A stretch of 25,651 nucleotides of DNA from a virus. Its lineage: Duplodnaviria > Heunggongvirae > Uroviricota > Caudoviricetes. Where the stretch lies: the IMG/VR virus record IMGVR_UViG_3300048090_000069, positions 1 through 25,651 of that record; one strand, given 5' to 3'. The notes under the pieces were generated by a model, which had not been told where the DNA came from, did not search any database, and worked only from the letters and a program-made list of their open reading frames with translations. A program made the position numbers and the translations under genes. Shown here piece after piece: positions 1 to 25,651 of the stretch; position 1 is the first letter of the stretch, and every line of letters begins with the position of its first letter.

Positions 1-35
1 CAGGCTGTGGCAATTAAGATTAGGGGAAATTAACC

Positions 36-377
36 ATGAGCTATCAACGTGTTATTCCGCGTGACTTATTCAACGAAGCTAATTTGTTGAAATGTCTTGG
101 CAAGGTTTATTTAAATCTTGAGAATTTGAATATTCAAGATGTAGAACTGATTCATGATGGGGGTAGATTCAATATTGAACAGGATGAGTGTTCAGGTGTT
201 ATATATGCCACAAACATTTATCTGTCAGTAAGAGAAACGACATATCATTTCATTCGACCACTTAACAGCCGTGGGGAATGGCCTTTATACATGGTTGATA
301 ATTCAAACGAAATAGACGTATTCAATCCCGATGGATCATTTACTAGGGAGCTTATTAGTGTTTTGAAAGGCGAATAA
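36..377 (+). CDS. hypothetical phage protein (early-type cluster)
   Basis: 113-aa ORF with AGGGGA RBS upstream; first of a run of co-oriented small genes. Confidence 0.8.
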   Translation: MSYQRVIPRDLFNEANLLKCLGKVYLNLENLNIQDVELIHDGGRFNIEQDECSGVIYATNIYLSVRETTYHFIRPLNSRGEWPLYMVDNSNEIDVFNPDGSFTRELISVLKGE

Positions 378-420
378 AACATTAGTCTATGCCTCTATTC
401 AGGGGCATTAACGAATGTTT
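377..420 (+). other. intergenic RNA hairpin with internal loop (processing site or weak terminator)
   Basis: AAACATT(377-383)/AATGTTT(414-420) outer stem; ATGCCTCT(389-396)/AGGGGCAT(401-408) inner stem, ATTC loop. Confidence 0.5.
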
Positions 421-438
421 TAATTTAAAGGAGGGAAC

Positions 439-609
439 ATGTTTACTCACAGATATAACGGCATGTACATAAATGGTTATTGTCATAAGCCAGAATGCCA
501 CGTAACAGACGATACAGGGTATTTCATAGGTAAGATTTTCAAGTCTTATCGTTCGGCACAGATTGCCATTACTAAAGCACGCAATGCGGGTATTCCTGCT
601 AGTCGTTAA
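439..609 (+). CDS. hypothetical protein, 56 aa (absent from ORF track)
   Basis: AAGGAGGGAAC-ATG; MFTHRYNGMYINGYCHKPECH...AGIPASR*; fills the gap between neighbouring genes. Confidence 0.75.
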   Translation: MFTHRYNGMYINGYCHKPECHVTDDTGYFIGKIFKSYRSAQIAITKARNAGIPASR

Positions 610-620
610 AGGAGAATAAA

Positions 621-803
621 ATGAAATGCTCAATTTGTGGTAAGCCTATCATTCTCATTCCTTCAGCAAAGGAAAGGGCGGATAAATACGGCGGCAAGCC
701 TTCGGATTATACGAAACTGTTTACAGCGCATTCCGAATGCCAGATTGCAAAGCGGAATGCTGAAACGTCCGAATTGATCAAACGGATTAATGAGGGGAAA
801 TGA
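621..803 (+). CDS. hypothetical protein, possible Zn-binding (CxxC ... HxxC)
   Basis: AAGGAG RBS; MKCSICG ... HSEC. Confidence 0.8.
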   Translation: MKCSICGKPIILIPSAKERADKYGGKPSDYTKLFTAHSECQIAKRNAETSELIKRINEGK

Positions 804-1045
804 AAATGACTAATAAATACCGTGTGGACCGCAATGACAGCACAGAAACGGTCCCCTGTGGCATGAATTCCCTCATCTACTTAGGAGACAGCCTTTCACA
901 GGCTACAAAAGCGTATATGGCTGCTAACACGGGCCTTGATGCATGGAATAAGCCTAACCCGTCCTATGGCGTTACGCTGTCTAAATGGAATGACGTAAAG
1001 AACGATTACAGCGTTATTATGAAGAAAGGATTTAATCATGCCTAA
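800..1045 (+). CDS. hypothetical protein
   Basis: ATGA overlap with the upstream stop; GAGGGG RBS. Confidence 0.75.
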   Translation: MKMTNKYRVDRNDSTETVPCGMNSLIYLGDSLSQATKAYMAANTGLDAWNKPNPSYGVTLSKWNDVKNDYSVIMKKGFNHA

Positions 1046-1373
1046 TACCGAAAACAAAACGCTGCCTGCTGTCGTCCTGTTAGTGGATTCATGCCACGGC
1101 GTTTACATACCTCAGCGCTTTGCAACGAATTACGATATGGGGCAATGGGAAGTGTCAGACGATCAAAAAGAATGCCTCTTGACCGGTCCTGATAACCCTG
1201 ACAATGGTTATTGGGATGAATGGGACATTGTCCTGTCTAACGCCAGCTACACCAAAGACGGGAATAAATGGACGTTATATCAAGACGGGGATTTATGGGC
1301 CTTGTGCGTTGAATTGATGACAGACGAGGAAAAGGCTAATTTTGGAATGGAAGAATACTCTTCTGAGGAGTAA
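1038..1373 (+). CDS. acidic, Trp-rich hypothetical protein
   Basis: AAAGGA RBS; overlaps upstream stop; about 23 D/E vs 6 K/R, 5 Trp. Confidence 0.8.
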   Translation: MPNTENKTLPAVVLLVDSCHGVYIPQRFATNYDMGQWEVSDDQKECLLTGPDNPDNGYWDEWDIVLSNASYTKDGNKWTLYQDGDLWALCVELMTDEEKANFGMEEYSSEE

Positions 1374-1376
1374 GCC

Positions 1377-1577
1377 ATGATTAAACTTTGTGGATGCAAA
1401 CAAGCCAAGAGTATTCCGGGCCTTACTCATGAGACAGGTCTGTGCCAAAAGCATTACAACATGTTGATGTATGGAACAGACGAGGAAAGGAAACAGGCTA
1501 TCCCGTACATGTATGCGGTTTATATGACTGCTGAAGAGTGGAAACAATACAAGCTTTTGAATAAAATCGAGGAATAA
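1377..1577 (+). CDS. hypothetical protein
   Basis: GAGGAG RBS; 66 aa, Cys/His-containing N-terminus. Confidence 0.7.
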   Translation: MIKLCGCKQAKSIPGLTHETGLCQKHYNMLMYGTDEERKQAIPYMYAVYMTAEEWKQYKLLNKIEE

Positions 1578-1581
1578 CAAT

Positions 1582-1896
1582 ATGCGCACTGTAAACGCTA
1601 GAAGCGTAACCACTAAGTATTATGTCCTCAAGGATTATCGCAATCCTGTAAAGATCAATCGTGCAAGCGATGTAGACAGGGCTGTAGCCAATGCCTATCT
1701 ACATATGCAGGCAGGCGACTACGGTAGCGTAGAACAGCATATGGCGGCATCCATGGCTGAAGTGTATGACGAGGAATCAGGATTGCTCTATGCGATAGTT
1801 AAAAGGGACGTGAAAGGAGATGTAAAGATTAGTTTTAAAGATGATACGAATAAGCCTGCTAGGATGGCAATAGGGGCATTTGCTGAATTTCTTTAA
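1582..1896 (+). CDS. hypothetical protein
   Basis: GAGGA RBS; 104 aa. Confidence 0.75.
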   Translation: MRTVNARSVTTKYYVLKDYRNPVKINRASDVDRAVANAYLHMQAGDYGSVEQHMAASMAEVYDEESGLLYAIVKRDVKGDVKISFKDDTNKPARMAIGAFAEFL

Positions 1897-1923
1897 ATGT
1901 TATTATTAAAAGGGGGATTTATT

Positions 1924-2028
1924 ATGAATACTAAAAAGTTTATGGTGTATATGGCGTATAAAGCATGGTGCATGCGGATAGGCTTTATCCCGGTAACATA
2001 TGCCGAGTTCTGGCTAAAAGATGCATGA
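1924..2028 (+). CDS. hypothetical small protein, 34 aa (absent from ORF track)
   Basis: AAAGGGGG RBS; MNTKKFMVYMAYKAWCMRIGFIPVTYAEFWLKDA*; directly precedes the terminator. Confidence 0.55.
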   Translation: MNTKKFMVYMAYKAWCMRIGFIPVTYAEFWLKDA

Positions 2029-2064
2029 TTCACTATCAGGGGCATGATTCACTATCAGGGGCAT
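2023..2064 (+). repeat. 19-bp tandem duplication (about 2.2 copies)
   Basis: GCATGATTCACTATCAGGG at 2023-2041 and 2042-2060, then GCAT. Confidence 0.95.
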
Positions 2065-2095
2065 ATCTCTTAACGGGGAATGCCCCTTTTCTTTT
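2057..2095 (+). terminator. intrinsic terminator closing the early-type cluster
   Basis: AGGGGCAT(2057-2064)/ATGCCCCT(2080-2087) stem extendable to a TAAC loop, followed by TTTCTTTT. Confidence 0.8.
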
Positions 2096-2262
2096 GTGCA
2101 ATACTGTTCACACTAACCTATCTAGTACGCTTATATAGTGTATCTACTACATTTAGGCAACATTTCTCTATAACAACTAGATGTAGTGTGTATCGGGAAA
2201 GACCTATATATTAAACACTTGCACCTCCTTCTTGCTAGAGGCACCGGATATAAGTAACCGTC

Positions 2263-2544
2263 TAAACGACTCTTTAACAGTTACAGCCAAACGTTACTTC
2301 TATGCAACACTATTGCAAATAATCAACACATAGTGTCCCCAAAGCAACATTCCCCGCAGCCACAGGTGCTTATATCTATAGAAGTCTTTAGGATCAGGTT
2401 GATAGGCCAGTTATCCACAGGGAATCCATTAACCGAATAAGAACTAAACGCCCGTTTAGATTATTTACTCATTTGAAATCAAGAGCTTAAGGGGCATTCT
2501 GTTGTGGCCATGTAGGGTGATAAGGAAGCGTAAACGATCGTTGA
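2263..2544. promoter_or_regulatory. three TAAACG-NN-CGTTTA-type palindromes (candidate recombinase binding/crossover sites)
   Basis: CTAAACG-CC-CGTTTAG (2444-2459, perfect 7-bp arms); TAAACG-AT-CGTTGA (2531-2544); TAAACG-AC-TCTTTA (2263-2276). Confidence 0.45.
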
Positions 2545-2839
2545 ATACAGGTTGATCTGACGCGTTCTGAAGGACTTTGGAGCGGGTATCGTTGAACGTC
2601 TATTGATATTTTATAAAAGCTAGAAATGTACAATACATAAATGAAGTATCCTGTTAAATCCCTCCCGTATCTGTGAGCATTTTCCACAAAACTCTGAAAA
2701 AATGTTGCACACCAACAACACAAAATATTTCTACAACAGATATTTTCACTATATGAAATAGCTTGATTTCTAAAAAATTTTATAAAAAATTTAGCACAAA
2801 TAAAAAGCCCCTCAGATTTCTCCAAAGGGCTTTTGCACA
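2411..2839 (+). promoter_or_regulatory. co-oriented DnaA-box consensus matches
   Basis: TTATCCACA 2411-2419, TTTTCCACA 2680-2688, TTTTGCACA 2831-2839 (TTWTNCACA). Confidence 0.3.
2800..2834 (-). terminator. intrinsic terminator of the recombinase gene
   Basis: minus strand AGCCCTTTGGA-GAAA-TCTGAGGGGCT then TTTTATTT: 11-bp stem including G-U pairs, GNRA loop. Confidence 0.85.
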
Positions 2840-2850
2840 ACAAATTTAAG

Positions 2851-3510
2851 TTATTTCCAGCGGGATACTAAATTAATAACCGTCTGAGAATACCACAAAC
2901 CGCCTCTAGCTGTCGTAGTCCCTCCTGCATTCAACTCCGAAGCTATCGCTTTGAAGCTCATTTTGTCCCTCACCATACGTTCGATAGTGGGGCGAAGCTT
3001 GTCAGCAAACCTATCAGCTTTTGCTTTGATATTTTTTACAGCAATGTTACGAGCTTCTGGGAGATTGGTGCGATTACCTAAAACTACACCACGAGCTTTG
3101 GCAGCAGCTAACCCTGCCTTAGTCCTCTCTCCAATCATTTTCCTTTCTTTTTCAGCAAGCCCTGCATAAATATGCTCTACGAAGCTGTCAGCTTGTTCTC
3201 CGAGCGCAACAGAAATTACAACCTTTTTCTTCTGCATCAGGTTGTGAATAACGGCGGCATCCCTACTAATCCTGTCCACTTTAGACACTACAATCTTGCA
3301 TTTCATCTTACGGGCAAGAGATAGGGCAGACTGCAATACAGGTCTATCTTGCACAGAGAGAGAGCCAGAAGTGATTTCTTCAATCATGGAGACAATTGTA
3401 TATCCGTTCTGAGAGGCCCATACTTCAATCTCTTTTCGTTGGGCCTCTAACCCGTTCCTGCTCTCCCCTTGTTCCTCTGTGGAAACACGGCACAACCCAA
3501 TGATGTTCAT
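2851..3510 (-). CDS. serine recombinase (resolvase/invertase family) with C-terminal DNA-binding region
   Basis: N-terminal RVSTEEQ (catalytic Ser10), DRPVL, SKVDRISR motifs; C-terminal IASELNAGGTTTARGGLWYSQTV; AGGAG RBS. Confidence 0.92.
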   Translation of the reverse strand: MNIIGLCRVSTEEQGESRNGLEAQRKEIEVWASQNGYTIVSMIEEITSGSLSVQDRPVLQSALSLARKMKCKIVVSKVDRISRDAAVIHNLMQKKKVVISVALGEQADSFVEHIYAGLAEKERKMIGERTKAGLAAAKARGVVLGNRTNLPEARNIAVKNIKAKADRFADKLRPTIERMVRDKMSFKAIASELNAGGTTTARGGLWYSQTVINLVSRWK

Positions 3511-3540
3511 ACAAACTCCTAATGGTGAATTTATGAAGGA

Positions 3541-3569
3541 ATTATACCGTTTAGATTTTATACTGTCAA
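3541..3569 (-). promoter_or_regulatory. sigma70 promoter of the recombinase (perfect consensus)
   Basis: TTGACA(3569-3564)-17 bp-TATAAT(3546-3541); -35 lies in the last codons of the HNH gene. Confidence 0.9.
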
Positions 3570-4757
3570 GAGTCTTTTCATGCGCCTCTCTTTGAATTCC
3601 TCAGACTGACTATATTCTAACCACACATCAGGGTGGGAATCATTTTTAACAAGATTGCAGAAGTCACACAACCATTGAAGATTAGTAATCCAGTTGCTGC
3701 CACCAAGATTGATTGGATGAATGTGGTCAAGATGTTTTTTCACTGTCAAAAATGAAGTGTTGCAACAAGCACACTTGTTATCTTGTTGTACTAGCAATTC
3801 AATCACTTCTTCTTGTGTGTGAGTTCCTTCGGTATTTTTACGCTTACCTCGACGGATTCGGTTGTAATGATTTGCTTTATCAGGATTGTCCTTTTGGTAC
3901 TTAAGAGCTTTTTCTAGAAGTCTTTCTCTATTCTCTTCGTACCAATTCACAGAGCGTGTTTTAGAATATTGTTTATACTTCTTTTCAAAGTCAGAACTAC
4001 CCCTATCATATACGTCATACTGCCCACCAACAATATTTTTGAACGTAAATTCATACTCGTTTCCAGATTCTTCATATCGGATGGTGCATAGTTCTGTCTC
4101 CAAATCTCTTGAAACAATAGAAAATTTCATTTCTAACTTATCAGAAAACTCTAGTCCAACAACAGACAGCAGTTCCTCATCTTTAAGTTTTCTCTTTTCC
4201 GCCCTCTTTTGCACAGCTTCAGCTTTCTTTGCCTCTTTCTTTTCCTGCCTCTTTCTTAATGTGTTTTTCTTCTTTTCTTCCTTTTGTAATTTTAAGGAAA
4301 GCTTTCTTTGTTTTTCTTTCTCCTTAGATATCCTATTTCGTTCTTTGATATCATGAACAAGCCCCTTCTTTAAAGCATCTTTTTGAACTGTTTGAATGTT
4401 ACCTGTGTTGGTAAATTTGATAATAATATTTTTACCATTGACATACTCTACAACTACAACCTCTCCATATAAGTTTGTTAGAAACACTGTGCCAGCATGT
4501 ATGAATGATTTATCTTTAGCTGGAGAGGGGATAGAGGAAGGATTGCCTTGTTTCTTGTACAGCTTGTCATCTCTGACATTACCAGCAGAAAGGTCTGAGC
4601 TACGACAAGATTTGGTGTTACCTGTATTTAAAAATTTAATTCTGATATTGTTTGAGTTTACAACATCTAGCACTTCTACTTCACCCCAATGATTTGTGGG
4701 GTATATTTGACCTACTTCAAAAACGTATTTACGTGGCCTATAATTCTCTTGATTCAA
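3558..4757 (-). CDS. HNH homing-type endonuclease with repeated N-terminal modules
   Basis: C-terminal CACC...HLDHIHPINLGGSNWITNLQWLCDFCNLVK; start revised to TTG at 4757 after a GGAGA RBS (in frame with the track ORF). Confidence 0.9.
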   Translation of the reverse strand: MNQENYRPRKYVFEVGQIYPTNHWGEVEVLDVVNSNNIRIKFLNTGNTKSCRSSDLSAGNVRDDKLYKKQGNPSSIPSPAKDKSFIHAGTVFLTNLYGEVVVVEYVNGKNIIIKFTNTGNIQTVQKDALKKGLVHDIKERNRISKEKEKQRKLSLKLQKEEKKKNTLRKRQEKKEAKKAEAVQKRAEKRKLKDEELLSVVGLEFSDKLEMKFSIVSRDLETELCTIRYEESGNEYEFTFKNIVGGQYDVYDRGSSDFEKKYKQYSKTRSVNWYEENRERLLEKALKYQKDNPDKANHYNRIRRGKRKNTEGTHTQEEVIELLVQQDNKCACCNTSFLTVKKHLDHIHPINLGGSNWITNLQWLCDFCNLVKNDSHPDVWLEYSQSEEFKERRMKRLLTV

Positions 4758-4770
4758 TGTATTCTCCAAT

Positions 4771-4797
4771 AGAAAGAGGGAACACAAAGGTTCCCTC
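4771..4797 (-). terminator. hairpin/terminator ending the RNA-repair operon
   Basis: perfect 8-bp stem GAGGGAAC/GTTCCCTC, followed on the minus strand by TTTCT. Confidence 0.6.
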
Positions 4798-4813
4798 GTT
4801 GTTTAATAGGAGA

Positions 4814-4842
4814 ATTATAATCTGTGAAACAGGTATTGTCAA
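4814..4842 (-). promoter_or_regulatory. sigma70 promoter upstream of the HNH gene (perfect consensus)
   Basis: TTGACA(4842-4837)-17 bp-TATAAT(4819-4814). Confidence 0.88.
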
Positions 4843-4912
4843 ATTACAGTATTTAGTAGCTGTTAAACGTTATACTATACTCTTGTGCTCTTTGATTGTT
4901 AATACAGCCATA

Positions 4913-5122
4913 TCAAATTAGAGAAATAGTAAAAGGAGCATGTTGGAACAGCAGCCAGAACAACCACAAATCTAGCAGCAATCCGGCAATAGGAACCAAA
5001 TACCAATATGTCTTTGTACCTCCCATTGCAATACTAAATCCTACAGAGAAGATTCCAAAACATGCCACTGCTAGGAAATACAGAAGCACAACACACAATA
5101 AGATAAATCCAATGATTGCCAT
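4913..5122 (-). CDS. small membrane protein (two hydrophobic segments)
   Basis: TGATG overlap with the upstream stop; GAGGG RBS; IIGFILLCVVLLYFLAVACFGIF and LVPIAGLLLDLWLFWLLF. Confidence 0.7.
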   Translation of the reverse strand: MAIIGFILLCVVLLYFLAVACFGIFSVGFSIAMGGTKTYWYLVPIAGLLLDLWLFWLLFQHAPFTISLI

Positions 5123-5322
5123 CACACCCTCTCTTCAACATTATAGAAATAGAAAGAGTCGTTGTTTTTGTTCTTCCTTGTAACAACGCCAAATTTTCCT
5201 TCGTAGAGTAGCACAGCACCTTTCTCGCTTGCTTTGTGGTGAGGGATTGCGTTCATGAAAGCTGCAAGCAACAATTCTTCATCAACTACATCAGATTTAT
5301 TTACAATAATAATTTTCTTCAT
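5122..5322 (-). CDS. hypothetical protein
   Basis: GGAGGAG RBS; ATGA overlap with the HD gene stop. Confidence 0.75.
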   Translation of the reverse strand: MKKIIIVNKSDVVDEELLLAAFMNAIPHHKASEKGAVLLYEGKFGVVTRKNKNNDSFYFYNVEERV

Positions 5323-5840
5323 TTAATCACTCCTCCAAGTTCATCAAACCTCTTCAAAAACTGTTCATAAGCTTTCTTGTGTCCCCAAGGAACCACCTTA
5401 AAAGGTGCTCTCTCAAAGTTGTATCCTCGCACAGAACAATTAGGCTGTAAGTCAATTCGCTCGCTCACAAACATACGCATGTCAGCTTTCTTGATTTCTG
5501 GATGCATGGGAAACTGCAAGCCATATTTTTTGAAAATAGAAGCTTCTACACTCTGTTCCAGTTTCTTGTAGTCTGCAAGCAGTTGCTTGAGAGGAGAGGA
5601 AACATCTCCAAGGAAGGCTTCTCCAGCATCGTGCATAAGAGCTTCCATAGCATATTCCTCTGGAACAAGCAGAGAGACATATACACAATGTTGTGCAATG
5701 CTGTAAGGCTTCTCAAGAGAACCTGTAAATCTACTGAGATTGGAGAGGTTCAGTGCAATATCCTTTACAGTGTAGTTGCTGCTATCTGGTTCTGTAAAGC
5801 AGAAGTTGCCCCCGCTGTAGAGAGAGATTTCAGGTTTCAT
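5319..5840 (-). CDS. HD-domain phosphohydrolase (YfbR/YfdR-like 5'-deoxynucleotidase family)
   Basis: RFTG...YSIAQH...ALMHDAGEAFLGDVSSPLK motifs; start revised to ATG 5840 (AAGGA RBS). Confidence 0.85.
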   Translation of the reverse strand: MKPEISLYSGGNFCFTEPDSSNYTVKDIALNLSNLSRFTGSLEKPYSIAQHCVYVSLLVPEEYAMEALMHDAGEAFLGDVSSPLKQLLADYKKLEQSVEASIFKKYGLQFPMHPEIKKADMRMFVSERIDLQPNCSVRGYNFERAPFKVVPWGHKKAYEQFLKRFDELGGVIK

Positions 5841-6126
5841 CTTTTTCCTTTGCCTCTTTGTATTCTGCACGCGCCTTGTGAATTTCTTCAAATTTCTCTT
5901 TGAATGCAGACAGTTCTTCAATCAGCTTAGTTAGTTTGTAAAAGCTGTTATTTTCCTCATCACCATATGGAGAGAAGTCTAGTGATACTTTACGGCTGCA
6001 ATCTGTAATACAGAAGGAAGCAGACATACCATAATCATGCCCATCGTCGTTATCCCAAGTAATATCGGCTTCAAAAGCAGCCATACCTTCAGCTTTATTC
6101 AGAAAATCACGCTTGTAATATTTCAT
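5830..6126 (-). CDS. hypothetical protein
   Basis: GGGAGA RBS; ATG 6126 overlaps the upstream TGA. Confidence 0.75.
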   Translation of the reverse strand: MKYYKRDFLNKAEGMAAFEADITWDNDDGHDYGMSASFCITDCSRKVSLDFSPYGDEENNSFYKLTKLIEELSAFKEKFEEIHKARAEYKEAKEKDET

Positions 6127-6671
6127 TGTTGTTTCTCCCATTTTTTGATAGCATCTTCCAAGCTAATAGGTGTAAAGCTTGTTTGTTCTACAGAGACACA
6201 GAGATAACGCGGGTGATGTCTTGTTTTAAGAATAGCTCCCTCTTGGAATGTGTGCAAAACACTATGAGCGTGCAAATGCCCATGGAAATTCCCCTTCCAA
6301 CGCTCTAAGCTTTGTGGATGAATAGGAATGTGTGTTAGTACATATCCTGCCAGTTCACCACTGCCCCGTACATCCTTGAAATACGGAGTGTACTCTTCCA
6401 GCCGGAATACGTCATGATTACCTTTAATCAGAATCTTTGTACCATTCAGGCGTGCCAGAGTAGGCAGAGCACGACGATTGATTACAACATCTCCTAGATG
6501 ATACACCTTGTCCTGTGGACGTACAACTTTATTCCAATTCTCAATAAGGGCTTCATCCATTTCTTCGATAGTGTCCCAAGGGCGAAGTTTATCAACCCCA
6601 TTAGGAGCAAGAAACTTTGTCACTCCTACATGACCAAAATGTGTATCACTTGTCAAAAAGATATTACTCAC
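6123..6671 (-). CDS. calcineurin-like metallophosphoesterase
   Basis: DTHFGH, LGDV, GNHD, THIP, HGHLH motif series. Confidence 0.92.
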   Translation of the reverse strand: MSNIFLTSDTHFGHVGVTKFLAPNGVDKLRPWDTIEEMDEALIENWNKVVRPQDKVYHLGDVVINRRALPTLARLNGTKILIKGNHDVFRLEEYTPYFKDVRGSGELAGYVLTHIPIHPQSLERWKGNFHGHLHAHSVLHTFQEGAILKTRHHPRYLCVSVEQTSFTPISLEDAIKKWEKQQ

Positions 6672-6909
6672 GTTTATATTTCTCCATAATCTTGTTCCAT
6701 TTGTCTTTGGTTTCTTGCAATTGCTCCCATGTCATTCCCCAAGGTGCCCACAGATAAGAGTGATCCATACTACCACCACAACTCTTACACTTTGCTTCGT
6801 ATAAGTGGAAACCCTTTCCTCCGTCTGCCCTGTTGTGGAATCCACAATGTCTACAAGGGTCTGTCTTAGCTCTTTCTTCGTTTGCTATTTGTAGAGGGTG
6901 TTTCTTCAT
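6664..6909 (-). CDS. small Zn-ribbon protein, Lar (restriction alleviation)-like pattern
   Basis: PCRHCG ... CKSCG ... KWNK; AAGGA RBS. Confidence 0.5.
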   Translation of the reverse strand: MKKHPLQIANEERAKTDPCRHCGFHNRADGGKGFHLYEAKCKSCGGSMDHSYLWAPWGMTWEQLQETKDKWNKIMEKYKRE

Positions 6910-7352
6910 CAAACTTCCTTCTCATTCCAATATGCTACCCATTGTTCCCACTGTTTGTAAATAACTTCTTCCCCAACAGAGAAAATTCCACGCTCTTTGT
7001 CACGCCTTACAGCCTCTTGGAAACTGACAGGAAATTCTACAATTTCTACATTGTAGCCCATAGACACACAATCTGCAATCAATTTGTTACGAAGCTTTGG
7101 ATTCAAGTTGGTGTTAGAGAAAATAACATCCTCTCCCCGCTTTGCACACTCTACAAGCAGATGATCAGCAATATCACTCACTTCCTTCTCCACTTTACTA
7201 GAGAACTTGTAGGCATTCTCTCCCTTCCAGCCAAGCTTACCTGTCACTTCCCAACGAAGTTTGTCACGATTGATTTCATAGAAATCCTCTTGTTTCTCAC
7301 TCCAAGTAGATTTACCAGAAGCAGATACACCTACAGTAATTACGCATTTCAT
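6909..7352 (-). CDS. stand-alone 5' polynucleotide kinase (T4 Pnk kinase-domain-like P-loop)
   Basis: GVSASGKST Walker A, INRDKLR, SNTNL, EAVRRDKERG motifs; no phosphatase domain; start revised to 7352 (AAAGGA RBS). Confidence 0.88.
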   Translation of the reverse strand: MKCVITVGVSASGKSTWSEKQEDFYEINRDKLRWEVTGKLGWKGENAYKFSSKVEKEVSDIADHLLVECAKRGEDVIFSNTNLNPKLRNKLIADCVSMGYNVEIVEFPVSFQEAVRRDKERGIFSVGEEVIYKQWEQWVAYWNEKEV

Positions 7353-7363
7353 TTGTAGTCCTT

Positions 7364-8653
7364 TCATTCAGAAATTGCTTCCAAATCTTCCATATCTGCT
7401 GCCTCTGCAAGACCTTCCATGCACCTGAAGAAGTAAGCCTTCGATTTCAGGAAATACGGATTTTGTTTCCCCGTATCTACACGAACAATAATACCTTCCC
7501 CCGGATGAGATGGATCAAGATAGTCTGCACCAAGTACATCAGGACGTTCAGTGAGTGCTTCTACCTTTGCCAGCAACTTATCCAAATCCCCATCATAAAT
7601 TTCAGATTCAGCAACATGCAGAGGGGCATTCAATCCACGTTCTTCACACCACTGTTGAATCTGTGCAGGAGACATATCAATGTTCTTCCCGTCTTGTGTC
7701 AATTGAGTGATGCGATAAACAAAGAAATAATTTTCATGTTCTGCACAGTTATACTTATAAACAATGTTCTCTCCATATTTCTTCTGGAAAGCTTTGTCTT
7801 TGGTTGATTTGCCAGAGTGGGTTGCCATAATAGGCTTACCATTCGCATAGCCAGCAATCTCCCCGTAAATGGTCATACCCTCAGTCATAAAGGGTTTCAG
7901 CATTTCCATAACATCAAAGCGGAATTGCTCACTGCCGTGAAAACCCTCTTTACCTTCTGTCAGGATGACATTACGAGTACCTACAATGTGCTTCCATTCC
8001 TCTTGTTTGAAGAATGGATAAACTTTATTTACAATCTGCTTCCATTTCGGCAGAGTGTGTACCACTTTAGTCAGGCCAGAACGATGAGAAGTACCATGAA
8101 TCTTAGCTGTGAAAGACAGCATAGCACCTACAGGAATCATAGCTGCATTGTGCTTAAATTGAGCACTGTCTACGTGTTTCTCAAAGTATGGCAAATCAAT
8201 CAGACGTTTCTTTTTCTTCGGTTGACGTTCCAGAGCTTCACGAGTGGCTTTAGAGATGTATTTCTGGCAGATTTGTTTGCCATTTACAGTGTCAAAGCTA
8301 TATCCAATGTCACTCACTTCATTGTAATTACCTACGTAAGACAGGCTTTCAAGAGAAGTGAAATAAGCCTGAGACTTCACCTTCAGAAATGGTTGCACAC
8401 GTACACGACGATTCTCTTCAAAGAAGCCAGTTTTGGTGTTGTCTTTGTTGTTCAGTGCTTGACGGAACAGGTTGTTCTCACGGCAGTATTCTTCAGACAG
8501 TTGAGTATCAGCAGGGAACAGGATACCCACATAACCCACACCAACATCCTTGCTCACAATGCAATTTTCACCAAGTACAACAGCCACATGAATCTTGTCT
8601 GCGCCCGGAATCTCCTGTACAGACGTTACCTTTGCTACGATAGCTTTAGACAT
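7364..8653 (-). CDS. ATP-dependent RNA ligase (Rnl2-related, DRB0094-like with N-terminal module)
   Basis: motif I KIHGTS, IYGEIAG, FFVYRI, GEGIIVR, FLKSK; N-terminal IPGADKI module; AGGAGG RBS. Confidence 0.88.
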   Translation of the reverse strand: MSKAIVAKVTSVQEIPGADKIHVAVVLGENCIVSKDVGVGYVGILFPADTQLSEEYCRENNLFRQALNNKDNTKTGFFEENRRVRVQPFLKVKSQAYFTSLESLSYVGNYNEVSDIGYSFDTVNGKQICQKYISKATREALERQPKKKKRLIDLPYFEKHVDSAQFKHNAAMIPVGAMLSFTAKIHGTSHRSGLTKVVHTLPKWKQIVNKVYPFFKQEEWKHIVGTRNVILTEGKEGFHGSEQFRFDVMEMLKPFMTEGMTIYGEIAGYANGKPIMATHSGKSTKDKAFQKKYGENIVYKYNCAEHENYFFVYRITQLTQDGKNIDMSPAQIQQWCEERGLNAPLHVAESEIYDGDLDKLLAKVEALTERPDVLGADYLDPSHPGEGIIVRVDTGKQNPYFLKSKAYFFRCMEGLAEAADMEDLEAISE

Positions 8654-8683
8654 CTTTTCCTCCTAGAATTAGTCAATGAAGCT

Positions 8684-8712
8684 ACTTTAGCACAACATCC
8701 TACAAAGTGCAA
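8684..8712 (-). promoter_or_regulatory. sigma70 promoter of the RNA-repair operon
   Basis: TTGCAC-17 bp-TAAAGT with extended TG. Confidence 0.75.
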
Positions 8713-8716
8713 GCAC

Positions 8717-8751
8717 AAAAAAAAAAGCCCCACACATCTCTGTGCAGGGCT
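8717..8751 (-). terminator. intrinsic terminator of the phoH-protease operon
   Basis: AGCCCTGCACA-GAGA-TGTGTGGGGCT followed by a long T run. Confidence 0.92.
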
Positions 8752-8755
8752 GTTG

Positions 8756-9448
8756 TCATTCTTCTTTTCCAATGTCTTTCAGGAGGTCAATAACCTCCGC
8801 AGCGGTAGGAGGCTTCTCCCTCTTCTTACGGGCAGGTTTCTTAGCTTTTTCCTCTACAGGCTGTTCTTCTTCTTGTTTCTGTAGCTTCTCTGCACGAACC
8901 TTCAAACGCTCATACACTTCTTCAGGAGTGAGCCAGATTTCTTGTCCGTTGAACACACGTTCAAACTCAGGCTCTGTCAGGAAATCACTGTAGACATCTC
9001 TTGCCAAACCCTTTATACTCTTTACATAGTGGGTTGTAGAGGCTTCCATGTTTCCAGAGTGACCACCATAGCCCCAAGAGGCTGTATGAATCATGAAGGA
9101 AAGATGCTTGTTCATTGTTACCATGTGAGCTTTAAGAACAATGAATGTTGCAGCAGAAGCAACATCACTATCTACGTGTACGTGTACAAAAGCTTCTGTG
9201 TTCTCCAGTGCAGAGATTAGAGGGATGACAGAGGCAACACTACCACCGGGAGAAGTGAGTCTAATTTGTACTAAATCGTTCTCTGTTGCTTGCTCTAGAA
9301 TGTTTACAAGTTGGGAAAACTGAGATACATGGACAAATTCTTCATCAATGTCCACTTCGTAACGTTGTGCGACAGGGGTAGATGCCACTTCAAAAGGTTT
9401 GGGGTCTTGCTGGAACAACTTCATAATATCTTGCTTTGGTCTGTTCAT
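8756..9448 (-). CDS. ClpP-like (S14 family) serine protease
   Basis: LTSPGGSV, VASAATFI (catalytic Ser), FMIHTASWG (His), EIWLTPEE. Confidence 0.85.
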   Translation of the reverse strand: MNRPKQDIMKLFQQDPKPFEVASTPVAQRYEVDIDEEFVHVSQFSQLVNILEQATENDLVQIRLTSPGGSVASVIPLISALENTEAFVHVHVDSDVASAATFIVLKAHMVTMNKHLSFMIHTASWGYGGHSGNMEASTTHYVKSIKGLARDVYSDFLTEPEFERVFNGQEIWLTPEEVYERLKVRAEKLQKQEEEQPVEEKAKKPARKKREKPPTAAEVIDLLKDIGKEE

Positions 9449-9458
9449 AGTTGCTCCT

Positions 9459-10241
9459 TCAGTTGTGATGATACATTTTCACAAAGCTCTTGCACAAACC
9501 AGAACGAACAACGTCTTGCATGGTGTAGTTCACCACTCCAATATTGCTTTCTAATTCATCCAAATCTTCATCTGTCATGTATTCAGGTTCATCGTTGATG
9601 GTTTTTACAATCAAATCTACAGTTTTCATGAGTCCACTGTTGAACTTCAAATCTGTTTGTTTTTGATCCCCTGTGAAGATGATTTGGCAATTATCTCCTA
9701 TACGGGAAAGGGTCATTTCTAGTTCATCTTCTGTGAGATTTTGGCTTTCTTCACAAATTACAATGGCATTAGAGATACTAAGACCACGAAGGTGTTCCAT
9801 GGATTGCATACGGACAATACCTTTATCCAGAGCATATTTCATGAAACCTTTACCCATAAAGAAAGAAAGATGGGAAAGTGTTTGTGTGAAGAAAACTGCT
9901 AATTTTTCTTCTAGGGTGCCGGGTAGCATACCAAGGGATTTTCCTGCGGAGACATTTGGACGAAGCAGAATGATTTGTTCTACTTGTTTCTTTCTAAGTT
10001 GTTCAGCAGCATGGTAAGCTGCCAAGAAACTTTTCCCACTACCTGCTGCACCAATAGCAAAGATGACTTTTCTTCCTTCTTGCTGGTATTTCAACTGCAT
10101 AGCTTGATTTTTTGTTTGTGCTGTTAGTTTCTGTGCTACTGTTTGTGAGGGAACAACTTCCTGAAACTTCTCTTTGTGTACAGGAGGAAGTTCTTGTTCG
10201 ATTTTCTTTTTACGGGTATGTCGTGCTGCTTGTCTGGACAT
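9459..10241 (-). CDS. phoH: PhoH-family ATPase
   Basis: GAAGSGKS, IILLRP, GMLPGTLEEK, MEHLRG, EESQN, FTGDQKQTD, VVRSGL motifs. Confidence 0.95.
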   Translation of the reverse strand: MSRQAARHTRKKKIEQELPPVHKEKFQEVVPSQTVAQKLTAQTKNQAMQLKYQQEGRKVIFAIGAAGSGKSFLAAYHAAEQLRKKQVEQIILLRPNVSAGKSLGMLPGTLEEKLAVFFTQTLSHLSFFMGKGFMKYALDKGIVRMQSMEHLRGLSISNAIVICEESQNLTEDELEMTLSRIGDNCQIIFTGDQKQTDLKFNSGLMKTVDLIVKTINDEPEYMTDEDLDELESNIGVVNYTMQDVVRSGLCKSFVKMYHHN

Positions 10242-10261
10242 TAATTAGTACCTCACAGAAT

Positions 10262-10302
10262 GTTAAAAAGGATATCCCAATATTACACTGAGATATCCTT
10301 TT
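10262..10302 (-). terminator. intrinsic terminator of the upstream small-gene operon
   Basis: AAAAGGATATC(10266-10276)/GATATCCTTTT(10292-10302) inverted repeat; about 13-bp RNA stem plus T tract on the minus strand. Confidence 0.8.
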
Positions 10303-10308
10303 AGTCAA
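10280..10308 (-). promoter_or_regulatory. sigma70 promoter of phoH, nested in the terminator
   Basis: TTGACT-17 bp-TAATAT with extended TG. Confidence 0.75.
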
Positions 10309-10309
10309 A

Positions 10310-10507
10310 TTACATCGGCCCAAGCCATGTTACTTCTTGAGGAAGTATTTCAAATAATTCTTCATCATCTTCTAGAACAATTTGAAATCCCTGAGTACCA
10401 TGTTGCCAAAATGACTTGATGTGATAGAAACGGTTATTATACAAAACAACAACACCCTTTCTCAATTCATGAATAGGGACAGAGCCATTTTCAAATTTAA
10501 CGTTCAT
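10310..10507 (-). CDS. hypothetical protein
   Basis: 65-aa ORF, TAATG overlap with the upstream gene. Confidence 0.7.
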   Translation of the reverse strand: MNVKFENGSVPIHELRKGVVVLYNNRFYHIKSFWQHGTQGFQIVLEDDEELFEILPQEVTWLGPM

Positions 10508-10743
10508 TATTTAGCCCTAGCTGGACGCCCTTGTTTCTTTGCCTCTGTAGGAGCAGATTCAATAGGTGTTTCTTCTACAACAGCTTCATCTTCCCCACGT
10601 TCTACATTCACCACATACAAACCTCCAAAAAAGTTTACAGGGTGTTGCTCACTGATGCGCCAGCCATCTAGAATAGCCTCTTGCAGCATGAAACCAAATA
10701 CAACAATACTCGGCTCTACCATCTCTTTAATTTCTTTACTCAT
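10507..10743 (-). CDS. hypothetical protein
   Basis: AAGGAG RBS; ATG at 10743. Confidence 0.75.
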   Translation of the reverse strand: MSKEIKEMVEPSIVVFGFMLQEAILDGWRISEQHPVNFFGGLYVVNVERGEDEAVVEETPIESAPTEAKKQGRPARAK

Positions 10744-10858
10744 TGTCAACTCCTTCAGTTAGGTTGTTAATCTCATCCACAGAATACTCTTCTATACCCT
10801 GTTCAAAATATTCATATTTAGTTACAAAACTGTCAACATCAAAATACTCTTCGGTCAC
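10736..10858 (-). CDS. highly acidic 40-aa protein (absent from ORF track)
   Basis: AAGGAGG RBS, GTG start; MTEEYFDVDSFVTKYEYFEQGIEEYSVDEINNLTEGVDNE*; overlaps the next ATG. Confidence 0.7.
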   Translation of the reverse strand: MTEEYFDVDSFVTKYEYFEQGIEEYSVDEINNLTEGVDNE

Positions 10859-10890
10859 ACTTTACCCTCCTTGTTTGTAACATAAAACCT

Positions 10891-10919
10891 ATCTTACACC
10901 ATGTAAAAGTTTCTGTCAA
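10891..10919 (-). promoter_or_regulatory. leftward sigma70 promoter
   Basis: TTGACA-17 bp-TAAGAT with extended TG. Confidence 0.85.
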
Positions 10920-10928
10920 TATGGAAAA

Positions 10929-10957
10929 TTGACAACAAACAACATTTGTGCTACTAT
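10929..10957 (+). promoter_or_regulatory. rightward sigma70 promoter (divergent pair)
   Basis: TTGACA-17 bp-TACTAT with extended TG. Confidence 0.85.
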
Positions 10958-10982
10958 TAAGCTTATTTGGAGGCATTCTAGC

Positions 10983-11468
10983 ATGGAAGAAGAGAAAGAT
11001 ACAAGCACAGAAATAGTGGTTGTAGAGGAGTCAACAAACGTTGTAAAAAGAGGCCCGTACAAGAAAACTAGGAAAGCTAACACATTCCTAAAACCTAAAG
11101 GGCATGACTTAGACAAGGCAATCAAACAATCTGGACGATATCTACAAACAGCTTTGGAGACTCTTGTACACATCTCTGTAGACAAAAACGCTGCTGACAA
11201 GGATCGTAGGATGGCGGCTGAAGCTATTCTAACCCTACACACAAAAATGGTTGATCAAAGAGACAAGGATGAAATTATCCGTCTAGAGAAGGAAGTAGTG
11301 TTGCTGAAGCTTGTAGGTGCGGGAACTACTACACCAGAGGGTGAAGAAGAGGAAGAAGAGGATGACACCCCTATTGTAGATTTTGACAATGTGCATGAAG
11401 ATTTTCGGGATCAACCTGTGATTGATGTGCAGATGACAGAACAAATAGTTGACAAAGAAGAAGATTGA
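10983..11468 (+). CDS. putative terminase small subunit
   Basis: GGAGG RBS, ATG 10983; helical core with acidic tail; last sizeable non-nuclease gene before terL. Function inferred from position only. Confidence 0.5.
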   Translation: MEEEKDTSTEIVVVEESTNVVKRGPYKKTRKANTFLKPKGHDLDKAIKQSGRYLQTALETLVHISVDKNAADKDRRMAAEAILTLHTKMVDQRDKDEIIRLEKEVVLLKLVGAGTTTPEGEEEEEEDDTPIVDFDNVHEDFRDQPVIDVQMTEQIVDKEED

Positions 11469-11486
11469 GTATACAATACACATATT

Positions 11487-11510
11487 GAAGCTTCCAAAGA
11501 GGCTTCTTTC
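11487..11510 (+). terminator. terminator-like hairpin after the putative terS
   Basis: GAAGCTTC-CAAA-GAGGCTTC followed by TTTC. Confidence 0.45.
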
Positions 11511-11593
11511 CTGAATCTTCTCCTAAAACGGGCTACGTCCCCTCCTACGGAAGCACGAAGAGGTTGTAGAGGATTCTTCAGGAAAGAATAAAT

Positions 11594-11678
11594 GGGCTTA
11601 TGGTGGAATAGCTAGACACGCCGGATTTAGGTTCCGGTGCAGAAATGCGTCCGAGTTGGAGTCTCGGTAAGCCTACCA
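11594..11678 (+). tRNA. tRNA-Leu(UAG), C19-G56 variant
   Basis: GGGCTTA/TAAGCCT acceptor, CCGGA-TT TAG GT-TCCGG, long variable arm, T-loop TTGGAGT, encoded CCA. Confidence 0.93.
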
Positions 11679-11686
11679 AAATAAAA

Positions 11687-12160
11687 ATGATTCAATGTAT
11701 GAAAAGAAAATACAATAAGATAACTGATGAAGAATTAACTATTGCAGTAGAGAATAGTGAGTCAATAGCAGGAGTACTTAGATACTTAGGAATTAGAGAG
11801 ACAGGTGGCTCTCACAGTCACTATAGCAGAAGGATTAAAAAACTAGGTCTAGATACACAACATTTCACAGGTCAATTGTGGAATAAAGGTAAGAAATTTT
11901 CAAAGAAAAAATTTAGTGAAATCTTAATTAAAAGAGACTGTGGGTTAAGACAGAAAGGTAGTGTATTGACTAGGTGTTTAATTGAGATTGGTAGAAAACA
12001 CGAATGTGAAAAGTGTTCTCAAATCCCTGTGTGGCACGATTTTCCATTAACTTTAGATGTAGATCATATTAATGAAGATTGGTTAGACGATAGGGAGGAA
12101 AATCTAAGATTTCTTTGTCCAAATTGCCATAGTCAGCTATCCAGAGGATTATTAAATTAG
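11687..12160 (+). CDS. HNH endonuclease inserted in the tRNA cluster
   Basis: CEKC...LDVDHIN...NLRFLCPNCHSQ; track start (11645) lies inside tRNA-Leu, so the start is ATG 11687 or 11699. Confidence 0.88.
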   Translation: MIQCMKRKYNKITDEELTIAVENSESIAGVLRYLGIRETGGSHSHYSRRIKKLGLDTQHFTGQLWNKGKKFSKKKFSEILIKRDCGLRQKGSVLTRCLIEIGRKHECEKCSQIPVWHDFPLTLDVDHINEDWLDDREENLRFLCPNCHSQLSRGLLN

Positions 12161-12245
12161 GGGCGAGTGGTGGAACTGCGATACACTCGTGACTTAAAAT
12201 CACGCGCCGAAAGGATTGAGGGTTGGAATCCCTCCTCGCCCACCA
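12161..12245 (+). tRNA. tRNA-Leu(UAA), C19-G56 variant
   Basis: GGGCGAG/CTCGCCC acceptor, CGTGA-CT TAA AA-TCACG, T-loop TTGGAAT, CCA. Confidence 0.93.
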
Positions 12246-12246
12246 A

Positions 12247-12322
12247 GCTACTTTAGCTCAGTTGCTAGAGCGCTTCACTTGTAATGAAGATGTCAGGGGT
12301 TGGAATCCTCTAAGTAGCACCA
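12247..12322 (+). tRNA. tRNA-Thr(UGU), C19-G56 variant
   Basis: 76 nt; GCTACTT/AAGTAGC acceptor, CTTCA-CT TGT AA-TGAAG, D-loop AGTTGCTA, T-loop TTGGAAT, CCA. Confidence 0.94.
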
Positions 12323-12327
12323 AACAT

Positions 12328-12402
12328 TGTCTAGTAGCTCAATGGTAGAGCAAGTGACTGTTAATCACTAGGTTATTGGTTCGATGCCAGTCTAGACAGC
12401 CA
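12328..12402 (+). tRNA. tRNA-Asn(GUU)
   Basis: TGTCTAG/CTAGACA acceptor, AGTGA-CT GTT AA-TCACT, canonical GG and TTCG, G73, CCA. Confidence 0.93.
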
Positions 12403-12408
12403 AACAAC

Positions 12409-12484
12409 GCGGGTATAACTCAGTAGGTAGAGTGTCAGCCTTCCAAGCTGTTCGTCGCAGGTTCGATTCCTGTTGCCCGCTCCA
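12409..12484 (+). tRNA. tRNA-Gly(UCC)
   Basis: GCGGGTA/TGCCCGC acceptor, CT TCC AA loop, canonical GG and TTCG, U73, CCA. Confidence 0.94.
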
Positions 12485-12618
12485 AAATCGCCCTTAGAGG
12501 TCAGTAGCACAGAAATGGAAAGACGTTTCCTGAAGTCTTCGGAGGGCAAACCTCTGTGGTGTTATCTTCGCGGATACATCTGTCAAGTTTGACACGGAGC
12601 ATCAAACAAAGGAGAACT

Positions 12619-12777
12619 ATGAGTACATATCACGAAGAAGCAGGGAAAGGCTCTCATCGTCGTACAGAAGACCGTGAAGCAATCAAGTCTAATTGGGACA
12701 AAATTGATTGGTCTAAGAAAGAAAACAAAGATTCTGGTTGCAGCACTACACCGGAAGATGTCCCTGTTGGGGATTAA
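12619..12777 (+). CDS. small hypothetical protein, 52 aa
   Basis: AAGGAGA RBS, ATG 12619; GKGSHRR...NWDKIDW. Confidence 0.7.
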   Translation: MSTYHEEAGKGSHRRTEDREAIKSNWDKIDWSKKENKDSGCSTTPEDVPVGD

Positions 12778-12780
12778 TAG

Positions 12781-12868
12781 TCACCGTGGACTTTAACACG
12801 TAATTGTTGTGGTGAGGGGATTCACTCTTGGAGTCTCATGTCAGATAGCAGGTTAGCGTGGCTTCTGA
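12781..12868 (+). ncRNA. three-hairpin structured RNA, possibly C4-antisense-like
   Basis: TCACC/GGTGA, GGGATTC/GAGTCTC and GTCAGA/TCTGAC stems; last loop AGGTTAGCGTG. Confidence 0.35.
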
Positions 12869-12879
12869 CTTCATTTTTA

Positions 12880-12903
12880 GAAACCGTCCTAGAGGCGGTT
12901 TTT
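12880..12903 (+). terminator. intrinsic terminator after the tRNA cluster
   Basis: AAACCGTC-CTAGA-GGCGGTTT followed by TTT. Confidence 0.75.
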
Positions 12904-12967
12904 GTCGTTTGCGTGGCGAACAGGGTAGCTCCCCTTGAAAGAGTTGAATCTTTGATGGAGGATATTA

Positions 12968-14482
12968 ATGAAAAAACCTAAGAAAGTGTATGGGCCTGCT
13001 AGTGAAATGCAAAGGATAGTGTTACAGGACAAAACCACTGATGTGATTTTGGTCGGAGGCGGCGCAGGAGGCGGAAAGACCCACATTTGTCTTACAAAAA
13101 ACTTAGATGGTATTCATGATCCGAGTTTTAGGGCAGCAATTTTGAGGCGATATGAACCCGAGTTGAAGCGTCCCGGAGGATTGATTGATGAGTCTAAAAG
13201 TATCTACCGAGATTTTACAAAGATTCCATATAAAACTCAAGCAAAATTATGGGAATTTCCTAGCGGGGCAACAATATCCTTCTCTGCAATTTCTTGTGAT
13301 GATGACTTAGGTTCTTGGCAAGGTTCTCAGCTTACCCGCTTCATGGTGGATGAGGCTGGTGATAAGTGGACAGAGAAACAAATCTTATTCTTGCAATCTC
13401 GACTACGTACAGTAGGCTCGAAAATACACCCTCAACTAATCTTGACATGCAACCCTGATATAAATTCCTTCTTAAAAAGTTGGGTTGATTATTCTCTTGA
13501 TCCTGATACGGGCGTACCACTACCCGGCACCGAGAATAAGATTAAATGGTTTGTGGTTGAAGATAACGTAGCTAAGTGGGCAGACAGCCCAGAAGAATGC
13601 TTCAAGTTGTACGGTGAGCCTAAAGGTCATATTTATGCACATGGGATGACTGAAGCTCAGTTGGATGCACTTACAACAGAAGAGAAACAACGTTTATGTA
13701 TGCCAAAGAGTTTTCGTTTTGTTCCGTGTAACGTGTTTTCTAATCCATTCCTGCTTCCACCAAGAAATACCAGCTATTTATCCAGCCTTTTATCTCAACC
13801 TTATGTAAACCAACTGAAATATTTACATGGCTCTTGGACAGCACGAGAGCAAGGAAGTATGTTCTTTGATAGAAATTGGGTTGAAATTGTAGAATTTCCT
13901 CCTGCAAAAGCTACCAGAGTGAGGGCTTGGGACTTCGCTTCCGAAGAAAAGACTAAGACTAATAATCCTGACTGGTCTGTCGGAGTGAAGATGAGTAGAG
14001 ACAGCTTCGGTACATATTATATAGAGGATGTTGTCAGATTTCAAGCCACTACGGACAAAGTTCTTAAAAAAGTGGCAGAAGTGGCTAAAGAAGATGGTGT
14101 AGATGAATGCACAGTAGTTATCCCTGTTGACCCCGGAGCCGCTGGTAAGTCTGCAATTTTCCTATATCGAACTGTTTTGTCAGAAAATGGTGTTCCTACA
14201 AGGACAGCGCCGGTTGTTTCTGGAAAATCTAAGCTGACACGTTTCCTCCCTCTTTGCTCTATGGCAGAAGCGGGTAATATTAAGGTTGTTCGTGCTGACT
14301 GGAATGAAGTGTTTTTCAAAGAGCTTGAAGCGTTCTCTTCTGATTTGAAATTACAGAAAACGCAAAAAGATGATCAAGTGGATAGTGCAAGTGATGCATT
14401 CACAACTCTCGCAAAGAACATAAATATTCCTTCATTTAGCATTAATAACTTTTCTCAGGCTAGTCCTATCCCAACCCTATAA
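12968..14482 (+). CDS. terL: terminase large subunit
   Basis: GGGAGGGKT Walker A, FMVDEAG Walker B, LTCNP, RAWDFA, KDDQVDSASDAF nuclease motifs; GGAGG RBS. Confidence 0.96.
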   Translation: MKKPKKVYGPASEMQRIVLQDKTTDVILVGGGAGGGKTHICLTKNLDGIHDPSFRAAILRRYEPELKRPGGLIDESKSIYRDFTKIPYKTQAKLWEFPSGATISFSAISCDDDLGSWQGSQLTRFMVDEAGDKWTEKQILFLQSRLRTVGSKIHPQLILTCNPDINSFLKSWVDYSLDPDTGVPLPGTENKIKWFVVEDNVAKWADSPEECFKLYGEPKGHIYAHGMTEAQLDALTTEEKQRLCMPKSFRFVPCNVFSNPFLLPPRNTSYLSSLLSQPYVNQLKYLHGSWTAREQGSMFFDRNWVEIVEFPPAKATRVRAWDFASEEKTKTNNPDWSVGVKMSRDSFGTYYIEDVVRFQATTDKVLKKVAEVAKEDGVDECTVVIPVDPGAAGKSAIFLYRTVLSENGVPTRTAPVVSGKSKLTRFLPLCSMAEAGNIKVVRADWNEVFFKELEAFSSDLKLQKTQKDDQVDSASDAFTTLAKNINIPSFSINNFSQASPIPTL

Positions 14483-14512
14483 TACCACAAATTTGCAAGA
14501 TTGTGTCAATAC

Positions 14513-14541
14513 TTGACAGTTTCTCTTTTTCGTGCTACAAT
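14513..14541 (+). promoter_or_regulatory. sigma70 promoter of the head operon
   Basis: TTGACA-17 bp-TACAAT with extended TG. Confidence 0.85.
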
Positions 14542-14568
14542 CTTGCAATAAATATACAAGGAGTTTTC

Positions 14569-16056
14569 ATGGCAAAACAGAAGCCAAAGAATACGGCTGC
14601 TCTCGCTGCCGATGAAGGAAACCCAATTCCCAGAATTTCCCTTACAGAACAAGGATATACAGGCTTACGTATTGTAGCTAAAAACATCCTTGAAGAAAAA
14701 CAGAGAACATTCCAACCCGGCCCTGCACTATGGCAAGTTAGAGAAGAAATGCTTCTAAACAGCACAGTTGCCACAGCATTTAATGTTTATAAAATGTTAA
14801 TGGCTCGTGTAGATTGGAAGGTTTGTCCTCCTAAAGACGCCACTGATATAGAGAAAGAGCGTGCAGCTTTTGTACAATCCTGTATGGATGATATGGAAGG
14901 TTCTTGGACAAGCTTCATGACAGAAGTGCTCCCCTATTTGGAATATGGTTATTCGGTTGTAGAAAAAGTATATCGCAGACGTTTAAAGAAGAACGGAAGC
15001 AAACATAATGACGGATTAGTAGGTATTAAAAAGTTAGCTCCTCGTGGGCAAGAAACTATTACTAAATGGTATTTTTCCGATGACGGCAGAGAGCTTTTAG
15101 CAGTTGGTCAGAATATGAACTTCATGGTAAACGCTTCTCGCTTCAGTGTCAAGCTAAATGATGATGGTGTTGTAGAACTGCCACGAGAGAAGGTTATGAT
15201 CTTCACTGCTGACGGTACGAAGTCTAACCCTCAAGGTAAGAGCCTCTTACGTTGTGTGTTCCTACCATACAAACAACTTTCATTGTTAAAAGATCAATTG
15301 ATGCTCGGAGTCAGTAAGGACTTACAAGGTATTCCTTATTTTCAAATTCCAGCTAAATTCCTCGATCCAAACGCTTCCCCAGAAGACAAAGCTGTCTACG
15401 AGTCTTTCAAGACCATTGTAAATGGTTTGGCAGAAGGTACACAGAAAGGTGTAATTCTCCCTAAGATTCTTGACCCTCAGACAAATGAAGATTTAGTTTC
15501 TCTGCAATTGCTGGAAGCAAAAGGCGGAAAAGCTTTTGATATCCCTTCTATCATTGCTGGTTTACAAACTGACATCCTGACAGCATTAAGTGTTGACGTT
15601 GTACAGCTTGGTAACGGTGGTGCTCACGGAAGTTTCTCTCTGGCATCCAGCAAACAAAATTTGCTGTCGATGGCTATTGAATTCCGTCTTAAAGAGATTC
15701 AAGAAGTGTTGAATACGGACTTGATGAAGCAGCTTTATGAGATGAATGGTTGGGACACTGACCGTATGTGCAAGTTTGATTATAGCGATATTATCGATTT
15801 GGACATGGAAGAGATTTCCAAGTTTATTCAGCGTTGTGCGAGTACGGGAATGCTGGTCAAGGATCATGCCACAATCAACAAGATTCGTGAAGCAATGGGT
15901 GTTGCCCCAATCCCTGAAGATACAAATCTAGATGATTTAGAGTTTACAGGCAATGGCAGTAGAGCCGGTGATGGAATGGCAACAGAAGGTGAAGGTACAA
16001 GTAAATCTCCTAGTGGGAAAGACAGTTCTTCTTCAAATAGTGAAAATGCAGCTTAA
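14569..16056 (+). CDS. portal protein
   Basis: follows terL; LPYLEYGYSVVEKVY, LAPRGQ, NPQGKSLLR, GVSKDLQGIP, GSFSLA motifs; start revised to ATG 14569 (AAGGAG RBS). Confidence 0.92.
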   Translation: MAKQKPKNTAALAADEGNPIPRISLTEQGYTGLRIVAKNILEEKQRTFQPGPALWQVREEMLLNSTVATAFNVYKMLMARVDWKVCPPKDATDIEKERAAFVQSCMDDMEGSWTSFMTEVLPYLEYGYSVVEKVYRRRLKKNGSKHNDGLVGIKKLAPRGQETITKWYFSDDGRELLAVGQNMNFMVNASRFSVKLNDDGVVELPREKVMIFTADGTKSNPQGKSLLRCVFLPYKQLSLLKDQLMLGVSKDLQGIPYFQIPAKFLDPNASPEDKAVYESFKTIVNGLAEGTQKGVILPKILDPQTNEDLVSLQLLEAKGGKAFDIPSIIAGLQTDILTALSVDVVQLGNGGAHGSFSLASSKQNLLSMAIEFRLKEIQEVLNTDLMKQLYEMNGWDTDRMCKFDYSDIIDLDMEEISKFIQRCASTGMLVKDHATINKIREAMGVAPIPEDTNLDDLEFTGNGSRAGDGMATEGEGTSKSPSGKDSSSSNSENAA

Positions 16057-16064
16057 GGAAAACA

Positions 16065-16916
16065 ATGGCACATAGTTTACAGAGGCTCCTGTCCTCCCTA
16101 TATAGCCAGCCTCATTTAATTACAGAAAGTGCTTTGAAGCCAGTTATTGAATATCTTCAGATGCGTAATTCTGTGAATTTTGAGGTTGTGCCTAAAGAAA
16201 ATTTACAAACAAAAAAAGAGCCGGGTAAATATGGTGACGTTGGGGAAATCCTTGTGGATGGCGCTCTAAGTTATCAACCTGTTTATGGTGAATGTGGTGT
16301 AGTTGAAGGAACCAGTTATGTAGGCATTCTTGCACAAGCAAGACATCTTATTGATAGCGGTGTAAAGGTTCTTGTTACTACTCACTCCAGTCCGGGTGGT
16401 CAAGCTGCTCACTGCTTCTCTACTGCTAATGATCTGCGCAAAATGTGCGATGAAGCAGGAGTAAAGTGGGTAAGTTATATTGATGAAATGTCTGCTTCTG
16501 CAAGCTTAGCAATCGGTATTGCCGCTGATGAAGTGATTATTCACCCTAGTGCAGAAACAGGTAGCATTGGTTGTGTCTGTGCTGTTCTGGATGTAAGCAA
16601 AGCTTTAGCAAATGCTGGTGTAAAACCTATTTACATTTCGTCCACTCCCGGTAAAACCCCATTCAATGAAGATGGTTCTTTCTCTGAAGGATTCCTCTCC
16701 AGAATGCAGGAAGATGTTACCAAATTAGGAAATCAATTTATTGCACACGTAAATAAATACACTGGATTATCTAGTGAAGATGTTTCCAACATGGATGCAA
16801 GAATGTTTGATGCAGAAGAGGCACTATCCGTAGGTCTTGTCAACAAGGTTATGGATCACAACGAATTCGTTGATTATTTAAATACTTTAACAAAAGGAGC
16901 AAGTAATAATGCTTGA
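16065..16916 (+). CDS. head maturation protease (S49, SppA/lambda gpC-like)
   Basis: HSSPGG, MSASASLAI, ETGSIGCV motifs. Confidence 0.9.
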   Translation: MAHSLQRLLSSLYSQPHLITESALKPVIEYLQMRNSVNFEVVPKENLQTKKEPGKYGDVGEILVDGALSYQPVYGECGVVEGTSYVGILAQARHLIDSGVKVLVTTHSSPGGQAAHCFSTANDLRKMCDEAGVKWVSYIDEMSASASLAIGIAADEVIIHPSAETGSIGCVCAVLDVSKALANAGVKPIYISSTPGKTPFNEDGSFSEGFLSRMQEDVTKLGNQFIAHVNKYTGLSSEDVSNMDARMFDAEEALSVGLVNKVMDHNEFVDYLNTLTKGASNNA

Positions 16917-17409
16917 TGGTCTGAAAAAGAAGTTGGGTATTACTCCCAATGTTGAAAAAGAAGCTGTGACAGATAAATTAAAAGTTGTTATGTCCGTCAC
17001 TGAAACTGATGAATATAAAGAACTGCTGGAAGGTTTTAAAGAGCAAAGCACTCAATTAGATGCCGCACTGGCTCAAGTACTTTCGCTGACAGCACAGTTA
17101 GAACAGTTTGCAGAAGCTAAGGCAGCAGCCGAAGCAGAGGCGAAGAAAGTAAAAATGGATGCTCGTATGGCATCTCTTTCTAAAGAAGTTGGCGATGAAC
17201 GTGCTAAAAAAGTTCTAGCCGCAACTGAAGGTATGGATGATGCCGCGTTTACCGCCATCGCTGATGCCTTAAAAATGTCGGCTGACACTGAAGCCAAATC
17301 TACCCTCTTTACAGAGCAAGGTGCTAGCGAAGAAGTTACGCCTGAAGCTCGTAATACAGAATCTGAAGAAATGAAGCTTCTGAAAGAGAAATACAACAAA
17401 TCTGCTTGA
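16909..17409 (+). CDS. capsid scaffolding protein (putative)
   Basis: Ala/Glu/Lys-rich helical protein between protease and decoration genes. Confidence 0.65.
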   Translation: MLDGLKKKLGITPNVEKEAVTDKLKVVMSVTETDEYKELLEGFKEQSTQLDAALAQVLSLTAQLEQFAEAKAAAEAEAKKVKMDARMASLSKEVGDERAKKVLAATEGMDDAAFTAIADALKMSADTEAKSTLFTEQGASEEVTPEARNTESEEMKLLKEKYNKSA

Positions 17410-17429
17410 TTAAAATTAAAGGATAAATA

Positions 17430-17849
17430 ATGACTGTTTTTGCTACTGATAATGGCATTCGTTTCTCGTCTGTTATTAAACATGAATACGAACCAGCAAC
17501 CGCTTTTTGCCGTGATGTTGTCACTGTGAATGATGTTGCACAAACAATGAAGGTTGGCACTGTTCTGGGTAAAGTTACCGCAACTGGTAAATACAAAAAG
17601 CTGGAAGCTACCGCTGCTGATGGTTCCCAAAATGCCGCTGCGATCTTCCTTGGTGACACTCTGGGTAATTCCGTTGATCTGGCTGTTGCTGCTACCACTG
17701 ATACTAAAGTTTTAGTGCTGACTCGTGGCCCTGCATTTGTTTCTAAATCCGCTCTGGTGTTTGGCGCTTCGGTTGACACTCAAGGAGAATTGGATGCTGC
17801 TTATGCTCAACTCACGGCTCTGGGTATGATCCCTGTCGAAGCTGTTTAA
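17430..17849 (+). CDS. head decoration protein (lambda gpD-like)
   Basis: VGTVLGKVTATGKY, ADGSQNAAAI, VLTRGPA; directly upstream of the capsid gene. Confidence 0.88.
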   Translation: MTVFATDNGIRFSSVIKHEYEPATAFCRDVVTVNDVAQTMKVGTVLGKVTATGKYKKLEATAADGSQNAAAIFLGDTLGNSVDLAVAATTDTKVLVLTRGPAFVSKSALVFGASVDTQGELDAAYAQLTALGMIPVEAV

Positions 17850-17870
17850 TTAATAAAAGGAAAAATACTC

Positions 17871-18899
17871 ATGATCATTCGTGATACTCGTGATGGTGGC
17901 CAATTTAAGATGGCCGATTGGACTCAAGAAATCAATGTAATCCCTAATTCGTGGGGTTTCATTGGTGGTATGGGTCTGTTTGCTGAAGAGCCTATTACTG
18001 GCCCTGTGGTTCAGTTTGAAGAAATTACTCAAAATGGTGCTCTGATTATCGACCGTGTGCGTGGTGAGCGCTCCACTGTTGGTAAAGACCGTAGCCGTAA
18101 AATGCACTCGTTCAACGTGCCTCACTTCCCTTTGGACGACTACATTTCGCCACGCGACTTAGTTGGTGTGCGTGCATACGGTTCCCCAAATGAAGTTGAA
18201 AAACTGCCTGCTGTCCGTGCTCGTAAGATGGAAGACCTGCGCCGTAAACATGCTTGGACTCTGGAAGCTGCACGCGCTCAAGTGCTGACTGCTGGCACTG
18301 TATATGCACCTTCTGGCACTGTTTCGCAAAACTGGTTTACTGAATTTGGTGTTACTCAAACTTCGGTTAACTTCAACCTGAGTTCTGGTACTGCTGATAT
18401 CTACGGAAACATTGAATCGGTAATCGCAGCTATTCAAGATAATGCTGGTGACTACGGTTCGACAGTGACAGGTGTTGTGTTCCTGTGCTCTCCGGGTTGG
18501 TTCTCGGCATTCGTAGGCCACTCTAAGATCGTCAATGCGTTCCAGTATTACACCACTTCCGGTGCTGCTCAACCTCTGCGCGAGCGTCTGGGTGGTAAGA
18601 ACACAATGCATCGTGTGTTTGAATTTGCTGGTGCAACGTTCATTGAAATGCGTGATTCGTACAACGGTACTCCGCTGATTCCTGCAAACACTGCTACAGC
18701 TATCCCAATGGGTACTGATGCATTCAAGACTCTGTTTGCTCCATGCGACCGTTTCAACTTCGTTAACACAGACGGCGAACAAATCTACATGTTTGAGTTT
18801 GAAGATAACAAAGGTACGAAGATTGAAATTGAATCTGAGTCCAACTTCATCAACGTGATTTATCGTCCTGCTCTGGTTATTGCTGTAACTAAGTCGTAA
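17871..18899 (+). CDS. major capsid protein (lambda gpE-like family)
   Basis: 342 aa; GLF...VQFE, RG...GKDRSRKMHSFNVPHFPLDD, FAPCDRFNFVNT, ESNFINVIYRP; strongly biased codon usage. Confidence 0.93.
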   Translation: MIIRDTRDGGQFKMADWTQEINVIPNSWGFIGGMGLFAEEPITGPVVQFEEITQNGALIIDRVRGERSTVGKDRSRKMHSFNVPHFPLDDYISPRDLVGVRAYGSPNEVEKLPAVRARKMEDLRRKHAWTLEAARAQVLTAGTVYAPSGTVSQNWFTEFGVTQTSVNFNLSSGTADIYGNIESVIAAIQDNAGDYGSTVTGVVFLCSPGWFSAFVGHSKIVNAFQYYTTSGAAQPLRERLGGKNTMHRVFEFAGATFIEMRDSYNGTPLIPANTATAIPMGTDAFKTLFAPCDRFNFVNTDGEQIYMFEFEDNKGTKIEIESESNFINVIYRPALVIAVTKS

Positions 18900-18908
18900 T
18901 CAAATCTT

Positions 18909-18936
18909 CAGCCTCTGCAAAGGGGCTGTTGTTTAT
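18909..18936 (+). terminator. intrinsic terminator after the capsid gene
   Basis: CAGCCTCT-GCAA-AGGGGCTG followed by TTGTTT. Confidence 0.8.
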
Positions 18937-18981
18937 GGGTTCTTCAATAAGAGCCTATAAATAACATATAAGGAGAAATGT

Positions 18982-19398
18982 ATGGCAATTGATTTCTCGT
19001 CCGATGTAGGACGTGTAAGGCTTCGGATTGGAGATATTAATGATTTACCATTTCTTCCAGACGAAGTGTATTTCACAGCAATTCAAGAAAATAATGGAAA
19101 TCTTTCCAGAGCTTCGCAACTCTGTGCTCAATATCTGTTAGCGATGTTTGCTATCGGAGCTTCCCACAAAAAGATGGTGCAGCTTGAAGTTTGGAATAAA
19201 GAGAGGTTCGACGCTTATAGACAATTCCTACTTGACACAGTAACTAATCCCGCTTTCATTGGTGGTGTTTACCCAATCCCTTATGGAGTATCTTCAGATG
19301 ATGCAAATGACCCTGTCAAACAGTTCATTTGTGATTGGAATAATAATTGGAACACCTTTACTGTTGATGAAAACATGAACATGACAGCTTGGAGTTGA
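18982..19398 (+). CDS. head-tail adaptor (putative)
   Basis: GRVRLRIGD...LPDEVY N-terminus; first gene after the capsid gene. Confidence 0.7.
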   Translation: MAIDFSSDVGRVRLRIGDINDLPFLPDEVYFTAIQENNGNLSRASQLCAQYLLAMFAIGASHKKMVQLEVWNKERFDAYRQFLLDTVTNPAFIGGVYPIPYGVSSDDANDPVKQFICDWNNNWNTFTVDENMNMTAWS

Positions 19399-19401
19399 AA
19401 T

Positions 19402-19782
19402 ATGAGTACAGCAGAATTTCAATCTATTGTCTCTGAATTCTTCGATGAACAAGGTTGGTCTTGTCAAGCAACATTGATCAAAACAACTTCTGTATATGAC
19501 CCATTGACATCTGAGAATACACAAACTGAAAAACGTTACGTAGTGAAAGCAATGCCTTTTGATTATATTAATAAATTTCAGGGGGTTACTACACAAGATA
19601 GTACGTTGATTAAAACTGGCGACAAGCAAGTGTTTGTAAAACCAATTCCACAGATTACGGATATTGACCCTAGTGCTGACAAGATTCAAATTGGTAACAC
19701 TATATATAAAATCGTTACAGTAAAAGTGGTCAATCCCACTTTGAATTTACCACTATATTACGAACTATTTGTTCGTGTTTAA
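19402..19782 (+). CDS. head closure/head-tail joining protein (putative)
   Basis: YDP...LIKTGDKQVFV...YKIVTVK..P...YYELFVR; synteny. Confidence 0.7.
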   Translation: MSTAEFQSIVSEFFDEQGWSCQATLIKTTSVYDPLTSENTQTEKRYVVKAMPFDYINKFQGVTTQDSTLIKTGDKQVFVKPIPQITDIDPSADKIQIGNTIYKIVTVKVVNPTLNLPLYYELFVRV

Positions 19783-19794
19783 TAAGGAATAAAC

Positions 19795-20238
19795 ATGTCG
19801 AAGGCAGATGTATTTGAAAATGATTATATGAAGCTTATCTTCAACAATGTAGCTATTGCTAACATTGGAGATGCTTCTGGTTTACAACCGTCCGCAGCAG
19901 CAGGTAGTTTGTATTTCTCCCTGCACACTGCTGATCCCGGAGAAACGGGTACACAAACAACTTCTGAAACAGCTTATACAGGATACGTCCGACAAGCTGT
20001 TGCTCGCTCTAGCGGTGGTTTTACTGTCGCAGCAAACGCTGTGCAATTAGTAGCAAACCTAGACTTCCCGGCGTGTACAGCATCTCCCGGTGCTGCTCTT
20101 ACCCACTTTGCTATTGGCACTGTTTCTAGTGGTGCAGGTAAGATTTTGTACAGTGGTACTCTGACTCCTAATATCACAATGGCTGTTGGTGTTATCCCAC
20201 GCATTACTACTGCTGCTAACTTAGTAACTGAAGATTAA
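19795..20238 (+). CDS. virion structural protein (accessory module gene 1)
   Basis: LYFSLHTADPGE...SETAYTGYVRQAV; beta-rich, Ala/Gly/Thr-rich. Confidence 0.65.
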   Translation: MSKADVFENDYMKLIFNNVAIANIGDASGLQPSAAAGSLYFSLHTADPGETGTQTTSETAYTGYVRQAVARSSGGFTVAANAVQLVANLDFPACTASPGAALTHFAIGTVSSGAGKILYSGTLTPNITMAVGVIPRITTAANLVTED

Positions 20239-20241
20239 AAC

Positions 20242-20706
20242 ATGGACAGCGTACTTAGAGATGAAGTGTTAAATGATCCGGCTGGACTAGGTTACGCTGC
20301 ATTGCTGCCGGACTCTCCGGGGCAAGTGGTAGAAATTATCAATGATAAAAGATTTACTCTACACCGTTCCAGAATGATTTCGGAAAGAGGTTTAATGGCA
20401 AGAATGCCATCTGGAGCTATCGCAGCAGATGCAGTGCTAACCAAGCTTGAGAACTATTCCAAGACATCTGGGACTTATTCTACTGTGGTGGCTAGAGCCT
20501 TGAAGTTCTTGGCACTTCCTGACGGAATCGATATTGGAGAGCCAGCAACACAAGGTCTTATTGACATCCTTGCCGCTTCCGGGGTGATTACATCCGGAGA
20601 AGCCGCTGAAATCAAAGACCTCTCCCTTCAACCCGCCTCAAGGGCGGAAATACTCGGACTTAGCTACGTCACAGAACAAAATCTAAGAGATGCAGGAGTA
20701 GTGTAA
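20242..20706 (+). CDS. hypothetical protein (accessory module gene 2)
   Basis: 154-aa helical ORF, tightly packed with neighbours. Confidence 0.7.
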   Translation: MDSVLRDEVLNDPAGLGYAALLPDSPGQVVEIINDKRFTLHRSRMISERGLMARMPSGAIAADAVLTKLENYSKTSGTYSTVVARALKFLALPDGIDIGEPATQGLIDILAASGVITSGEAAEIKDLSLQPASRAEILGLSYVTEQNLRDAGVV

Positions 20707-21158
20707 TGTCAACTGTAAAACAAGTAGTAGGAACCCGTACATCATTATCGTACACTGGTTTGTCAACTTTAGCTAGTGCTACATACGTAAGAAACACAAC
20801 AGCGTATGATTGTACTACAAATCAACCTCTTGATGTAGTTATCGAGGTTGATGCAGCAACAACGAACACTCCCGCTGGTAATAAACAACTTGTAGTATTC
20901 ATTCAAGATTCCTTAGACGGTACTAACTTCCGAAGTGGCCCTTCCAGTGGAACATCTACGACAGATGAACCTAATCTTCGCTTCCTAGGAACTCTCCCTA
21001 TTGGAACGGCGTCCGTAACGCAAATCGGAACATTCAGTTTGGTTGCAGCCCTTGGATATATTCCAGCTAAATTCTACGTAGTAATTAAGAATGACCTTGG
21101 AGTGGCACTAACATCTGCCACTGTCTACACGTCTGAAATCTCTGGTACGGTGGTGTAA
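20706..21158 (+). CDS. putative structural beta-sandwich protein (accessory module gene 3)
   Basis: TAATG overlap; Thr/Val-rich strands. Confidence 0.65.
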   Translation: MSTVKQVVGTRTSLSYTGLSTLASATYVRNTTAYDCTTNQPLDVVIEVDAATTNTPAGNKQLVVFIQDSLDGTNFRSGPSSGTSTTDEPNLRFLGTLPIGTASVTQIGTFSLVAALGYIPAKFYVVIKNDLGVALTSATVYTSEISGTVV

Positions 21159-21160
21159 TC

Positions 21161-22777
21161 ATGGTGGCGATTGCTCTGCCAACACGTCAAGCTAGGCAGC
21201 AACCGCAAAATGGAACACCTCGCCTAGACTTAGACAATCCAGTGACACAGGGAGTGGTGTGGGTTTCAGGAACTAACAGTACAACTTTTGGCCCTAACGG
21301 GAATTTGCGGGACGTAGTATCTAATCGTCTAGCTACAATTAATGATACCAACAATTACTTCACTAAAAGTTATCATCCGTTGGGGGTTATTAGCACTCGT
21401 GTGATAGGTTCGGCTGACAACGGCGTGACTTATAATGGCCCTGTAGGTTTACTGCACGGGGCTACAGAATTTACACTGGTCAGCACCTTTATTTTCCGTT
21501 CAGGTTCCATCTCTGCCCAATGGTTAAATTTCAGGGTAGATAATCAGCATTCAATAGACGTGTTTAGTCAAACATCCAATAGCATAACTTTTGGGTGTGA
21601 TTGGGCTGGAGCGTGGAACGGAACATCACAGCAGACATTAAGCGGTCTTAATGATGGTGATGTAGTTACAATCTGTGCTTCTGTTAATCAATCAGGCGCA
21701 CGTTTCTTTGCCAATGGAAAATTCATAGGCACAAAGAGTGGTTCAGGATTCACAATTTCCACAGCAGCTAGTGCAACATCTATTGTTTGGGGTATTCGTA
21801 CAGACTATGTACAGGGTATGGCAATCAAAAGAGCCTTATCGGATTCTGCTGCAATTTCACTTACAAAGAATCCTTGGCAAGTGTATAGTGCTGATCCTGA
21901 TAGGCGTTTCCTAGCTATTGCAGGAGCAACGTCCTCCTCCATTATATCCGCAAGCGGAAGCTGCACAAGCACTGCAATAGCAGCAGCTATTGCTAGAGCC
22001 TTATGGCCTATTAATGGAAGTTCTCAAGGGACTGCCACTTTAAGCTCTGCTGTAAATGCTATTAGTAAATCAGATGGAAGTTCCTCTGGCAGTAGTGCAA
22101 TAAGCTCTGTTGTAAGGGCTATATGGAATTCTTCCGGGGATTCTTCTAGTACATCTGTTGTTACATCAACATCAAATTCTGTTTATGGCACAACAGGAAG
22201 TTCTTCGTCAATCTCCTCTGTAGCAGCTAGTACACAATCTATTTGGGTAGTTGTTGGCTCTGCTTCTGGTACGTCCACAGTAAATGGCGAAACAGTTTCA
22301 GGGACAACCACAATAAGTGCAGATGGCTCTAGTAGTGGGTTGAGTAGTGTACAAGCTATCGTAAATGCTATAACTCAATCTTTGGGTAGTGTCTCGGGAA
22401 GCAGTTCGGCACAAGCAATAGTAAATTCCGTAATACCTTCCAACGGAACTTCTTCAGGGGTTGGTGCTGCACAATCTAATGCTAACTCTGTAAATCAGAG
22501 TACAGGAAACGGGGTAGGTTTTAGCAATGTAAATGCAAGCTCTGTAGCTATTCAAATTACTGTTGCTAACTCAAGCGGTAGTGCGAGTGTTGACTCTATA
22601 ACCCAAGCTATAAAGGGTGTTGTTGCTAGTGCTATTGGTGCATCTACAACTAGTGCCACATCTTCTGGAGGAATCCAATATATTAAAATTGGAGATAAAC
22701 TTTCTATTACAATTATTACTGACGAATATGCTGTAAGTGTTTTAGATAATCTCTACTCGTCAACATTACTAAATTGA
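21161..22777 (+). CDS. LamG/concanavalin-like lectin domain protein with 20-aa Ser/Ala/Gly repeat stalk
   Basis: ARFFANGKFIG...RALSDSAAISLTKNPWQ LamG-type ending; about 12 repeats of 20 aa from roughly aa 264. Confidence 0.7.
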   Translation: MVAIALPTRQARQQPQNGTPRLDLDNPVTQGVVWVSGTNSTTFGPNGNLRDVVSNRLATINDTNNYFTKSYHPLGVISTRVIGSADNGVTYNGPVGLLHGATEFTLVSTFIFRSGSISAQWLNFRVDNQHSIDVFSQTSNSITFGCDWAGAWNGTSQQTLSGLNDGDVVTICASVNQSGARFFANGKFIGTKSGSGFTISTAASATSIVWGIRTDYVQGMAIKRALSDSAAISLTKNPWQVYSADPDRRFLAIAGATSSSIISASGSCTSTAIAAAIARALWPINGSSQGTATLSSAVNAISKSDGSSSGSSAISSVVRAIWNSSGDSSSTSVVTSTSNSVYGTTGSSSSISSVAASTQSIWVVVGSASGTSTVNGETVSGTTTISADGSSSGLSSVQAIVNAITQSLGSVSGSSSAQAIVNSVIPSNGTSSGVGAAQSNANSVNQSTGNGVGFSNVNASSVAIQITVANSSGSASVDSITQAIKGVVASAIGASTTSATSSGGIQYIKIGDKLSITIITDEYAVSVLDNLYSSTLLN

Positions 22778-22783
22778 GGTCAT

Positions 22784-23110
22784 ATGACTATAAAAAGATA
22801 CAGAGGTGACACAGGGGCGGATCGAGTATTGATTTCTGTAAATGGTGAAGTTGCTGACCTCACTGGCTCTACTGTTGTAATGACACTAAGTACACAAAAT
22901 AATCCTATTGACAGTTCAACGCAAGTTTATCAATTAACAGGCACTTGGGATGACCCCACAAGTGGTATTGTAGAATTTTCCCCATCAACTATACAGGCTG
23001 ATAATGTAGGATATTTCTATTATGATATCCAATTGACAAATCAAGCCGGTGTTGTTTTCACAGTGGATAAAGGCTCTTATCAATTTATTCAAGATATTAC
23101 CAAAAATTGA
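22784..23110 (+). CDS. BppU-N-like Ig-fold protein (accessory module gene 5)
   Basis: RGDT...DLTGSTVVMT...GIVEF...GYFYYDIQLT. Confidence 0.6.
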   Translation: MTIKRYRGDTGADRVLISVNGEVADLTGSTVVMTLSTQNNPIDSSTQVYQLTGTWDDPTSGIVEFSPSTIQADNVGYFYYDIQLTNQAGVVFTVDKGSYQFIQDITKN

Positions 23111-23135
23111 CAAAAAACAACTTTGATTGTATAAT
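23107..23135 (+). promoter_or_regulatory. sigma70 promoter of the tail operon (perfect consensus)
   Basis: TTGACA-17 bp-TATAAT with extended TG; -35 contains the upstream TGA stop. Confidence 0.9.
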
Positions 23136-23146
23136 TGCGAGGATAT

Positions 23147-23587
23147 ATGGGACTAGCTGATGATATTTTTAAGTTTGATGCTAAAGCGAAAAAAGCAATC
23201 TCTGATGACATAATCAACAAATGTATTGCATTCTTTAGTGTTGCTGTTGACTACTCCCCACTTCAAGATAGTGCGCTCTACCCCGGAGCTTATGCCACAG
23301 GTTTGTTTGCTAATAGCTGGTATGTAGCAGTCAATGAGTTTGATTCTACAGTGGGGACAATTCCTGATGAGAAAGCCTCTATGAGTAGGGGTAGAATCGA
23401 ATTACTCCGTCATTCCAAGGCTTTCTTCGGCAAAGATGAATTCATATCTTTAACAAACAATATTCCGTATGCTGACCGTGTGGAATATCTTGGATGGCCT
23501 GAAGAAGATGGTTACTCCGGATTTATTGGCCCATATGCTCCTCTTAGAAATGCAGTTGTAAAAGTTAAAGGGATATTCAAACAATGA
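23147..23587 (+). CDS. tail completion/neck protein (HK97 gp10-like)
   Basis: SP...GLFANSW...LTNNIPYADRVEYLGW; start revised to ATG 23147 (GAGGA). Confidence 0.75.
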   Translation: MGLADDIFKFDAKAKKAISDDIINKCIAFFSVAVDYSPLQDSALYPGAYATGLFANSWYVAVNEFDSTVGTIPDEKASMSRGRIELLRHSKAFFGKDEFISLTNNIPYADRVEYLGWPEEDGYSGFIGPYAPLRNAVVKVKGIFKQ

Positions 23588-23976
23588 CAATTAGAACAGA
23601 ATTAGAATCTCCTTTAGCAACATATGCTACTGCTAATAATATCCCTGTTGCGTGGGAGGGGAAAGCATTCACAAAACCTACTTCAGGAGACTATTTAAGA
23701 ATATTCTTCTTGAACAAAGTAATTTCTAACCCGGATGTGGAATTTGTAAGAAAAAGAACAATCGGGATGGTGCAAATTGACGTATGTGCTCCTGACGGTC
23801 AAGGGAGTAAACACGTTGAGGAGTTAGCTGAAGCAATTGCTTCTCTGTACCCTTCTTATAATAAACAAGCATTCCCTACTGTGAGTATTGAAAGTCATCC
23901 TCAAATTGGTAAGGCAATGATTGATAGTGGTTTCAGAGTGATTCCAATTACGATTGAATATCGTCAAGAATCCTGA
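23584..23976 (+). CDS. tail terminator protein
   Basis: IPVAWEGKAF.KP...YLRI...GMVQIDV.AP.GQG...PITIEYR. Confidence 0.75.
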   Translation: MTIRTELESPLATYATANNIPVAWEGKAFTKPTSGDYLRIFFLNKVISNPDVEFVRKRTIGMVQIDVCAPDGQGSKHVEELAEAIASLYPSYNKQAFPTVSIESHPQIGKAMIDSGFRVIPITIEYRQES

Positions 23977-24038
23977 AAATTTGTGCTTAAATTTAGCACT
24001 AAAATACATTGCAATGTAATTTTAAAAGGAAATAATAA

Positions 24039-24377
24039 ATGGCAACCCTTGTAGCGACAACTTTAACAGGTTCTAATGGCCCTGTTACAGCAACTCGTAA
24101 CGTCCTATCGGCATCTGATGTGCTGCCGGTGTCCTCTGGCATTCTGGAACTGTATAACACCACAGGCTCTCCAGTCGTTGTAACAATCGATGGCTCTACA
24201 GCCACTACTATTGCCCCTGCGGGTTTTGGTGGCACTGTAGATATTTCGGCTGGTAAAGCTATTACTGTCCCTGCTACAGGCACTGTGATTCTGAATCTAG
24301 CAACTATCTCTGCATTCCTATCTGGCACTATTGCAGTGACAGGTGGAACGGGCGTTACTGCTCATCTGTATGTTTAA
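24039..24377 (+). CDS. virion structural protein
   Basis: AAAGGA RBS; Thr/Val/Gly-rich, high-expression codons; next to the tube gene. Confidence 0.65.
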   Translation: MATLVATTLTGSNGPVTATRNVLSASDVLPVSSGILELYNTTGSPVVVTIDGSTATTIAPAGFGGTVDISAGKAITVPATGTVILNLATISAFLSGTIAVTGGTGVTAHLYV

Positions 24378-24395
24378 TTTTGTAAAGGAATAATA

Positions 24396-24851
24396 ATGCC
24401 CGTAGCAACCTCTTTGGCGATTACTAGCGCCACTACTTCTTTCTACATTGGCGCAACCAAACCAACTACTTATGATGGTGCTGGTTTTGCTGCTGTTACT
24501 TGGACGAAAGTAGGTGAAATTTCTAACTTCGGTACTTTAGGTGGTCAGACTAACATCGTTACCCACATTCCAGTTGATACTTCGGCTGTTGTGAAACGTA
24601 CTGGCTCCGTGGATTATGGCACAATGGATTTGCAAGGTGCTCGTACTACTGATGCTGGCTTAACTGCTTTGCGTTCGTTCTTCACTTCCCGCGCCTCCAC
24701 TGCATTTAAAGTTGTCTATCCAACCGCTTTAGGTCAGGTGGATTACTTCACTGGTGTGGTAGCATCGAATCAAACTAACGTGGCAAATGCTGACTCCATC
24801 TTAGGTTTTAGCGTTCAAGTGGCAATTGACAACGAAATCCTGTCTGTATAA
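24396..24851 (+). CDS. major tail tube protein (siphovirus type)
   Basis: WTKVGEISNFGTLGG...VVKRTGSVDYGTMDLQ...DYFTGVV; no sheath gene in the module. Confidence 0.88.
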   Translation: MPVATSLAITSATTSFYIGATKPTTYDGAGFAAVTWTKVGEISNFGTLGGQTNIVTHIPVDTSAVVKRTGSVDYGTMDLQGARTTDAGLTALRSFFTSRASTAFKVVYPTALGQVDYFTGVVASNQTNVANADSILGFSVQVAIDNEILSV

Positions 24852-24858
24852 TTGTAAT

Positions 24859-24887
24859 TTGACTTGATTGTCTGTTTGTGATATACT
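24859..24887 (+). promoter_or_regulatory. sigma70 promoter after the tube gene
   Basis: TTGACT-17 bp-TATACT with extended TG. Confidence 0.75.
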
Positions 24888-24896
24888 CTGGACATC

Positions 24897-24925
24897 AAGA
24901 GAGGTTCCGGCCTCTCTTTTTGTTT
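24897..24925 (+). terminator. intrinsic terminator after the tube gene
   Basis: AAGAGAGG-TTCCGG-CCTCTCTT followed by TTTGTTT. Confidence 0.8.
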
Positions 24926-25069
24926 AGGGGAACTGTCCTAGAAATAGGACTCCCTTTTAAACGTATTCCAATCCTCCGAGTATTTTTAACAGGGAGCTTT
25001 CGGCAGAAAGCAAACTACCTACATGTGCAAATATAGCACAACAACAAAACAAAGTAAAGGAAACACACA

Positions 25070-25459
25070 ATGGCATTTAACCCAAAAGCTAAATCGTATG
25101 CTGAAATCGCAACTCTAAATCTGGTTGACCCAGAGACAGGGGCGGAACTGGAAGACAGCGGCAAGCCTGTTACTATTTCTATCTATGGTGCTTCTAGTGC
25201 TCAACATCGTAAGGCAGTAGACGTGCTAATGGCTAAAGCAAAGAAGCGTGGCAATCGTGAAGCATCCTTACAAGAGCGCAAAGATGAATCGATTGAATTC
25301 CTCGCAGCTATCTCTTCTAGCTCGGAAAATCTGGAATATGATGGCCCTGTAGAATCTAAAGAACAATTCAAAGCTATGTATAGCGATGATACCGTATCTT
25401 GGATTCGTGAGCAAGTGAGTGACTTTGCGAGCATTCAAACAAATTTCTTCAAGAAGTAA
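25070..25459 (+). CDS. tail assembly chaperone (gpG-like)
   Basis: LNLVDPETG...ISIYGASS...WIREQV; follows the tube gene; AAAGGA RBS. Confidence 0.85.
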   Translation: MAFNPKAKSYAEIATLNLVDPETGAELEDSGKPVTISIYGASSAQHRKAVDVLMAKAKKRGNREASLQERKDESIEFLAAISSSSENLEYDGPVESKEQFKAMYSDDTVSWIREQVSDFASIQTNFFKK

Positions 25460-25651
25460 GAGATAATTTAATTCTTTACGCACGCCAATTGGGATGGTAT
25501 TCATCTGTTCCAAAAGGAAAGAACCAATCAAGATTAGAAGAGTTACAAGCTAACTCAGAAGGCCAAGCTGACGCTGAATTACCAGAATTCGATTCTGCGT
25601 TCAGTCCGATGCTTGGCTTTTTCTTTGATATGGGTCAAGCAATGTCTACAG
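25441..25651 (+). CDS. -1 frameshift extension of the chaperone (gpGT-like), truncated by window end
   Basis: slippery heptamer A AAT TTC (25441-25447); -1 frame open to the window end: KFLQEVRDNLILYARQLGWYSSVP... Confidence 0.85.

Follow-up and report, generated by a model that had tools for sequence, protein, structure and literature searches.

Compensated inversion of the G19-C56 elbow pair in three tRNAs of an uncultured phage

Introduction

[quoted passage not shown] In all three the 19:56 pair is inverted, not lost, and can still form. These genes lie within the window analyzed here, which comprises the first 25,651 nucleotides of IMG/VR record IMGVR_UViG_3300048090_000069, and they represent one case of a wider phage pattern wherein the elbow pair is recoded yet always complementary. 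Several features of this pattern suggest that the change in base identity may have been selected in this lineage.

The G19-C56 pair is treated as a tRNA invariant in reviews, and the surface to which it contributes is recognized by the ribosome, RNase P, T-boxes and many enzymes (PMC4810234, PMC7912444). The original prediction, made from the letters of the window, knew of no description of such tRNAs, and in the literature that we searched there is indeed no paper describing natural phage tRNAs that carry C19-G56. The search term 'C19-G56' returned one irrelevant match, probably a slip for G19-C56.

Results

Genes for tRNAs were called with ARAGORN and with the Rfam model RF00005, which has a gathering score of 29 bits. 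Both call the three recoded genes readily (Table 1), and thus the suspicion that such tRNAs might be under-called by tRNA finders does not hold. The RF00005 matches of tRNA-Leu(UAG), tRNA-Leu(UAA) and tRNA-Thr(UGU) span model positions 1-71, and all exceed the gathering threshold. A direct reading of the letters places G18 immediately before each C19 (11612, 12179 and 12265), and the G residues at 11658, 12225 and 12302 occupy the third position of T-loops that read TTGGAGT, TTGGAAT and TTGGAAT, respectively. The original prediction had located C19 and G56 in these genes correctly at every position.

The rest of the tertiary core is canonical in all three tRNAs, including U8, A14, G18, the U54-A58 pair, a purine at position 57, the G53-C61 pair and a 15-48 pair. 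In the structures produced by ARAGORN, each has a 7-bp acceptor stem followed by A73 and an encoded CCA, and in each cloverleaf the anticodon loop and the T-loop are both 7 nt long, the former with U33 and the latter with U54, U55 and A58, and the T-stem has 5 bp. All three lack the G18G19:U55C56 combination of elongator tRNAs, carrying C at position 19 and G at position 56 with complementarity intact. Threonyl-tRNA synthetase recognizes an identity set composed of G1-C72, C2-G71 and anticodon nucleotides G35 and U36. This set is present in tRNA-Thr(UGU), which carries G1-C72, C2-G71 and the anticodon UGU, and charging is therefore predicted from its sequence. Both Leu genes carry A73, A14, A15 with U48, A20a and a long variable arm; acceptance by leucyl-tRNA synthetase (LeuRS) involves A73, A14, A15-U48, a long variable arm and intact D/T-loop tertiary pairs (PMC9976931, PMC6614811). 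None of the three genes exhibits the broken stems, uncompensated loss of invariant bases or lack of conservation that characterize pseudogenes. The ARAGORN structures, the RF00005 scores and the canonical core bear out the claim that the six substitutions are mutually compensatory and the genes intact, and all three look functional, as would be expected of genes encoding working elongator tRNAs.

Table 1. Features of the window that bear on the recoded tRNAs
Feature	Coordinates	Strand	Details
RNA-repair-like gene row (context)	5319..8653	-	RNA ligase, AAA_33 P-loop kinase and HD/YfbR-like hydrolase
HD/YfbR-like hydrolase	5319-5921	-	PF12917, E 2.9e-5, below family cut-off
AAA_33 P-loop kinase	6909-7367	-	PF13671, E 7e-17
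RNA ligase	7364-8653	-	PF09414 RNA_ligase, E 1.1e-7
Sigma-70-like promoter, predicted	11449..11477	+	TTGACA, 17 nt, TACAAT; 11/12 consensus matches
tRNA-Leu(UAG), class II	11594..11678	+	C19 = 11612, G56 = 11658; encoded CCA, A73; RF00005 46.6 bits
HNH endonuclease gene	11687..12160	+	PF01844 HNH, E 3.7e-5
tRNA-Leu(UAA), class II	12161..12245	+	C19 = 12179, G56 = 12225; encoded CCA, A73; RF00005 48.7 bits
tRNA-Thr(UGU), class I	12247..12322	+	C19 = 12265, G56 = 12302; encoded CCA; RF00005 66.3 bits
tRNA-Asn(GUU), internal comparator	12328..12402	+	G19-C56 canonical; RF00005 67 bits
tRNA-Gly(UCC), internal comparator	12409..12484	+	G19-C56 canonical; RF00005 65.3 bits

The neighboring Asn and Gly tRNAs retain GG and TTC, as had been noted previously, and the same is true of a tRNA-Met elsewhere in the genome (complement of 47271-47347). 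The predicted promoter, identified by consensus match alone, lies about 116 nt 5' of the first tRNA, from which we infer expression. The HNH endonuclease gene sits exactly between the two tRNA-Leu genes. Its listed open reading frame (11645-12160) starts within tRNA-Leu(UAG), and translation more probably begins with the in-frame ATG at 11687. The codons served by the recoded tRNAs are common in the phage, in that ACA makes up 42% of Thr codons and 35% of Leu codons are either UUA or UUG.

An independent assembly whose TerL is 95% identical (IMG/VR UViG_3300046513_000108) contains all three tRNA sequences without a single difference, and a third contig (TerL 84%) begins with the 3' half of the Thr gene, including the TTGGAAT loop. 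Identity between independent assemblies excludes sequencing error. With the sequences unchanged in a second assembly, compensation perfect and stems intact, decay or sequencing error is very unlikely, as was originally argued.

Homologues in other phages indicate the direction of the change. A tandem in Klebsiella T4-like phages with G19 and C56 in both genes matches the Leu(UAA)-Thr(UGU) tandem of the window at 82-85% identity, and tRNA-Leu(UAG) is 82.5% identical to a canonical homologue in Stenotrophomonas phage RAS14 and also resembles the canonical Leu(UAG) of phage Hena1. The nearest cultured homologues (from Stenotrophomonas RAS14, Erwinia Hena1, Serratia Kamaji, Pseudomonas ZC03 and Proteus Stubb) are all canonical, and the tRNA-Arg(UCU) of phiEco32, SU7 and EP335 likewise has a canonical elbow with no inversion. 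More than 118 IMG/VR stretches share the anticodon arm of tRNA-Thr(UGU), and of these only the ones from this lineage are inverted and carry G56. Relatives of the phage were found at five IMG/VR loci and three times in a metagenome scan, none of them informative at intermediate divergence; more distant relatives (TerL 66-77% identical) have different tRNAs, and the inversion is shallow in the clade. Because each tRNA has close canonical homologues in other phages, the inversions arose in this lineage, and the C19-G56 state is judged by these comparisons to be derived and to have arisen separately in each of the three genes.

We surveyed approximately 2,100 non-redundant IMG/VR tRNAs for the identity of the 19:56 pair, with rough denominators in that counts are those among the matches listed and loops were assigned by ARAGORN. 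The D-arm pattern for C19 was set with H at position 17, since canonical NGGC D-loops swamped a looser pattern. Position 56 covaries with position 19 in viral tRNAs, such that G56 occurs with C19, U56 with A19 and A56 with U19. Among 756 viral tRNAs, G56 accompanies a GC D-loop in 10 of 10 cases and U56 accompanies GA in 8 of 9. Every C19 tRNA-Leu among the matches listed carries G56 (27/27), with no uncompensated example (0/27). All four Watson-Crick combinations are present, and apparently unpaired intermediates make up about 2%. The original prediction was framed around the C-G inversion specifically, a view that proved too narrow given that A19-U56 and U19-A56 are also found.

These variants are not evenly distributed among tRNA types. 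Unselected viral tRNAs (n = 1504) include three with C19-G56 (~0.2%) and 21 with A19-U56 (~1.4%), and another unselected count gave 2 of 1036 for C19-G56. Class-I viral tRNAs yielded at most seven C-G versus at least 109 A-U pairs, whereas tRNA-Leu yielded 29 versus 27, a contrast with a Fisher P of 2e-11 among the matches listed. In the Leu D-arm type the ratio of C19-G56 to A19-U56 is raised at least 17-fold, and solely in tRNA-Leu is C19-G56 as common as A19-U56. Inversions outside Leu and Thr occur in Arg, Cys, Gln, Trp, Val and Gly tRNAs of other phages. As a separate observation, U34 is present in 65% of recoded tRNAs versus 46% and G34 in 6.5% versus 30%, frequencies that are confounded with isotype by the method of collection.

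Recoded elbows also cluster by phage genome. With a background of 2/1036, finding C19-G56 in at least three of six tRNAs by chance has a probability of about 1e-7. An unrelated complete 110-kb phage, G126, has 13 recoded tRNAs out of 31, eight of which are C-G, and C-G occurs in the other tRNAs of contigs with an inverted Leu at 17-24 times background. A tree of tRNA-Leu computed without the D-arm and position 56, which is weak in having 67 columns, scatters inverted sequences among canonical ones with 21 changes, at least five of which are forced by well-supported branches. We rejected a single origin of the inverted tRNA-Leu followed by spread through transfer, as the label is unclustered on this weak 67-column tree (21 changes versus 21.6 in shuffles).

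An all-against-all blastp at E 1e-4 revealed no proteins common to the window phage and G126. The association of recoded tRNAs with RNA ligase (PF09414) is not significant either for records overall (8/27 with recoded tRNAs versus 5/25 controls) or for complete records (6/8 versus 1/6, P 0.10).

The bacterial survey called for by the original prediction shows C19-G56 to be very rare, with about six such tRNA or tRNA-like genes (of one D-arm type) in 185,579 species genomes. Some cases look like housekeeping genes, among them a Thr(UGU) within a Thr-Tyr-Gly-Thr cluster of a Fibrobacter metagenome-assembled genome and a member of a Pro-Gly-Arg-His tRNA cluster from Firmicutes, and their existence indicates that the pair works in ordinary translation and can be near-neutral. 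The bacterial occurrences are sporadic and are not conserved at the clade level. Our scans of species genomes revealed no bacterial clade with many recoded elbows, and therefore the clustering is not attributable to permissiveness of the host.

Discussion

The sequences are consistent with a process in which two compensating transversions per gene would recode the tertiary Watson-Crick pair from G19-C56 to C19-G56. Such a change is expected to preserve the L-shape and the flat stacking face offered to the ribosome, RNase P and similar readers, and it would alter only the chemical identity of bases 19 and 56, which should matter just to those readers that touch the bases themselves. The likely benefit would be that the tRNAs elude a reader that senses particular bases in the elbow or T-loop, or are told apart by it. 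Candidates for this reader are a nuclease or toxin of the host that targets tRNAs, a modification enzyme and, in the case of the two Leu tRNAs, LeuRS. We put the chances at about even that selection for changed base identity, probably acting through such a reader, and not pure drift, produced the inversions in this lineage. Selection is favored over drift by the inversion of half of the tRNAs in this phage, by the extensive recoding in G126, by the scattered tRNA-Leu tree and by the parity of C-G and A-U in tRNA-Leu. This parity is telling, since C-G is reached by two transversions through a mismatch and nonetheless equals A-U there.

Near-neutral compensatory drift is a genuine though less probable alternative, under which the existence of the pair is constrained, its identity only loosely so, and the inversion itself would be without function. 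Phage tRNAs are partly redundant with those of the host, encode their own CCA and are short-lived, all of which could relax constraint on identity, and double substitutions fixed now and then would accumulate in long-resident phage tRNA lineages. The presence of all four Watson-Crick pairs together with apparently unpaired intermediates fits this reading, as do the prevalence of the wobble-reachable A19-U56 as the commonest variant, the sporadic and unconserved bacterial occurrences, and the lack of an associated gene in either the RNA ligase comparison or the blastp search between the two most recoded phages. Moreover, function returns in engineered swaps, as in a mitochondrial tRNA-Ser that is charged again once it carries C19:G56 (PMC10412605). 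However, drift would have to account for the mutationally hardest type of change in all three cases here and in 8 of 13 in G126, and for parity with A-U in tRNA-Leu alone. The absence of uncompensated cases among the 27 C19 tRNA-Leu listed implies strong selection for pairing, and thus repeated neutral crossing of the mismatch valley is unlikely. In other respects the inverted Thr tRNA, at 66 bits, is highly canonical, and the scans of species genomes showed no bacterial clade rich in recoded elbows.

A more specific proposal, and a special case of the selective explanation that we prefer, is the original suggestion that the inverted elbow resists a host nuclease or toxin acting at the elbow or T-loop, or spares phage tRNAs from a tRNA-destroying enzyme encoded by the phage. 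We consider this model rather unlikely as it stands. It would account for the recoding of some isoacceptors per genome, as expected if particular tRNAs are targeted, and for the clustering of recoded elbows by genome, and the row of genes for an RNA ligase and a kinase 3-6 kb away suggests that tRNA damage matters to this phage. There are also reported precedents: the tRNA-Lys of T5 is said to evade the anticodon nuclease PARIS, with resistance reportedly demonstrated by experiment, and a CdiA toxin that cleaves the T-loop has reportedly been found in Burkholderia. Against the model stand the canonical tRNAs in the same phages, the absence of a protein common to the window phage and G126 in the blastp search, the non-significant RNA ligase association, and the fact that no defense system that reads G19-C56, including an elbow-reading nuclease, is described in the literature that we searched. 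Furthermore, the broader idea of the elbow as a self/non-self mark is unproven. Half of the phage's own tRNAs keep G19-C56, and hence the pair cannot be a general label that distinguishes phage from host.

In its widest form, the proposal would make elbow recoding a counter-measure in a conflict over tRNAs. A host or phage factor would read G19-C56, or C56 itself, and then cut, modify or sequester particular tRNAs, and phages would respond by switching the isoacceptors concerned to C19-G56 or to an A-U pair. This view, to which we attach only a tentative and rather low probability, would explain why recoded sets are present in this phage and in G126 and almost absent from bacteria.

Tuning of interactions with translation partners is a still less probable explanation. 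Inversion might change the docking of the LeuRS C-terminal domain and thereby the rate of charging or editing, or competition with host tRNA-Leu, or it might alter the modifications Psi55, m5U54 or Gm18. The enrichment of C19-G56 in the Leu D-arm type is in keeping with this possibility, as is the finding that the C-terminal domain of bacterial LeuRS contacts G19:C56 (PMC3561953, PMC6614811). The identity of E. coli tRNA-Leu depends on the D/T-loop tertiary pairs (PMC3561953, PMC6614811, PMC9976931), and in vitro selection of this tRNA retained G18G19. Among modification enzymes, TruB touches bases 56 and 57, the former of which it flips out (PMC8051267), TrmA binding to the T-arm also disrupts D-loop/T-loop pairs, and TruA binds the elbow at G19:C56 (PMC12710931). 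In the Thermus thermophilus complex a LeuRS Gln residue forms a hydrogen bond with G19, but replacement of the equivalent Mycobacterium tuberculosis Gln by Ala has no effect (PMC3561953), and given this result LeuRS may not read the base. Tuning through LeuRS is also at odds with the inversion of Thr here and of six further isotypes elsewhere.

Finally, the reading of these genes as decaying pseudogenes or as assembly or sequencing artefacts, for which nothing speaks beyond the two-position departure from consensus, is refuted for practical purposes by the identical independent assemblies, the perfect compensation in three genes, the intact stems and identity elements with high covariance-model scores, and the occurrence of the same covariation in dozens of unrelated viral contigs.

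The existence of natural, apparently functional inverted tRNAs suggests that the cellular constraint falls on which bases form the pair and not on its geometry, and that phages sometimes escape this constraint. With a pair that is recoded yet complementary, the question of what holds cells to G19-C56 becomes accessible to experiment, and the perfect covariation, the clustering by genome and the special place of tRNA-Leu provide handles for finding the enforcing reader. If the driver is a tRNA-targeting defense or toxin, these tRNAs would reveal a new axis of phage-host conflict; if it is drift, they offer a clean natural experiment on the constraints acting on tertiary pairs. In either case, annotation and structure-based tRNA filters should not count C19/G56 as a defect.

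A close known counterpart is found in Klebsiella T4-like phages (Jiaodavirus and relatives, including KSKp and Roth01), whose tandem shares with the window the Leu(UAA)-Thr(UGU) order, the 1-nt spacing and the encoded CCA. The two tandems have the same D-stems and the same Thr anticodon arm, and they hardly differ in the Leu variable arm and T-stem. In contrast, the acceptor stems differ, and the Klebsiella tandem has G19/C56 where the window swaps both positions in both genes. More generally, canonical RF00005 tRNAs share with the three tRNAs the cloverleaf, the 7-nt loops, U8-A14, G18-U55, U54-A58, G53-C61 and R57, and differ in having a near-invariant G-C at 19:56 instead of C-G. Phage tRNAs with A19-U56 likewise exhibit a compensated recoding of the same pair and are clustered in some phage genomes, but this weaker pair can be reached through a G-U wobble, and it outnumbers C-G about sevenfold overall and at least 15-fold in class-I D-arm tRNAs.

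Phage tRNAs that evade nucleases, such as the tRNA-Lys of T5 with respect to PARIS and mycobacteriophage tRNAs with altered anticodon loops, are said to carry their changes in the anticodon stem-loop. Like the three tRNAs described here, they depart from the host at conserved positions, whereas in our case the departure is at the elbow and is known from sequence alone. Laboratory mutants of mitochondrial tRNA-Ser(UGA) establish that either C19:G56 or A19:U56 rescues G19C, and thus that the synthetase needs the integrity of the pair and not its identity (PMC10412605); those swaps were engineered, whereas the phage swaps are natural and recurrent. The Streptomyces bldA tRNA-Leu(UAA) is, like the phage tRNA-Leu, a natural and functional tRNA with a non-standard 19:56 contact (PMC6614811). 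It is a cellular and regulatory tRNA without G19, in which the pair is missing, not inverted.

Three intact tRNAs with an inverted elbow pair

The original prediction held that tRNA-Leu(UAG), tRNA-Leu(UAA) and tRNA-Thr(UGU) carry C19-G56 in place of the usual G19-C56 at the tertiary 'elbow' pair joining the D-loop to the T-loop, and direct reading of the sequence finds every one of these bases where it was placed (table). In each gene, G18 immediately precedes C19, and G56 stands third in a T-loop of 7 nt. The remaining core is standard in all three (U8, A14, the 15-48 pair, G18, U54-A58, a purine at 57 and G53-C61), and each has a 7-bp acceptor stem, A73 and an encoded CCA. The neighbouring tRNA-Asn and tRNA-Gly do retain GG and TTC, as had been noted, and so does the tRNA-Met found elsewhere in the genome.

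Sequencing error and decay were considered improbable from the start, and this judgement is borne out by a second assembly (IMG/VR UViG_3300046513_000108; 90,390 bp; large terminase, TerL, 95% identical) that carries the same three tRNA sequences unchanged, and by a third contig (TerL 84%) that starts inside the Thr gene and has the same TTGGAAT loop. The suspicion that tRNA finders may under-call such genes was not upheld: ARAGORN and Infernal call all three readily, and all five tRNAs of the cluster match the Rfam tRNA model over its full length, scoring between 46.6 and 67 bits where the threshold is 29. These are three intact, compensated tRNAs, and we infer with fair confidence that they fold and work as ordinary tRNAs for common codons, for which an engineered precedent exists.

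Features of the window in and around the tRNA cluster
Feature	Position	Strand	Remarks
Serine recombinase gene	2851-3510	-	Resolvase domain, E 2e-26
HD/YfbR-like hydrolase	5319-5921	-	match below Pfam family cut-off
AAA_33 P-loop kinase	6909-7367	-
RNA ligase	7364-8653	-
ClpP-like protease	8756-9448	-
PhoH-like ATPase	9459-10241	-	beside ligase, kinase and hydrolase genes
Near-consensus sigma-70 promoter	11449-11477		TTGACA, 17 nt, TACAAT; basis: consensus match only
Hairpin-rich non-coding stretch	11478-11593
tRNA-Leu(UAG)	11594-11678	+	C19 at 11612; G56 at 11658; T-loop TTGGAGT
HNH endonuclease gene			exactly between both tRNA-Leu genes
tRNA-Leu(UAA)	12161-12245	+	C19 at 12179; G56 at 12225; T-loop TTGGAAT
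tRNA-Thr(UGU)	12247-12322	+	C19 at 12265; G56 at 12302; T-loop TTGGAAT
Hairpin-rich non-coding stretch	12485-12610

Covariation of positions 19 and 56 in viral tRNAs

The proposed mutual compensation of C19 and G56 was examined in the ARAGORN tRNAs of several hundred IMG/VR loci, with position 56 read from the T-loop and G18-N19 from the D-loop, and 19:56 covariation in viral tRNAs proved strict. Among the first 756 tRNAs, G56 accompanies a GC D-loop in 10 of 10 cases and U56 a GA D-loop in eight of nine. Every tRNA-Leu found with the C19 D-arm has G56 (27/27), and where this Leu-type D-arm carries A19 instead, 27 of the 30 tRNAs found (26 tRNA-Leu, two tRNA-His and two tRNA-Gln calls) have U56. 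Class-I tRNAs with A19 have U56 in at least 109 of 118 cases. The pair is therefore required, yet it can change in identity, and the three tRNAs of the window fall within this general covariation. Of the 1,504 non-redundant 'bystander' tRNAs not chosen for their elbow, 1,429 have G19-C56, 21 have A19-U56, and C19-G56 and U19-A56 occur in three each.

Several further observations emerged. A19-U56 is common in phage tRNA-Thr(UGU): 88 non-redundant class-I tRNAs with this pair were found, 32 of them Thr(UGU), and Ala(UGC), Gly(UCC) and Ile(GAU) tRNAs have it repeatedly as well (IMG/VR L347-L465). In phages phiEco32, SU7 and EP335, tRNA-Arg(UCU) has the canonical pair. Pooled C19-G56 or A19-U56 tRNAs have U34 in 65-67% and G34 in 6.5-16%, against 46% and 30% in canonical viral tRNAs, figures that the collection method confounds with isotype. 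A tRNA-like gene some 73 nt long, labelled 'tRNA-?' by ARAGORN, turns up repeatedly; it combines a GC D-loop with a TTGAAAT or TTGAAGT T-loop, has an anticodon loop that is unusual in size, and occurs in viral contigs (L011:2139-2211, L126:6416-6489) and one bacterial metagenome-assembled genome (MAG; L139, Syntrophus). A conserved tRNA-Leu-like sequence at L268, L270, L284 and L301 has the C19 D-arm, a TTGGATG T-loop and an atypical, A/T-rich acceptor region, and receives no ARAGORN call.

Canonical homologues and the derived state

Klebsiella T4-like phages possess a Leu(UAA)-Thr(UGU) tandem that is 82-85% identical to that of the window and nearly base-for-base alike in the D-stems, Thr anticodon arm, Leu variable arm and T-stems, but has G19 and C56 in both genes. 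Likewise, Stenotrophomonas phage RAS14 has a canonical Leu(UAG) that is 82.5% identical to the window gene, Erwinia phage Hena1 has a similar one, and their T-loop reads TTCGAGT rather than TTGGAGT. The Thr anticodon arm is common to more than 118 IMG/VR stretches; five of 115 such tRNAs examined have A19-U56 and none has G56, and the sole match of an IMG/VR scan for this arm together with G56 is a sibling of the window phage. Judged by these homologues, the inverted tRNAs evidently descend from canonical ancestors, and three separate double substitutions within the lineage of this phage are the simplest account.

Two relatives, at L005:7410-7495 and L007:5675-5766 (TerL 77% and 66% identical), have an odd 86-92-nt 'tRNA-Thr(UGU)' upstream of the terminase gene, with a long variable region and a D-loop unlike that of any standard tRNA. 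The L005 copy, with a TTAAAAT T-loop and GT in the D-loop, possibly carries U19-A56.

Distribution among genomes and the mutational path

Recoded pairs, meaning Watson-Crick pairs other than G19-C56, cluster by genome. Three of the six tRNAs of the window phage are C19-G56 (P about 1e-7 given the background frequency), and the other tRNAs of contigs with an inverted tRNA-Leu are C-G in 6/133 cases (four non-redundant) versus 2/1036 (P 5e-5 and 2e-3). An unrelated, complete phage, G126 (IMG/VR UViG_3300043788_000060; L264, L466-L471; 110,256 bp; 50.7% G+C), has a tRNA cluster at about 28.7-34.8 kb and, among the 31 tRNAs of its genome, 13 recoded elbows (eight C-G, four A-U and one U-A). This is the most extreme recoding among the cases found, and two further G126 tRNAs have A-initial T-loops (ATCGTTG, ATCGTCC).

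The types of change are not those predicted by mutation alone. A G-U wobble offers a route to A-U, whereas C-G takes two transversions with a mismatch in between. With class-I D-arms there are at least 109 A-U pairs to 7 C-G, but the two are equal with the Leu D-arm type (27 to 29; Fisher P 2e-11), and C-G predominates in both recoding-rich phages. A tRNA-Leu tree that leaves out the D-arm and position 56 (67 columns, weakly resolved) requires 21 changes of the inverted state, as many as in shuffles, and at least five of them are imposed by branches with good support; the inverted tRNA-Leu genes are thus not one family.

Three grounds, namely clustering by genome, an excess of changes along the hardest mutational path and enrichment specific to Leu, lead us to give about an even chance to the view that selection favoured a changed base identity at 19:56. 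The main rival, near-neutral compensatory drift under a relaxed identity constraint, is possible but rather doubtful.

Partners that read the elbow

For most tRNA partners, the 19:56 pair provides a flat face to stack on (PMC4810234), and an inverted pair should serve them equally well. Others touch the bases: TruB, which flips out bases 55-57, makes contact with 56 and 57 (PMC8051267), and TruA uses the pair as a docking site (PMC12710931). In bacterial leucyl-tRNA synthetase (LeuRS), the C-terminal domain touches G19:C56, a conserved Gln bonding G19 in the Thermus complex, and E. coli tRNA-Leu identity relies on D/T-loop tertiary pairs (PMC3561953, PMC6614811, PMC9976931). A role for LeuRS would fit the special place of tRNA-Leu in the viral survey, where C-G equals A-U in the Leu D-arm type, unlike class-I tRNAs. 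However, the equivalent Gln of M. tuberculosis LeuRS can be changed to alanine without effect (PMC3561953), and inversion also occurs in Thr, Arg, Cys, Gln, Trp, Val and Gly tRNAs.

Inverted pairs in bacteria

In 185,579 species genomes, a scan for C19 and G56 together with the class-I D-arm found nine stretches. All lie in MAGs, and seven of them, belonging to six genomes, are tRNAs or tRNA-like. Several of these resemble housekeeping genes, including Thr(UGU) in a Thr-Tyr-Gly-Thr cluster shared by a Fibrobacter MAG and a second MAG, and Gly(UCC) in a Pro-Gly-Arg-His cluster of a Firmicutes MAG; ordinary translation can thus proceed with C19-G56. Conservation does not extend across a clade (1/121 Fibrobacterota genomes have the inversion), and inverted tRNA-Leu of the type searched for is absent from 401 Pseudomonadota genomes, which average about 3.4 copies of the canonical form (about 1,400 genes sampled). 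Since the same class-I pattern has seven matches in the much smaller viral collection, a rough estimate with uncertain denominators puts the frequency of inversion in viral tRNAs an order of magnitude or more above that in bacterial tRNAs.

One Chloroflexales MAG contig (L135; JAAXUL010001275.1; 2,491 bp) holds a dense array of 17 tRNA genes, two of them Arg tRNAs with C19-G56. Many of its T-loops read TGCGAAT, TGCAATT, GGCAGAT or ATCGTAC, and D-loops lack GG (e.g. AGCCAGCA), which suggests that the 18:55 contact, and perhaps 54:58, has also been rewritten.

Genomic setting and relation to known systems

The phage genome is a single contig of 89,651 bp (41% G+C), of which the window is the first 25.6 kb. 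Its TerL is only 39% identical to that of Pseudomonas PAK_P1-like myophages, and the phage is therefore uncultured and far from named phages. ARAGORN places five tRNA genes on the plus strand directly upstream of the terminase gene and the sixth (Met) elsewhere. Hairpin-rich non-coding stretches of about 115-125 nt on both sides of the cluster may be processing or leader structures, and L005 has a non-coding stretch in a similar place, upstream of its tRNAs. The serine recombinase gene is unusual for a lytic-looking 90-kb myophage.

The RNA ligase, kinase and HD-type hydrolase genes lie 3 to 6 kb from the tRNAs on the opposite strand, and the minus-strand row at 5319-10241 is a possible RNA-repair set, suggesting that tRNA damage matters to this phage. 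Nuclease evasion or self-marking, the explanation offered originally, is nevertheless possible but unlikely. Phages with recoded tRNAs show no significant excess of RNA ligase genes, and the two most recoded phages, this one and G126, have no common protein by blastp. Nor can inversion be a general self label, because half of the tRNAs of the window phage are canonical.

We found no description of natural C19-G56 tRNAs in phages, or of their covariation or clustering, in open-access papers and preprints. The inverted tRNAs nonetheless belong to a known kind of molecule and do not constitute a new kind of system.
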